Positions 1 to 64,000 of a stretch of DNA of 64,000 nt are shown in pieces; the first letter of the stretch is position 1; each line of letters opens with the position of its first letter. The notes below the pieces were generated by a model. It saw nothing but the letters and a program-made list of their open reading frames with translations, had not been told where the DNA came from and did no database searches. This DNA comes from an uncultured delta proteobacterium. Lineage in GTDB: Bacteria; Desulfobacterota; Syntrophorhabdia; Syntrophorhabdales; WCHB1-27. Where the stretch lies: NCBI GenBank assembly GCA_963810935.1, contig CAWEPK010000010.1, positions 224,001 to 288,000 of the forward strand. The letters are read 5' to 3'. The translations under genes and the position numbers were made by a program.

Positions 1-288
1 GAGACCTTTCCTCTCGAAGCGCCGGACGGTTAGCTCCTTGTAGTTGTAAGCGATGAAGACTTCACCGGCCCCGTCGATGTAACCGAAAATAGCCTTTCCG
101 CGGTATCGGACCGGCTCACCCGTTATTTTCCAACCCGCTGCGTCCGCGGGCCACACGATTGTCCCCTGCATAGCTCCCTTCCATTCGGCAAGAGCGGCCG
201 GCGACGAAAGAAGAAGGGCCGCGATGGCACAGAGGAATACGTTCCTTACTGTCCGACCGATTGTCTGCCGCTTAATTTCTAGGCTCAT
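1..288 (-). CDS. Secreted hypothetical protein, DUF6599-like (5' part; runs off the window)
   Basis: Hand-translated from ATG 288 with a GGAAGG RBS: MSLEIKRQ...CAIAALLLSSPAALA|EWKG...FGYIDGAGEVFIAYNYKEL. Has a signal peptide and a YIDGxGE motif. Not in the ORF track. Confidence 0.6.
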   Translation of the reverse strand, partial: MSLEIKRQTIGRTVRNVFLCAIAALLLSSPAALAEWKGAMQGTIVWPADAAGWKITGEPVRYRGKAIFGYIDGAGEVFIAYNYKELTVRRFERKGL

Positions 289-418
289 CGCTTACCTTCC
301 CGGGCGTTCCTGCCCGTATTTCCCGCTCCGGTCGCACATGCAGATTACAAACTTAATTCCTTGATTATAATACGATGGCCGGGTGACGTAAAGGAACAAG
401 TTCTCGCCCCGTAATAAT

Positions 419-1226
419 TCAGACCTCGATGCCCATGTGGCGGGCCATCATGGCGAACTGGCCGAGGGTCATCTCGTACCCCGTCTGGGTGCGGCAACCC
501 CGCTCCTGCGCACCTCGGAGCCACGGGGTCACATCCGGCTCCGTTACGACGTCGGCCACGAAGGTAGAAGGGCCTATCGTGTCAATAGGGAACGGCGTGC
601 GTGTATCGCCGTTCATGCCCAGCGGCGTCGCGTTTACGGCCAGGTCGATGCCGGCCAGGGGTGAAAGCCCATCCGAGAGCGCGACGGACGGATAGCGCGA
701 CGCAATGAGCGCAATCAGGCGGTCCTGCCTCACTCTGTCGACATCGACCACTGTGAGGTTTGCCGCCCCGGCCCCCGCTATCGCGTAAGCCGATAGCGCC
801 CCCTGCCCCGCCTGCTCCGAAGACCGCGGCGCTCTTACCCCTCGGGTCGAAACCGTGGGTCCTTAGCGCCTCTAAGAAACCGAGGCCATCGACTATATCG
901 CCTGCCAGACGCCCATGCCCCGTCCTCCTTATGACGTTGACCGCGGCGAGGTCTCGCGCAGTAGGCGAAAGATCGTCCGCCTGCCGGGCCGCTTCCTGTT
1001 TATGCGGTATCGTCACGATGCACCCCGGACAGTTCTGCCAGCCCCGCAGGAGCGCAAAGAAATGGCCCACGTCGGCCGGGTGCACGTCTATCGTCACCAT
1101 TACTGCATCGATCCGCTTTTCCCTGAAATACCTGTTGAAGGTAGCGGGCGATTTCACCTGGGCGACGGGATGGCCGATCATCGGATAGACGAGCGTCCGT
1201 CCCGAAGTGATGAGATCGTCTATCAT
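419..1226 (-). CDS. Shikimate/quinate dehydrogenase family protein (frameshift near 790)
   Basis: Motifs IGHPVAQVKSP, VTIPHK, AVN and GAGGAG in ORF 582..1226; VNATPLGM and G.EM...Q in ORF 419..751. Removing one base joins them. Confidence 0.85.
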
Positions 1227-1238
1227 GGTCCTTCCCTC

Positions 1239-3468
1239 CTATCCCTTCTCCAGGCCGTCCAGGATGGATCGGATATTGATGGGTATCTCCGTACACCGGA
1301 CACCGACGGCGTTGTAGATCGCGTTGGCGATGGCCGGAGCAGGCACGGAGCACGGCGGCTCCCCGACGCCTTTCGCGCCGAAGGGTCCGAAGGGATCTTG
1401 CGGCTCCACGATTACAGGCTCGATGTCCGGAACGTCGAGCATCGACGCTACCTTGAAATCGACCAGATTGGGGTTGAGGCAGATGCCCGTGTTGCCGTCG
1501 ATGTACTGGCGCTCCATGATGCCGTATCCCATGCCCATGATCGTTCCGCCCTCGATCTGGTTCTCGCAGCCGATGCGGTTGATAACCTGTCCGACGTCGT
1601 GGGCTGCGACGATGCGCAGCACATCGACCTTGCCAGTCCGGGTGTCCACCGCAACCTCCGCGAAGTGCGCGCCGAAGCTGTGGAGAAGAACGTTGCGCGG
1701 CGGTTTTCCGGAGCCGCGGCCTATTATGGGACTCGGCGCCTTCGCGAGGATATCCCTGTAGGACAGGGAAAGACCCTCGCCTTTAACGAAGACACGGCCG
1801 TCCCTGATCTCCAGGGCCTCTTTCTTTTTATTCAGCAGCTCGGCGGCGACATCTAAAAGCTGCTCCTTCGCGTCGCGGGCGGCCGCAATAACGGCCAGCC
1901 CTGTACTCGCTGTCCCTCGGCTGCCGCCGGGCGGTCCCGTATCGGTGGTGGCATCCGTATCGCCGGTAGTTACCTGAACGTCTACGTAAGGCACGCCGAG
2001 CGCCTCGGCGGCGATCATCGCCATTGTCGTTTTCTGTCCGCCTCCCGTGTCGTTGAGGCCCGAAAGCAGCTCGACGGACCCGTCAGGGTCGAGCTTTATG
2101 ACTGCCGACATGGGTGGCGTGATGGCGCCGTGCCTGCATGAATGGAAGGCCACGCCGAGCCCTTTCTTCACAGGCCCCGGGCTCGTTCCCGGCGGTCTTC
2201 CAGCGTCCTTCCCAGCCGATCGATGCCGCGCCCTGCCGGGCGCACTCGGCGAGGCCGTTGCTTGCGAAAGGCCATTTCCTATCCTGGTCGCCGTCTTCCT
2301 TGCGCGCGTAGTTCTTGATACGGAAGGCCAGCGGGTCTATGCCGAGTTTTTCGGCAAGGCGGTCCATATGGACTTCCCCCGGGAACGTGCCTGCCGGATG
2401 ACCGACGCAGCGCATGTGGCCGCCTTCGGGCTTATTCGTGAAAACGTTGTAGCCTACGAGCTTTACGTTGGGGCACCGGTAGACGCCCTTGGGCGTCAAA
2501 AGCGACTCAAAGGCGCCGTCGAGATGATAGTAGGCGCCCAGGTCAGCATACAGCCGCACGTCCATCGCGGTAAGCGTGCCGTCTCTTTTTGCCCCATACC
2601 TGAGATACCATGTCGTCGGATAGCGATGGTGGGCACAGAGGAAGTTGTCCTCCCTGCTGTACTCGAGCCTGCACGGCCGGCCCGTCTTTCTTGCGAGGAG
2701 GGCCGTTATGATATGGGTACGCTCTAAAAATGTCTTGTCGCCGAAATCGCCGCCTATGTAATGCGTGTCTATCCTGATCTGGTTCACTTTCAGCTTGAGC
2801 GTCCTCGCAAGGTACGTCCGCAGGTTAAATGGGTGCTTGTGAGAATCCCAGAGGGTTAGCCTGTTTCCGGTCCAGGCGGAGATAGTCACCCTCGGCTCCG
2901 GCGTCACGTGCTGGACGAGTTGTGTCCTGTACTTGTCTTCGAGGATGATGTCAGCCTGCCTGAACCCCTCTTCTACGCTGCCTCGCACTACGGTGTCCGC
3001 CGCCTCCTGCAAGGCGTTGCCTTCCGGATATAACCTCGGAGCGCCCGGCTTAACCGCCTCTTCGGCATCGAGCACAAACGGGAGGACCTCGTAGTCGACG
3101 TTAACAAGCTCTATGGCCTCCTGCGCCGCATCTTCGTCGACTGCCGCGACTGCCATGATTTCATCACCCGCGTAACGCGCAATAGTCGCAAGCGCCGGCA
3201 TCTCATAGAAAGGGGCCGAGTCCCTCTTGTGGATAGAGATGCCCGGCACGTCGGCAGCGGTGATGACCGCTTTTACGCCCGGCAGGGCGGAAGCCTTGCC
3301 CGTGTCGATCTTAACCACCCTCGCGTGAGGATGAGGGCTCCGCAGGACTTTGACATAGAGCATACCGGGGAGGTAGATATCTGACGCAAACCGCGCCTCC
3401 CCTGAAAGGCGCTCCAATGCATCCACCCTCTCAACTTTTGTGCCGATCACCTTGAATGGCCGTGACAT
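1239..3468 (-). CDS. Xanthine dehydrogenase-family molybdopterin-binding subunit, PaoC/YagR-like (frameshift at 2172-2200)
   Basis: Motifs RSPHPHA, IGGDFGDK, DTGGGQKT and GAKGVGE spread over ORFs 2083..3468 and 1239..2171. Confidence 0.9.
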
Positions 3469-3486
3469 ACAAGCCTCCTGCCGTAT

Positions 3487-4476
3487 CTACGCGATGGACG
3501 CGAGGGCCTGTTGGAGAAGGCCCTGCGCCGCCTTTGCCTTGTAACCGTTGTTTGAAAGCGGCTTCGCCTTCTCGACAGACGCCGCGCACGCCGCCGCCGC
3601 CGCGTCTGCAACTTTTCTGCCCTTTAGCGCAGCCTCGGCGGAAGGAACGCGCAGCGGCCGGGAAGCAAGCCCGCCGAAGGCGATGCGGGCATCCGCTACC
3701 AGGCCGTTTTGCATGGCAAGCACGACAGCGACGCTGACAAGGGCGAAATCGAACGCCTCCCTCTCCGTCAGCTTCATGAATACACCCCTGCCCGCAGCGG
3801 GCTGCAAAGGCGCCTCAACAGCGGTAACCATCTCCGCCGGGCATAGGACCGTCTCCGAGAGCACGTCCGCATCCGGATCGACATAAAACTGCGCGATGGG
3901 GACCGTCCGTTTACCTTTCGGCCCTTCTATCTCAACGCGAGCGCCGAGGGCGGCCAGGGCTACGGCTGTGTCAGATGGGCTGACCATAGCGCAGGCGCCG
4001 GCCGGGAAAATCGCATGGTACTGGTTCTCGCCGTCGAAGGCGTAGCAATTGCCGCCCCCTTTCCGGAGGCAGTCCTTGAAGGTCCTCCCCCGGAAATACC
4101 AGCAGCGCGGCCTCTGGCAGAGGTTGCCGCCGATGGTGCCTACGTTCCTTATCTGCGGGACGGCCACACGCTGCGCAGCCTGGGCGAGTACAGGCAGCCT
4201 GTTCCGGACAAGAGGCGATTCCGCGATATCCGTAAGCGTAGCGGCCGCCCCTATCCTCAGTACATCTTTCTCCTGCCTTATGTGGGCCAGGCCGTCAATG
4301 CCTTTGATATCTATCAAATGGACCGGGCTTTTCAGCTTTGGGCCCTCGACCCTGTCTTTCATCATGGCAAGCATATCGCTGCCGCCCGCAATTAGTGAAG
4401 CCTTGTCCCCGTGTCGCGCGAGGAGGGAGACAGCCTCTTTGACGGTAGCCGGCCTGTAATAGTCGAAGCCTTTCAT
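3487..4476 (-). CDS. Xanthine dehydrogenase-family FAD-binding subunit, PaoB/YagS-like
   Basis: AGGSD, QIRNVGTIGGNLCQRPRCWYFR and a Cys-rich insert typical of the 4Fe-4S-bearing PaoB. Confidence 0.9.
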   Translation of the reverse strand: MKGFDYYRPATVKEAVSLLARHGDKASLIAGGSDMLAMMKDRVEGPKLKSPVHLIDIKGIDGLAHIRQEKDVLRIGAAATLTDIAESPLVRNRLPVLAQAAQRVAVPQIRNVGTIGGNLCQRPRCWYFRGRTFKDCLRKGGGNCYAFDGENQYHAIFPAGACAMVSPSDTAVALAALGARVEIEGPKGKRTVPIAQFYVDPDADVLSETVLCPAEMVTAVEAPLQPAAGRGVFMKLTEREAFDFALVSVAVVLAMQNGLVADARIAFGGLASRPLRVPSAEAALKGRKVADAAAAACAASVEKAKPLSNNGYKAKAAQGLLQQALASIA

Positions 4477-4491
4477 CGTCTCTCTCCTCCC

Positions 4492-5131
4492 TTAAGCCTT
4501 CGATGCCGCAAGGACCGATTCGACGATCTTCGGATAGGCCCCGCAGCGGCAGATGATTGCCGGACATGGCCGTGCGGACCTCGGCGCGGCTGGGCCTGGG
4601 GTTTTTGTCGAGAAGCGCCTTCGCTGACATCATCTGGCCGGGCGTGCAGTAGCCGCACTGGTAGCCTCCATGCTCCGAGAATGCCTTCTGAATGGGATGG
4701 AGCTTCTCTCCCCGGCTCAGCCCCTCGACAGTGAAGACCTTCTTTCCGTCCATGGCAATTGCAAGAAGCGAGCAGGCGTAAACCGGCCTGCCATCGATTA
4801 TGACCGTGCAGGAGCCGCAGTTACCCCGGTCGCACGCCTTCTTGCTCCCCGTCAGCCCAAGCTCGCGCCTCAGCACGTCGAGGAGCGTCCAGTGCGACTT
4901 GACCTGAACGCGGTACAGCCTGTCGTTGACGTCCAGCCGGATGATCGCCTCTTTCACGCCCCGGGGCAGAGCGGCTGCCTGCTCCTGACTCGAGGAAGGC
5001 CTCGGGAGCGTGCCCATGGCAACAGCAACCCCGCCCGTAGCCATCCCTTTCAGGAACGAGCGGCGTGACATCTTCACCGGGTCCCTGCCGTCCTTTTCTT
5101 TCTTTTCGGCCTTATTTTCCCGGTCGTCCAT
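4492..5131 (-). CDS. 2x[2Fe-2S] subunit with Tat signal, PaoA/YagT-like (frameshift near 4556)
   Basis: SRRSFLKG Tat motif, CDRGNCGSCT and QCGYCTPG. Removing one base restores GNICRCGAYPKI, ending at TAA 4492. Confidence 0.88.
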
Positions 5132-5249
5132 ATTTATGCCCCCGTGTCTTGGTAACGCACACCTATTATATACCCTCCCGGGCGAGAAGCGGCCGGCCTA
5201 AGCGGCCTTTTTTTTGAGTGGGCATTTATACGGCGGGGGATTTTTTATA

Positions 5250-6650
5250 TTAAGGGCTCGTTTTCGGGGCGGCCTTTGCGGCCGCGCGCACCTTCGAGAA
5301 GACAAAGCCGGCGCCCATCAGCAGAAAGACCAGGGCAGTTACCGGCCAGATTGGATGAACGATCTTATCGAGACCCGTAGCGCAGCCGGCAAACAGAAGG
5401 ACAACAGCGCCGAGGAGGGAGACAAAGGCCCATACAGACGAGACCCTGGCCGTCCAGCCGATAAAGACTATATAGACGACCGCACTCATCAGGACCGCGA
5501 GCCACGCCGTCTCCCTCAGTATCTCTTTTACGAAAAACCCGAGAAGCAATGCAATGAGACCGATGGCAAGGGTCGTCAGCCTCGATGCGAGGAGGAGCCG
5601 GCTGTCCTTCGCAATATGGAGCGCAGGGGCGATGAAGCCTTTGACGGCGAGGGTGGTCGCCCCCATCAGGAACGGAGACCCGGCGCTCATCAGAGGCGCC
5701 CACATTGCAAGGAGAAGGAAGACCCCGATATACGGCGGCACGATGTCGAGCAGCAGAGGAAGGGCTGACAGCGATGATGCGGAAGGGTTGGCGTATCGCG
5801 CGACGATGCCGCACAGGGCGGCCATCGCCACGATCGGTATGGTTATGATGTTGCCGAGGATGATCCCGGCCCTTCCCCCCTTCATGCTGCGGGCGGATGA
5901 AGCTATGTTGATGACCGGCTGCGCGAGGATTCCAAGGGTCACGTTGATATACGCGAGGCTCACTGCCTGGATAGCCCCCATATCCCCGAAGAGCGTGAAA
6001 TAATGAGAGCCCGCTGTATGGACGATGCCTCTGGAGGCTGCAATGGCGTAAGACCCGCCGAGGAAAATGCCGATCGCGGTGACGATGAGGTGGATCACGT
6101 TCGTATAGGCCGTAGCCATAAGCCCGCCCACCATGTTGTAAACCATGAAGACAAGGGCCGTGAGGCACATGCCGGTCGAGAAGCTTACGCTGCCGTTTAA
6201 TATGAAAGAAAGGATGGCTCCCCCGCCGACCACCTGCATCGTCACTATCCATATGGAAAATACGAGCTGGAGAAGACCGGCCAGTCTCGCGGTCCTCTTC
6301 CCGTAAAGGCCGGAGACGATATCGAGTATTGAATAGGTCTTGCCGCTCGTGATTATCCTGGGTAGAAGAAAGGCGGTGCCGAACATGGCTATCCAGATGC
6401 CCACCTGGAACCAGAGGGCGGACATCCCATGCAGATAAGCCCCCTGGGCCATGCCTACAACGGACACGCCGCCGGTCCATGTGCCTGCGATGAGGGCCGA
6501 TACGAGGGGTATCGACAACCCCCTCGAAGCCAGTAGATAGGCGTCCGACGAACCGGCCTTCTTTCCGGCCGCAAAAAAGGAGACGGCCAGCAGCAAGGCT
6601 ATATAGCAGCCGATTACCAGAAGGTATACCGATTTTACGGAGACTGCCAA
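5250..6650 (-). CDS. Sodium:solute symporter family protein
   Basis: About 13 hydrophobic segments; YLLASRGL and GGLMATAYT SSS-type motifs. Confidence 0.85.
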   Translation of the reverse strand: MAVSVKSVYLLVIGCYIALLLAVSFFAAGKKAGSSDAYLLASRGLSIPLVSALIAGTWTGGVSVVGMAQGAYLHGMSALWFQVGIWIAMFGTAFLLPRIITSGKTYSILDIVSGLYGKRTARLAGLLQLVFSIWIVTMQVVGGGAILSFILNGSVSFSTGMCLTALVFMVYNMVGGLMATAYTNVIHLIVTAIGIFLGGSYAIAASRGIVHTAGSHYFTLFGDMGAIQAVSLAYINVTLGILAQPVINIASSARSMKGGRAGIILGNIITIPIVAMAALCGIVARYANPSASSLSALPLLLDIVPPYIGVFLLLAMWAPLMSAGSPFLMGATTLAVKGFIAPALHIAKDSRLLLASRLTTLAIGLIALLLGFFVKEILRETAWLAVLMSAVVYIVFIGWTARVSSVWAFVSLLGAVVLLFAGCATGLDKIVHPIWPVTALVFLLMGAGFVFSKVRAAAKAAPKTSP

Positions 6651-6811
6651 ACCCTCGCCCCCCTGAACTCTCCCTTATGATGGTACAGACCGGCGTGCTA
6701 ATGCAAGGGAAAAGAACAAAGCGGTAGAACAGACAAAACAGTAAGGATGAGGAAACACCGGAACACAGAAGAGCAGGAACAACTTCGCCTGCCCTGACTT
6801 ATAAATTTAAT

Positions 6812-6854
6812 TTGCGGGGCCAGGACTTGAACTTGGGACCTTCGGGCTATGAGC
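6812..6854 (-). repeat. Degenerate copy of the 3' half of tRNA-Met (att-like direct repeat)
   Basis: 40 of 43 nt identical to 22361..22403, same orientation. Confidence 0.9.
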
Positions 6855-6963
6855 GGCGCAAACGGGCTAAAGCAAAGGAAGCCCAAACAGCCGAACTAGG
6901 GCTACCCGTCATAAACAATTATCGTTTGAAACCGACTTTTGAAATCTATTACGCCATCACAGA

Positions 6964-8850
6964 CTATGGCGCCTCCACGCTTATCTCCACTCGTGCCGGG
7001 CGCATCTGCGAAAGCAGCAGCAGCGCGAAGAGTACCGCCCCTGCAAGGAGGAGCCAGAAGGAAGGCGCGACAAGACAGAGGGCGGCGGCTCCCGCGAGGA
7101 GCCTCTCGAAAATATTCAGTTTCCTTTGGAAGTATCCCTCGCAGGCCACGGCCAGGGACCATATGCCTATCATCGCTGCGACCACCGTGACAACCAACTG
7201 GAACCAGGGACCGACCAGGAGGAGCTTGTAGTTATAGGCAAACATGATGGGTATGATAAATGCCACCAGGGCCATCCTGGTAGAAAGCCAGCCGACCCTC
7301 CACCCGTTTGCCTCCGCTATGGCGGCGGCCGTGTAAGCGGCGCTCGCGTCGGGGGGCGTGATAAGGGCGAGGCAGGAATAGTAGAAGGCGTAGAGATGGG
7401 CCGCGAAAGGCGCCAGGCCGAGCGAGATGAGGGCCGGTATCACGGTCGACGCCTGGAGGATGTAGGCAGGTGTGGTGGGCATGCCGAGACCCAGGAGGAA
7501 GGAGATCAAGAGGCCCAGCATCAGGCCCATGAAGAGACTCCCGCCCACGATGGCGCCGAAGGCGCTGCTTATGCGCTGGCCGAAGCCGGTGATGTCGACG
7601 GAGCCTACGATGAGACCGGCGGCAGCCGTGGACGCCATAACGATGAGTATGTTTTTTGCACCGCCTTCGAAGGCGGAGAGAAGACCGGTCAGGCTCAGCC
7701 TCGTGTTCTTCCTGGACTGGCTTATGGCGATTGCCGCAAGTATGCCGTATCCGCCTGCGAACCTGGGTGAGTAGCCGGAGATCAAAAGGGCCAGGAGCAC
7801 CGCGACGGGCACGATCATGTGACCGTAGGTCTTCAGGGTCCCGAGGATCGTAGTCCCGGAGTCCACCCCTTTCAGCCCGAGCTTCTTGGCCTCTATGTGG
7901 ACCGTCGCGAATAGGCTGAAATAGTAAAGGATAGCCGGAAAAAGCGCATAACGGAGGATCGTCGCGTAGGGTATGCCGCTGAAAGCGGCCATCACGAAGG
8001 CGCACGCGCCCATGACGGGAGGCGTCATCTGACCGCCGCAGGAAGCGGCCGCTTCTACGGAGGCGGCGAACTCGGAAGGATACCCCGCCTTCTTCATCAT
8101 GGGTATGGTGATGCTCCCGACGGTAGCCACGTTCGCCGACGTGCTGCCCGTGATGGAGCCGAAAAAGGAGCTTCCGATGATGGCCACCTTCGCGGGGCCG
8201 CCCGTCATGCGGCCCGTGAGAGACGTGGCGATGTCGCTGATGAGCTGCGAGCCCCCGGTCCGCATAAGTATGGAGCCGAATATGATGAAGAGGGCAATGT
8301 CCGTCGCGGAGACGCCGAGGGGTAGGCCGAAGATGCCGCCCAGGGAAAGGTAGAAGAAGTCGAGGAGGTCGCTGATCGTGTGAGGGGTCGTATGGAGCAC
8401 TGACGGCAGGTAGGGACCAATGAATGGATAGATGAGAAAGGCTATGACGCAGTAGAGAAGGCCCGCGCTCACGACTCTTTTGGCCGCTGTCAGGACGACG
8501 AAGATCATCATCGCGCCGAGCACCTTCTCATACCAGAAGAGGGGTGTGACAAAGGCAAACCGCTCGTTAACCACGTACTCGTAGAAAAAGAGGAGATAGC
8601 CTATCCCGGTGAGGGCCATGAGCACGAGTATCCAGCTCCAGAGCGAGGGCTTTGCCTGCCCGCCTTTGTTGGACAGCAGGAAGACGAGGATGAGGCCCAG
8701 GCCCAGGTGAACGCTCCGCTGCATGAGTGCGTCGAAGACACCGAACAGGGCCGTGTAGATGTGGAAGAGGCAAAGAAGCGTTGCCGCGACGAGACATATT
8801 TTCTTGTGTAAGGGACGGGCCGTCCACAAAGTGCTCCAATCGTTGCTCAT
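6964..8850 (-). CDS. TRAP transporter fused permease (4TM/12TM)
   Basis: GGPAKVAI, ANVATVGSITIPMMK, ASCGGQMTPPVMG and LGLGMPT motifs. Confidence 0.92.
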   Translation of the reverse strand: MSNDWSTLWTARPLHKKICLVAATLLCLFHIYTALFGVFDALMQRSVHLGLGLILVFLLSNKGGQAKPSLWSWILVLMALTGIGYLLFFYEYVVNERFAFVTPLFWYEKVLGAMMIFVVLTAAKRVVSAGLLYCVIAFLIYPFIGPYLPSVLHTTPHTISDLLDFFYLSLGGIFGLPLGVSATDIALFIIFGSILMRTGGSQLISDIATSLTGRMTGGPAKVAIIGSSFFGSITGSTSANVATVGSITIPMMKKAGYPSEFAASVEAAASCGGQMTPPVMGACAFVMAAFSGIPYATILRYALFPAILYYFSLFATVHIEAKKLGLKGVDSGTTILGTLKTYGHMIVPVAVLLALLISGYSPRFAGGYGILAAIAISQSRKNTRLSLTGLLSAFEGGAKNILIVMASTAAAGLIVGSVDITGFGQRISSAFGAIVGGSLFMGLMLGLLISFLLGLGMPTTPAYILQASTVIPALISLGLAPFAAHLYAFYYSCLALITPPDASAAYTAAAIAEANGWRVGWLSTRMALVAFIIPIMFAYNYKLLLVGPWFQLVVTVVAAMIGIWSLAVACEGYFQRKLNIFERLLAGAAALCLVAPSFWLLLAGAVLFALLLLSQMRPARVEISVEAP

Positions 8851-8867
8851 AACAGCTACTCCTCAGT

Positions 8868-9818
8868 CTACTTAACCCAGCCGCGTTCCTTATAATATTT
8901 GAGGGCGCCGGGGTGAAAGGGGATGCCCGCGTCCTTCGCCATATCCTGCACCTTCGTATACCCCATCGATTTGAGAATGCCGGGGTACCGGCCGAAATTC
9001 TCCGCTATCACCTTGACGATCCTGTAAGCGACCTCGTCCGGCATGTCGCTCCTGCATATGATGTGTGTCCTTGCCGCGACCGTCTTCACGGGCGCATCCA
9101 TGCCCCTGTAGAGACCCGCCGGAAGCGAATATGCCTCAACGCCCCTGAACCGGGTCATGGCCTTCACCTTGTCGTCGGGCAGCGAGAGGAGCTTCAGTTT
9201 TTGCTGGGAGCTGACGTTGAGTATGGAGGGGGCAGGGAAGGCCGTCGTGAAGAGCAGCGCGTCGAGATGACCGTCGACCATGAGCTGCGCCGCGTCCTCG
9301 AAACTACAGAACTGCACTTTCATGTCCCTGTACGAGACGCCGTAAGCTTTCAGGATTCTCTGCGCCTCGACGTCGCTCGAATTGCCCTTGGCCGATGGGC
9401 TTACCCTCTTGCCTCTCAGGTCAGCGGGGCTGTTGATCCCGGAAGCCACCCTCACCGCGAGCTGCATCGCCATGGGATAGATGGTCGCGAGATTCCGTAT
9501 GTTCTTGACGGGCTGTTTGAAGAACCCGACCCCGTCCCATGCCTCGGCGGTCGTGTCGGTGATGCTGAAGCCCACGTTGAACTTGCCGCTGCCCACGCCC
9601 ATGATGTTGGCCGTCGTCGTGCTCGGCAACGTCGAGCCCGTGATCTCAGGGTACGTCTTCTTGACGTCTTCGAGCATGGCGGTCCCTATAAGCTGCCACG
9701 TACCGCCCGCAACTATGGTGCCCCACTGGACCTCGTACTTCGCGGCGAAAGCGCTGCCACTGAAAAGCAGGACCAGTGCCAGAGCCGGTAACGTTCTGTT
9801 CCAGAAAAGATTTCTCAT
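8868..9818 (-). CDS. TAXI-family TRAP solute-binding protein
   Basis: Signal peptide, GTxxxGGTW and C-terminal IPFHPGALKYYKE. Confidence 0.9.
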   Translation of the reverse strand: MRNLFWNRTLPALALVLLFSGSAFAAKYEVQWGTIVAGGTWQLIGTAMLEDVKKTYPEITGSTLPSTTTANIMGVGSGKFNVGFSITDTTAEAWDGVGFFKQPVKNIRNLATIYPMAMQLAVRVASGINSPADLRGKRVSPSAKGNSSDVEAQRILKAYGVSYRDMKVQFCSFEDAAQLMVDGHLDALLFTTAFPAPSILNVSSQQKLKLLSLPDDKVKAMTRFRGVEAYSLPAGLYRGMDAPVKTVAARTHIICRSDMPDEVAYRIVKVIAENFGRYPGILKSMGYTKVQDMAKDAGIPFHPGALKYYKERGWVK

Positions 9819-9828
9819 GACTTGTTCC

Positions 9829-11238
9829 TTAAACTTTGCCAAATCCCTTGACGAAGTCCTCGAGTCTCACGGACCCCCATCCCATCGGCCTGCACCGGGT
9901 GAAACGGTTCCGCTCCTCCTTCCGGAAGAGGGACGGCTTCGTCGCATCGATGCCCATCTTCCCGCCCATCCTCTGCCATGTCTGTTCGCCGGGAGGCGAT
10001 ATCTGTGGGCACGAGGGGTCCATCGGGTGTATCCGGTTGCCTTCCGTGCGGATGATGTCTCTTTCAGGATTGACGCGCGTGGAGACCGCCCACCACAGAT
10101 CGGCGGGGTCCTCGATATTGACGTCTTCGTCGACCGCTACCGCGATCTTTGGATGCAGGTAATTGCATGAAAGGGCGGACATCAACGCATCCTTGACCTG
10201 TCCCTCGTAGTGCGCGGTGAGTTTCAGAACCACAAGCCACGCGCTTCCCCAGATGGGTACCATGACATCGTGCACATCGAGGCTTCCGCCGTGCAGACTG
10301 CTGACCCTGCGGTAGATATCGGCCTCGATGGGAAGGCCGATGAGCGACTGGTGTTCCGTGAACTCCGTCGCCTGTATGCTCCGGAAGATAGCGTCGTGGC
10401 GCATGGTGATGGCCGTCACCTCGAAGACGGGGTTTTTGCCCTCACCGGAGAAGAAACACGTAAACTCACCGAAAGGCCCCTCTTCTTCCCTGACGCCCGC
10501 CTTCACGTAGCCTTCGATGACTATCTCAGCGTAAGCTGGAACGTCGAGATCTATCGTCTCGGCCGGAACCAGCTCGGCGGGCTCGCCAAGGAGCCTGCTG
10601 GCAACCTGGAACTCATCCATCTCGTATGGTCCCGACACGTTCGTCGCAATATCCCACGCCGGATGGTGGCCGATTGCGACCGCCATCGGCATGTCGCGGC
10701 CCAGCGCCTCGTACTTGCTGAACTGCACCCATGTGTGGCGGGGCACCATCATGACCCCCATTTTCCTCGGGCCCTTCGCCTGCATCCTCAGGCATGCGAC
10801 GTTCCGGTTGCCCGTCTCCGGGTCCTTAGTGATGTTCATGCCGGAGCCGATGAACCGTCCGGCGTCGATGTTCGACATTTTCGTGATGGGGATATCGAAG
10901 ATGTTTGCCTTCTCCCCGATAAATATGCGTTCTTTCACGGGCCCCGTCGCCACGCGTTTGCACTCGCCGCCCTGTGCCGCGAGGACTTGCGCGAGATAGC
11001 GGGCGACACTTCCGGAGGAGCTGCCCATTGCCAGTGCCTGACTTTTCCGCGTCCGCACCAGGTCATCAACGACCCGCCACGAGTCGTAGCCCTTGATCGT
11101 CTTGAAGATGATGGGGCCCGGCGCCTTGGATGCGAGCTCGGCCAGCTCGTTGACAGGGTCCACCTCCCTCTCGACCGTCAAAAGATCGCTCCCCAGCTCT
11201 TCGATGAAAGTCCTCAGATCTTTGGGCATTTCGCTCAT
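9829..11238 (-). CDS. UbiD-family (prenylated-FMN) decarboxylase/carboxylase
   Basis: KDLRTFI, EEGPFGEF, VAVDEDV, WAVSTRVNP and KMGIDAT motifs; AAGGAGG RBS before ATG 11238. Confidence 0.92.
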   Translation of the reverse strand: MSEMPKDLRTFIEELGSDLLTVEREVDPVNELAELASKAPGPIIFKTIKGYDSWRVVDDLVRTRKSQALAMGSSSGSVARYLAQVLAAQGGECKRVATGPVKERIFIGEKANIFDIPITKMSNIDAGRFIGSGMNITKDPETGNRNVACLRMQAKGPRKMGVMMVPRHTWVQFSKYEALGRDMPMAVAIGHHPAWDIATNVSGPYEMDEFQVASRLLGEPAELVPAETIDLDVPAYAEIVIEGYVKAGVREEEGPFGEFTCFFSGEGKNPVFEVTAITMRHDAIFRSIQATEFTEHQSLIGLPIEADIYRRVSSLHGGSLDVHDVMVPIWGSAWLVVLKLTAHYEGQVKDALMSALSCNYLHPKIAVAVDEDVNIEDPADLWWAVSTRVNPERDIIRTEGNRIHPMDPSCPQISPPGEQTWQRMGGKMGIDATKPSLFRKEERNRFTRCRPMGWGSVRLEDFVKGFGKV

Positions 11239-11436
11239 CCCTCCTTGTTCTGTGCGTTTCTTATGGCGTCCGGCCCTCTCGACCGGTCCCTGATAGTCGA
11301 TAAGCATTTACTTTGTTCAAACAACAATGAGTTTGTCAAGGGCTTATGCAAACTCGCGCACTGCCCTCCAATCGGCTCGCGCCCGCCCACGCTTCAACCG
11401 TAACGCGTCGGGACAAGCTCCGGGGAAGCGCTGCAA

Positions 11437-11589
11437 ATGAGCGTCAGCGAGATGATAAATCCTTGCAACACGAATGCCAACGGCTTCGATGCGGCCCTCC
11501 TGGGCCTCGTGGTGATAGCCGCCATCTGGGCAGTCGTGGGCTTTCTGATGCCGGAGGTAGGGCAAAGCGCCAAGCGGTCTGAAATGTAG
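11437..11589 (+). CDS. Possible 50-aa single-pass membrane protein
   Basis: Hand-translated MSVSEMINPCNTNANGFDAALLGLVVIAAIWAVVGFLMPEVGQSAKRSEM with one clear hydrophobic helix. Confidence 0.35.
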   Translation: MSVSEMINPCNTNANGFDAALLGLVVIAAIWAVVGFLMPEVGQSAKRSEM

Positions 11590-11715
11590 TCGCAACCAAT
11601 TGCTGTTCAATAAAGCGATATTATCGGCTGATGTAGCAGCGAGACCGTTTTTTGCAGTTTGCTTGCTGCGGCGCTTCCACCGGGACGCATGGAAGCGCCG
11701 TTTCTTTCTCTCCCG

Positions 11716-11979
11716 CTATTTCTTCTTTGGTGGCGGGGCCGGCTTCGCGGTGGCCGCCGTGCCTGAAGCCTTCTGGACCGGCGCCCCTTTCACCGTGGGC
11801 GGAGGCGGGGGAAGATTGACGGGAACCCTGGCCGTGCTTAACTCGTTCCCCTGGCCTGTGGCCGGCCTGCTGTTGTCGAAAACCTGGCCTGCCGTAGAGG
11901 TCTGCTGGGCCAAAAGGCCGCCGGCAGCGAAGAACAGAAATAACAATGCGAGACCTGTGAAACTACCGATACGCTTCAT
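11716..11979 (-). CDS. Small secreted Pro/Ala/Lys-rich protein
   Basis: AAGGAGG RBS, signal peptide ending LLA|QQ, low-complexity mature part. Confidence 0.7.
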   Translation of the reverse strand: MKRIGSFTGLALLFLFFAAGGLLAQQTSTAGQVFDNSRPATGQGNELSTARVPVNLPPPPPTVKGAPVQKASGTAATAKPAPPPKKK

Positions 11980-12002
11980 GATTCCTCCTTTGTTTCTGAT
12001 AT

Positions 12003-12416
12003 TCAGACGTAGACCTCCTGAAGCTTTTCAAGGACCTTGAGGATGGTGCCCACGATCTCTTCCGGCCTTCCGTCCATAGGGTCGATTGTGACCATCGGTG
12101 TCAGGCCCGCAGGCGAGAGGATGGCGATATTGTACCGGCTCCCGGCTTGCAGATCCTCCAGGTATTCAGGCATTGAATCGGAGTAGACCATCAGGGCGAT
12201 ATAGTAATCGTGAAGAAGGTTACGGAGCCTTTCATTCAACGGCATGGCTCGCAGCACACCCTGTAAAAAGGGTGCGATAACGGGGTCGGGATTGGCCACG
12301 AACAGAAGGACGGGGCGGTCCCGTTCCTCTATCGTCCCGAGCGTATCGTCATTCCATTCGTGCCAGAGGATGCCGTCTTTCGGAAATTCGGGCCGGGCGT
12401 CGAAGGATGATGTCAT
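12003..12416 (-). CDS. DUF255/thioredoxin-like protein without a CxxC motif
   Basis: I.WHEWNDDTL...ERDRPVLLFV resembles the DUF255 N-terminus; the protein has no Cys. Confidence 0.55.
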   Translation of the reverse strand: MTSSFDARPEFPKDGILWHEWNDDTLGTIEERDRPVLLFVANPDPVIAPFLQGVLRAMPLNERLRNLLHDYYIALMVYSDSMPEYLEDLQAGSRYNIAILSPAGLTPMVTIDPMDGRPEEIVGTILKVLEKLQEVYV

Positions 12417-12487
12417 TTGATGCTCCCCGTAAAGACGGGCCGGATGCTCACAAAATCATGAAATTCCCGGCCGCGAGAACAGCCCCG

Positions 12488-12823
12488 TCATTTCGCGACA
12501 GGTTCTTTCTCTGCCGTCCCTGTGGCGGACGTCCCCGTAGTTCCCGGCTCGCCGGGGGCGGCGCCCTTTTGACCCGACGGAGGGGCAGGCCGTGGACGCT
12601 GGACCCCGTATTTGACGACCGGCTCGATTTTGTACGGCCGGTCCGGGGCCGGCGTCAATCTATCCGACGGGTACGGGGGCGGCGGCCCGTATTTGACCTT
12701 AAACCCACCGTCAGGCTGCTGCGCGCCGGACTTACCCGACAGCAGCAGCATACCACATAGGAACAGCCAGACGATCTTCCTGAAGCTGAACAGCTTTCTT
12801 GCCAATGCTTCTATAATTCTCAT
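12488..12823 (-). CDS. Secreted 111-aa Pro-rich protein with two VKYG motifs (candidate radical SAM substrate)
   Basis: ATG 12823 overlaps the rSAM stop (ATGA) with an AAGGAG RBS; signal peptide ...SGA|QQ; VKYGPPP and VKYGVQ lie 27 aa apart. Confidence 0.75.
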   Translation of the reverse strand: MRIIEALARKLFSFRKIVWLFLCGMLLLSGKSGAQQPDGGFKVKYGPPPPYPSDRLTPAPDRPYKIEPVVKYGVQRPRPAPPSGQKGAAPGEPGTTGTSATGTAEKEPVAK

Positions 12824-13918
12824 ACACACTCCTTGCCGTGAAGGCAGTTGAAGTGACAGACGTCCGGTGCGTTCGTGTCGAAATTCCACAGGTGGAGGCT
12901 GTTTCCCTTGCATATCCACCATTGCGCGCAGTCCCGGCAACTCCCCTGCCTCATCCACTGCCGGTCCCTGAACGGCTGGAACTTGTTCTCCCAGCAATCT
13001 GCGAAAGATTCCTTTCGGATGTTGCCCTGGACGAGCCTCCTCGATACGCTGGGGCAGGCCGATATCTCCCCGTGCGCGAGGATGCCGCCTATCTCTATGC
13101 CCGCCCGGCAACTGTAGAAGGCGTCCCTCACTTCCCTTTCGAGCTCGCACCCGAGGAAACCCTCCTCGTCTACCGATACGCGCATAGGCGCGCCTGCTTT
13201 CCTGGCATCTCTCGCGAACTCATAGAGCTTTCTGTAGTCGCCCGGCCGCAAAAGGAGGTCGTAGTTCCCTTTGGCCCTTCCGCCGGGAAACAGCGTGATG
13301 AGACGCCATTCCCGGACCCCCTCTTTTTCGATGAACTCGTGGATGTCCGGCAGCTTGTCTACGGTTCTCCTGGAAACGGTCGTAGCGACTTCGAGGCCCG
13401 AAAGAAACGCACGGTCCCCCAAGGCCCGAATGGCGCCTACCGCCCTGTCGAATGAATCCGCGTTCCGTCTCAGCCAGTTGTGGTCCTCCTTCAGGCCGTC
13501 GAGGCTGACCGTGACCGTGCTCATGCCGGTAGCCCGGCATTTTTCGATCGCCTCTTCCGTCATCGCGAACCCGTTAGTGACCATCCCCCACGGGAAGCCG
13601 AGCGCCGAGATCCTTTCGGTCACCGCGAAGATGTCCTTTCGCAGCAAGGGCTCGCCTCCGGTGATGGCGACCATTATACCTTTCGGGTCGTACCGCCCGG
13701 CGACCGATTCGAAGCCGCCTATGATCTCTTCCGTTGTCAACTCGAGCCGCGTGTCTTTGGCGGACGAGCAATCGCTGCCGCAGTGAAGGCAGTCTGAGGT
13801 TGCAAGCGAGCGTCGCCTCCCAAAAGAGGTACCGCAGGCTGTGCTCCATTGTGGCCAGGCGCAGGTATCGCGACCACGCCCTTAACTGGAGCCGTTTCTT
13901 AAAGTTACCGAGCACCAT
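12820..13918 (-). CDS. Radical SAM/SPASM enzyme, TIGR04133-like (frameshift near 13793)
   Basis: LFWEATLACNLR(+1)CLHCGSDC gives CxxxCxxC; TGGEPLLR; SPASM region CRAG...GEISACPS...QGNI...CRDC...CKGNSLH...CH. Confidence 0.85.
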
Positions 13919-14031
13919 GCAATTACCATGTTAACATAGTGCGCCGTCAATCATCCAGAGGGCCGGAGCGAAAAGATGAAGAAACGCTGCCGATATGGTA
14001 GAAATACATCCAGAGGAGCAGTTAACAGCCA

Positions 14032-14523
14032 ATGAAAAAATCATCAGGAACGATCGTAGCGATAATGGCGGTAGTTATCTTGGCAGGGACTTTTATTACG
14101 GCGAAATGTGCGACGGCAGGGGAGACCGGAAGGGATGGCCGTTTCATTGCCTATGACAACGGGACGGTCCTGGACAACGGGACTAACCTGATGTGGGCGG
14201 CCCATGACAGCGGGTCGAACATCAACCGGGATGATGCCAAGAGTTATTGCGAGCATTATCGGGGAGGCGGATATACGGACTGGCGGATGCCGACGGGGAA
14301 TGAGCTGGCGGCGTTGTATGATACGGGTAAAATTTATATGTCCAACTGTGGGAATCCTGTCTACTTAACGGCGTTGATTCATCTTACATGCAGCTCGATC
14401 TGGGCTTCAGAGGCACGTGATTCCGACGCCGCCACCTTCTATTTCGACTTTGGCAAACTTTATTGGGCTCCACAGTCCCAAACTATCAACTACCGGGCGC
14501 TTCCCGTGCGTTCCGGCAAATAG
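14032..14523 (+). CDS. Secreted DUF1566 (Lcl C-terminal-like) domain protein
   Basis: DNGTVLD..TNLMW, A..YC, GGYTDWRMPT..EL and terminal LPVR motifs. Confidence 0.85.
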   Translation: MKKSSGTIVAIMAVVILAGTFITAKCATAGETGRDGRFIAYDNGTVLDNGTNLMWAAHDSGSNINRDDAKSYCEHYRGGGYTDWRMPTGNELAALYDTGKIYMSNCGNPVYLTALIHLTCSSIWASEARDSDAATFYFDFGKLYWAPQSQTINYRALPVRSGK

Positions 14524-14573
14524 CTTATTTGGCCATTTTCTTTTGGCCGGAGGTGAGGGCTTTTTCATTCAAT

Positions 14574-15233
14574 ATGACACCGAATAATTGCAGGCCAATC
14601 ATTTGCACTGTCGTTTCTGCTGCTATCCTGTTTGCGTTGCTTCCCGCGCAGGCACATGCCGACCCGTGCACTACGGAAATTCCCAAAGCAATACGGCTCC
14701 TGGAAGAAGGCGTCGACGTCAACACCCACGACGAATATAAGAGGACCTCTCTCCACTATGCGGCATTCTGTGGCAAGACCGAATTGGCCGGGCTGCTGAT
14801 CAAGAAAGGCGCGGACGTCAGCGCCCCGGACGAGGGCCAGAGTACCCCTCTGCATACAGCGGCTTGTGGAGGCGTAGGCCATGCCGATGTGGCTGCTCTG
14901 CTGATTGAAAAAGGCGCAGATGTGAACGCCCGGGACAAAGAGCAGGCCACACCCCTCCACATTGCGGCCGGCGGAGACGATCTCTTGTTGGTTGCTTTGC
15001 TGATTAAGAAAGGCGCCGATGTGAACGCCAGGGACAAGGACCGGAGGACTCCGCTGCACGAAGCGGCATTATTAGGAGCAGGCAATATCAAGGTGGCTGC
15101 TCTGCTGATTAAGAAAGGCGCCGATGCAAACGCCCAGGATAAGGAGCACGACACGCCGGCCATGCTTGCGGAGAAGAATGGCTATACCGAACTTGCCGCC
15201 ATGCTGCGTAAGGCCCAGGGTAAAAGAAAATAG
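14574..15233 (+). CDS. Secreted ankyrin-repeat protein
   Basis: Four to five TPLH.AA...LLI.KGADVNA repeats after a signal peptide (AHA|D). Confidence 0.9.
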   Translation: MTPNNCRPIICTVVSAAILFALLPAQAHADPCTTEIPKAIRLLEEGVDVNTHDEYKRTSLHYAAFCGKTELAGLLIKKGADVSAPDEGQSTPLHTAACGGVGHADVAALLIEKGADVNARDKEQATPLHIAAGGDDLLLVALLIKKGADVNARDKDRRTPLHEAALLGAGNIKVAALLIKKGADANAQDKEHDTPAMLAEKNGYTELAAMLRKAQGKRK

Positions 15234-15383
15234 GTATGGTGCGTGGTGGCCACCGAGGTCGGGTCCTGTAATTTGCATTGCCGGCTATCAACATTTTTGT
15301 GCCCATATCCCTGCATCTTCCTTTGCACCTCCGCGAGCTGACGGTCTTATCCCAATATAATCCAGGAAAATTTATCTTTGGGC

Positions 15384-15410
15384 TTAAGTTTTTATTAGAG
15401 CTTCCGATAG
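15384..15410 (+). promoter_or_regulatory. Putative sigma28 (FliA) promoter
   Basis: TTAAGTTT-N11-TCCGATAG versus consensus TAAAGTTT-N11-GCCGATAA. Confidence 0.6.
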
Positions 15411-15438
15411 TAACTACAGTAAAAGGAGAGGAGCGGCC

Positions 15439-15942
15439 ATGTCGAATATCAGTAGCGTCGGTAATTCTGTAACAAGCTCGCTGCTCAGCAGCATACTTTC
15501 GGGCGGCTCGACAACCACCTCGGGCAGCGATTCGTCAAACACTGCCTCCGATATCGTCAGCCTCATGAGTGGTTCGTCGTCGGACTCCTCCAATACCTCT
15601 TCAATCTATAATATCCTCAGCGGCAGCCAGGGATCGGACTCGGCGGGTTCCATGTACAGTGTCCTGCTTTCCGCCGAAAGCGCCAGCATAATGCAGTCTG
15701 ATCCGAGCCTGGCCCAGGACATCCTCTCGGCAAGCCAGACATCGGCCGGCAGCAGCTCCTCTTCCGGCTCTGCGACTTCCACTACAACGGCCACCCAGGA
15801 GCTTCTCCAGGAATTGGAGAACACGAACCTGCTCACCATAAGCCCCGACACTCTTACGTCCTTGTTGGAGAACAAGATGGCCTCAGCATCGCAGGCATCG
15901 TCGAGCACGAGCACCGGTTCTCAGGTGAGCCAGACGGCTTAG
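15439..15942 (+). CDS. Ser/Thr-rich hypothetical protein
   Basis: Strong RBS (AAGGAGAGGAG); starts MSNISSV and ends GSQVSQTA; no Sec signal. Confidence 0.75.
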   Translation: MSNISSVGNSVTSSLLSSILSGGSTTTSGSDSSNTASDIVSLMSGSSSDSSNTSSIYNILSGSQGSDSAGSMYSVLLSAESASIMQSDPSLAQDILSASQTSAGSSSSSGSATSTTTATQELLQELENTNLLTISPDTLTSLLENKMASASQASSSTSTGSQVSQTA

Positions 15943-16460
15943 TAATCAGATCTCAGGAGGCTATAAAGCGCGTGATCGGCAAAACGGCTGTATAGCCATT
16001 CTGCCTCCCGGACGATTCCTTCGAGCTTGAACCCCAGGCGCTCAGGTATAGCACGGCTGCGGGTATTCTCGACCGCGCATTGTATCGCTATCCTGTTCAT
16101 TTTCCATACGTTGAAGGCGTGTGAGATGAAGGCACGGCAGGACTCGGTCATGATGCCTTTCCCCTGGTGCGCCTCATCCAGCCAATAGCTTAAGAAGACC
16201 GAGCGGTTCATCCAATCGGGGTTCACGTGGTAAATCATTCCGCAGAGTCGATCCTCGAACCAGATCCCGGCGCAAAACCCTTTCCTGGTCGCAAAATTCA
16301 GGAGCCATGCCGTGATGAACTTCTCCGCGTCGGCAGCCGACCGCATAGTGTCGGGAAGCCATGGGTGCCACCTGCGCCAGTGTTCCCGGTTCGCATTGAC
16401 GAGATCGAGGAACTCCGTTACGTGGTGTAGCTCGATAAGGCGCAGGCTCAGTCTCTTCAT
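15939..16460 (-). CDS. RimJ/RimL-family GNAT N-acetyltransferase
   Basis: YWLDEAHQGKGIMT and N.RSRAIPERLGFKLEG motifs. Confidence 0.9.
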   Translation of the reverse strand: MKRLSLRLIELHHVTEFLDLVNANREHWRRWHPWLPDTMRSAADAEKFITAWLLNFATRKGFCAGIWFEDRLCGMIYHVNPDWMNRSVFLSYWLDEAHQGKGIMTESCRAFISHAFNVWKMNRIAIQCAVENTRSRAIPERLGFKLEGIVREAEWLYSRFADHALYSLLRSDY

Positions 16461-16523
16461 TGATTTTGCGGCAAAACATTTGTCACTCCAAGCAGAATAA
16501 CTATGTCAGAAAAATCTCGCGCT

Positions 16524-17063
16524 TCACGTCACAATACCCTCATACCGTCTCATCTGGTAGTTCAACAGCTCTTCGAGTCTCGGGAAGACTACATGCCCTG
16601 ACCGGCACATACGCTCCACTTCATAAAAACTATTCTCAGGATGGTGTTGGCGCCTTCCCATGACGCGCACATACTCTGCCAGCGCCGCCATACCTTCCTC
16701 TTTCTTGTCTTCCCTGAAAGCGATGAGGCTCTGGTATGCCTTTATAATGACGAACGCGTGCGTGAAGCTGCGGCTTTTTCCCAGGCCCCCTGCCCGGCCC
16801 AGGTAGCAGGAGGCTCGCTCGTAGTCTCCCATCCGGTAGGCCACCTGCCCTGCCATCGCTAATGGCATGGCCTCGGTAGGCTCAGCCTGACTTGCCTTCA
16901 TAAACTGTTTCAAGGCGGCCTGGTCATCACCTTCCCGGAGGCATCGCGAGCCCTCGAACAGCCCCGTTCTGTAATTCATGTAGCCCGTGCAGCCGGCGAA
17001 CAGGAAGGCTAGCGATACGATCACCAATAGGCATCGAACCGATGCGGTCTTCGTTCGGTCCAT
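16524..17063 (-). CDS. TPR-containing lipoprotein
   Basis: Lipobox FAGC followed by TPR-like helices. Confidence 0.65.
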   Translation of the reverse strand: MDRTKTASVRCLLVIVSLAFLFAGCTGYMNYRTGLFEGSRCLREGDDQAALKQFMKASQAEPTEAMPLAMAGQVAYRMGDYERASCYLGRAGGLGKSRSFTHAFVIIKAYQSLIAFREDKKEEGMAALAEYVRVMGRRQHHPENSFYEVERMCRSGHVVFPRLEELLNYQMRRYEGIVT

Positions 17064-17510
17064 CAATGGCTCCTTTAACGATCTGAAGTGTCATTAAAAA
17101 CGTGCCTCCATCTCGCATCGGTACGGATGTCCCGGCCAAAGGCGCGGGGTTTATCAGTGTCCGGCAACACCGACCCCTCCATTGCCGGCACCGCAGCGCC
17201 CGTTGCATGGGTTCCTCGCGTGACGAAGAGTTCTTTCTCTATTGGATAAGTCGCCTGTATTTACCGGGAGGTTACAAAAACTGGAAAAACGGTGTGAGTC
17301 CTCGCTGGGTCCTTCCCCACAACAGCATAAGTAGCCCCTGCTTAAGGATTCAGCCGAGCGATTTGAGACACCAACCTGCCACATACGCGAGCCGGAACGC
17401 TGCACTTGCAGGTATACTCCCAATGCAACAGTATCGGTGAATGAAAGTCGTTTGGAACATCCATTGAGGTCTCTGAGTCGTCTACTTAGTTATGGCCCGT
17501 CCCATCGTTC

Positions 17511-18812
17511 CTATTTCATGAGCACCGACGGCAGGTAGAGCGCCAGTTGGGGAAAGACAAACAAGAGCGCCACAACTATAACGAGAGCGATGAGGAACGG
17601 GTAGACGCCGTTGTAAATCGTATTCATCGGCACACCGGTAATGTTCTTTACCACAAAAACGCATATGGCGACGGGCGGTATGACGGAGCCTATGCAGATT
17701 GTCAGGGATATCATGATATTGGCCCAGATGGGGTCGTATCCCAGCTTCGTGATGATAGGGAAAAAGATGGGCGTTGCCATTATCATAAAAGCCAAATCGT
17801 CAATAAAGGAGCCGCCCATGAGATAGACGATAAAGATGATGACCACGATGAAGTGCCGGCTCACTTTCAGGTTAAGTACCCAGTCGCCTATGCTGTTTGG
17901 TATGCCCGTGACCGCGATAAAATGGCTCAGGACGGTCGATAGGGCAATGATGAGGAGGACCATGCACGACGTGCGAAGCGCCTCCCGTATGGATTCCTTC
18001 ACGCCGGCAAAGCCTATGTCTCTTTTGACGAGGCAGAGGACGAGCACGGCGAGGGCGCCGATGCTGCCGGCCTCGGTCGGCGTGAAAAACCCTTGCAGCA
18101 GGCCGCCTATGATGATGATAAAGATTACTACCGGCCAGATGACCGCAGGGACCGTCCTGAAGCGCTCGCCCCATGCGGCCCTTTCGCTGCTCGGCCCAAT
18201 AGAAGGGTTGATCTTGCACCACCCTAAGATAATGACTGCGAAAAGGACTGCGAGGATCAGGCCCGGAATCATACCGGCCATGAAAAGCCTGCCTATGGAC
18301 TGCTCGGTTATAAGACCCAGGATAATAAGCGTCACACTGGGCGGGATAAGAAAACCGAGCGTGCCGACAATGGCCACTATCCCCGTCGATAGCTTCTTAT
18401 CGTAGCGGAACCTGTCCATCTCCGGAATAGCCACGCTCGAAAAAGTCGCCACGGTCGCGATGTTGGAGCCGCATATCGCCTTGAAGACCGTAGCTCCGGC
18501 CACCGTGGCGAGGGCCAGGCCGCCGGGGATATGACCCAGGAACTTGTTGGCGCTGTCGTACAGTTTTCTCGCGATGCCCGCGTGGAATGCGATCTGACCC
18601 ATGAGGACGAAGAGGGGGATAACAGTCAACCCGTACGATTCCAGGGAATCATAGAAGTCGTTGGCCAGGAGGCTCAGCGCCGCGTCGGGGGAGATCAGAT
18701 ATGCGTAGCCCGCAACGCCTACTATAGCCATGGCGAACGCTAGCTCGATGCCTGTAAGGAATAAAGCCAGAAGCACAAATATCGAGACGATCCCTACGGT
18801 GACTTCATTCAT
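17511..18812 (-). CDS. dctM: TRAP transporter large permease
   Basis: IPLFVLMG, GTLGFLIPPS and FTPTEAG motifs. Confidence 0.9.
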   Translation of the reverse strand: MNEVTVGIVSIFVLLALFLTGIELAFAMAIVGVAGYAYLISPDAALSLLANDFYDSLESYGLTVIPLFVLMGQIAFHAGIARKLYDSANKFLGHIPGGLALATVAGATVFKAICGSNIATVATFSSVAIPEMDRFRYDKKLSTGIVAIVGTLGFLIPPSVTLIILGLITEQSIGRLFMAGMIPGLILAVLFAVIILGWCKINPSIGPSSERAAWGERFRTVPAVIWPVVIFIIIIGGLLQGFFTPTEAGSIGALAVLVLCLVKRDIGFAGVKESIREALRTSCMVLLIIALSTVLSHFIAVTGIPNSIGDWVLNLKVSRHFIVVIIFIVYLMGGSFIDDLAFMIMATPIFFPIITKLGYDPIWANIMISLTICIGSVIPPVAICVFVVKNITGVPMNTIYNGVYPFLIALVIVVALLFVFPQLALYLPSVLMK

Positions 18813-19295
18813 GGTCGGCACCTCTGTAAAATCTCGACACGATCTGGCTGAGCAGCACAAAGCACTCGATGAAGCAGCAGAGGGATAACCCATAGGCGAC
18901 TGGATAGAAGGGGAACTTCAGGGTACTCGTCACGAACCCGTCCCTGTAAAGCACGTTAGCCTTTTGGAAGAGGTACCACGCGATGAGGACAAAAAGGATA
19001 ATGCCCAGCGTCTTCGTAAAGACAAAAAGCACATTCTGCACGGGCCTCGATCGTCCCTCGAACAAAAAGTCGACGGCCACATTGGCATTGTCCCTGGTGG
19101 CTTGAGGCATTGCAAAGGCTATGACAATAGCGCCTGCGAGGGCTATCAGACTCGTACGTGCCCGTGATGGGCCTCCGGAAAAGTCTCATTATGCACGTCC
19201 GCCGCGGTAAGGAGCATCATAAGGATGAGGATGCCGCCGCCGATCACATTCATCCAGGCGCTGACCCTGCCGAGCGCCGCCAAAAGCCCCTTCAT
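18805..19295 (-). CDS. dctQ: TRAP transporter small permease (two frameshifts, near 19194 and 19149)
   Basis: Reconstructed MKGLL...MLLTAADVIMRLFRRPITGTYELIALAGAIVIAFAMP...NVAVD. Confidence 0.8.
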
Positions 19296-19358
19296 AAGAA
19301 CCTCCCGGCCCGCGTCGAGAGTGATCCCTCTGTCCGGTCGGGCCTCAATTTCATCCTG

Positions 19359-20060
19359 TCAAGACTGCCGTTCCGGCCCTCCTCCGAGAACAAAGAGCCT
19401 CTGCGTGCCCGACAGCCTCTTCTGCGCCCCGATGAAATGGGCACGGAGAAGGGCCCTCAGTTTTCGGAGGTCCTTCTCCTCGATTGCCGCCAATATTTTA
19501 GTATGCTGCGCGAGGGACTGCCTGGCCCCGCGCGGGGCGCTCAGGGCGATGGAGCGAAGCCACATGAACTTGTCGACAAGAGTGCGGATGGTCTCCAGGA
19601 GGACCTCCGACTTTGCGGCCTTGTACAGGATCTCGTGGAATGCCGATTCGCACCTGATTATGGCATGGATGTCCTCGGCATCGACGTATTTCCTCGCCTC
19701 TCTTATGTTCTCCCGCAGGGTTGCCAGCTCTTCCTCCGTGATCCTCTCGATAACGAGGGACATAACGAATTCCTCTATGACGCTGCGGACGGCAAAGTAT
19801 TCGTCCACTTCGCCCGCCGTGAACTTCCTCACCACATAACCAGTGCTCTCATTGCATTCGACGAGCTTCTCGTTTTCCAGCATTAGTAGCGCTTCCCTCA
19901 CGGGTGTGCGACTTGCGCCCAGGCTATCGGCTATCTCATTCTCCATGATTTTTTCGCCCGGCTTGAGGTCGAGGTACAGGATCTTGTCCTTGATCGCCTT
20001 GTAGGCGGTAAAGCGCAGCGGGTTTTCTCGTGCTCGTCGGGCCATATTACGCTTCGTCAT
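19359..20060 (-). CDS. GntR/FadR-family regulator with FCD domain
   Basis: LKPGEKI.E..IA..LGASRTPVREAL helix-turn-helix; FHEILY. Confidence 0.92.
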   Translation of the reverse strand: MTKRNMARRARENPLRFTAYKAIKDKILYLDLKPGEKIMENEIADSLGASRTPVREALLMLENEKLVECNESTGYVVRKFTAGEVDEYFAVRSVIEEFVMSLVIERITEEELATLRENIREARKYVDAEDIHAIIRCESAFHEILYKAAKSEVLLETIRTLVDKFMWLRSIALSAPRGARQSLAQHTKILAAIEEKDLRKLRALLRAHFIGAQKRLSGTQRLFVLGGGPERQS

Positions 20061-20100
20061 CCCCTTCTTGCCCCGGCCTCGCGGGCGGGGCGTCCCCTGC

Positions 20101-21126
20101 TTACTTGTTATAAGTCTTCATCCTCTCGCGGTAGAACTTCACGACCGCCTCTCCGGGCAGGCCCTTTGCTTTCATCTTTTTGACATAGTCATCGATCATC
20201 GGCTGGGCCTTCGCGGCCCATCTCGCGTCCTCTTCCGGCGACAGCTTCACGATCTTGATTCCCCTCTTCAGCGCAAAATCTTTGCCTTCCTTGTCTATGT
20301 CGTCCCACATCCTTCCCTGTTTCTCGATCCATTCCGAATCGATGGCGTCAATCGTCCTCTGGATGTCGGGAGGCAAGCTGTTCCACTTGGCCTTGTTCAT
20401 CCCCACCATCTGGACCCCGCTGTAGGACGACCCCCAGTTCTCGATGGAGTATTTCAGGACTTCGCCCAACTTGAAGCCGTGGAGCGCCTCGTAAGGAGCG
20501 TAAAGACCGTCCACTACCCCCCTGGATATAGCGTCGTAGGAATCGCCCATGGGCATCGCAACGGGCGCTGCGCCCAGGTTGGAGATAAATGCCGTGACCG
20601 GTCCGAAGGTCCTGATCTTGAGGCCCTTCATGTCTTCCAGCCTGGCCACCGGCTTGGTGGTATGTACTACGCCCGGCCCGTTTGCCTGCAGATAGAGCAC
20701 CTTGACTTCGTCGAACTCGGCCGGCTTGAATTTCGCGTAGTATTCGTTAGCCAGCTTTGTCGCCGCATAGCCGCTTTTGATCCCGAGCGGATATGCCAGC
20801 ACGTCCGATATGGGAAATTTTCCCATCGTGTAGCCGAGCACACAGAGCCCTATGTCGGTCACGTCCTTGACAATGCTCTCATAAGTCGTTGGGGGCGTCG
20901 TGAGGGTGCCGCCGGGAAAGTGCTGCACCTTTACCCTGCCGTTCGTCCTCTTCTCCACCTCCTTGCACCATTGCTCGGAGAGCACCGCATGTTTGTGATT
21001 CACGGGGAACATAGTCGAATAGCGCAAGATTATCGGCTTGACCTGCGCGGACGCGTGCGCCGCAAAAAAGCAGACACTCAGTAAAACCACGATCATTGAC
21101 AGGCAGAGCATCTTGTGAACTTTCAT
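20101..21126 (-). CDS. dctP: TRAP substrate-binding protein
   Basis: Signal peptide, DMKGLKIR and DAISRGVVDG motifs. Confidence 0.9.
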   Translation of the reverse strand: MKVHKMLCLSMIVVLLSVCFFAAHASAQVKPIILRYSTMFPVNHKHAVLSEQWCKEVEKRTNGRVKVQHFPGGTLTTPPTTYESIVKDVTDIGLCVLGYTMGKFPISDVLAYPLGIKSGYAATKLANEYYAKFKPAEFDEVKVLYLQANGPGVVHTTKPVARLEDMKGLKIRTFGPVTAFISNLGAAPVAMPMGDSYDAISRGVVDGLYAPYEALHGFKLGEVLKYSIENWGSSYSGVQMVGMNKAKWNSLPPDIQRTIDAIDSEWIEKQGRMWDDIDKEGKDFALKRGIKIVKLSPEEDARWAAKAQPMIDDYVKKMKAKGLPGEAVVKFYRERMKTYNK

Positions 21127-21448
21127 GGGCAAGCTCCTTATCTTATAGTCTACCGGCCCTCGGCCGATCGTGTATCTAATATACTTTGCAATATACTGCT
21201 TGGTATACATTATTGCGGAGTACCATGTCAAGCCTTTTTAGAAGCGTTAAAGTATATGCTCTATAAGTAATTATAATTACAGGTAATTATGCAACACAGA
21301 TTACGGCGACGTCGGTTTATGCTTTACAGGGCCACCCAAAATGTCTTTTTTTCTTCTTGACTCATTGTCCATTATGGATATAAATATACGAAGTTTTGTG
21401 ATTTGTTCACTATCGGCCGCAACGGCGAGTTGCAGGCAGGAGGTTATA

Positions 21449-22189
21449 ATGGGTCTCGGTTCGGAAGATTTGGCTATCCTTGAAAAATTGAAGCTCGATA
21501 TACGGCCGGTGGGTGTAAAGTACCTTGTCCGCCCCCCTGATTCGGCCGGCAGGCTCGATCAAAGGATCGCTCTTTGTGAGATGCTGAAAAGGGCACAGGA
21601 AGGCGACTGTTTTTATGCAGATGTCGAGAACCATACCTGTGAAGCCGGACCGTACATATTGGGACAAAGGGAAATCGAGCCGCAGTTTGTCAGCGGCCAG
21701 TATGGAGCGGGGCTGGGCGCGTTCAAGGACCCCCGAGCCGCCGCCAGACTGTACCATTATATCCCCAGGATCGCGAAGGGCGTAACGGACTACGTGATTT
21801 TTGCGCCTCTGGACAAACTCTCTTTCGATCCGGACGTCGTAATTTTTCTCTGCAACGTCAGCCAGACGTGGCTCCTGTTGAGGGCCATGAGCTACGAGAG
21901 CGGGGAGGCCTGGACGAGCCGATACTCAGCAGCAGTGGGATGCGCGTGGCTCTTCGTGCATCCTTATTTGAGCGGAGAGGTCAACTTTATCTCTTCCGGC
22001 CTTGGCTTCGGCATGAAGCGGAGGGGGCTCTTCCCCGAGGATCGTCAGTTCGTGTCAATCCCCTTTGACCGGTTGCCCTCAATGCTTAGGGTCTTACGGG
22101 AGATGCCATGGGTCCCCGAGCCTTTCCAGCCAAACGGGCTGGAGTTTGCCAAAGCGTTGAGGGCCAGGCTGGGCCTCGATCAATCATAG
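21449..22189 (+). CDS. DUF169 domain protein
   Basis: PVGVK, LCEM, FAPL...FDPDVVIF motifs. Confidence 0.8.
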   Translation: MGLGSEDLAILEKLKLDIRPVGVKYLVRPPDSAGRLDQRIALCEMLKRAQEGDCFYADVENHTCEAGPYILGQREIEPQFVSGQYGAGLGAFKDPRAAARLYHYIPRIAKGVTDYVIFAPLDKLSFDPDVVIFLCNVSQTWLLLRAMSYESGEAWTSRYSAAVGCAWLFVHPYLSGEVNFISSGLGFGMKRRGLFPEDRQFVSIPFDRLPSMLRVLREMPWVPEPFQPNGLEFAKALRARLGLDQS

Positions 22190-22316
22190 ATGCACGCATA
22201 GAAACTATTACGCACTGTCGAAAATAGCTACCACCCACTGAGTGGTAACAGCTTCTTCTACGGCATCCGATGTTCGGCGTTTAGTAAACGGTTAGAAAAC
22301 CCTGCTTACAGGCAAT

Positions 22317-22346
22317 AAAAAAGGTTCCCAATTTCTCGGAAACCCT
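22317..22346 (-). terminator. Rho-independent terminator after the tRNA
   Basis: AGGGTTTCC...GGGAACCT stem followed by a T-run. Confidence 0.65.
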
Positions 22347-22360
22347 CTGTATTACTGAAA

Positions 22361-22434
<74 letters not shown>

Positions 22435-22466
22435 GCCTAAAACATAACCTCTATCGACCATTAAAG

Positions 22467-23342
22467 TCAACTCAATCTTTGGAACTGCGCGACCGTATCG
22501 CCCAGTTCTGCAAGGCTTCGCGCGACTATGACCCCCGCTTCCGTAAGGGCCTTTACCTTCGCCTGTGCGCCCCCCTGCCCCCTCGATATGATCGCCCCGG
22601 CGTGGCCCATGCGCCTGTCGGGAGGGGCCGTGAGGCCGGCAATGAGCGCTACCATGGGCTTGGTCATCTTCGACCGGAAGAACTCGGCCGCCTCCTCTTC
22701 CTGGCTGCCGCCGATCTCCCCTATCAGGACAACGGCCTCGGTTTCGCCGTCTTCTTCGAAAAGGCCGAGGACTTCGACGAACGAGAGGCCCACTACCGGG
22801 TCGCCCCCTATGCCTATGCACGTCGATTGCCCGATGCCGAGCGGCGTAAGCTGGTGGACCGCCTCATAGGTGAGCGTGCCGCTGCGGGAGACGATCCCCA
22901 CCGGCCCTTTCCTGTGGATATAGCCCGCCATAACACCTATCTTGCACTCACCCGGCGAGATGACGCCGGGCGTATTCGGTCCTATGAGGCGCACGCCTTT
23001 TTCGTCGAGGTAGCGGACTGCCCTAATCGTGTCAAGGACAGGGATGCCCTCCGCGAGGCAGACGACCAGACGGACGCCTGCATCAGCCGCCTCCATGACA
23101 GCATCTGCCGCGAAAGCAGCGCGCACGAAGACTGCCGAGGCGTTCGCGCCGGTTGCGGCCACAGCTTCACGGACAGTGTTGAATACGGGGATGCCAAGGT
23201 GCACCAAGCCGCCCTTGCCCGGCGTCACGCCCGCGACTACTTTAGTGCCGTATTCCCGCATCTGCGCCGTGTGGAAAGCGCCTTCTGCGCCCGTTATGCC
23301 CTGCACCACCACGCGGGTCTCTTTGCCGACGAGTATGCTCAA
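22467..23342 (-). CDS. sucD: Succinyl-CoA synthetase alpha subunit
   Basis: [16 protein letters not shown] and MGHAGA (phospho-His) motifs. Confidence 0.96.
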
Positions 23343-24517
23343 CCGGAAGCCCCCTTTCCCATCATCTCAACCCGTATGCTTCCGACGGCCTCCTTTAGGC
23401 TCGCGGCCGGAATGAAGCGTATGCCGGAAGCGGCGAGTATTTTCTGTCCCTGCTCTTTGTTCGTCCCCTCCAATCTTACGACTACCGGGACCCGGATGGG
23501 GAATTCCTTCGCCCCGGCCGCGATGCCTTCAGCAAGGGTGTCACACCGCAGGATACCCCCGAATATGTTGACGAACAGCAGCTTGACGTCCGGGTCGGAA
23601 AGGAGGATCCGCAGGCCCTCCTTCACCATTGCGGAGGTCGCTCCACCCCCCACGTCGAGAAAATTGGCCGGCTCGGCGCCCGCGAGCTTGATCAGGTCCA
23701 TCGTCGCCATGGCGAGCCCGGCGCCGTTGACCATGCATCCCACGTTGCCTTTCAGCTTTATGTAGTTCAGACCCGCTTTGCGGCCCTGCGCCTCCAGGCT
23801 GTTCTCGTCATCAACGGCGGCAAGGGCGGCAAGGGCGGGCTGGCGGAAAAGGGCGTTGTCGTCGATTACGACCTTGGCGTCGAGGGCCGATATACGGCCG
23901 GCCTCCGTCACCGCCAGCGGGTTGATCTCAACGATCGAGCAGTCGCACTCCTTGAAAAGCTTATAGAGCGCCAGGGCGCAAGATGCCAAAGCGCCCACGA
24001 GCTTAAGCGGGATGTCCAGCGAGAAAAAGGAGGCCGATGCCTGAAAAGGAAGCAGGCCGAAAGCCGGGTCGATATATTCGACCTTGACCAATTCGTGCGA
24101 TTCCGCAGCCAGCTCCTCTATCTCCACGCCACCGCTCGCGCTCACGATGAGGGCTGGGCACTTTTTCGCCCTGTCGATCGTAAGGCCGACATAAAGCTCC
24201 ATGGCTGCATCCACGGCCTCTTCGATGAGCAGGCAATCGACGGGTTGCCCCTCCGGCCCCGTTTGCGCAGTCACGAGCCTGGCGCCGAGAAGGGCCGATG
24301 CAGCGGCCTCTACCTCTTCGATGCTGTGAGCAATACGTATGCCTCCGGCCTTGCCCCGCCCGCCCGCGTAGGTCTGCGCCTTCACGGCAACCGGGAATGC
24401 GGCGAGCACCTTTGCGGCTGCGGCGGCGTCCTCCACGCTTTTCGCCGTAAACCCCGTCGGAACGGATATGCCGTATCTTCTTAAAAGCTCCTTCGCCTGG
24501 TATTCGTGGATTTTCAC
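23339..24517 (-). CDS. sucC: Succinyl-CoA synthetase beta subunit
   Basis: [27 protein letters not shown] and NIFGGI motifs. Confidence 0.96.
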
Positions 24518-24629
24518 GGTTCTCCCGCCCCTTTCTTTGCCGCGCAACTCGGATTGCGGCACACTGTTATATTCACTTAATATCACCTGCCGGGGCCCGG
24601 ATCAATAGAAATCTCCCGGCGGCCGCCAG

Positions 24630-24659
24630 TTGCGAAGGGGGGCGGCCATGTGATAGACT
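24630..24659 (+). promoter_or_regulatory. Putative sigma70 promoter upstream of a structured leader
   Basis: TTGCGA-N18-TAGACT with an extended -10 TG. Confidence 0.4.
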
Positions 24660-24670
24660 TCGTTACCAAT

Positions 24671-24769
24671 TAATACCCTGCTGCAAGCAGGGTAATTAAA
24701 GCAAGCGTAGCGCCGCGCCGAGGGGGGGAGGCTCCATGAGCTTTGCTCATGGAGGGGGCGCTGAGCCCC
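24671..24769. repeat. Cluster of palindromic hairpins (REP-like element or structured leader)
   Basis: TACCCTGCT-GCA-AGCAGGGTA, CTCCATGAGC-TTT-GCTCATGGAG and GGGGC-N5-GCCCC. Confidence 0.6.
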
Positions 24770-24793
24770 AATAGTTGAACCATATAGAAAGGC

Positions 24794-25936
24794 ATGCTAA
24801 TGAACATCCCTATGATCAACCTGAAAGAGCAGTACAAGAAGATTCGCAAAGGCCTCCTGCCGAAGCTCCACGAGATACTCGAAGAGCAGAGGCTCATAAT
24901 GGGGAGGTACTGCGGAGAGCTGGAAAAGACCATCGCCGACTTCTCGGGCCTGCCCCATGCCGCCGTATGCGCGAACGGCACTGACGCCCTCATCCTGTCC
25001 CTCATGGCGCTTGGCATAAAAGATGGCGACGAGGTCGTCACGACGCCTTACACGTTTTTTGCGACGGCCAGCTCGATCTGCCTTACCGGCGGCCGGCCCG
25101 TTTTCGTCGATATAAAGCCTTCGGACATGAACATCGACCCCGACCTCATCGAACGGGCGATCACAAAGAAAACGCGCGCTATAGCGGTAGTCCATCTTTT
25201 CGGCAAGTTGTGCGACATGGACAGGGTGCTCGCAATCGCCAAAAAGCACAAAGTAGCCGTAATCGAGGACATGGCGCAGTCGCTGGGGGCCAGGCGCGGC
25301 GGCGTCGCATCGGGCGCATTCGGCGACATTGCGGCCATAAGCTTTTATCCGACGAAAAACCTGGGCGGCATCGGCGAGGGCGGCATGGTCCTGAGCAAGC
25401 GGGCCGATGTCTTCGAGCGGGCAAAAAACCTCAGGGTGCACGGCATGGCCGAGCACACTTACTACCATGATATGATAGGCATCAACAGCAGGCTCGATGA
25501 GATTAAGGCGTGCGCCCTGCTCGAAAAATTCCCCCACCTGGAAGAATGGAACCGAAAGCGCATCGAGAACGCCATGTTCTATAATAAATCGCTTCGCGAC
25601 CTGCCCGTAATGCTCCCCGAGAACGATGGCAAGGGCGACCATATCTTCCACCAGTATGTTATGAGGGTGGAGCGAAGAGACGAGATGAAAGATTTTCTTC
25701 TGAAGAAGGGCATACAGACAGGCATCTACTACCCGCTGCCCCTCCACCTCCAGCCGTGTTTTAAGTACCTGGGCTACAAGAAGGGGAACCTCAAGGAGGC
25801 AGAGGCGGCCGCGCTGACGAGCCTTGCCCTGCCCGTCTTTCCCGAGCTTAAAAAAACCGAGAAAGAGCATATAATGGCTTCCATCAGAGAATTTTACGAA
25901 AAAAGCTCCGGTTCGAAAGGAGCGAAGGCGCGATAG
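24794..25936 (+). CDS. DegT/DnrJ/EryC1/StrS PLP-dependent sugar aminotransferase
   Basis: NGTDAL, VIEDMAQ, SFYPTKNLG and NSRLDE motifs. Confidence 0.93.
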   Translation: MLMNIPMINLKEQYKKIRKGLLPKLHEILEEQRLIMGRYCGELEKTIADFSGLPHAAVCANGTDALILSLMALGIKDGDEVVTTPYTFFATASSICLTGGRPVFVDIKPSDMNIDPDLIERAITKKTRAIAVVHLFGKLCDMDRVLAIAKKHKVAVIEDMAQSLGARRGGVASGAFGDIAAISFYPTKNLGGIGEGGMVLSKRADVFERAKNLRVHGMAEHTYYHDMIGINSRLDEIKACALLEKFPHLEEWNRKRIENAMFYNKSLRDLPVMLPENDGKGDHIFHQYVMRVERRDEMKDFLLKKGIQTGIYYPLPLHLQPCFKYLGYKKGNLKEAEAAALTSLALPVFPELKKTEKEHIMASIREFYEKSSGSKGAKAR

Positions 25937-25946
25937 GGCGAACGAT

Positions 25947-26273
25947 ATGAGGAAGAAGGGCTATCATATCATAAAGCGGCCGGGCTCTTCCGCAGCACCT
26001 CAAAAAACGGTCGAGGAGATCGTAAAAGAGGCAAAACAGGCCACCAAGGGGAACTACCGCGAGCAGTCGCTCGAAATCCATGGTTTGATCTGCGCCAAGT
26101 GCGCACGTGAATTCGAGGAGAAGGACCGGCACCTCCTGACGGTGCACCACCGCGACGGCAACCCCAACAACAACCCCCCGGACGGCTCCAACTGGGAAAA
26201 CCTCTGCGTTTACTGCCATGACGACGAGCACAGCAGGGGCCTGACCGGCGACTACCACGAGCGAGGAAGATGA
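25947..26273 (+). CDS. yajD: YajD-family HNH nuclease
   Basis: CAKCAREF...LTVHHRDGN..NNPPDGSNWENLCVYCHDDEH. Confidence 0.88.
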   Translation: MRKKGYHIIKRPGSSAAPQKTVEEIVKEAKQATKGNYREQSLEIHGLICAKCAREFEEKDRHLLTVHHRDGNPNNNPPDGSNWENLCVYCHDDEHSRGLTGDYHERGR

Positions 26274-26413
26274 TCTCCCGGTAACAGGCGCACCATGCGT
26301 ATCGCCGGCCCGGAGAACCCCTTTACATCGTAAAAGCGATATTATATAAAACATTGCAGCGCCCGGACATCCTGCGCTAATGGGTGCGAAAAAGAACATA
26401 CGGAGGCAACTAT

Positions 26414-27628
26414 ATGCGGATAACCCAGAGGCGGATTTTCTCCTCTATTCTTTGCGCGGCGCTGCTGCTCCTCACGCTCTGCACCCTCGTTGCCGCCCAG
26501 GAGCAGGACAACAAGGCACGTGCAGCGGGGCCTGAGAGGGGCATAGCCGTATTCACCGAGTATTCCGGCGTCACAGTCGGCATCGGCGAGCCGGTGAGAA
26601 TGGACCTGATCCTCCTTAACAAGGGCCGCAGCGACGAAACGATAAACGTGAAGCCCGCCGAGGTCCCTAAAGGCTGGAAAGTCACGCTCAAAGGGGGCAG
26701 CTACGACATATCGGGCCTTTACGTGCCGGCGGGAAAGACGAAGAATGTAACACTGGCCCTGGAGCCGGCCAAGGGCGTGCGCCCCGGCGACTATGTTTTC
26801 GGTTTCGAGGCCGTGACTGCGGACGGCGCGTTCAGTGCGAAGCACAATCTTAAAGTAGTCGTGCTCGCCAAGACGGCCGAAGGCAACGATATACAGTTGA
26901 CTACGTCGTACCCTGTCCTCCGGGGCCCGACGGATTCAAAGTTCGAGTTCTCGCTGGAAGTGCTCAACAAGAGCGATGCGGAAAGAACGCTCAACATAAT
27001 AGCCGCAGGCCCCGAGAAGTGGGAGATCACGACAAAGCCGGCTTATGAAGAGAAGCAGATATCGAGCTTCAGGGTGAAAGGCGGCCAGAGCCAGAACGTG
27101 ACGGTGCAGGTCACCCCGGCGAAAGACGCGCCCGCTGGCGAATACCCGGTTTTTGTCCGCGTCTCCTCGGGTGAGAAGCGCACGGAAGTCAGACTGCTGG
27201 TCGTGCTTACGGGCATTTACAAACTGGATGCCGCAACGCCCAACAACCTCCTTTCCATCGAGGCGGTGCCCGGGCAGGTATCGCGATTCAACTTCTTCGT
27301 CAAGAACACGGGTTCTGCGGTCAATAACCGCATCGCCTTCGATTCTTTCAAGCCTGAGAACTGGACCGTGGAGTTCAAGCCCGACAAGGTCGATGGGCTC
27401 AAGCCAGGTGACGTAAAACAGATCGAAGTCAGCGTAAAGCCGAACGCGCAGGCCCTAGTCGGCGACTACTCGGTAGGCATCGCAATAAATGGCGAAAAGG
27501 CCGACAAGACCCTGGAGATGCGCGTCACCGTGCGCTCGTCCTCGGCATGGGGCTGGATAGGGATAGGCATCATCCTCTTCGTTATCGCAGGGCTTTGCGC
27601 CCTGTTCGTCTGGCTTGGGAGACGGTAA
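26414..27628 (+). CDS. Membrane-anchored NEW3 (NPCBM-associated) domain protein
   Basis: Signal peptide, three Ig-like repeats (P.GW.V, A..GDY) and a C-terminal TM ending in GRR. Confidence 0.75.
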   Translation: MRITQRRIFSSILCAALLLLTLCTLVAAQEQDNKARAAGPERGIAVFTEYSGVTVGIGEPVRMDLILLNKGRSDETINVKPAEVPKGWKVTLKGGSYDISGLYVPAGKTKNVTLALEPAKGVRPGDYVFGFEAVTADGAFSAKHNLKVVVLAKTAEGNDIQLTTSYPVLRGPTDSKFEFSLEVLNKSDAERTLNIIAAGPEKWEITTKPAYEEKQISSFRVKGGQSQNVTVQVTPAKDAPAGEYPVFVRVSSGEKRTEVRLLVVLTGIYKLDAATPNNLLSIEAVPGQVSRFNFFVKNTGSAVNNRIAFDSFKPENWTVEFKPDKVDGLKPGDVKQIEVSVKPNAQALVGDYSVGIAINGEKADKTLEMRVTVRSSSAWGWIGIGIILFVIAGLCALFVWLGRR

Positions 27629-28380
27629 TGGAGGGAAGGCCCGTTATAGAGACCGTAGGCCTGAAGAAGGTGTACGGCTCTCAGATCGCGGTAGACGGCC
27701 TGACGCTGAGCATCGCGGAAGGTGAGGTGTTCGGGTTCCTCGGGCCTAACGGCGCGGGCAAGACAACGACCCTGCTCATGCTACTCGGTCTCACCCAGCC
27801 GACTGCGGGCCATGCCGTTGTCTGTGGGTTCGACCCGGCCAAAGACCCTATCAGAGTGAAGGAGAAGGTCGGCTACCTGCCCGAGAACGTAGGTTTCTAC
27901 GACGAAATGGACGCGAGGCAGAACCTGCGGTTCGTGGCCAGGCTCAACCGCCTGCCCGACAAAGTGTCCGCACCTAAAATCGATTCGCTGCTCGACGCTG
28001 TGGGTCTCCTCGGCGAAGCCAAAAAGAAGGTTGGGGCTTATTCCAAAGGGATGAGGCAGAGGCTCGGCATCGCGGAGGTCCTGGTCAAATCGCCGAAGGT
28101 GGTCTTCCTCGACGAGCCGACGGTGGGCCTCGACCCGGACGGCACGAACCGCATGCTCGATCTGATCCATTCGCTGAGCAGGGACAAGGGCATTACCGTC
28201 TTTCTCTCTTCCCACCTGCTCGACCAGGTACAGCGCATTTGCGATAAAGTGGGCATCATGATCAAAGGCAAGCTTGTGGCAACAGGCCATATCGACGACC
28301 TTGCCCGCGAGAAGCTCGGGGATGAGACCGGAGCATCGAGTCTCGAAGAAATTTACATGAAGTACTTCAAGGAGGCCTGA
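27628..28380 (+). CDS. ABC transporter ATP-binding protein
   Basis: GPNGAGKTT, YSKGMRQRLG and LDEPT motifs. Confidence 0.95.
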   Translation: MEGRPVIETVGLKKVYGSQIAVDGLTLSIAEGEVFGFLGPNGAGKTTTLLMLLGLTQPTAGHAVVCGFDPAKDPIRVKEKVGYLPENVGFYDEMDARQNLRFVARLNRLPDKVSAPKIDSLLDAVGLLGEAKKKVGAYSKGMRQRLGIAEVLVKSPKVVFLDEPTVGLDPDGTNRMLDLIHSLSRDKGITVFLSSHLLDQVQRICDKVGIMIKGKLVATGHIDDLAREKLGDETGASSLEEIYMKYFKEA

Positions 28381-28382
28381 GG

Positions 28383-29345
28383 TTGGGCGGCATCTTCTCT
28401 ATATTCAGGAAGGAAATGGAGGACTACTTCTCCAGCATCCGGTTCGTGCTGATCGCGGCGCTGATAGTAATGGTAGGCATCATTGTCGCCTCGATGGTCG
28501 GCATGACCATCCGCGAAGAGGTCAGGGGCATGGCGAAGCCGACACTCCTTTTCCTCTATCTTTTCACGTCTACGGGCAAGCTTTTCTCGTTCATCCAGTT
28601 CATCGGCTTCTTCGGCCCCCTGATCGGCATTGTGCTCGGCTTCGACGCCATAAACCGTGAGCGGGCATCGAGGACGCTTGCCAAGCTCGTCTCCCAGCCC
28701 ATTTACCGGGATTCGATCGTCAACGGCAAATTCCTGGCAGGCGTAACTACCATCGCCATCATCCTCGTCTCCATCATGCTCATCATATCGGGCATCGGCA
28801 TCAAGATGCTCGGCATCGTGCCCGGCGCCGAGGAGCTGCTCCGCCTTGCCGTCTACCTGGTGGTAAGCCTCCTCTATATCTCATTCTGGCTCGGCATATC
28901 GATCCTCTTTTCAGTCATGTTCAAGAGCACGTCCACCTCGGCGCTGGCGGCCCTGGCGCTGTGGATATTCTCGTCCTTCCTGGTGCCCCTGGGGGCAGGC
29001 TTCATATCCGACGCCGTCGCTCCCGTCGGGCAGACGAGCGGAAGCGAGGTCGAGACCGTACTGAAGCACGCGGAAGTACAGCAGACCATATCTCTGTTTT
29101 CGCCCACGAAGGTTTACGGTGACGCGACTTCGACAGTGCTCGATCCGATGCGCAAGACGACAAACTCCGTGGTGCTCGTCGGCCCCCTCGAAAGGATGTC
29201 GCAGGAGCGCTTTCAGAACCCGCTGCCCATGCGGGAGAGCCTTGCCATTGTGGCGCCGCATTTGGTCTCGCTCTTTGCGCTGACGTTCCTTTGCTTCGGC
29301 ATCTGCTACCTGGTATTCATAAAGCAGGAGATACGGACGGTATAG
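28383..29345 (+). CDS. ABC-2 type permease
   Basis: LGFDAINRER..RTL..LVSQPI motif; multiple TM segments. Confidence 0.9.
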   Translation: MGGIFSIFRKEMEDYFSSIRFVLIAALIVMVGIIVASMVGMTIREEVRGMAKPTLLFLYLFTSTGKLFSFIQFIGFFGPLIGIVLGFDAINRERASRTLAKLVSQPIYRDSIVNGKFLAGVTTIAIILVSIMLIISGIGIKMLGIVPGAEELLRLAVYLVVSLLYISFWLGISILFSVMFKSTSTSALAALALWIFSSFLVPLGAGFISDAVAPVGQTSGSEVETVLKHAEVQQTISLFSPTKVYGDATSTVLDPMRKTTNSVVLVGPLERMSQERFQNPLPMRESLAIVAPHLVSLFALTFLCFGICYLVFIKQEIRTV

Positions 29346-29368
29346 CGGACCGGTTCACGAGAGAGATT

Positions 29369-30318
29369 TCACGTCCTGTTCTTCAGAAACGGGTGGTAGT
29401 CGCCGCGCAGGGGCGCCTGGTTCGCGTTCCTTATCTCGAAGACCGTCTGTATGGCAGGCTTCACGTCGTCGAGGCCGAACCCCTTCCCTTCGATTATGGC
29501 ACGGTAGCTCTCCGTGTGGAGATCGGTGAAACCATCCGAGAATTCGACTCCCGGTTGTCCAGAGTGATCGAACGGTAGGTGGTCTTGCCCGAAGCCACAG
29601 CGGCTTGCGGCAAATCGGCCGCTTCCAGCGACAGGAACCAGCGCACGCGCGCGTGCTCCAGCTCTAGAAAGCCCGCAGCCCGTGTCGGCTGCGACAGGTG
29701 GACGACGTTCCACTGCGTCTTTCCGAATATCCACTGTATCATATCGAAGAAGTGGACGCCGATGTTCGTGGCGATTCCGCCGGACCTCGACACGTCGCCT
29801 TTCCACGAGACAAGGTACCAGTGTCCTCTCGACGTGATGTATGTCAGGTCGATATCGACCTTCTTTTCCGGCGGCGACGCTTCAATCCGCTCCTTGAGCG
29901 CCCTGATGACGCTGTGCAGCCTGAGCTGGAGTATGGCGCTCACCCTGCGGCCCGTGTCGGTCTCGATCTCCTTTAGCGCGTCGACATTCCAGGGATTCAG
30001 GACCATCGGCTTTTCGCAGACGGCATCGGCCCCTACCCGCAGTGCGAAGCGGATATGGGCGTCGTGCAGGTAGTTCGGGGACGCGATGCTCACATAGTCC
30101 ACCCGCTTCTCCGGCCCAAGGCGCTTCAGCTTCTCGATATGCCTGTCGAACCTCTCGAATTCGACAAAGAAATCGGACGCAGGGAAATAGCTGTCCATGA
30201 CGCCGACTGCGTCATGCTTGTCCAGGGACGCGACGAGGTTGTTCCCCGTCTCCCTGATCGCTCTCATGTGGCGGGGCGCAACATAGCCGGCCGCACCGAT
30301 CAATGCAAAATTTTTCAT
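29369..30318 (-). CDS. wbpB: WbpB-like UDP-GlcNAcA 3-dehydrogenase, Gfo/Idh/MocA family (frameshift near 29550)
   Basis: FALIGAAGYVAPRH, SPNYLHDAH and TNIGVHFFD; C-terminal EFSDGFTDLHT in another frame. Confidence 0.85.
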
Positions 30319-30322
30319 CGGC

Positions 30323-31480
30323 TCACCCCTTTCTCCTGGTGTTATCGGTTTGCATGAAGTCCATGGCGGCCTTTACAACCGCCCCCGCCTGTTCATCGCT
30401 CATAAGCGGCTCCATGGGGAGGCTCAGGACTTCCCGCGCCGCAGCTTCCGCCCGGTCGAGTGGGAAGACCGCCGCTGACGCGGAGAAGAGCCGCATAAGG
30501 TGGAGTGGATAAGGATAATAGACCGCGCTGTCGATCCCGCTTCCCGCAAGGTGCTCCTTCAATGCGTCACGACGGCCGGCTTCGACGCGCACCGTGTACT
30601 GGTGATAAACGTGGCCGTCGTTATCGCCGGGCGCGACTAAACCGTCGAGCCCGGAGAGTCTGCTGCCATAGAAGGCGGCGAGGTGGCGGCGGCGGGCGTT
30701 CAGCTCGTCGATATACGGAAGCTTCGCCAGAAGCACCGCGGCCTGAAGCGTGTCCATCCGGGCGTTGTAACCTACGTGTTCCACGTTGTATTTGTCATTG
30801 CCGCCGTGTTTCAAAAGCATCCGCACAACGTCCGCGAGCTCACTGTCTTTTGTTGAAACAAGCCCCGCGTCGCCGAAGCACCCCAGGTTCTTGGAGGGGA
30901 AGAAGCTGAATGCAGCCGCATCGCCCAGGGACCCGCACTTCTTGCCGCCGTGAGACGCTCCAAAGGCCTGGGCGACGTCCTCCAGGACGAAAAGCCCCCG
31001 GTCCTTCGCTATAGACAGTATCTCCTCCATGGGGCACGGCCTGCCGTATAGGTGCACGGGCAATATGCCCACAGAGTTGAGATGGGTGGAGGAAAGGCAG
31101 GCATTTATCCGTGCCGGATCTATGTTGAAAGTGGCCGGATCGATATCGACAAAAAGAGGGGTCGCGCCTGCGCGCAGGATCGCGTCTCCGGTGGCAGTGA
31201 AGGTAAAGGGCGTAGTGATAACCGCGTCGGTCCTGTCGAAGTATTCCTTTCCTTTAGTTTTAATGGCAAGGGCGCGAAGCGCGAGGACGAGGGCGTCCGT
31301 CCCGGAGGAGGCGCCTATGCAGTGGACAACCCCCAGGTAGCCGGCCGCCGCCTTCTCGAACCGGCCGACCTCCGGCCCGAGTATCCAGTGCTGGTGGTCG
31401 AGGCAGGTGCGTATCGCCGCGTCTATCCCGGCCTTCATGTACTCATATTCGCGGCCGAGGTCGAGCAGCGGCACTGTCAT
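30323..31480 (-). CDS. DegT-family aminotransferase, WbpE-like
   Basis: SGTDAL, EDVAQ, SFFPSKNLG and NARMDTLQAA motifs. Confidence 0.9.
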   Translation of the reverse strand: MTVPLLDLGREYEYMKAGIDAAIRTCLDHQHWILGPEVGRFEKAAAGYLGVVHCIGASSGTDALVLALRALAIKTKGKEYFDRTDAVITTPFTFTATGDAILRAGATPLFVDIDPATFNIDPARINACLSSTHLNSVGILPVHLYGRPCPMEEILSIAKDRGLFVLEDVAQAFGASHGGKKCGSLGDAAAFSFFPSKNLGCFGDAGLVSTKDSELADVVRMLLKHGGNDKYNVEHVGYNARMDTLQAAVLLAKLPYIDELNARRRHLAAFYGSRLSGLDGLVAPGDNDGHVYHQYTVRVEAGRRDALKEHLAGSGIDSAVYYPYPLHLMRLFSASAAVFPLDRAEAAAREVLSLPMEPLMSDEQAGAVVKAAMDFMQTDNTRRKG

Positions 31481-32097
31481 GCCTTCCCCGCCTCCTTGAG
31501 CTTAGAATAGTCGTCTCTCTCCTGAAGGGGCTGAAGGAATGCTTTTGTCAAGGAGTATATATTGCCGCAATAGGCACACTCGAACCTGTCGCCGGCCCCT
31601 TTAAGGGTCGTGCCGCACTTGCATGTCCATGCCGTCCGCCGGGCAGGCATGCCCGCAACGACGGCATAGTCGGGGACGTTTTCCCTGACCAAGGCGCCGG
31701 CCGCTACGAGTGCATAGCACCCGATTGTCGCGCCGCAGACTATAGTGGCGTTTGCCCCTATGGTGGCCCCCTTCTTTACGAGCGTCTGCCTGTATTCATG
31801 CTTTCTCTCGATGAACGCCCTCGGGTTGTAGACATTGGTGAATACGCAGGAAGGTCCGCAGAAGACGCCTTCTTCGAGCGTGACGCCTGTATAGATCGAG
31901 ACGTTGTTCTGTATCTTGCAGCCGTCTCCGATGACGGCCCCTCTTTCTATACAGACGTTCTGGCCGATGACGCAGTTTCTCCCTACCCTGGCGCCTGCCA
32001 GGATATGGCTGAAGTGCCATATCCGCGTGCCTCCCCCGATCTCGGCCCCCTCATCCACGAAGCTCGTCTCGTGACGATAATACCCTGTTTTGCTCAT
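31477..32097 (-). CDS. wbpD: WbpD-like hexapeptide N-acetyltransferase
   Basis: IWHFSH, KIQNNVSIY and FTNVYNPRA motifs. Confidence 0.88.
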   Translation of the reverse strand: MSKTGYYRHETSFVDEGAEIGGGTRIWHFSHILAGARVGRNCVIGQNVCIERGAVIGDGCKIQNNVSIYTGVTLEEGVFCGPSCVFTNVYNPRAFIERKHEYRQTLVKKGATIGANATIVCGATIGCYALVAAGALVRENVPDYAVVAGMPARRTAWTCKCGTTLKGAGDRFECAYCGNIYSLTKAFLQPLQERDDYSKLKEAGKA

Positions 32098-33763
32098 ATG
32101 TCCCAGGCCCTCCGGCAGAGACGCGCTCCTGCGCGTGCCACTTTCTCACCCCGTCCTTTATCCTCTGTATGTGTCCCCTTCCCAACCCCTTCACCTCGCA
32201 GCCAAGCTCGAAGTACCGTTTTATCCTGCTGTCCGGCAGGATGCCGAAGCAATCGATAACTGCGAACGGATGGCCGGCCGAGGCCACTATGGTATCAGGG
32301 TCGAGGTCGAGGTAAGACTCGTGGCGCACGGCAAGGACCAGTGCGTCGATACCGTTAAGGGCACAGTTAAGGTCTTTCTGCACCTTCAGGTCTTTAAGCT
32401 TTTTCTGATTGCGGAAGAAGACCGCTTTGCTCGCCGACGGGTAGTCCTCCTGGTTCTCGAACTCCCACCACCTGTCCACATATGGGTCATGGACCCTGAT
32501 TTCCGCGCCCATCTCCGATAAGCGCCTGACGAGCACTTCCGAGCCGGAATACCGCGTATCTCCCACGTCTTCCCTGTAGGAGGCGCCCAGGATGAGGACT
32601 TCCGCGCTCGCGATCGGCACGTTCATATTGCGCAGGGCGTCGCGCACAAGCTGGGCGGCATGGAGGGAGCGGGTATCGTTTATGTCTATCGCAAGGGGGG
32701 TGATGCGGAACGTGTCGTCCTCGAACCCCAGGATGTGCCTGTTCGCCCATACGCCCAGGCCTCCGTCTTTCGGCAGGCAATAACCCCCTATGCCCGGGCC
32801 GGGGAAGATCATGTTGCTGTGGGTGGGACGCATCTTTATCGCCTTGATCACCTTTACGATATCGACCCCGTTCCTCTCGGAAAAAAGGCTCCATTCATCG
32901 AGGAAAGCAAGGATGGTTGCCCTGTAGCTGTTCTCGACGACCTTGGCCGTCTCCGATTCGATGGGCCTGTCTAAGACGGTCAGGGGGAATTTCTTCGTGT
33001 TGATAACCTCGTTGAGGAACTTCACTACACGCTCTTTCGCCTCTTCGCTCACGCCCGAGCAGACGCGCCAAAAGTCACGGATGGAGGCAACATACTCTCT
33101 GCCGGGCATAACACGCTCGTAGCTGTGGGCAAGCAGCGGGTCGGACGTAATACCCCTCTGACGGAATATCTTCCTCATCGCGGGCAGGGCGACCTGCTCG
33201 GTCGTGCCGGGCGCGACCGTCGTCTCGATCAGCACCAGGCAGTCGGGCCTGATGCGCTGGGCTATGATGTCGAACGATTCTTCGAGGGCGCTCATCTCTA
33301 CGTCCCCGGTCCGCACGTTGCCCAGGTCTTTCTTTGCGTAGTCGAGCTGGACGTCCACCACGACCACGTCCGCCAGCTTCAGGACGTCGTAAACGTAGGT
33401 GGCGACCAGGGTCCTCTTCTCGAGGACACAGCGCCTTATCATCGGGTCGACTTCGGGGTCTTCCGCTTTCACAGGCGAGATCCCCTGGTTGAGCAGGGGT
33501 ATCTTCCAATAGCTCCTTGCGCTCGGCCTCTGCATGCCGATTGCGAGCTTGGCGGGTGCGCCTTCGGAATCCGTAGTGTCTGCTATGATTGCGGCCATGA
33601 CCGCGCCCACGAAGCCGACGCCCATGACTACTACGATCTCCCGGCCCTTCACCCTTGCCTCACTGACGAGGACTTCCATACGGGCGAGCTCGGCGCGGTG
33701 GTCGGCTGCATCCGGCATAGGGTAGACAGTACCATCGGGGCTGACCGATACGAGGTTGTCCAC
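32051..33763 (-). CDS. UDP-glucose/GDP-mannose-family nucleotide-sugar dehydrogenase (long form)
   Basis: GVGFVG, ETTVAPGTTE, ERVMPG and GIGGYCLPKD motifs. Confidence 0.9.
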   Translation of the reverse strand: MDNLVSVSPDGTVYPMPDAADHRAELARMEVLVSEARVKGREIVVVMGVGFVGAVMAAIIADTTDSEGAPAKLAIGMQRPSARSYWKIPLLNQGISPVKAEDPEVDPMIRRCVLEKRTLVATYVYDVLKLADVVVVDVQLDYAKKDLGNVRTGDVEMSALEESFDIIAQRIRPDCLVLIETTVAPGTTEQVALPAMRKIFRQRGITSDPLLAHSYERVMPGREYVASIRDFWRVCSGVSEEAKERVVKFLNEVINTKKFPLTVLDRPIESETAKVVENSYRATILAFLDEWSLFSERNGVDIVKVIKAIKMRPTHSNMIFPGPGIGGYCLPKDGGLGVWANRHILGFEDDTFRITPLAIDINDTRSLHAAQLVRDALRNMNVPIASAEVLILGASYREDVGDTRYSGSEVLVRRLSEMGAEIRVHDPYVDRWWEFENQEDYPSASKAVFFRNQKKLKDLKVQKDLNCALNGIDALVLAVRHESYLDLDPDTIVASAGHPFAVIDCFGILPDSRIKRYFELGCEVKGLGRGHIQRIKDGVRKWHAQERVSAGGPGTYEQNRVLSSRDELRG

Positions 33764-33928
33764 GATCGTCCTCCTTGCGAAAGCGATATTTGGTTGTTCG
33801 CTTGCTTCTTTTCTAAGTTATCCGTAGTTTTCCGTACAGGATGCAGCAGAATCGCTACATAAATAACGTTACTCCAAAGAGGCTGACGAAGCAAGAAAAA
33901 AATATTGTGGGCTGATTTGCCTTCCCGG

Positions 33929-35450
33929 CTACTCGGCGTTTTCCGCCGAAACGACGATCCTCTTTTTTCCCGTAAGCTTTATCGGGGAATGGCGTTTGAG
34001 GTATTCCACAAAGCCGTCGCGCATGTCGGTCGCGCGAACGCGGTTGCTGCCTTTCCGGAAACCAACGAGTCCGTCGCCTCCCTCGGCCAGGAAGTCGTTA
34101 GTCGCTACCCTGTAGGTCTTCGATTTATCCACGGGCAGGCCGCCGACAGACATGCGCGTCACTTTCCTCCGGCCGTCGGCGCTGACCGCATACGCTACTT
34201 CCAATCCCGATACCTGCAGAAACCCCCGCCGCCCGGCCGCTGCCTTCTCGAATATGTCTATAAGCGCCTGACCCGTAAGGTCCATGCAGACAATGTCGTC
34301 GTCGAAGGGAAGGGTCATGTAGATGCGCTCCATGGTGATTTTGCCCGCCGGGATGTCGGTCCTGATCCCGCCGCTGTTCTGGATGGCTACCTGCGCGGCG
34401 GTCGATTCCCTCATGGAGTCGGCTATAACGCTGCCGAGGTTCGATTCTCCGTATGGCTGCCTGGTCAGGTCGACGGGCGTCTCGCCCACAACCTCGTTCA
34501 GCATGGGCCTCAGCTTCGACTCGTACCGCCCGATGAGCCGCGCCGTTTCTTCGTCGGCTGCGTCGTTCGGCCCGGACCAGACGGTCTTCAGACTCACCAT
34601 ACTCCGTTGCCGATTTCAGCTTTCCCGTCTTTTCGTCGACAACCATCTCCAGAGCGCCCAGGTAAAGCCCGCGGGCGCCGGCCTGTACAATGATGGTCCG
34701 TTCCGTCTGCACAGGGTCGGCAAGCGCCGTGTGGCTGTGGCCTCCTACTATGACGTCGATGCCGGGGACCGACGAGCCGAGCCGCATATCTTCGGCAAAG
34801 CCCAGGTGGCTCAAGAGAATGACCAGTGTCGCCCCTTTTCCCCTCACCTCGGCTATGAGACCGGGCAGCAACTTTTCAGGGGACCTCTGCTTTAACCCCG
34901 CCACGTGCTCCCTTTTGACCGCTGTTGCGACATCAGGTGTAGTCAGCCCGATCACGGCTATCTTTATGCCTTTCCTTTCCAGGATTACGTACGGCTTGAC
35001 ACCGGGCAGGGCATTGCCCTCCCTGTCGACGATGTTGGCAGACAGGAACGGGAAGCGGGCACCCTCCGTCAGCGTCCTGAGCGTTGCCGGCCCCCAGTCA
35101 AATTCATGGTTGCCGAGCGTCATGGCATCGAAACGGAGGTCGTTCATCAGGTCGAGCACGGGGCGTCCCAAAAAAAGGTCGGACACGGGTGCTCCGTGAA
35201 ACATATCACCGGCGGCTAGCAGGATTACGCTATCCGGACGGGCTGCCCTCCGTGCCTTTATCATGGCAGCGAGGTTTGCCGCGCCGCCGACCGGTCTGGC
35301 CGGGTCAAGGGCCCTCTCTATCCTGGGCGAGACATAGCCGTGCAGGTCGTTGACGTGGAGCAGGATAAGCTTTTCCGCGGCCGCTGCGCAAAGCGCCATG
35401 GCGTGGAAAGCGGCGCAGGCGAGAAGGGCGACAAGAAAACATTTACGCAA
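33929..35450 (-). CDS. Secreted 5'-nucleotidase/UDP-sugar hydrolase (frameshift near 34600; start approximate)
   Basis: NDLHG, AGD, GNHEFD and GGHSH; the C-terminal domain NSGGIR...FLAEGGDG is in ORF 33929..34600. Confidence 0.88.
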
Positions 35451-36741
35451 AAGGCACGCCCTGATCCACGCTATCGGCAGGCATCCGGCGGCGCACCTTC
35501 CTCGGCGCCGAGGCCCAGGCGAACGGACAGGAAGCGGCGCAGGCCGCGACTCCGACAAGCAGGGCTATGCGATAGCTGCCGGTAGAATCGAATATGACGC
35601 CTCCCAGCCAGGGCCCGACGGCGCACCCGGCCCCTATCGTCGCCTCGACGACGCCGTAAATGAAGCCGAATGATTTACCCTGAAAAAGGTCCGCCGCAGT
35701 AGCCATGAACATGGGTGCGTTTACGCCCCATCCTGCACCGAAGAGGGCCATAAAGAAATAAGCCGGCGCCCGGCCGTGCCCGGTTTCGACAAGGAGCAGA
35801 AGGATAAGGGAGGCTGCAAGGAGCGTAACGCCCAGCGTGAAGGTAAGTTCCCGTCCTATCCTGTCCGAAAGCCATCCCCAGAATATCTGGGAGATGGATG
35901 TCGTAACGCCCATTATGGCGACCATAAAGGCCACGTCCATCCTGCTGAAACCGCTGTCGGCGAGCAGCTTGGGCCCGTGGATGATGACCAGGTACACGGG
36001 TAATACGACCAGGAAGGCAAAGATCAGCAGGGACCAGAACCTTCCCTCCTTCGCCGCGCTCGCCAGCGTCCAGCCGGTCTCCGCCCAGGCGCGGTCCACT
36101 ATCTCGACACTCCGCTTCTTTCCCGCGAAGTCGTCGGTCCCGTCAACCTTGAGCCCCATCTCCTGTGGATTGCGCCTCATAAGCGCGACTGTCAGGGGGA
36201 AGAGGAGGGCGAAGACGCATACGGCAAGCACCGTAAAGGCCGTCCGCCAGCCGGCGGCCCCGATAACGTATTGCGTCAGAGGCGCGAATGCGAATGTGCC
36301 GAACCCCATGCCGGAGACGGCGATGCCGCTCGCCAGGCCGCGCTTTTTCTGGAACCAATGGGAGAGAACTGCCGAGTAAGGGCTGATGCTTATAAAGGTC
36401 ACCCCAAAGGCCGCTATGACCCCGTAAAAAAGGTAGAGCTGGCCAAGCGAATGCACGTGGGCGGACAGCGCAAGACCCGCGCAGAGCACAATGATGCCCG
36501 GAGGGATGACACGCCTCGGACCGAATTTGTCGATCAGTATGCCGACAAGAGGGGCCGAGCAGGTATAGACAACGAAGGAGACGGATTGCACCCCCGCTAC
36601 TGCGGCCCGGCTCCAGTGAAACTCATCGAGGAGCGCCATGAGGAACAGCGCAAAAGTGGTCCGCATCGCGAGCCAGGTGCCCAGCGAGAGAAAAGCGACC
36701 GCGACTATCGTCCAGCCGTAATAGAAGCGTTTATATCCCAA
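35443..36741 (-). CDS. MFS transporter
   Basis: 12 TM segments; G.LIDKFGPR and GWLSDRIGR motif A. Confidence 0.92.
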   Translation of the reverse strand: MGYKRFYYGWTIVAVAFLSLGTWLAMRTTFALFLMALLDEFHWSRAAVAGVQSVSFVVYTCSAPLVGILIDKFGPRRVIPPGIIVLCAGLALSAHVHSLGQLYLFYGVIAAFGVTFISISPYSAVLSHWFQKKRGLASGIAVSGMGFGTFAFAPLTQYVIGAAGWRTAFTVLAVCVFALLFPLTVALMRRNPQEMGLKVDGTDDFAGKKRSVEIVDRAWAETGWTLASAAKEGRFWSLLIFAFLVVLPVYLVIIHGPKLLADSGFSRMDVAFMVAIMGVTTSISQIFWGWLSDRIGRELTFTLGVTLLAASLILLLLVETGHGRAPAYFFMALFGAGWGVNAPMFMATAADLFQGKSFGFIYGVVEATIGAGCAVGPWLGGVIFDSTGSYRIALLVGVAACAASCPFAWASAPRKVRRRMPADSVDQGVPFA

Positions 36742-36871
36742 GGGTCGATTCCAACCGGGATTATTATACCTTAATTGGACGAACCGGGGCGATTTTCCAC
36801 GGCACCCGCGTGAAAGGCCGCCTGCCGATGATTAGATTAAGCGAAAAGACGGACTTACAGAAGGGGGCCAA

Positions 36872-38509
36872 ATGCAGGCGACCGTAGGCGCATACCTTAT
36901 CCGCCGCCTTGGGCAAATAGGCATCGGCCACGTTTTCGGGGTGGCTGGCGACTACGTGCTTAAGTTCCTCGACCTGATCGAAGAAAGCGATATAAAGCTG
37001 ATCAACACGTGCAACGAGCTGAATGCCGGCTATGCGGCGGACGGCTATGCCCGCGTTGCCGGAGCGGGGGCAGTCTGCGTCACTTACGGTGTAGGGGGTT
37101 TCAGCGCATACAACGCAGTAGCCGGCGCCTTTGCCGAGCGCGTGCCGCTGGTTGTGGTAAGCGGCGGCCCGAGGACGAGTCTCCGGGGCAGGCTCCATCC
37201 GTACCTGCTCCATCACACCCTCGGTGAGATGAACCTGCAGCGGGATATCTTTGAAAAGATCACCCAGTATTCAGCGGTGCTCGCGAGTCCGACCCATGCC
37301 GCCTGGCAAATCGACGAGGCCCTGGCCGCCTGTCTCAGGTATTCCCGTCCGGTTTACCTGGAGATACCTGCGGACATGGTGACTGAACGGTGCCAGCAGC
37401 CGGGTGAATGGAAGCCGGACACGTCCCTTCACGTCGATCCTGAGGTCGTCGACGAGGCCATAGAAGAGACGCTCGACCGCATATCGCGCGCATCGCGGCC
37501 TGCTATACTGGCCGGGGTCGAGGCGGACCGGCTGGGCGCGCGGGATGCCCTGCTTGGCGTCATTGGCCGCTCCGGTTTCCCTGTAGCCACGACGGGCCTC
37601 GGCAAGGGTGTCCTCCCGGAGAGCACCAGGGGCTACGCGGGCACGTACATCGGCGCCCTGGCAAACGAAACTGCGCGCAAAACAATCGAAGAGGCAGACC
37701 TCCTGCTCTGCCTGGGCGCCTGGATGACGGACCTCGACCTGGGCGGCTATACCGCCCACCTCGACGAGAACCGCATGATAATCGCCAACTCGGAGAGAGT
37801 AAAGGTACGCCACCACGTTTACGAGCACGTCCCCATCAAGGACTTCCTCGAAAGCCTGGTAAAGCGCCTTCCCGCCGCGGGTATGGGCGGTGAATGCGGG
37901 GAGCTTCCGGAAGCGGTCTCCGGCAGGCCCTATGTCGCCTCACCCGGCGCGAGGCTGACCACGGACCGCTTCTGGGCCAGGATGGATTACTTTCTCGACG
38001 ACAGCCACATAGTGGTGAGCGATACCGGGAGCTGCACGTTCGAGAGCGTCAAGCTCCGCCTGCCCGGGAAGGCGGACTACATTGGCCAGTCATTCTATGC
38101 ATCCATGGGTTATGGTCTCCCCGCCGCCCTGGGCGCTAAGCTCGCCGCGCCGTCGCGCAGGCCCGTTGTTTTCGTGGGCGACGGCGCCTTCCAGATGACC
38201 GGACAGGAGCTATCGACCGTCATCAGGCATAAGCAAAACCCGGTCGTCTTTCTCCTGAACAACGACGGCTACCAGGTAGAGCGTGCAATCTACGACAACG
38301 CCTACAACGACATCAGCATGTGGGATTACACGCAGCTAGCCGAGGCGTTCGGAGGCGCACCGGGGGTTAAGGTTTCTACGGAGGGAGACTTGGAGGCGTT
38401 CCTGGCGAAGGCCGCCGATAACCGGGACGCACTCATGTTCGCAGAGGTGCGCTTCGATCGGTCGGACTTCAGCGCGACATTGAGGCGGATAGGCGAAAAA
38501 CTGAGGTGA
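36872..38509 (+). CDS. ThDP-dependent alpha-keto-acid decarboxylase (pyruvate/indolepyruvate decarboxylase family)
   Basis: FGVAGDY, NELNAGYAADGYAR, LHHTLG and GDGAFQMT...NNDGY motifs. Confidence 0.92.
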   Translation: MQATVGAYLIRRLGQIGIGHVFGVAGDYVLKFLDLIEESDIKLINTCNELNAGYAADGYARVAGAGAVCVTYGVGGFSAYNAVAGAFAERVPLVVVSGGPRTSLRGRLHPYLLHHTLGEMNLQRDIFEKITQYSAVLASPTHAAWQIDEALAACLRYSRPVYLEIPADMVTERCQQPGEWKPDTSLHVDPEVVDEAIEETLDRISRASRPAILAGVEADRLGARDALLGVIGRSGFPVATTGLGKGVLPESTRGYAGTYIGALANETARKTIEEADLLLCLGAWMTDLDLGGYTAHLDENRMIIANSERVKVRHHVYEHVPIKDFLESLVKRLPAAGMGGECGELPEAVSGRPYVASPGARLTTDRFWARMDYFLDDSHIVVSDTGSCTFESVKLRLPGKADYIGQSFYASMGYGLPAALGAKLAAPSRRPVVFVGDGAFQMTGQELSTVIRHKQNPVVFLLNNDGYQVERAIYDNAYNDISMWDYTQLAEAFGGAPGVKVSTEGDLEAFLAKAADNRDALMFAEVRFDRSDFSATLRRIGEKLR

Positions 38510-38523
38510 AAACAATATAAAAC

Positions 38524-38561
38524 AAAAAGGGACCGGCCCCACGGGTTACTGGCCCCTTTTT
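38524..38561. terminator. Bidirectional terminator between convergent genes
   Basis: A-run, GC-rich imperfect stem, then T-run. Confidence 0.55.
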
Positions 38562-38583
38562 GTCCTTATTTTTTACGTCACGT

Positions 38584-40023
38584 TTATCCCGTACGCCTCC
38601 ACCCCATCTCGTCGATCTGGTCCTTGTCGATCTCGAGCTGTATCTCCCTTGCGATGCGCTGCACTGCGTTCATCGGCACGTAGACGTCCCTGGCAAGGCG
38701 GCGGGCCAAAAGAAAGTCGTTATACCCGATATCCTTGACCTGGCCGATCCTCCGGCCGTTGCGGTCCGCTACCTCCATGCCCTGGAGTATCGTCGAGCCG
38801 ACCATGGCGACCATCTTCCTGTCCCTGAAAGCGACAATGGGATGCTCTCCGCGAAGCTCCAGGCGGAAGTCTTTGCCTCTCTCGTCGATATGCTTCTGGA
38901 TGATATTCTGGCTGGGCACGAAGGCGTCGTTGACCGTCTGCTGGTACCAATGGTAGCGCGTGTCGCCGGGCAGGCTGCTGACTGCCACGAAATCAGGTCC
39001 GCTCGCCGTGAGGTCCACCTGCGAGGCGAGTATCTGCCTAACGTAATCTATGTTCGATTTGAGGACTAACGGTTCCGGCAGGCCGGCAGGGCACAACTCT
39101 TCGGCCTGCCTGTTCTCGTACTTCTGGAAAAGCTCGGCAACGATGTGCAGGTGCTCGATCTCCATGGCCAGCGCCGTCTCCCAGACGCTCCTGATCCTCG
39201 GGTCGACCTCCTGTTCCATGAGGGAGTGGTAGAGCCAGCACTCATTATATTCGTGAAGGACGGCCATTTCGAACCAGGATGCCCTCGGGTCCATCAGCGA
39301 TTCGTACTGTGTGACGTGCTGTTCCTCGATCATCCCGATCTCGGCATAGAGCCCCCGCGCCGTCGCGTCCATGGCCCTGTTGCCGACGTTCATGTAGAAG
39401 TTCATCGTCTGCTGCTCTGCGGCTGTAAGCGTGAGAATGCACAGCATGTCGAGGGGCGGGCAGTTCTTCATGTCGAGGGGGTTACGGACGTCATCGAAGG
39501 GGAACCTGTGCTCTGCGACCGTCGGCCGCCCGACGGTAATCTCCGTCTGCCCTCTCACGATGTCGCCGGCGTCTTTCCCCTGGAACAGGTCGAGGAGGTT
39601 CGCATACCGGTAGAGGTGGTCGAAATCTTCGAGCAGGCCGAAATCGAACACCTGCTTGGCGTAGCGGTCCGAGAGCTTGCGGGCCAGGTCCGCCGTGAGA
39701 TCGACGGCAAGCTGCTCGTACCCGATGGTGTTCTCGACAACCGACTCGTCGGGAGGGATAAGCCAGTTGATCATTTTCTGTTGCTGCTGCTCTACTCTGC
39801 GCGTCATCGCTATCTGCTTCTTCAGCTCCGCATCGTGCGTCATTCGTGCCCATTCGTGCTTGAAGAAGGCCGCCTCCATCTCGGTCCCGTTCATGAGGAT
39901 GACGCGGCACCGCGTGTACGGATCGACGGTGTTTTTGTCGTAAGGCTCGATGTCGAGCTTCGACCAGCTCTGGAACTGCCGGTCGATGGGGATTCCCTTT
40001 TCCTTGAAGGGGTTAAAGGCCAT
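38584..40023 (-). CDS. Conserved ferritin-like (ExxH-type) protein with a C-terminal PRC-barrel/DUF2171-like domain
   Basis: EDFDHLYRY, IEEQHV and MEIEHLH; tail GMEVADRNG.RIG.V...DVYVP. Confidence 0.65.
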   Translation of the reverse strand: MAFNPFKEKGIPIDRQFQSWSKLDIEPYDKNTVDPYTRCRVILMNGTEMEAAFFKHEWARMTHDAELKKQIAMTRRVEQQQQKMINWLIPPDESVVENTIGYEQLAVDLTADLARKLSDRYAKQVFDFGLLEDFDHLYRYANLLDLFQGKDAGDIVRGQTEITVGRPTVAEHRFPFDDVRNPLDMKNCPPLDMLCILTLTAAEQQTMNFYMNVGNRAMDATARGLYAEIGMIEEQHVTQYESLMDPRASWFEMAVLHEYNECWLYHSLMEQEVDPRIRSVWETALAMEIEHLHIVAELFQKYENRQAEELCPAGLPEPLVLKSNIDYVRQILASQVDLTASGPDFVAVSSLPGDTRYHWYQQTVNDAFVPSQNIIQKHIDERGKDFRLELRGEHPIVAFRDRKMVAMVGSTILQGMEVADRNGRRIGQVKDIGYNDFLLARRLARDVYVPMNAVQRIAREIQLEIDKDQIDEMGWRRTG

Positions 40024-40138
40024 GATTATTACCTCCTTGCAATTGCTTATCGGAACATCGGCAGGCGCTTATTGCGCATACTATTGCAAATATAGGTATC
40101 CTACTCAAAGGGTCAACCTCAGCGGGGCTTATGGGAAA

Positions 40139-40693
40139 TTATGTTTCCGACCGCAGCTTTGCGAACAGGTGGAAAAGGTCGGCCATCTGGTAGCTCGCGT
40201 TGATACCGCTGGGATTAGGCAGCACCCACAATATGGAGTCCCCTATCTTTTCTGCCTGCCTGCCATGCATTGCACGGGGCCGGTCGAATGCCTTCCTGTA
40301 CGCGTCGATGCCAAGCACGGCAACGGCCCCCGGCCGGAAAGCAAGTGCATTTCTTTCTAGCCGCCTTACGCCCTTTTGCAGGGCGGCCGCCATCAGCTCG
40401 CTTGCCTGCGCCGTAGCCATGTTGACGATGTTGGTGATGCCGTAGCCAAAGTCGAGGAGCTGCCTCTCCTCGTAAGGGGTCAGCAGCCTGTCGGTGAAAC
40501 CGGCGGCGAAGAGGACCGGCCAGAACCTGTTGCCCGGACGGGCGAAATGGTGGCCGACTGCGCCTGAGTAAAGGCCCGGGTTGATCCCGCAGAAGAGGAC
40601 GCGCAGCCCGGGCGCTATCAGGTCGGGCACGCCCCTGCCCTTTGCTGCGAGAAGCTCTTCTCTCGTGGGACGGCGGTGGACTGGCGCAATCAT
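40139..40693 (-). CDS. mug: G/U mismatch-specific DNA glycosylase
   Basis: FCGINPG, GNRFW and LPNPSG motifs. Confidence 0.92.
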   Translation of the reverse strand: MIAPVHRRPTREELLAAKGRGVPDLIAPGLRVLFCGINPGLYSGAVGHHFARPGNRFWPVLFAAGFTDRLLTPYEERQLLDFGYGITNIVNMATAQASELMAAALQKGVRRLERNALAFRPGAVAVLGIDAYRKAFDRPRAMHGRQAEKIGDSILWVLPNPSGINASYQMADLFHLFAKLRSET

Positions 40694-40858
40694 TCCATAT
40701 GAAGTATAGGAAGCCCGGCCGGGCGGCGCAATCGCTTTGGAGCGGACAAGCTTACCGCCCCTTCAGGCAAATTGCTTGACACATTCGCGGCATTGCCTCA
40801 GATTATCGCATGCCGTTTGAGGCGGCATGTGCCCGAAGAAGAGAGTCAGGAGGGAAAA

Positions 40859-41464
40859 TTGAAGAACGAGATTGCAGAGCTTAACAGCCTCTGGACGCCC
40901 ATACGCCCGTACCTCGCGCGGCAGATCGGGGAGCTTTACGGCCGCACGGACGGCAGCGTCGTCGAGATAGGCCCTTTCTCCGGCCTGGCGTTCGAGCTAG
41001 CCGCGGCGGGCATCGGCGAATCATTCTGCATGGCGGTTTTCCCGCATGAGATAATCGGGCCGTTGCGTGAAGAGGCAGCAACCCAGGGGGCGGGCGGCAG
41101 GGTGCGAATTGTGGAAAGCGACCCGCAGCTTTCCGTTCTGCCGGACGGCGCCTTCGACCTCGCGGTTTTCAGGGGGGCCTTCTTTTTTCCATCGTTCTTC
41201 AAGCCCGACCTTCGGGCAATTTACAGGCTGCTGAAAGAAAAAGGCATGGCGTTCATAGGCGGCGGTTTCGGCCGGTACACGCCGCAGGAGGTCATTGACG
41301 GCATCAAGGACCGCTCGAAAGAGTTGAACCTCTCCCTGGGCCGCGTCCATTTTTCCGAAGAGGACCTGCGGACAGCCGTCCGCTCGTCATCGCTCTCGGA
41401 AAAGGCGGCCTTCATAACCGAAGGCGGCCTTTGGATAGTCCTGCGCAAAGGAAAGGAAGCGTAA
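40859..41464 (+). CDS. Class I SAM-dependent methyltransferase-like protein
   Basis: VEIGPFSG, FDLAVFRGAFFF, IYRLLK..G.AFIGGGFG. Confidence 0.75.
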   Translation: MKNEIAELNSLWTPIRPYLARQIGELYGRTDGSVVEIGPFSGLAFELAAAGIGESFCMAVFPHEIIGPLREEAATQGAGGRVRIVESDPQLSVLPDGAFDLAVFRGAFFFPSFFKPDLRAIYRLLKEKGMAFIGGGFGRYTPQEVIDGIKDRSKELNLSLGRVHFSEEDLRTAVRSSSLSEKAAFITEGGLWIVLRKGKEA

Positions 41465-41484
41465 CGAAACAGAGGCTTCGCTAT

Positions 41485-41609
41485 GGAAAGAATCCGGCCC
41501 ACGCCAATCTTGGGGAAAGATCGTGGGCCGGATGATATAGGCTCCCGGAAAAAAGGGGGGATCGGGGGGGTCCTAAGAACCGGGAAGCCGCTATTGCTAT
41601 CGTAACTGT
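41485..41609 (-). ncRNA. Candidate sigma54-dependent small RNA with C-rich loops
   Basis: Two stem-loops (41540-41589 and 41492-41533) downstream of a -24/-12 promoter, with no convincing ORF. Confidence 0.55.
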
Positions 41610-41619
41610 CTTAAATAAA

Positions 41620-41635
41620 TGCAATATGCGGGCCA
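41620..41635 (-). promoter_or_regulatory. Sigma54 -24/-12 promoter
   Basis: TGGCCCGCATATTGCA = GG-N10-GC (consensus TGGCACG-N4-TTGCW). Confidence 0.7.
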
Positions 41636-41855
41636 AAAACCGGGGCTGGATTAAGAAAAAAAGCGGAAGTGTGGAAATGCAGCTAATTATTAGACTTATC
41701 GGACCACTGCCATGGCCGGTCGTTAATGATCCGCCCTGCGGGCGAAAAAGAATATACCAGATACCCTCAATACCTCAATATATCACGGTCTGCGACTGGG
41801 AAATATGCCAGAACGACTAAGGTGCATCGACAATAATTACGGATAACGGAAAGGT

Positions 41856-44325
41856 TCATTCTTTATTGTCCGGCGGGCCTACCCTCACTTTCACGATACG
41901 GTCCGGAAGCAGGTATCTCCCCGCCGTCTCATTGACTTCGTCAAGCGATACCTTCTCTATCCGCTGGGGCCAGACCTTAAAGAAACCGGGGGCCAGCCCG
42001 TACATCGTATCGAGGCACATGCTGGAGATAATGGCCCCGTTCGTCTGCATCTGTATGTAATGATTGCCGATCATATAGCGCTTGGCGTCGGCCACTTCTT
42101 GTTCGGTAAACCCCGCCGTGCGGATGCCGTCGATCTCTTCTTTCACGATGCGCTCTACGTCGGCGGCGTGAGACCCGTCGGTCCCTATGTAAATACCCAT
42201 TGCACCCACCTCGTAAGCTTCCTGGTTGAAAAAGGTAACGGCGTAGGCGAACGGGTTTTCCTCCCTGAGCTTCCTGTGGATCCTTCCCCCCATCCCTGAA
42301 AGCACTGCCCTCATCACTTCTACCGCGTACCTGTCCTCGTCGATCAGCCCCGGGCCGGGAAAACAGAAGATCAGATGGGTCTGGTAAATATTACGGATAA
42401 GCGACCTCTCCCTCGACGCATGGGGGACAAGCTCGACTTTCCGCAGTGCCCGGCCGCCGCCCGTCCAACCGGAAAAAAGGTCGCGGACGAGTTGTTCCGT
42501 CTCTTCTTTCCCGATGTCGCCCGAAAGGGCGAGCACCGCGCTTCCGGGGGCCAGGTAATTACGCCGCAGCGCCTCCAGGTCGTCCTGCGTCAGGGCCGTC
42601 ACGTCGCCTGCCGACCCTATCTGGTCCGATGCGTAGGGGTGGCCCTCGTAGAGCAATTTGTTCATCTCGGTGAAGGTATACTGCAACGGGTCGTCGTCCC
42701 TCCTGCGGATGTCGGAGAGCACCTCTTCCTTGATTCTCGCAAGCTCGTCCGGCCGGATGGCGTTCGATACGATCAGCTCCCTGACGAGGGAAAGGGCCTC
42801 TGCAAAGTCCTTCGTAAGGAACCGGCCGGACAGGCCGAAAACATTCCGTCCGCTGACCGGGCTTATGTCCCCCGCCATCAGATCGATTTTCTTCGCGATC
42901 TCCTGCGCGTCCATCTCCTCCGTCCCCCGCAGCAGCAGCCGGGACAATACGTTGAAGCTGCCGCTTTCGCCCCGCCTCTCTTCCTTGAGACCACCCACAA
43001 ACCCGATCATGAAAGAGAAACAGGCGCTTGCCGCGTTCCGGTTGTAGACGCACGTCATGCCGTTATCGAGGCGAAAGGTGAAGGGGTTCTGCTCCTTGCG
43101 CGGCAGCAGTGCAACGGTGACCCTGGCTTCCCGCCTGAGATAGACATCCAGGACCCGTATCAGGTCAGTAGCCGTGACCCGGTCAACGGCAGAAAGGTAC
43201 TTTTCGTCGTAAGCCGGGTCTCCCGTAAGCGTCTCGAAGGTGCCGAGCTCGGCGCGCCTTGCCCTGGACGGACTCTGCGCCGTACACATAGGACGCCCTG
43301 GCGATGTTCTTTGCTTTTTCGACCTCCCAGGCCCCTATCCCCTCCTCCCGCATGCGGATAAGCTCTCTCTCGAATGCCTCTACGATTTCTTCGTACCCGC
43401 GTCCCTTAAAGGTGGCGAGCAGCACAAAAATACCTCTCCGCACGGGTGTAAACACATACGAATCGGTGTCTGTGACGATCCCCTCCTTATGCTTCAGCGC
43501 AGACTGAAGGCGCGAGCTGTCCCCATCCGTAAGGATCTTCGAAAGCACATCGAGCGCAGGCGTGTCCTCGTCACTGAACGGGCCGATGGGGTAAGAAAGG
43601 GCAATGTAGCTCTCGGCCACGTCCTTCTCTATGATTTTCAGGCGGTCCTGCGCGCCCGGCGCCTCGGACGGCGGCTGTGCGCTTTTTTCGGGCGCCCCGG
43701 AAGGCGCGCCTTCAAGGATATCGAGCATAACGTCTTTATCGAAATCACCCACCACAACGACCGCCGTCCGGTCAGGCGTGTAGTGGCCCCCGAAATATGT
43801 GATTATGTCGTCCCTGCCGATGGAAGCGACCGACTGCGGGTACCCTATGATGGGCCGCCCATAAGGATGGCCGGGGTAGCTCGCCAGGAAAAGCTCGTTA
43901 AAGAGCTTGCGCTGGGGGTCGTCCTCTCCCATCTTTATCTCTTCCAGCACGACTTTCTTCTCTTTCTCAAGCTCTTTTTCGGGAAAGGCAGGGTGGAATA
44001 CGGAATCGACCAGGAGCCTTAACCCCCCTTCGAAGGCGTCGCTCGGGACCACGATGTGATAAACCGTGTTGTCGTGCGAGGTGAAGGCGTTGATGGCGCC
44101 CCCCATAGCCTCGATCTTCGGGGCAATCTCATATCCCGGCCCGCTGTCGGTCCACTTGAATATAAGGTGCTCTATGAAATGGCTGATGCCTGCAATCCGC
44201 TCGTTCTCGAAGGCGCTCCCCACCTGCACCCACACCTGGGCCGCGGCAACGCCCACGCCTTTTCTCTGGTCGATGATGCATCTCAGCCCGTTCTTCAACT
44301 GTATCGTTTCCATGCCTTTTCGCAC
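41856..44325 (-). CDS. M16 (pitrilysin-like) zinc peptidase (frameshift near 43254)
   Basis: HFIEHLIFK inverted zinc motif, NAFTS and HPYGRP; the second half is in ORF 41856..43289. Confidence 0.9.
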
Positions 44326-44387
44326 TCTCCAATAATAATATAATGATTTACGCGAAAGAGGAGGAGGCCTTACGCGACCGCTCGCTT

Positions 44388-45703
44388 TCAGGGCGCCGCA
44401 ATGGCGGCCAGGCGGGTTACTATGTCTTTCGTCCCCTCAAACCCTTCGATGAGGTTGGCCGTCGATATCCTCTCGTTCAACCCGTGCATCCCCATGTTAT
44501 CTTCTTTCGTTAAGGTGACCGGGAAAAAACCGTAAGCGGGGATGCCGAGGTTGCGGAAATGGCGCAGGTCCGTCGCACCCGTCGTCAATGAAGGCAGGAC
44601 GGGGATGTCGCCCTTCAGCGATCGCACGGCTTCCTCTATTGCCCGGAAATAGGGGGTGTCATAGGGCGAGGCGGCGGAATCGGTCCTGCCCGTAAGGAGG
44701 ACCTCGACATCTTTGCCTGCCAGCCTCTGCATTTTACTGATGAAGGCGTCATGAGAGGCATCGGGCAGTATGCGCGCATCGAACTGGGCAGTCGCTTCCG
44801 TGGGGATTACGTTCACCTTCTCGCCGCTTGCGAGCATAGTCGAAGTGACGGTATCGCGCAGGATCGAGTTCAAGTGGGGATCAGCCTCGATGTATGCCAG
44901 AAATTTCTTGTCGGAAAGGGCCTCTTTCACGCTTCCGCAACGAAAACCGCCGATCTTGCCTTCCTTAAGCATGCCGGCGAGGTACTTTCTCACAAGGCCG
45001 ATGGCCCGCAAAGGCTGCTTCCCGGCAATGATCCTTCCGGCAGCACGGATGATCTTATCGTTGGCGTTGTCGCCGTGCGGCATCGAGCCGTGGCCGCCGG
45101 TCCCTACGGCCTTAAGCATGAACTGGCAGACCTTTTTTTCGGCCACCGCCACCTGGGCATGCAGAAAACCCGCCTCGTCCGAGATATCGCCCCCTTCGCT
45201 CAATACGAAGGAGGCGCTCGTAAGCTCCCTGGCCTTTTTCAGCACGTATTCGACCCCGAGCTTACCCGAAGTCTCCTCGTCGCCGGTGGCAAGGAAAATC
45301 ATGTCGCGAGCGGGCGTTATGCCCTGTCTGTGCACTCCATGAAAGCAAGAAGCAGGCAGATGACCTGCGATTTCATGTCGATCGCGCCGCGGCCGTAAAT
45401 GAAGCCGTCTTTAATTACGCCTGAGAACGGCGGGACCACCCACCCCTCGTTATGGGCAGGCACCACGTCTATATGGCCAAGCAGCACGACGGGCCTGCCC
45501 GGTCTTCTCCCTTTCAGGCGCGCCAGAAGGTTCGCCCGCCTCGGCTCTGGGGAGTAAATCTGCGAAGCCATGCCTTCCTTCTTCAGCATTGCCTCGATGA
45601 ACCGGACGGCCCCTTCTTCGTTCCCCGGAGGGTTCGACGTGTCGATCTTTATGAAATCGGACAGGGCCTTGACTACAGGATGGCTCGCATCAGCGCTCTT
45701 CAT
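44388..45703 (-). CDS. M20/M25/M40 metallo-hydrolase (frameshift near 45335)
   Basis: GHIDVV, GRGAIDMK, GDEE, GGHGS and MHGLNE motifs. Confidence 0.9.
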
Positions 45704-47105
45704 AACGCACAATATTTTTTCCTTCACTTTTTGCCCGATATAGAAGCTCGTCAGCAGCGCCTATGAGCTTCTCTGCGTCTCCTTCTTCGTGGCAGCCCGC
45801 GACGCCGCCGCTGACTGACGCCTGGATCTCTTTCTCCTCATAGGAAAAGGCCTGCGCCGCAAGCTTTTGCCTCAGGCGGTCCGCTATGATCGCTGTGTCC
45901 CGCACATCAGTCTCCGGCAGTATTACGAGGAATTCCTCTCCGCCGTATCGGCCCACGCTGTCGATCCCTCGCACCCCGCCCCTTAAGGTATGCGCCACCC
46001 CGACCAATACGGCGTCACCCGCAAGGTGGCCGTAGAGATCGTTGATCTCTTTGAAATTATCGATGTCGAACATGATAATGGAGAGGTGAGAGCCGTAACG
46101 GCGGGACCGCTGAACTTCTTCCTCGAGCTTCGAGACAATTGCGAGGTGATTGTAAAGCCCGGTCAGGCCGTCGCATACGGAAAGAGATTTGATCTCTTCG
46201 AAGAGATTGATCTTCTCCAGTGCAGTCGTTATGTGCGAACAAAACCTCTTGAAAACCGATTCCTCTTCGTAGCTAAAGGGCTTGCCACGATATACACCCG
46301 CGTAGCCGCACGTCCTGCTGCTCGTCACGAGGGGGACTATCACGGATTTCAGGTCATCGGACGACGACCGGCTGTCCGCCTTCCCGCTGATGACGACCTT
46401 CACCTTCTGCTCCCGCTCCTGCTCCGCGAGACGCGTCATCTTCTTTATAAGCGTGCCTGTTATGACGTCTCCTATGTCCTGACCGAGGCTGACGTTCGGG
46501 TACACATATATCTCGAACTGGCCCTGCCTCGGCACGAGGGCGGCGAAGGCCTCGAAGGAGAGGTAATTCTTTATGAGGGAAAAGGCATGCTTGAAAATCG
46601 AGGCGGGTTCTTCCGTTTCGCCTATCATATGCTGCAAGCCTTTAACCAGCTCGAGCTCCAGCAGGTTGAGCTTGTCCGCCTCCCGCCTGCTTTCCATCTC
46701 CGAGATGGCCGCGGCGGACTTGCGCCTGCCCGCGTACTCCTTTATCGCATTCGTGACGATGAGATAGACTTCTTCTTTGCTGGCAATCGGTTTTTCGATG
46801 CACGTACAAGCCCCGGCTTGCAGCGACAAAAGCCTTTCCGCTCCTCCCGCGGTGATTGCGATCACGGGCAGGCCCGGCTCGGCCTGCCGGATACTCTTGA
46901 GCATGTCGTCGGGAACACCGCTTTCCGATGGGGCGATATCGAGGAGAAGCGCTTCGGGTCTTGCCGGCGCTATATGGTCCTTTGGGTAACCGGCGTGGGA
47001 AAGGACCTCGCCTTCGAGATCGCCGTATCCGATGAGAAATGCATCGAACCATTCTCGAAGCGCGGGATCGCCGGTAACGATGAGAAGCCTTTTCCGTTTC
47101 TCCAT
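45690..47105 (-). CDS. Diguanylate cyclase with N-terminal receiver-like and GAF-like regions
   Basis: DGLTGLYN, DIDNFKEIND.YGH and RYGGEEF motifs. Confidence 0.9.
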   Translation of the reverse strand: MEKRKRLLIVTGDPALREWFDAFLIGYGDLEGEVLSHAGYPKDHIAPARPEALLLDIAPSESGVPDDMLKSIRQAEPGLPVIAITAGGAERLLSLQAGACTCIEKPIASKEEVYLIVTNAIKEYAGRRKSAAAISEMESRREADKLNLLELELVKGLQHMIGETEEPASIFKHAFSLIKNYLSFEAFAALVPRQGQFEIYVYPNVSLGQDIGDVITGTLIKKMTRLAEQEREQKVKVVISGKADSRSSSDDLKSVIVPLVTSSRTCGYAGVYRGKPFSYEEESVFKRFCSHITTALEKINLFEEIKSLSVCDGLTGLYNHLAIVSKLEEEVQRSRRYGSHLSIIMFDIDNFKEINDLYGHLAGDAVLVGVAHTLRGGVRGIDSVGRYGGEEFLVILPETDVRDTAIIADRLRQKLAAQAFSYEEKEIQASVSGGVAGCHEEGDAEKLIGAADELLYRAKSEGKNIVRYEER

Positions 47106-47137
47106 AAAAAAGAAGGGGGGAACGAGTCCCCCCCTTT
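47106..47137 (-). terminator. Rho-independent terminator after the microprotein gene
   Basis: AAGGGGGGA-CTCGT-TCCCCCCTT followed by CTTTTTT. Confidence 0.7.
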
Positions 47138-47141
47138 GATG

Positions 47142-47228
47142 TTACTTCTTACCCTTCTTATCCTTCTTTGGCGCCGCTTTCTTCGGTGCCGCCTTCTTTG
47201 CTCCGCAACCTTTCACTCCGCAAGTCAT
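47142..47228 (-). CDS. 28-aa Cys/Lys-rich microprotein MTCGVKGCGAKKAAPKKAAPKKDKKGKK
   Basis: Hand-translated; G-rich RBS (AAAGGGGGTGAG), own sigma70-like promoter and terminator. Confidence 0.7.
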   Translation of the reverse strand: MTCGVKGCGAKKAAPKKAAPKKDKKGKK

Positions 47229-47252
47229 ATCTCTCACCCCCTTTCAAAAACC

Positions 47253-47281
47253 ATATTATGTAAAATGGTCTTTGTTGTCAA
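47253..47281 (-). promoter_or_regulatory. Sigma70 promoter for the microprotein
   Basis: TTGACA-N17-TAATAT. Confidence 0.6.
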
Positions 47282-47305
47282 CAACAATGTTAGCGTTTGT
47301 CTGTG

Positions 47306-47527
47306 CTATGCCGAGACAACTTCCTTCACTTCCGGCACCTGCTTTTTCAGCTCGCTCTCGACACCCATCTTGAGCGTCATCATGCTCATGGGGCAACTAC
47401 CGCAAGCGCCCGTCAGCTTCACCTTTACAACGCCGTCCGTCGTAACGTCGACCAGTTGTATGTCTCCCCCATCCCGCTGCAGCATGGGTCTGATCTTCTC
47501 TATAACCTCTGCGACTTTTTCTTTCAT
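47306..47527 (-). CDS. NifU/Nfu-family Fe-S carrier domain protein
   Basis: IRPMLQRDGGDI...L.GACGSCPMS.MTLK. Confidence 0.93.
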   Translation of the reverse strand: MKEKVAEVIEKIRPMLQRDGGDIQLVDVTTDGVVKVKLTGACGSCPMSMMTLKMGVESELKKQVPEVKEVVSA

Positions 47528-47692
47528 CGTTTCCTCCGACTTTTTTGTTTTCTCCCTCGCGGGTTACCTTAGTATAACCCTCCGCAAGGCACCTGTAAAG
47601 AAAAGCAGCGGCATTATTAGGAGAAATCCACCAGGAAACGGTTCACTAATTCAGCATAGCCGGCGCAAGCGAGGCAGGTGTGCCGAGGGCCC

Positions 47693-48775
47693 TTACGCGC
47701 GGCGCTCGAAGCCGGGCAGGGAAGACGATATATTCCTGGAAAACGCGAGCACGGAGATCATGGCGCCCAGGCCTTCAGGGTTGATAAGCCATTTCGCGGC
47801 CACCCTGTCGGCCGCAGGTATCTCTCCGAGCGCCTCTATCGCTCCGGCCTTACAGAGGAAGCGGTATTGCTCGATCTCCCCTTCCCTGCGCCAGCCTTCT
47901 TCTTCGAGCATGGCCGAAAGGTGGTCAAAGTTCACGTGGTGGGTGATATCCATGGAGCCAAGGCCCGCGAACAGGTCTTCCCGTATCTCCCTGTGCTTGT
48001 AGCCGAGCGCGCTCCCGCCGAAGAACCTGCCTGCGGCAATTTCGGCCCCGTGGTACCCGTAGTCGAAAACGAGAAGGCAACCCTCGGCGACGATCTTTGA
48101 GACGGCGCGGACTATCGGGAGCATGGCGCCCGTCGCCTCCGACACCTGGCCCTCCTGCACATAAACTGGGTAGCGGCGAAGGAACTCGGCGAGCTTCGCG
48201 CCGGGCCGACCGGGCTGCTCGAAGAAGCCGTCCTGCCACCCTACGTAGACCTCCTCTATATCTCCATGCCTGTTGATTACCTTATGGAAGGGCAAAGCGT
48301 CGAAGAACTCGTTCGCGATAACAAAGGTCGGGCCTTCCATGCGGGGCGCTTTGTCAAGGCTTTCGACCCATTGTACCTTGCCGCGTCTTTCTTTCTTCCC
48401 TTTCTCCAGTATGACGTAGCGTTCCAGGGAAAGGCGGGTGAAGGCCGAGGCGATGTCTGCCGCGAGCCTGCCGGAGGCGCCGCCGAGCTCCAGCACATTT
48501 ACCGACGATTTGCCGAGGCGCGCGCAGACGTCTTCGATATAGCGGCCGATAACGCGTCCGAAAACGGCGTGGATTTCGGGAGAGGTAATATAATCGACGC
48601 CCTCCTGCTTACCCGCCCTGTAGTAGCCGTGCTGCTCGTCGTAAAGGACGGCCTCGACGAAGCTTTCATAAGTGATCGGGCCAACGCGTGCGATCCGCGC
48701 CCGCAAGGCGCCTTCAAGGCCACCGGCGCGCGCCACGTCCCCTGCCGTCTTTACGCCTTTTTTTTCAGCGGTCAT
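47693..48775 (-). CDS. MidA/NDUFAF7-family SAM-dependent methyltransferase
   Basis: GYY, DYITSPE, ELGGASG, ANEFFDALP, DYG and DITHHVNF motifs. Confidence 0.88.
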   Translation of the reverse strand: MTAEKKGVKTAGDVARAGGLEGALRARIARVGPITYESFVEAVLYDEQHGYYRAGKQEGVDYITSPEIHAVFGRVIGRYIEDVCARLGKSSVNVLELGGASGRLAADIASAFTRLSLERYVILEKGKKERRGKVQWVESLDKAPRMEGPTFVIANEFFDALPFHKVINRHGDIEEVYVGWQDGFFEQPGRPGAKLAEFLRRYPVYVQEGQVSEATGAMLPIVRAVSKIVAEGCLLVFDYGYHGAEIAAGRFFGGSALGYKHREIREDLFAGLGSMDITHHVNFDHLSAMLEEEGWRREGEIEQYRFLCKAGAIEALGEIPAADRVAAKWLINPEGLGAMISVLAFSRNISSSLPGFERRA

Positions 48776-48791
48776 TTTTTCGACATGGGCC

Positions 48792-49583
48792 TTACTTGCC
48801 CGCGTTGAGACCGACCCGGAACAGGTAGCCCTGGAAGGCAAAAACCACTCCGTCCGGGACGATCTCGTTAACGCGCAGTCCCGGCGAAAGCTCCTGGCCC
48901 TCCTGAAGAATTTTTTCGTTGATCCTCGCCACCCGCGTTTGCGGGTCTGCGCTGTAAGCGTGACCCGATATCCTGAACTCGGGCAAAGCGCCCCTGATGG
49001 CGGACGGCAGCTCTCCGATCTCGATCATCCGGCCTGCGGTCTTCCTGTTCCTTTCCCTCGGGGCTTCCTGTCGCGCAGGCGGCTTCTCGCCCTGGACGGC
49101 AGACGCCCGGGGCAGGCGCGATATTTCAAGCGACCGTCTCGATGCCGCCGCTTCACCCGATCCTGCGCCTTCCGTCCTGGCATCTTTACCAACGGGCACG
49201 GCTGCCTGAGCTGCGGCTGCGGCCGGTGGAACCACCGCCCGATCCGGCAAAGGGGCGCCGCCCGTCGCAGGCGCGCCTACAGCAACCGATGCCTGGCTTG
49301 AGCCACCTTCGGCAAGGACCGTGCCCGGGACAGGTTGTGGGCTTTCCTTCGCCGGACCTGCGCCCTGCTGCATCGCGCTATTCCCTTTTTCCACCTCGCG
49401 GCCGCTTATCCACCACATAATTGCGACAGCATTCAACAGGAGCACGGCAGAGAGGATATAAGGCCACGAGAGCCGCCTTTTGGGCGCACTCTCCCGGCCC
49501 AGGGAAAACACCGCGAGCCTCGGCGCTTCCTCGCGCTCTCTCTTCTGCTCCAGTTTCTTCAGGGCTTCGAGAATATAGGACAT
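48792..49583 (-). CDS. gspB: General secretion pathway protein B (ExeB/GspB)
   Basis: MSYILEALKK start, one TM segment, C-terminal ISGHAYS...INEKILQEG. Confidence 0.85.
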   Translation of the reverse strand: MSYILEALKKLEQKREREEAPRLAVFSLGRESAPKRRLSWPYILSAVLLLNAVAIMWWISGREVEKGNSAMQQGAGPAKESPQPVPGTVLAEGGSSQASVAVGAPATGGAPLPDRAVVPPAAAAAQAAVPVGKDARTEGAGSGEAAASRRSLEISRLPRASAVQGEKPPARQEAPRERNRKTAGRMIEIGELPSAIRGALPEFRISGHAYSADPQTRVARINEKILQEGQELSPGLRVNEIVPDGVVFAFQGYLFRVGLNAGK

Positions 49584-49584
49584 G

Positions 49585-51243
49585 CTACCTGACCACCTTC
49601 TCCGCAAGGACCGGACCCCGGTTGGCGGCGCCTGCCCCGCTAAGCCGCATGATCGTGCGCGGCCCTGCGACCCCGTCCGGCACTATATCCGATGCAATCT
49701 GAAATGTCCTTACCTGCCTCTGCAGGGTCTCGTCGAATACGCTTTCCTTCCCGGCAGCCGGCTGCCGGCCGGCCGCGACGGCGAGCTGCCTTTCGAGCCA
49801 GGCCACCTGGCTCCCGCGCGCGCCCCGTTTCAGCTCGCCTGCGTAACCAGGCGGCGTGCGCCATAAGAGAAGGTAGCTGCCCGACCAGCGCCCGGCTATC
49901 CGGCCGGTGTCTACACGCCTCGTCTCGCCCCCTATCACGACGGTAGCAGTCTCGCCTTTCAGCGCGGTCAGCGTCCCGTAGTATTCGACGTTCTTATCGT
50001 CGATGAGGCTCAGAAAGGCAGGCCGGTTGATCTCCACCAGGGTACTGATGCTGCCCCTGCCCCAGAGACACGCCAGCCCTTGCGACCGTGCCTGTTCGCA
50101 GGGCCGCCGCTTGTCCCTCTCATCGTAGCGGATGCCCCATGCATTAAAAAGCGCCGTATATGCGGCCGCCCGTGTGGCCGTCGGACTCCGGCCTTCCGGT
50201 CTTTCCAATCCGGCCGGCGAGAGGGCAGCGGCTTCTTCTTTCGCCGTGTCCGCTCCTTCCGGTCCCTTAGCGGCTTTTTCCGCCTGCGTCACACCTTCCG
50301 CCGCCCGATGGCCTGCCTGGGCGGCATTGACGGGTTTTCCGCCCGGGACTGCGTAGAGATAATAGAAGCCGGCCGCGACGCCGAGCAGGACTAAAAGAGC
50401 ACCCGCCGCAACAGGGACCAGGGCCCGTCTGCGCGTTCCCGTTGCCTCCCTCGCGGCCTTCCGCAACGTCCATACGTCAACACGCTCCTTGCCGTCGGCG
50501 AATGCACCTAGCATCGCCCTGTCGCATATGACATTGATGAGCCGGGGGACGCCCTTGGTAAGCCGGTGTATCATCCGTACAGCCGCCGGCGTGAAGGGGC
50601 GCAACCTGACGACGCCGGCCGCGGACAACCGATAGTCGATATAGTCGGGGATTTCCCTGCGTGAGAGGGGGCCCAGATGATAGCGGGCCGTGATGCGCTG
50701 CGATAACTGGCGAAGCTGAGGCGCTGCAAGCATCTCGCGAAGCTCGGGCTGCCCGATCATTATCATTTGAAGGAGCTTCTGTTGCCGCGTTTCCAGGTTG
50801 GTAAGCAGACGTATCTGCTCAAGTACCTCGATCGACAGGTTCTGCGCCTCTTCGACGATCAGGACGGCCCTCCGTCCCTTGTCATGGACACTCAGCAGGT
50901 AATCGTTTATCCGGTCGACGAGCGCCTTTACGCTCGTTGTGCCTTCCGGGTAGGCAATCCCGAACTCGTCACAGACGGCAGCCAGCAACTCGTTAGCCGT
51001 TAATTTCGGGTTGAGTATGAACGCAACTTCCGTGCCTTCGGGGATTAATTCGAGGAAACGGCGGCAGACGGTGGTCTTGCCCGTCCCCACTTCGCCCGTC
51101 AGGAGGACGAAGCCGCCTTCTCCCGTCGTGCTGAAAAGGAGGTGGGCAAGAGCCTCCTTATGGCCCTCGCTCATGTAGAAGCATGACGGGTCGGGAACGA
51201 TTGAAAACGGTTTCTTCGTAAGACCGAAATATTCTTCGTACAT
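49585..51243 (-). CDS. gspA: ExeA/GspA AAA ATPase with peptidoglycan-binding domain
   Basis: MYEEYFGL..KPFSIVPDP, GEVGTGKTT, IGQPEL and FQ......DGVAGPRT motifs. Confidence 0.9.
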   Translation of the reverse strand: MYEEYFGLTKKPFSIVPDPSCFYMSEGHKEALAHLLFSTTGEGGFVLLTGEVGTGKTTVCRRFLELIPEGTEVAFILNPKLTANELLAAVCDEFGIAYPEGTTSVKALVDRINDYLLSVHDKGRRAVLIVEEAQNLSIEVLEQIRLLTNLETRQQKLLQMIMIGQPELREMLAAPQLRQLSQRITARYHLGPLSRREIPDYIDYRLSAAGVVRLRPFTPAAVRMIHRLTKGVPRLINVICDRAMLGAFADGKERVDVWTLRKAAREATGTRRRALVPVAAGALLVLLGVAAGFYYLYAVPGGKPVNAAQAGHRAAEGVTQAEKAAKGPEGADTAKEEAAALSPAGLERPEGRSPTATRAAAYTALFNAWGIRYDERDKRRPCEQARSQGLACLWGRGSISTLVEINRPAFLSLIDDKNVEYYGTLTALKGETATVVIGGETRRVDTGRIAGRWSGSYLLLWRTPPGYAGELKRGARGSQVAWLERQLAVAAGRQPAAGKESVFDETLQRQVRTFQIASDIVPDGVAGPRTIMRLSGAGAANRGPVLAEKVVR

Positions 51244-51368
51244 GGCCGTCTGAGAGTGGGATATGCCTTCTTATCCGGCCCCTCTCCTCTTTGCTTTAGT
51301 CGGTTGTTTCCTTTTATGAATGATACCGTCTTTCGTCGCCAAAGATCAACTGAATTACGGGAAGAGGC

Positions 51369-53045
51369 CTATTTGTTCCTTGCCGACCGTGTGAAGAAAA
51401 GGATAGAGAGCGCGCAGAAAAGAGCCACAGCGGCTTTAAGGACAAAGAGGAGTGCTCCCGTCGCGGGGACATCGATAAATAACAGGACGAAGGCCAGAAA
51501 AGCAAAGAACAGCAGGCAGACGTGCGCGGTCCTTATGTCGGAGATGCGCATCGCCTCCCTCGCCGGGGCAGCCGGGTCCCTGCGGCCGGGATCGGCGTCC
51601 GGCGCCCGCCTCCTGCCGCGTTCCAGAAGCCAGTCCCGCGCCCGGTCGGGCAGCTCCTTGACAAGGGCCGTGTAGTCGATGAGGTCGTTTGCCATGGAGG
51701 CACGCAGGCGTGAAGGATCGACATACGTCTCGAAGGCCTTCTTTACGGAAGGCGCGAGGTGGTCGTTAAAATCAAAGTCAGGATAAAGGGCGAGGCCCAT
51801 CGCCTCCGTCGTGATGATCGCCTTGGAGAAAAGGGCCAGGTCCGCGGGAAAGCCGATCTTGCGCGCCGCCCCCTTGTTGATGAGCCTGAAGAATATCCAC
51901 GCGATGCTCGGGTTTGCGGGCGAAAAGAAAAGCTCGCTCAGCACCTCGTAGGCATCCTTCTCGAAGCCCGCCGTATCACTTGCCTCCGTGACGCGTGCAA
52001 GGCGCAGGAAATGCGCCAGGAACCTTTCTATATTTTTGTTCGCGAAGGCCACCAGGCAACTCGTAAGCTCGCGGCGCTGCTCCTCGTTGAGGTAGCCCAC
52101 CATGCCGAAATCGTAAAAACAAAGGCCGTTGCCCTCTATCGCAAAGGAATTGCCGGGGTGGGGGTCGGCGTGGAAGAACCCGTCGACCAATATCTGCTGA
52201 AGCTGTGCATCGACGCCGTGGAGGGCAAGCAGCTTGCGGTCCAGGCCCTCTTTTTCGACCGCCGCGAGGTCGTCCGTCCTTACGCCGTGGATGTACTCCA
52301 TCGTAAGGACGCGCGAAGTCGTATAGTCCCAGTAGATGGCCGGCACCTTTATGTGCGGGTTGCCGGCGAAGGCGAAGCGGAAGCGGTCGGCATTGCGTCC
52401 TTCGACCGCGAAGTCGAGCTCGCGGCGCGTCCAGTCGGCAAACTCCTTCACTACCTGCACGGGGCTGTATGGGCGCACTGCCGGTAGAAGCCGTTCGGCG
52501 AGGCGGGTGAGGGCCAGCAGGATGCCTATGTCCTGGTCGATCACCTTTCGTATGCCGGGACGCTGGACCTTGACCGCCACCTCCTCCCCGTGGTCGAGGA
52601 ACGCACGATGCACCTGCGCGAGCGATGCGGCTGCGACCGGCTGTCTGTCGAACGAGCGGAAGACGGCATCGGGCGGGCCGCCCAGGTCCTCCCTGATGAT
52701 GCGCTCCACGTCTTCGAAGGGGAAAGGCGTGACGTCGCTTTGGAGCTTGGACAGCTCGTCCGAAAGCTCCTCGCCGACGAAATCCGGGCGCAGGCTCAGT
52801 ACCTGCCCGAGTTTGACGAAGGTGGGTCCGAGTTTTTCGAGGGTTTGCCGAAGGAGTGGGGCGGGTATCCCCGCGAGGCCGCCTGCGGCGCGGCGACCTG
52901 CGGCCTTCGACGGGCGGGGCCGGGGCCCGGCCGCATCCGTAAGGGGCTGACGGCGGAGGCGGAAGCGCGCGGCGAGGTACCTGCCGCCGAGAACCACCAC
53001 GGCGGCAACGATGAGCCGCAGCCTCCCGAGGCCCGCTATGCGCAT
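51369..53045 (-). CDS. AarF/UbiB (ABC1) atypical kinase
   Basis: LGPTFVKLGQ, AAASLAQVH, VAVKVQRP, FFHADPHPGN and DFGM motifs. Confidence 0.92.
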   Translation of the reverse strand: MRIAGLGRLRLIVAAVVVLGGRYLAARFRLRRQPLTDAAGPRPRPSKAAGRRAAGGLAGIPAPLLRQTLEKLGPTFVKLGQVLSLRPDFVGEELSDELSKLQSDVTPFPFEDVERIIREDLGGPPDAVFRSFDRQPVAAASLAQVHRAFLDHGEEVAVKVQRPGIRKVIDQDIGILLALTRLAERLLPAVRPYSPVQVVKEFADWTRRELDFAVEGRNADRFRFAFAGNPHIKVPAIYWDYTTSRVLTMEYIHGVRTDDLAAVEKEGLDRKLLALHGVDAQLQQILVDGFFHADPHPGNSFAIEGNGLCFYDFGMVGYLNEEQRRELTSCLVAFANKNIERFLAHFLRLARVTEASDTAGFEKDAYEVLSELFFSPANPSIAWIFFRLINKGAARKIGFPADLALFSKAIITTEAMGLALYPDFDFNDHLAPSVKKAFETYVDPSRLRASMANDLIDYTALVKELPDRARDWLLERGRRRAPDADPGRRDPAAPAREAMRISDIRTAHVCLLFFAFLAFVLLFIDVPATGALLFVLKAAVALFCALSILFFTRSARNK

Positions 53046-53060
53046 CGGTGAAGGCCGCCT

Positions 53061-53543
53061 TTATTCCGCCTTTATCTCCACTCTCTTTGCCGCCTCGTGC
53101 GTCTTCGGCAAAACGATCGTGAGGACCCCGTTCTTGAAGCGCGCCTCCACCTTGTCCCTGTCTATGTCAGCGGGCAGGGGAATTACGCGGCGGAAAGGCC
53201 CGTAGGCGCGCTCCCTGCGGTGGAGGCCCTTCGCTTGCGTCTCCTCTATCTTTTTCTCCCCCCGGACAATGACCGAGTCCTGGCCGAGCGTTATCGAAAG
53301 CTCGTCCGGGCTCATGCCCGGCGCCTCGACCTCTATCCGCACGTCCTCATCCTCTTCGATAACGTCGACGCTCGGCTGGAACCCCTGGCCCGGTATTCTG
53401 ATCGGTTGGGTCGCGATCCTGGACAAGGGCTCGAACACGGAATCGACCATCCGGTTCATCACGTCGCGCACAGTATCGAAGGGGTTAATCGTCTGCCACG
53501 GTCTTGCGTAGTGCTGCTCTTCTCTCTTCTTTCCTTCCGCCAT
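53061..53543 (-). CDS. Hsp20/alpha-crystallin small heat-shock protein
   Basis: PSVDV.E, ERAYG.FRR.I.LP and A.FKNGVL.I.LPK motifs. Confidence 0.93.
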   Translation of the reverse strand: MAEGKKREEQHYARPWQTINPFDTVRDVMNRMVDSVFEPLSRIATQPIRIPGQGFQPSVDVIEEDEDVRIEVEAPGMSPDELSITLGQDSVIVRGEKKIEETQAKGLHRRERAYGPFRRVIPLPADIDRDKVEARFKNGVLTIVLPKTHEAAKRVEIKAE

Positions 53544-53644
53544 GACAAACCTCCACTTTTTTTAAACGTAATGCAGGGGCGGGGTGGGCGCAACGGAAAA
53601 GGAAGCTGAAAAAAGCGACTGTAAATCGGTGATGCAGTGCCTTG

Positions 53645-54082
53645 TTACGAGCCGAAAAGGCGCACGTGCTCCTGCTTCACGCACTTGTCCATGACGAACG
53701 TGATCCCCTCATTCTCGGCCAGGGCTTTGGCCTCTTCGCTGACTATGCCGAGCTGGAGCCATATCGCCTTCGGCCGCAGCCTCACGGCCTCCCGCACGAC
53801 GGGCAATACCTTGTCGGCCTTCATGAATATATCGACGATATCGACCTTTTCCTTGATATCGGCGAGCGACTTGTAAGAAGTCTGCCCAAGGATCGTCTCC
53901 TGTCCGGGGTTTACCGGGATAACCTTATACCCTTTACCCATCAGGTAGCGGGCTACGCCGTTGCTCGGTTTGTCGGGGTCGGCCGAGAGGCCGACTACGG
54001 CGATGACCCGGCCGCCCGAAAGAAGCCCTTCAATGGTCTTGTCGCGCTCTTTGCCCGGACTGTTTTCCATGTCTTTCTCCAT
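53645..54082 (-). CDS. CoA-binding protein (YccU-like)
   Basis: IAVVGLS, PVNP, WLQLG and VMDKC motifs. Confidence 0.9.
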   Translation of the reverse strand: MEKDMENSPGKERDKTIEGLLSGGRVIAVVGLSADPDKPSNGVARYLMGKGYKVIPVNPGQETILGQTSYKSLADIKEKVDIVDIFMKADKVLPVVREAVRLRPKAIWLQLGIVSEEAKALAENEGITFVMDKCVKQEHVRLFGS

Positions 54083-54175
54083 ACCCCATTCTATTTCCCT
54101 GACAGCGCCAAGTCAAGGCCGGCCTTGCCCGTGGGGCTTCCCATAACCCCCCATCTGTGCTACTCTAATACGAGT

Positions 54176-54601
54176 ATGTTTGGTATAGGTCTGCCCGAAC
54201 TCATCATTATCATTATAGTTGCGCTCCTCGTTGTAGGTCCGACGAAGCTACCCGAGGTGGCGCGGTCCCTCGGCAGGGCCCTCGGGGAATTCAGGCGGAT
54301 GGCCGACGATGTCAAGGAGACCATCGAGCAGGAGATGAACGTCGAGGAAGAGAAGGGCGGACAGGAGAGCGCAAGCGGGCAGGGAGAGGCGTCCAAGAAG
54401 GGCGAGGCCGAACCGGTGGCCGAAGGCACGCCGGGCGTGGGCCCCGTCCCCGGTGAAGGCGAAGGGGGCGACCCCGAAGGCGGAGAGGGTACGCCGGCTG
54501 CGGGCGAAGGCAAGCCGGAAGAGCCTGCGGAGGGCACCGCTCCCGGAGAGCGCGAGGAACCCTCGGAGGGCACAGGTCCCGATGCACGAAAGGACGCATG
54601 A
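54176..54601 (+). CDS. tatB: Twin-arginine translocase subunit TatB (TatA/B family)
   Basis: MFGIGLPELIII...GPTKLPEVARSLG; acidic tail; directly upstream of tatC. Confidence 0.8.
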   Translation: MFGIGLPELIIIIIVALLVVGPTKLPEVARSLGRALGEFRRMADDVKETIEQEMNVEEEKGGQESASGQGEASKKGEAEPVAEGTPGVGPVPGEGEGGDPEGGEGTPAAGEGKPEEPAEGTAPGEREEPSEGTGPDARKDA

Positions 54602-55321
54602 TAGAGGAAAAAAAGCCCTTCACGAGCCACCTGAAGGAATTGCGGGACAGGCTGGTCGTCAGCCTGATCGGCCTAGGCATCGCTTTCATCATCACCTACA
54701 GTTTTAAAGAGAGAATATTCCACTTCCTTATGCAGCCTTTCATCCAGGTGATGCCCGCGAACAGCTCCTTCATATTCACAAGCATCACCGAAGCTTTCAT
54801 AACGTATTTCAAGGTCTGCATCGTGGCAGCCCTGTTCCTGGCATCCCCCCTGATCCTCTACGAGGTCTGGATGTTCGTCTCGCCGGGCCTTTACCAAAAG
54901 GAAAAGAAGTACATCGCCCCCTTCATCATTTTCGGGAGCTTTTTCTTTATTTCCGGCGCGCTTTTCTGCTACTACGTGACCATGCCGGTCGTCTACCATT
55001 TCTTCGTGAGCTATGCCGGACACATGATCGTTCCTATGCCTTCCCTCAAGGAATACATGAGCCTCACCCTCAAGCTGCTGGTCATCTTCGGTCTGGTGTT
55101 CCAGATGCCGCTCGTCGCGTATTATTTGGCAAAGGCGGGTATAATCAATTACAGTATGCTAGCGAAGAAGAGGAGGTACGCCATCCTCGGTATCGTCGTG
55201 ATGTCGGCGATTATCACGCCGCCGGAGGTGTCGAGCCAGTTTATGATGGCGCTGCCCATGTACGGCCTCTTCGAGCTGAGCGTCCTTATTGCGAGGGTCT
55301 TCGGAAAAAAGGAGGTCGTCA

Positions 55322-55338
<17 letters not shown>
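54598..55338 (+). CDS. tatC: Twin-arginine translocase subunit TatC
   Basis: HLKELRDRL, FVSPGLY..E and FQMP motifs. Confidence 0.95.
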
Positions 55339-56680
<1,342 letters not shown>

Positions 56681-56681
<1 letters not shown>

Positions 56682-58498
56682 TGTGCGGAATAGTCGGATA
56701 TATCGGCCAAGATGAAGCATACCCCATCCTGATAGAAGCCCTTAGAAGGCTTGAGTACAGGGGCTACGATTCCGCAGGGATCGCCGTCTCGTGCGACGGC
56801 AAGATAGAGGTCGCCCGGCAAAAGGGCAAAGTGGAGGAGCTCCGGAAGCTGTGCGACGGCGGCTTCAAGGGGCGCCTGGGCATAGCCCATACCAGGTGGG
56901 CCACCCACGGAACGCCTTCCGAACGGAACGCCCATCCACACAGGGCGGGCGACGTGGTCGTAGTCCACAACGGCATCGTCGAGAACTACGTCGAGCTGAA
57001 GGAGCAGCTGCGCGGCCTCGGCCACAAGTTCCTGTCCGATACGGACACCGAGGTCATACCCCATCTCGTCAGCGAGCACATCAAGGAGGGGGCGGACTTC
57101 GCGGAAGCCGTGCGCCTATCCTTAAACGAGATGGCCGGCTCCTACGCGCTCGCCATCATCAGAGAGAACGAAAAGACCCTGATCGCGGCAAAAAAAGAGA
57201 GCCCCCTTGTCCTCGGCATCGGCGACGGGGAGTTCTTCATAGCGAGCGACGCCCCCGCCCTGATCGGCAGGACGAACAGGTTTATTTTCCTCGAAGATAA
57301 CGACCTCGCCGTCATGAAAGACGGCAAGCTGACCCTCACGGATACGTCCGGCAGGCCGGTCGAGCGGCCGGTTCACATCATCAACTGGACAGGCGCCATG
57401 GCCGAGAAGGGCGGCTACAAGCACTTCATGCTGAAGGAGATTTACGAGCAGCCCAGGGCCATCTCCGAGACGCTCCTCGGAAGGGTGAAGGAGGAGCGGG
57501 GAGAGGTCGATTTCGAGGAGCTGAAGCTGCCCCCCTTGAGCAGGATCAAGCGCACCTGGATGATCGCCTGCGGCACATCGTACCACGCGTGTCTGATCGG
57601 AAAGCACCTCTTCGAGGAAAACCTGCGCATGCCCGTCGAAGTCGATATAGCGTCCGAGTTCCGCTACAGGAACCCGATCATGGGGACGAACGACATGCTC
57701 ATCCTCGTGTCGCAGTCGGGGGAGACGGCGGATACAATAGCGGTCATGAAAGAGGCGAAGAAGAGGGGCGTTTTCACGCTGGCCATCTGCAACGTCCTCG
57801 GCAGCACGCTAGCCCGCGAGGCGGACGGCGTCATTTTCACGCACGCGGGGCCGGAGATAGGCGTCGCCTCGACCAAGGCGTTTACAACGCAGATATCGGT
57901 CCTCTTCCTGCTCATGCTCCATCTGGGCAGGAAGCTGGGCGTCATGGACCAGGAGGCGCTTAGCGCAAAGATAGGCGAGATCAGGAAGATACCCCACAAG
58001 ATACAGCGCATCCTCGACGCGTCGACGGACATGGAAGACCTGGCCCGCAAGTATATGCACTACAAGAATTTCCTCTATCTGGGAAGAGGAATAAGCTACC
58101 CGGTCTCCCTTGAAGGGGCGCTCAAGCTCAAGGAGATATCGTATATCCACGCAGAGGCATACGCAGCAGGCGAGATGAAGCACGGCCCCATAGCGCTCAT
58201 AGACGAGCACATGCCCGTTGTCTTTGTCTCACCAGGCGACCAAACCTACAAAAAAACGTGCAGCAACGTGGAAGAAGTCGTCTCGCGGCGGGGCAATATT
58301 ATCCTGTGCACAGACCTCGACACCCACGAGATGTCGCCCAAGGCCTCAACCATATTGACCGTCCCGGAGACGCTCTACGAGCTTCAACCCATGGTATTCA
58401 TCGTCCCGTTGCAGCTCTTCGCATACCACATAGCGAACCTGCTAGGGACAGACGTAGACCAGCCGAGGAACCTCGCCAAGAGCGTTACGGTGGAATAG
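56681..58498 (+). CDS. glmS: Glutamine--fructose-6-phosphate aminotransferase
   Basis: MCGIVG, HTRWATHG, SQSGETAD and PRNLAKSVTVE motifs. Confidence 0.97.
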
Positions 58499-58891
58499 CA
58501 GTTTAAGAACCGGGGCGAACGGGTGCCGCAACGTTCAAGCATTTGGATGCCCAGAGCATCGAGCCCGGGAACCCTCGAAAGACACAACTAAGAGCAGTAA
58601 TTGCTGTAGAATGCCTGCACCTACAGGTAGAGCGTGAAGCTTTCGGCACGAGGTTACAAGTTACCAAGAAAAATGATGCATTTATTGGAAGTAACACGAC
58701 AAAAGCTGCGATGCTCCTGTCGCCCTTCCAAATGTCCATATTTCACGATAATGGAAAATATGGACAATGCTTATAAGTACATAACATCACAAGATAACGG
58801 AGAATCTGATACATATACCGTACAAAAACGAGCATCGAGTAAGCGATACGTTGACATAGGTTAGAATTGGTGTGATGGCAATCGTCAGTTG

Positions 58892-59287
58892 TCATTGTCC
58901 ACTTGTTGGAGTATCCGCTTCCGTTGTTGGGGGTGCAGTAGTCTGCGTTGTTGAGGATGGATTAACCGCCGTATTCGCATGGCTGGGCGCGAAATTGTAC
59001 TCTTCCAACATTGAACTACCACCCATACTCTTATGGCTGGGCGCGAAATTGTACTCTTCCAACATTGAACTACCACCCATACTCTTATGGCTGGGCGCGG
59101 AATTGTACTCTCCCAAATCTTCTGAGCTCGAAGGCGGAGCCTGAACAGAAGCAATTGCAGCATCCTGCTCGGCCTGGAGCGAAGCATTCCCCGTCACGGA
59201 GAAGACGCCTGCTCCGTTACCTGACGCACCTGCCAGTCCGGCAAGAACAAAGAATATCAAAACGGTATAGAATATGATCTGTCGCAT
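58892..59287 (-). CDS. Secreted protein with tandem 18-aa repeats
   Basis: AGGAGG RBS, signal peptide, three copies of EYN(F/S)APSH. Confidence 0.75.
   Translation of the reverse strand: MRQIIFYTVLIFFVLAGLAGASGNGAGVFSVTGNASLQAEQDAAIASVQAPPSSSEDLGEYNSAPSHKSMGGSSMLEEYNFAPSHKSMGGSSMLEEYNFAPSHANTAVNPSSTTQTTAPPTTEADTPTSGQ
58979..59111. repeat. 54-bp tandem repeat (two perfect copies plus a partial one)
   Basis: ATGGCTGGGCGCGAAATTGTACTCTTCCAACATTGAACTACCACCCATACTCTT at 58979 and 59033, partial at 59087. Confidence 0.95.
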
Positions 59288-59300
59288 GTGATCCCTCCTC

Positions 59301-60599
59301 TCATCGGTCTTCTATCCACCAGGCATCGAGGTTTCCTGTCTTCGGGTCAAACTCCAGCATGTACCCGTCAGACCAACGGACCAGCCTGCTGCACGCACTG
59401 CCAGCGCAATGCAGACCATCGCGAAAGGTGAAGTCTTCGGGTATCTCGTTTTTGCCCACCATGGCCATGCGTTGCTTCGGTGAGACATAACGATAATATT
59501 TGCTGACCAGATCGACCATGCTATAGACGACAAAATATTTCCCCGCCAGTCCCTCGGCCGACGAAACGGCCTTCTTGTCTGCCTCGGCAACCAGCCTGAC
59601 GTCGGTGATTGAACGGAAATCGTCTTTGGCAATAGGGGAGACCTGGCAGGCGCCGGACTTGGGATTTTCCAGGAATGACTGGATGCACTTACCGTAACGG
59701 TAATCGAATATGGGAAGCCATCCGGCCAGGTGACCCTTGAAGCCGGCGGGCTTGGCGATGATGACGTAGGGTACCTTGGCCTTGGTGAAATACTTCCCTG
59801 CAATGTCAGCGCGCCCTATCGGGTCAGGGTCCCAGTCTGTGTCGTCCGGCAGGATCAGCATCGTGGGCGTTTTCACCCCCTCCAAAATGGGGCCGAACCC
59901 GGTGTACACCTCGTCGAACCAGGGGGAGCTGCGGGGGCCGGTGGCGTTGGGGGCGCTGAGGAGAAGTATATCGGCTGCTAGGTCCGGTTGCTGGGCCGCC
60001 TTGAGGGATACCCACGCCCCCCAGGAATGGCCGGCCAGTATAATCCGGCTGTAGCCCTGCGCTTTCAGTTCCTTGAGGCGCTGCCGTACCGCAACGGCGG
60101 CCGGCGCCACCTTGACCATGCTCAGATGCTTTTGCGGTATGAACTGCCCTTTTTCTATCTTTGCCCCGATGACGTCCCAGCCCTCGTCGTTAAGCGTCTT
60201 AAGGAAATACGGGCCGGCATTCCCGGCCGCCAGGTAGTGGTTCTGGCTGAAGCCTTGTATGTAGTAAATGACGCCCCTGGCCTTCGCCGGTCCGAGTCCA
60301 GCTTTGAGCGGACGGGGGGTGAACTCCCTGAACTGAAACGGTTCCTCGTCTCTGGCAACCTGCATCTTGCGCTGGACGCATTCCTGCACGAGATTATGTA
60401 ATTTCTGCCCTTTACGACCTGATACGGCGCACTCCTCGCGGCATTCCTTGCGGAACCGTTCCTGCAATTCCCCCATATCCTGGGCCGCGGTCCGCCGGGT
60501 GTCGACGAGACCGGCCGCAACGATGGCAAAAAAGATTATCGCTAGTGATATTAAGCGGAACTTCTGCGCAGAATGCCTGAAGGGATGATCGTTATCCAA
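59301..60599 (-). CDS. Exported alpha/beta-fold hydrolase
   Basis: GHSWG nucleophile elbow; N-terminal hydrophobic segment and a small Cys-containing helical region. Confidence 0.75.
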   Translation of the reverse strand: MDNDHPFRHSAQKFRLISLAIIFFAIVAAGLVDTRRTAAQDMGELQERFRKECREECAVSGRKGQKLHNLVQECVQRKMQVARDEEPFQFREFTPRPLKAGLGPAKARGVIYYIQGFSQNHYLAAGNAGPYFLKTLNDEGWDVIGAKIEKGQFIPQKHLSMVKVAPAAVAVRQRLKELKAQGYSRIILAGHSWGAWVSLKAAQQPDLAADILLLSAPNATGPRSSPWFDEVYTGFGPILEGVKTPTMLILPDDTDWDPDPIGRADIAGKYFTKAKVPYVIIAKPAGFKGHLAGWLPIFDYRYGKCIQSFLENPKSGACQVSPIAKDDFRSITDVRLVAEADKKAVSSAEGLAGKYFVVYSMVDLVSKYYRYVSPKQRMAMVGKNEIPEDFTFRDGLHCAGSACSRLVRWSDGYMLEFDPKTGNLDAWWIEDR

Positions 60600-60815
60600 G
60601 ATGCAATTACAATATATCAGCCGTGCAATATAATCAAGTTTCGGCTATTTGTTATGAGCATGCTCCTAGGCTCCGACGGGTAACCTTCACACATGGGAAT
60701 TACTACTCTCATTCATTACGATCAGAAAGACTCTATTGTCAGAGGAGCCTCAGGCCGCACGCTTTCAGAAACAGAGCTATTCGAAACTGGCCTACGCTTG
60801 TTTTTTGCGTCTTTT

Positions 60816-62261
60816 TCACCTCCGCGAAAAATAAAGCTTGATGCCTCTGTAGAACAGCGCGACTCCGAGCCACGCAAAGACCACTGCCAGAGGGTAAACT
60901 AGCAGACGCGGGAACAGCGCGAATAAGCCGGCGAGTACTAGCAGGAGCGCCCCGATGCTCGTCATCACCCGGGCTTCGACCGGCTCCAGCACCCGCCTGC
61001 CCGTGAAAGCGGCGCCGATTGCGTTGCCGATGCGGACCGCTCCGGCCGCCGTCCGCCCGACGCTGCCGCTTCCGGTCGTCACTAGCGGCCGTGCGCGGCG
61101 CCGTCCGCCGAGGGAGCGCACTTTCTGCTTTTCATCCAGCACTATCTCCGTTGCCTGCGCGAGGTCCTGAAGATACATCTCCTCCATCTCGCGCGCAAAC
61201 GTTTCGTCCTCCACTACCGCGTCCAGCTCGCAGTTGGCGAACCAACTGCTGATATTGAGGTTCGTTGAGCCGACGCGCGCCCAACGCCCGTCGGCGACCG
61301 CAGTTTTCGCGTGCAGCATGGTCCCGTTCCATTCGAAGACGCGCACGCCTGCCTCAAGTAGAGGACGGTACCCTGCCCTCGATAAAGGCCTTAAAACGGG
61401 GATGTCCGTCCCGTTAGGTACGAGGAGGCGCACATCGACGCCGTCCTTTGCCGCTGCTCTCAGGGCTTGCACAAAGGTAGGCATGCCCGCGTAATATGCA
61501 TCGGTCAACCAGATCCTTTTTCTCGCAAGGGCGGCGATGAGCTGGTCCAGGCGCAGCATGCCGGCCGTCGCGGGCAATGTGGCTACAATGCGTAGGGTCA
61601 TGTCGCCGGCAAGAGAAGCCGCTTCGCTGCCTGTTATCTCCCATTCCGGAACCGGCTCACCCATCATGGCCCACACTTGCGCAAACGCGCGCTCGATGTC
61701 CGCAACAGCGGGCCCGCGCACTTCTACCCCGGTATCACGCCACGGGTCTATCTTTTTCTCAGGGACGCCCTTCCACATCCGTCCGATGCATAAGCCGCTT
61801 ATAAAACCGACTTCTCCGTCGATCGCCATCATCTTGCGGTGATCGCGCGAGAACCAGCCAAAGGGACTGTCGAAGCGCGGAGGATTGTAGCAGCGGACCT
61901 CGGCGCCTGCCGAGCGCAGGCGATTCCAGAACCGCCTGCGGGTATGGCCGAAGCTCCCCAACCAATCGTAAATGACCCGGACGCGCACGCCTTGCGCCGC
62001 CTTGGCGATCAGCGCGTCGGCAAATTCCCGTCCCGTATCGTCTTCATGGATGATGTAAGCCTCGAAGTGGATGTGGCTTTTCGCCGCTCCTATGGCGTGC
62101 AGCCAAGCCGGGTAATTCTCATTCGCGTCTTTGAGCAGCCGCACGTGATTGCCTTCGAGGAGAGGGGCGCCGCAGGCGCGCGAAAAAGCCTGGTCGGCGT
62201 GGACGCGCAGCTCCTTGAAGGTATGGTGCTCCTGGTTGATGCGTCGCGTTACGGACTTCAT
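60816..62261 (-). CDS. Cardiolipin synthase-like phospholipase D
   Basis: Two HKD motifs (HRKMMAID and HAKTAVAD). Confidence 0.9.
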
Positions 62262-62366
62262 GACCTCATGATTCTTTTGATGCCGCCCGCCCCTTAAGAG
62301 ACCGTCATCCTACATTGTACAGCAGTAACCGGTGAAAAACATAGGCTGCCGTTAGTCTGCGCCGGT

Positions 62367-62981
62367 CTAAGGCGAACCCTGCATCCCCGACACTGCCCAC
62401 AGGTACAGGGAGGCCACCGAGCCGTAAGGCGAATAACGCCTCCTGTAACGTTCGAATTGCTCTCTCGTCAGATCCTTCAGCCCGTACAGGTTCATCATGC
62501 CCCGCCGTATGGCCTGGTCGCCCCAGCTTACGATGTCCGGCCGGCAGAGGGAGAAAAGCAGGAGCATCTCGGCCGTCCAGACCCCTATGCCGCGCAGGGA
62601 CGAAAGGTGCTCGACGACATCATCGTCGGCCATCTCCTGAAAGCGGGAGAACTCCACCAGGCCGCTCGCGGCCGCTTCGCCTATCCCCTTGATGTATTCT
62701 GCCTTCCGCCCTGACAGCCCGCATTGCCTGAGATCGGAAACGTCCGTCCCGGCGATGCGCTCCGGCGTGACCTCGCCGAGAAATGCGCGCAATCTCCCCC
62801 GTACTGCGTTGGCCGCTTTGTTAGATATCTGCTGAGCCACGATGCTCATAACGAGCGCATCGAAAGGGTCGGGCCTTATCTCCCGCTCGATCGGGCCTAT
62901 CATGTCGATTGCCGCTCCGAGCTTTTTGTCGCGCCGTTTGAGGTGCTCTATCTCGGTCTGCCCGTATCTGAATATCGGCAC
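62367..62981 (-). CDS. DNA-3-methyladenine glycosylase (AlkA/HhH-GPD family)
   Basis: SIVAQQIS, LRGIGVWTAEM and SPYGSVASLYLW motifs. Confidence 0.9.
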   Translation of the reverse strand: MPIFRYGQTEIEHLKRRDKKLGAAIDMIGPIEREIRPDPFDALVMSIVAQQISNKAANAVRGRLRAFLGEVTPERIAGTDVSDLRQCGLSGRKAEYIKGIGEAAASGLVEFSRFQEMADDDVVEHLSSLRGIGVWTAEMLLLFSLCRPDIVSWGDQAIRRGMMNLYGLKDLTREQFERYRRRYSPYGSVASLYLWAVSGMQGSP

Positions 62982-63028
62982 GCCGCCGCCCTCCTTGTGT
63001 TGTCGGCCCAAAGCCTTCGGTGTTTTCG

Positions 63029-63295
63029 TCAGCGATACCGGACGGCCAGGATAAGCACCGTGCACATCAGTACGAACGTGACGAAATTGGCGACGATGAT
63101 CGGCAGGCAATGGGTGTAAAAGCCATAAATCATCCAGAGAAAAATGCCCGTCGCGTTGAGACTTATCATGGCTAGCGAGAGGTCTTTCGCAGATTTGACG
63201 CGCCACGTGCGGACGACCTGGGGAATGAAGGCGATCGTCGTAAAGGCGCCGGCGACCATGCCCAGCACCATGACGGGGTCGAAGTTTAAAGTCAT
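63029..63295 (-). CDS. SemiSWEET (PQ-loop) transporter
   Basis: TTIAFIPQV..TW..KSAKDLS, W..YG and PIIVAN motifs. Confidence 0.9.
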   Translation of the reverse strand: MTLNFDPVMVLGMVAGAFTTIAFIPQVVRTWRVKSAKDLSLAMISLNATGIFLWMIYGFYTHCLPIIVANFVTFVLMCTVLILAVRYR

Positions 63296-63386
63296 GACAA
63301 ATAATTTAGCATAATTCCGAAGGACCGTCTCCGGTCCCCGCTCGCCTCGCGCTTCGGATATCGCAGGGGCCGCCCAATCTGGCGCT

Positions 63387-64000
63387 TTACAGCCAGCGGA
63401 CCTCGCGCACCTTTCTAGGGATGGTCTTCGTGATGCGATGTTTCGGGTAGCCTACTATGACGGCGCTGTAGATGTTCCGGTCGCCCGGCAGCCCCAGGCG
63501 GCGGGCTATGGCGTTCGAGAAACCGGCCGCGGTCAGCAGGAAGCCCGCCCAGCACGTGCCCAGGCCCAGGGTCGGCGCCAGCATCTCCATGTTCCTCACC
63601 GCGATGGCGCAGTTCTCATGGACCAGCCGGTTCGATCTCTCGCCGTGGACCGCGATCAGGGCGGGGGCGTTCCGAAAGATAAGGCCGCGCGACCGGCCCT
63701 TTTGTCGCGCCTCCCCGAACCGCTCGTAGTAGCCGAGGGACCGTGCGACCATCGCTTCCCCGAACAGCATGCCCGCCAGCTTCCGCCCCACGGGGTTGCC
63801 GAGGAGCCTGAGTTTCTTCCACATGATCTGCACGACCATATCTTCCAGCTCTTCGAGGAGCCTCCTGTCCCGCACGATAATGAAACCCTCCGTTTGGGCG
63901 TTGGAGGCAGTACCCGCGTGCGTGCCCGCTTCGATGAGCCGCTCCATGACCTCAACCGGCACTTCGTTTCCAGTGAAGTTCCTCACGGACCGGCGGAGCA
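63387..64000 (-). CDS. Nitroreductase family protein (3' part; start lies beyond the window)
   Basis: RRSVRNF, ASNAQ, LGLGTCWAG and GYP motifs. Confidence 0.88.
   Translation of the reverse strand, partial: LRRSVRNFTGNEVPVEVMERLIEAGTHAGTASNAQTEGFIIVRDRRLLEELEDMVVQIMWKKLRLLGNPVGRKLAGMLFGEAMVARSLGYYERFGEARQKGRSRGLIFRNAPALIAVHGERSNRLVHENCAIAVRNMEMLAPTLGLGTCWAGFLLTAAGFSNAIARRLGLPGDRNIYSAVIVGYPKHRITKTIPRKVREVRWL

Follow-up and report, generated by a model that had tools for sequence, protein, structure and literature searches.

The locus described here raises the question of whether a radical SAM/SPASM enzyme of a soil anaerobe splices tyramine out of a small, putatively exported protein whose gene it overlaps. 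The two-gene unit is located on the reverse strand of a 64,000-nucleotide stretch of DNA, referred to as the window. The TGA stop codon of the enzyme gene overlaps the ATG of a 111-aa ORF (12823-12488), which is buried within a 220-aa ORF and is preceded 5 nt upstream by AAGGAG, a Shine-Dalgarno-like sequence. An earlier note on this DNA had reported this overlap and the hidden gene, two VKYG motifs lying 27 aa apart in its product, and an identical 12-mer, GTCAAATACGGG, encoding them at 12686-12697 and 12605-12616; all were confirmed in the sequence, the 12-mer at exactly these positions. A third copy of the 12-mer was not present in the window with up to one mismatch allowed, and promoter and terminator scans at the locus gave chance-level results. 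The features of the pair are as follows.

12820-13918, reverse strand: radical SAM/SPASM enzyme gene, TIGR04133-like, approximately 365 aa, split by one extra base (from family profiles and orthologue L001)
13792-13794, reverse strand: the extra base, most probably introduced during assembly (absent in contigs of 4/4 runs)
13780-13804, reverse strand: CxxxCxxC radical SAM motif, broken by the extra base
12856-13110, reverse strand: SPASM domain with 6/7 canonical cysteines (from alignment)
12488-12823, reverse strand: 111-aa partner, the putative precursor, with a signal peptide and a Pro-rich body
12722-12823, reverse strand: predicted signal peptide, aa 1-34 (by rule and conservation)
12686-12697, reverse strand: VKYG site 1, candidate modification site, GTCAAATACGGG
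12605-12616, reverse strand: VKYG site 2, candidate modification site, located in the enzyme barrel when the L001 pair is modeled as a complex

Of 121 related genomes, 6 contained the enzyme, each of them a member of a single family, and the partner was found in the same 6 of the 22 genomes of this family, adjacent to the enzyme, and not in the other 16. No extra partners were found elsewhere in the genome, and a phylum-wide sample of 400 other genomes, with five candidates scored for each, yielded no enzyme. The partner exhibited no match to Pfam, NCBIfam, or TIGR04134. A profile search yielded 31 homologues including the window's own, which carried two YG sites in 21 cases, three in 7, one in 2, and none in 1, the last being apparently frameshifted. 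These sites were spaced by 8 to 45 aa; KYG accounted for 58 of the 65, and 65 of the 76 Tyr residues in the mature regions fell within YG, motif counts that are biased upward since the search profile itself contained KYG. Gene position provided a check free of this bias: a gene with two KYG sites was located directly downstream of the enzyme in all seven distinct loci found via close enzyme homologues (L001, L002, L003, L014, L094, L096, and L098), that of L003 and L094 being frameshifted. Column conservation of the partner was 0.90 at residues 15-26, 0.78 around each KYG, and 0.32-0.34 in the spacers and the tail. The earlier note had taken the identical 12-mer as a sign of site duplication, for which it is weak evidence. 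As proof of a recent duplication it was set aside: two VKYG motifs would share all codons with P ~0.04 under the codon use of the host genome, the flanks of the two copies agree at only 7 of 27 positions, and identical VKYG codons are not kept in 4 of 5 relatives. The multi-site layout of the partner is old and common to the family.

The genes flanking the pair differed among the five loci listed, in which no conserved protease, transporter, or RRE neighbor was recognized by eye. The metagenome-assembled genome (MAG) G002 contains two copies of the pair (L001 and L003) in different surroundings, one intact and the other with many frameshifts, reflecting either duplication or strain mixing. In G012, and in this genome only, the pair (L115:257-7748) lies directly downstream of a nitrogenase cofactor run that appeared nifK/nifE/nifB-like by eye.

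The wider TIGR04133-like clade, comprising 1,958 proteins at E ≤ 1e-60, was examined through metagenome loci. An adjacent gene encoding a signal plus YG was present at 45 of 50 fully flanked loci and at 65 of 80 loci in all, and the background of such ORFs was 166 of 907 in G000, the genome of the window, which is a single genome with a composition different from that of the loci. Conservation of xYG in the neighbors of enzyme homologues, which was among the checks proposed by the earlier note, was borne out at the family loci and in the wider clade. The partner was upstream only at 49 of the 65 positive loci. The residue X preceding YG was of 10 types (E 27, M 10, L 8, C 8, K 4, others 8); such free variation would be expected if the X side chain is a passenger, as it is in splicing. 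Most wider-clade partners appeared by eye to be lipoproteins. Those of L015/L016 and L072/L074 bear non-lipidated signals and C-terminal membrane anchors, and KYG also occurs in the lipoprotein partners of L041, L046, and L093, so that neither the non-lipidated partner nor the Lys-Tyr-Gly site is the novelty for which the earlier note had taken it. QPMYGV or VPMYGV sites with C-terminal anchors were observed at L015, L016, L043, L072, and L074, beside Methanocella-like and related enzymes. The L015 and L043 partners end in a QPMYGV site, as does the characterized, Pro-rich PcpA site in the portion of the PMC11414181 supplement consulted. In eight lipoprotein partners (L020, L021, L028, L033, L037, L054, L059, and L084), the motif was ACYG, in which X is the lipobox Cys itself; splicing at this site would alter the lipidated residue.

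The pair of L001 was modeled as a complex with alignments and scored 0.77 (runs of 0.03, 0.77, and 0.82; best of three controls, 0.02), the mark for this score being one that 116 of 157 solved pairs and 2 of 215 mismatched pairs reach. The runs agreed in at least 59% of contacts, with a partner pLDDT of at least 42. The confident interface consisted of partner residues 64-79, in which the second KYG reached far into the barrel with its Tyr71-Gly72; the signal peptide was not placed with confidence. This model supports the partner as a candidate substrate, but its score may reflect likeness to solved radical SAM-peptide complexes (anSME, SuiB, and ChlB), and it says nothing about chemistry. With the co-occurrence and the conserved sites, the neighbor is very probably the substrate of the enzyme.

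TIGR04133 was the best-scoring family of the enzyme, as the earlier note had suggested, with 377 bits for the intact orthologue, which is below the cut-off of 425; the two pieces of the window enzyme gave 333 and 29 bits, and three clade members 370-380 bits. The same orthologue scored 136 bits against TIGR04103 (cut-off 725) and 114 bits against TIGR03913 (cut-off 592). The main tree was calculated from 35 of the 55 assembled rows, leaving out near-duplicates and two long branches, and a quick tree of all 55 rows agreed with it. The enzyme fell within a Syntrophorhabdales group (100/100) inside a TIGR04133-like clade (97/99) that also holds the Parabacteroides and Treponema members of TIGR04133 and a Methanocella enzyme. 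This clade joined the TIGR04103/GDL side (98/95) at 99/99 through a long branch of 0.94, while MftC, PqqE, TIGR04347, and a NirJ/AhbD-like protein were outside this grouping. In this tree, TIGR04103 is represented by one uncharacterized member, and the rows contain no characterized spliceases; we take PlpX to belong with TIGR04103. The enzyme is thus sister to the PlpX-family/GDL clade, and not inside it. On the sister branch there is also an Agathobacter enzyme with neighbors that carry no precursor annotation. PlpX corresponds to IPR026482 in the consulted part of PMC11002830.

The enzyme was modeled with confidence (pLDDT 94) as a radical SAM/SPASM fold that has an additional helix at the N-terminus (residues 2-25) and lacks an RRE domain. 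Its closest solved folds were SkfB, anSME, and SuiB, none of them close (best sequence E of 2e-15; fold TM at most 0.70), and one match at 0.78 in an ESM Atlas fold search is a lead only. A Cys of the SPASM Cx3C pair was absent in 9 of 9 aligned TIGR04133-like rows, near the invariant His342. Invariant barrel residues differed from those of the PlpX-family/GDL rows, namely R205 versus Q, R214 versus N/Q, W110 versus C/T, and E252 versus I/V.

These results bear on the chemistry. According to the available part of PMC11414181, spliceases excise tyramine from XYG to generate alpha-keto-beta-amino acids, and by analogy with them the chemistry here is likely to be tyramine splicing, as suggested by the XYG motif, the free X, and the tree position beside the TIGR04103/GDL side. 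The TIGR04133-like enzyme would excise tyramine from both Lys-Tyr-Gly sites of the unfolded pre-protein in the cytoplasm. Features that speak against splicing are the differing barrel residues, the lost SPASM Cys, and the low TIGR04103 and TIGR03913 scores. The barrel and SPASM differences also speak for a rival in which the same enzyme-substrate pair performs other radical chemistry at Tyr-Gly, such as a Tyr cross-link, C-alpha epimerization or oxidation of Gly or Tyr, or backbone cleavage; this alternative also draws on the length of the branch between the two clades and on a literature search that found no chemistry described for TIGR04133. Against it, the XYG motif is the same as in the sister splicease clade, and an X that is free over 10 residue types does not suit an X-to-Tyr cross-link. 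Scott et al. (2022) reportedly described proteins with beta-amino acids from bacteria that dominate the human gut. Such proteins would fit TIGR04133/TIGR04134 and the clade; if so, the chemistry would be surer and the novelty lower. Other radical chemistry appears unlikely, though it deserves serious weight.

Per citing papers, as far as these were consulted, Scott et al. (2022) covered 27 characterized and 939 predicted splicease systems in 189 genera, from bacterial and archaeal genomes according to one citing sentence in PMC11626197. In the spliceotide systems PlpX/PlpY/PlpA and PcpXYA (type I) and RhaX, RcsX, and RasX (type II), a radical SAM/SPASM enzyme stands beside an XYG precursor, as here, and PcpA has several sites per precursor, as does our partner. 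The present enzyme differs in belonging to the sister clade with approximately 30% identity, in having the extra N-terminal helix, and in lacking a C-terminal extension and one SPASM Cys. In its partner, an export signal takes the place of a Nif11/DUF1843-type leader, and the X position is occupied by Lys, as opposed to Met, Leu, or an engineered Gly at the sites named in the consulted parts of the spliceotide papers. The GDL-motif/DUF1843 systems (TIGR03913) also have small YG/YA precursors beside a related radical SAM enzyme, but these precursors are helical and lack a signal peptide, and the present enzyme scored 114 against their cut-off of 592. TIGR04133/TIGR04134, an NCBIfam hypothetical equivalog of Bacteroidota and Treponema in which the radical SAM enzyme is paired with a lipoprotein, shares the clade, the two-gene layout, the exported partner, and a YG soon after the signal. 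The present enzyme stands below its cut-off (377 versus 425), and the present partner is encoded downstream, carries 2-3 KYG sites, and has no lipobox, anchor, or folded domain.

The N-terminus of the partner determines where the product would go. It comprises an amphipathic basic n-region, a strongly conserved core at aa 15-26, and an AxA|Q end, and these n-, h-, and c-regions fit Sec/signal peptidase I (SPI) export by rule and conservation only. Among the 31 homologues, Ala occupied position -1 in 30, Ala or Ser position -3 in 28, and Gln position +1 in 30. As the earlier note had stated, there is no lipobox: lipidation via Cys23 was considered and rejected, since this Cys is located in mid-core and is preceded by LFL. 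The mature region consists of 77 residues, including 17 Pro, with no hydrophobic stretch. After splicing, the modified partner would be exported by Sec and released by SPI as a soluble, unstructured protein of 77 residues that begins at Gln35 and carries two Lys-derived alpha-keto-beta-amide groups. No match was obtained in a glutaminyl cyclase search of the window's genome, which is 93% complete. Alternatively, the N-terminus could be a Tat-like RK signal, act as a purely cytoplasmic leader, or stay uncleaved as a membrane anchor, so that the product would not be a free exported protein. This is suggested by the 90% conservation of residues 15-26, which is unusual for a signal peptide, by a nearly invariant R15-K16 in a genome that encodes TatC twice, and by a hydrophobic core of only ~13 aa. 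However, this core is short for a membrane anchor, a twin Arg is missing, the cleavage-site columns fit SPI, and partners across the clade bear export signals, so that we consider the alternative improbable and prefer Sec export. A shift from lipobox to SPI signal has a precedent in the MNIO exported RiPPs, for which one maturase family handles both the lipoprotein DybA and the SPI-signal proteins ChrA and MelA1 in the consulted part of PMC13056109, although the MNIO enzymes and chemistry are unrelated to the enzyme here.

The same conserved core may also take over from PlpY as a leader that binds or activates the enzyme. This role is tentative, and we regard it as having slightly less than even chances. 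In the available part of PMC11414181, the leader helix of RhaA takes the place of PlpY as the activator, and leaders of types II, III, and V, but not type IV, were aligned with PlpY. The lack of an obvious RRE/PlpY gene claimed by the earlier note agreed with the absence of any PqqD/RRE match in the 93% complete genome, although PlpY-type proteins diverge too far for the PqqD model to rule them out. It is not a novelty, since non-cyanobacterial spliceases are as a rule two-component systems without a Y protein, like the present pair, in the same part of PMC11414181. The consulted part of PMC11626197 reports that spliceotide products inhibit proteases and that the DYG of RcsA was not modified, an example of a YG that is no modification site. 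An inhibitory action of the product on proteases that cut after Lys is possible but doubtful. A P1-Lys ketoamide suits trypsin-like proteases. We consider it rather unlikely, though worth stating, that an unanchored, disordered exported protein with 2-3 Lys ketoamides serves as a multivalent inhibitor or cross-linker of Lys-cutting proteases, made with the signal core as leader by an enzyme with a reduced SPASM set.

The enzyme gene of the window is split by the extra base, and the indel that the earlier note had placed near 13793 was checked against read contigs. The base was absent in 4 of 4 runs, which all come from one study, possibly include the source sample, and show strain variation. 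Other lone single-base insertions were found in the assembly at 4556 and 16445, each absent from one run, which makes other split genes in this assembly suspect; that at 4556 lies inside a frameshifted 2Fe-2S subunit gene (4295-5131). Intact orthologues were identified in an uncultured deltaproteobacterial MAG (L001, 365 aa, 96% identical) and in a Syntrophorhabdales MAG (84% identical). Because the runs lack the base, other lone insertions occur, and the orthologues are intact, the extra base is most likely an assembly artefact. That the window copy is a true pseudogene in the strain, as the frameshift in the assembly, the single study with its strain variation, and a frameshifted partner gene in G004 might suggest, or that enzyme and small ORF have nothing to do with each other, is highly improbable against this evidence and the strict co-occurrence of both genes. 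The full account of a pair, splicing, export, and a two-ketoamide product appears reasonably probable.

The pair is held by a 15.5-kb island located between a tRNA-Met gene and a copy of its 3' end, with the following boundaries.

6812-6854, reverse strand: 43-bp copy of the tRNA-Met 3' end, an att-like left island boundary (40/43 identical)
22361-22434, reverse strand: tRNA-Met, the right island boundary (from a tRNA scan)

The island contains TRAP-type transporters, a UbiD decarboxylase, a GntR-type regulator, and small secreted proteins; its genes form a patchwork, and their homologues occur elsewhere in the family. No integrase was recognized among the island ORFs listed, some of which were checked against family models, and none of the four runs had a contig joint spanning the att repeats. 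The earlier note had proposed an island in a different phylum; the tRNA-Met-bounded island is real, but recent import from Bacteroidota is unsupported, the nearest relatives outside the family being approximately 50% identical deltaproteobacterial and myxococcal proteins. The gene GC content of the pair, 0.60, matches the 0.58 of the genome and is native. The orthologues are 68-96% identical and have different neighbors, which suggests from sequence comparison that the pair is a long resident of the family. Two further small proteins were observed in the window. One (11716-11979, reverse strand), syntenic only in L003, is a second Pro-rich signal-peptide protein with the same A|QQ end and no Tyr-Gly. 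The other (15439-15942, forward strand) is a Ser-rich 167-aa protein without family matches, and a similar protein (L116:98-556) is encoded in G014 approximately 4.5 kb from the pair. ARAGORN detected three tRNA-Sec genes in the assembly (contigs C4, C6, and C11 of G000), representing contamination (7%) or true copies.

In the literature searched, which did not contain Scott et al. (2022), a work that may cover the clade, there was no description of the partner family or of a class of unanchored, disordered, multi-ketoamide exported substrates, no mention of TIGR04133, and TIGR04134 appeared only as a listing entry. Enzyme and precursor form a genuine, conserved pair whose general type is already known; to a specialist it would be a plausible extension and hardly surprising. 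Its distinguishing mark is the partner family, whose members are predicted to be unanchored, non-lipidated, and disordered and carry 2-3 KYG sites. If the account is true, it would provide a Lys-selective single-component splicease for protein labeling and a natural scaffold for P1-Lys ketoamide inhibitors. The lipoproteins that make up most partners in the clade are difficult to express. This small, predicted soluble, multi-site partner would be a convenient substrate for testing whether the TIGR04133-like clade splices.
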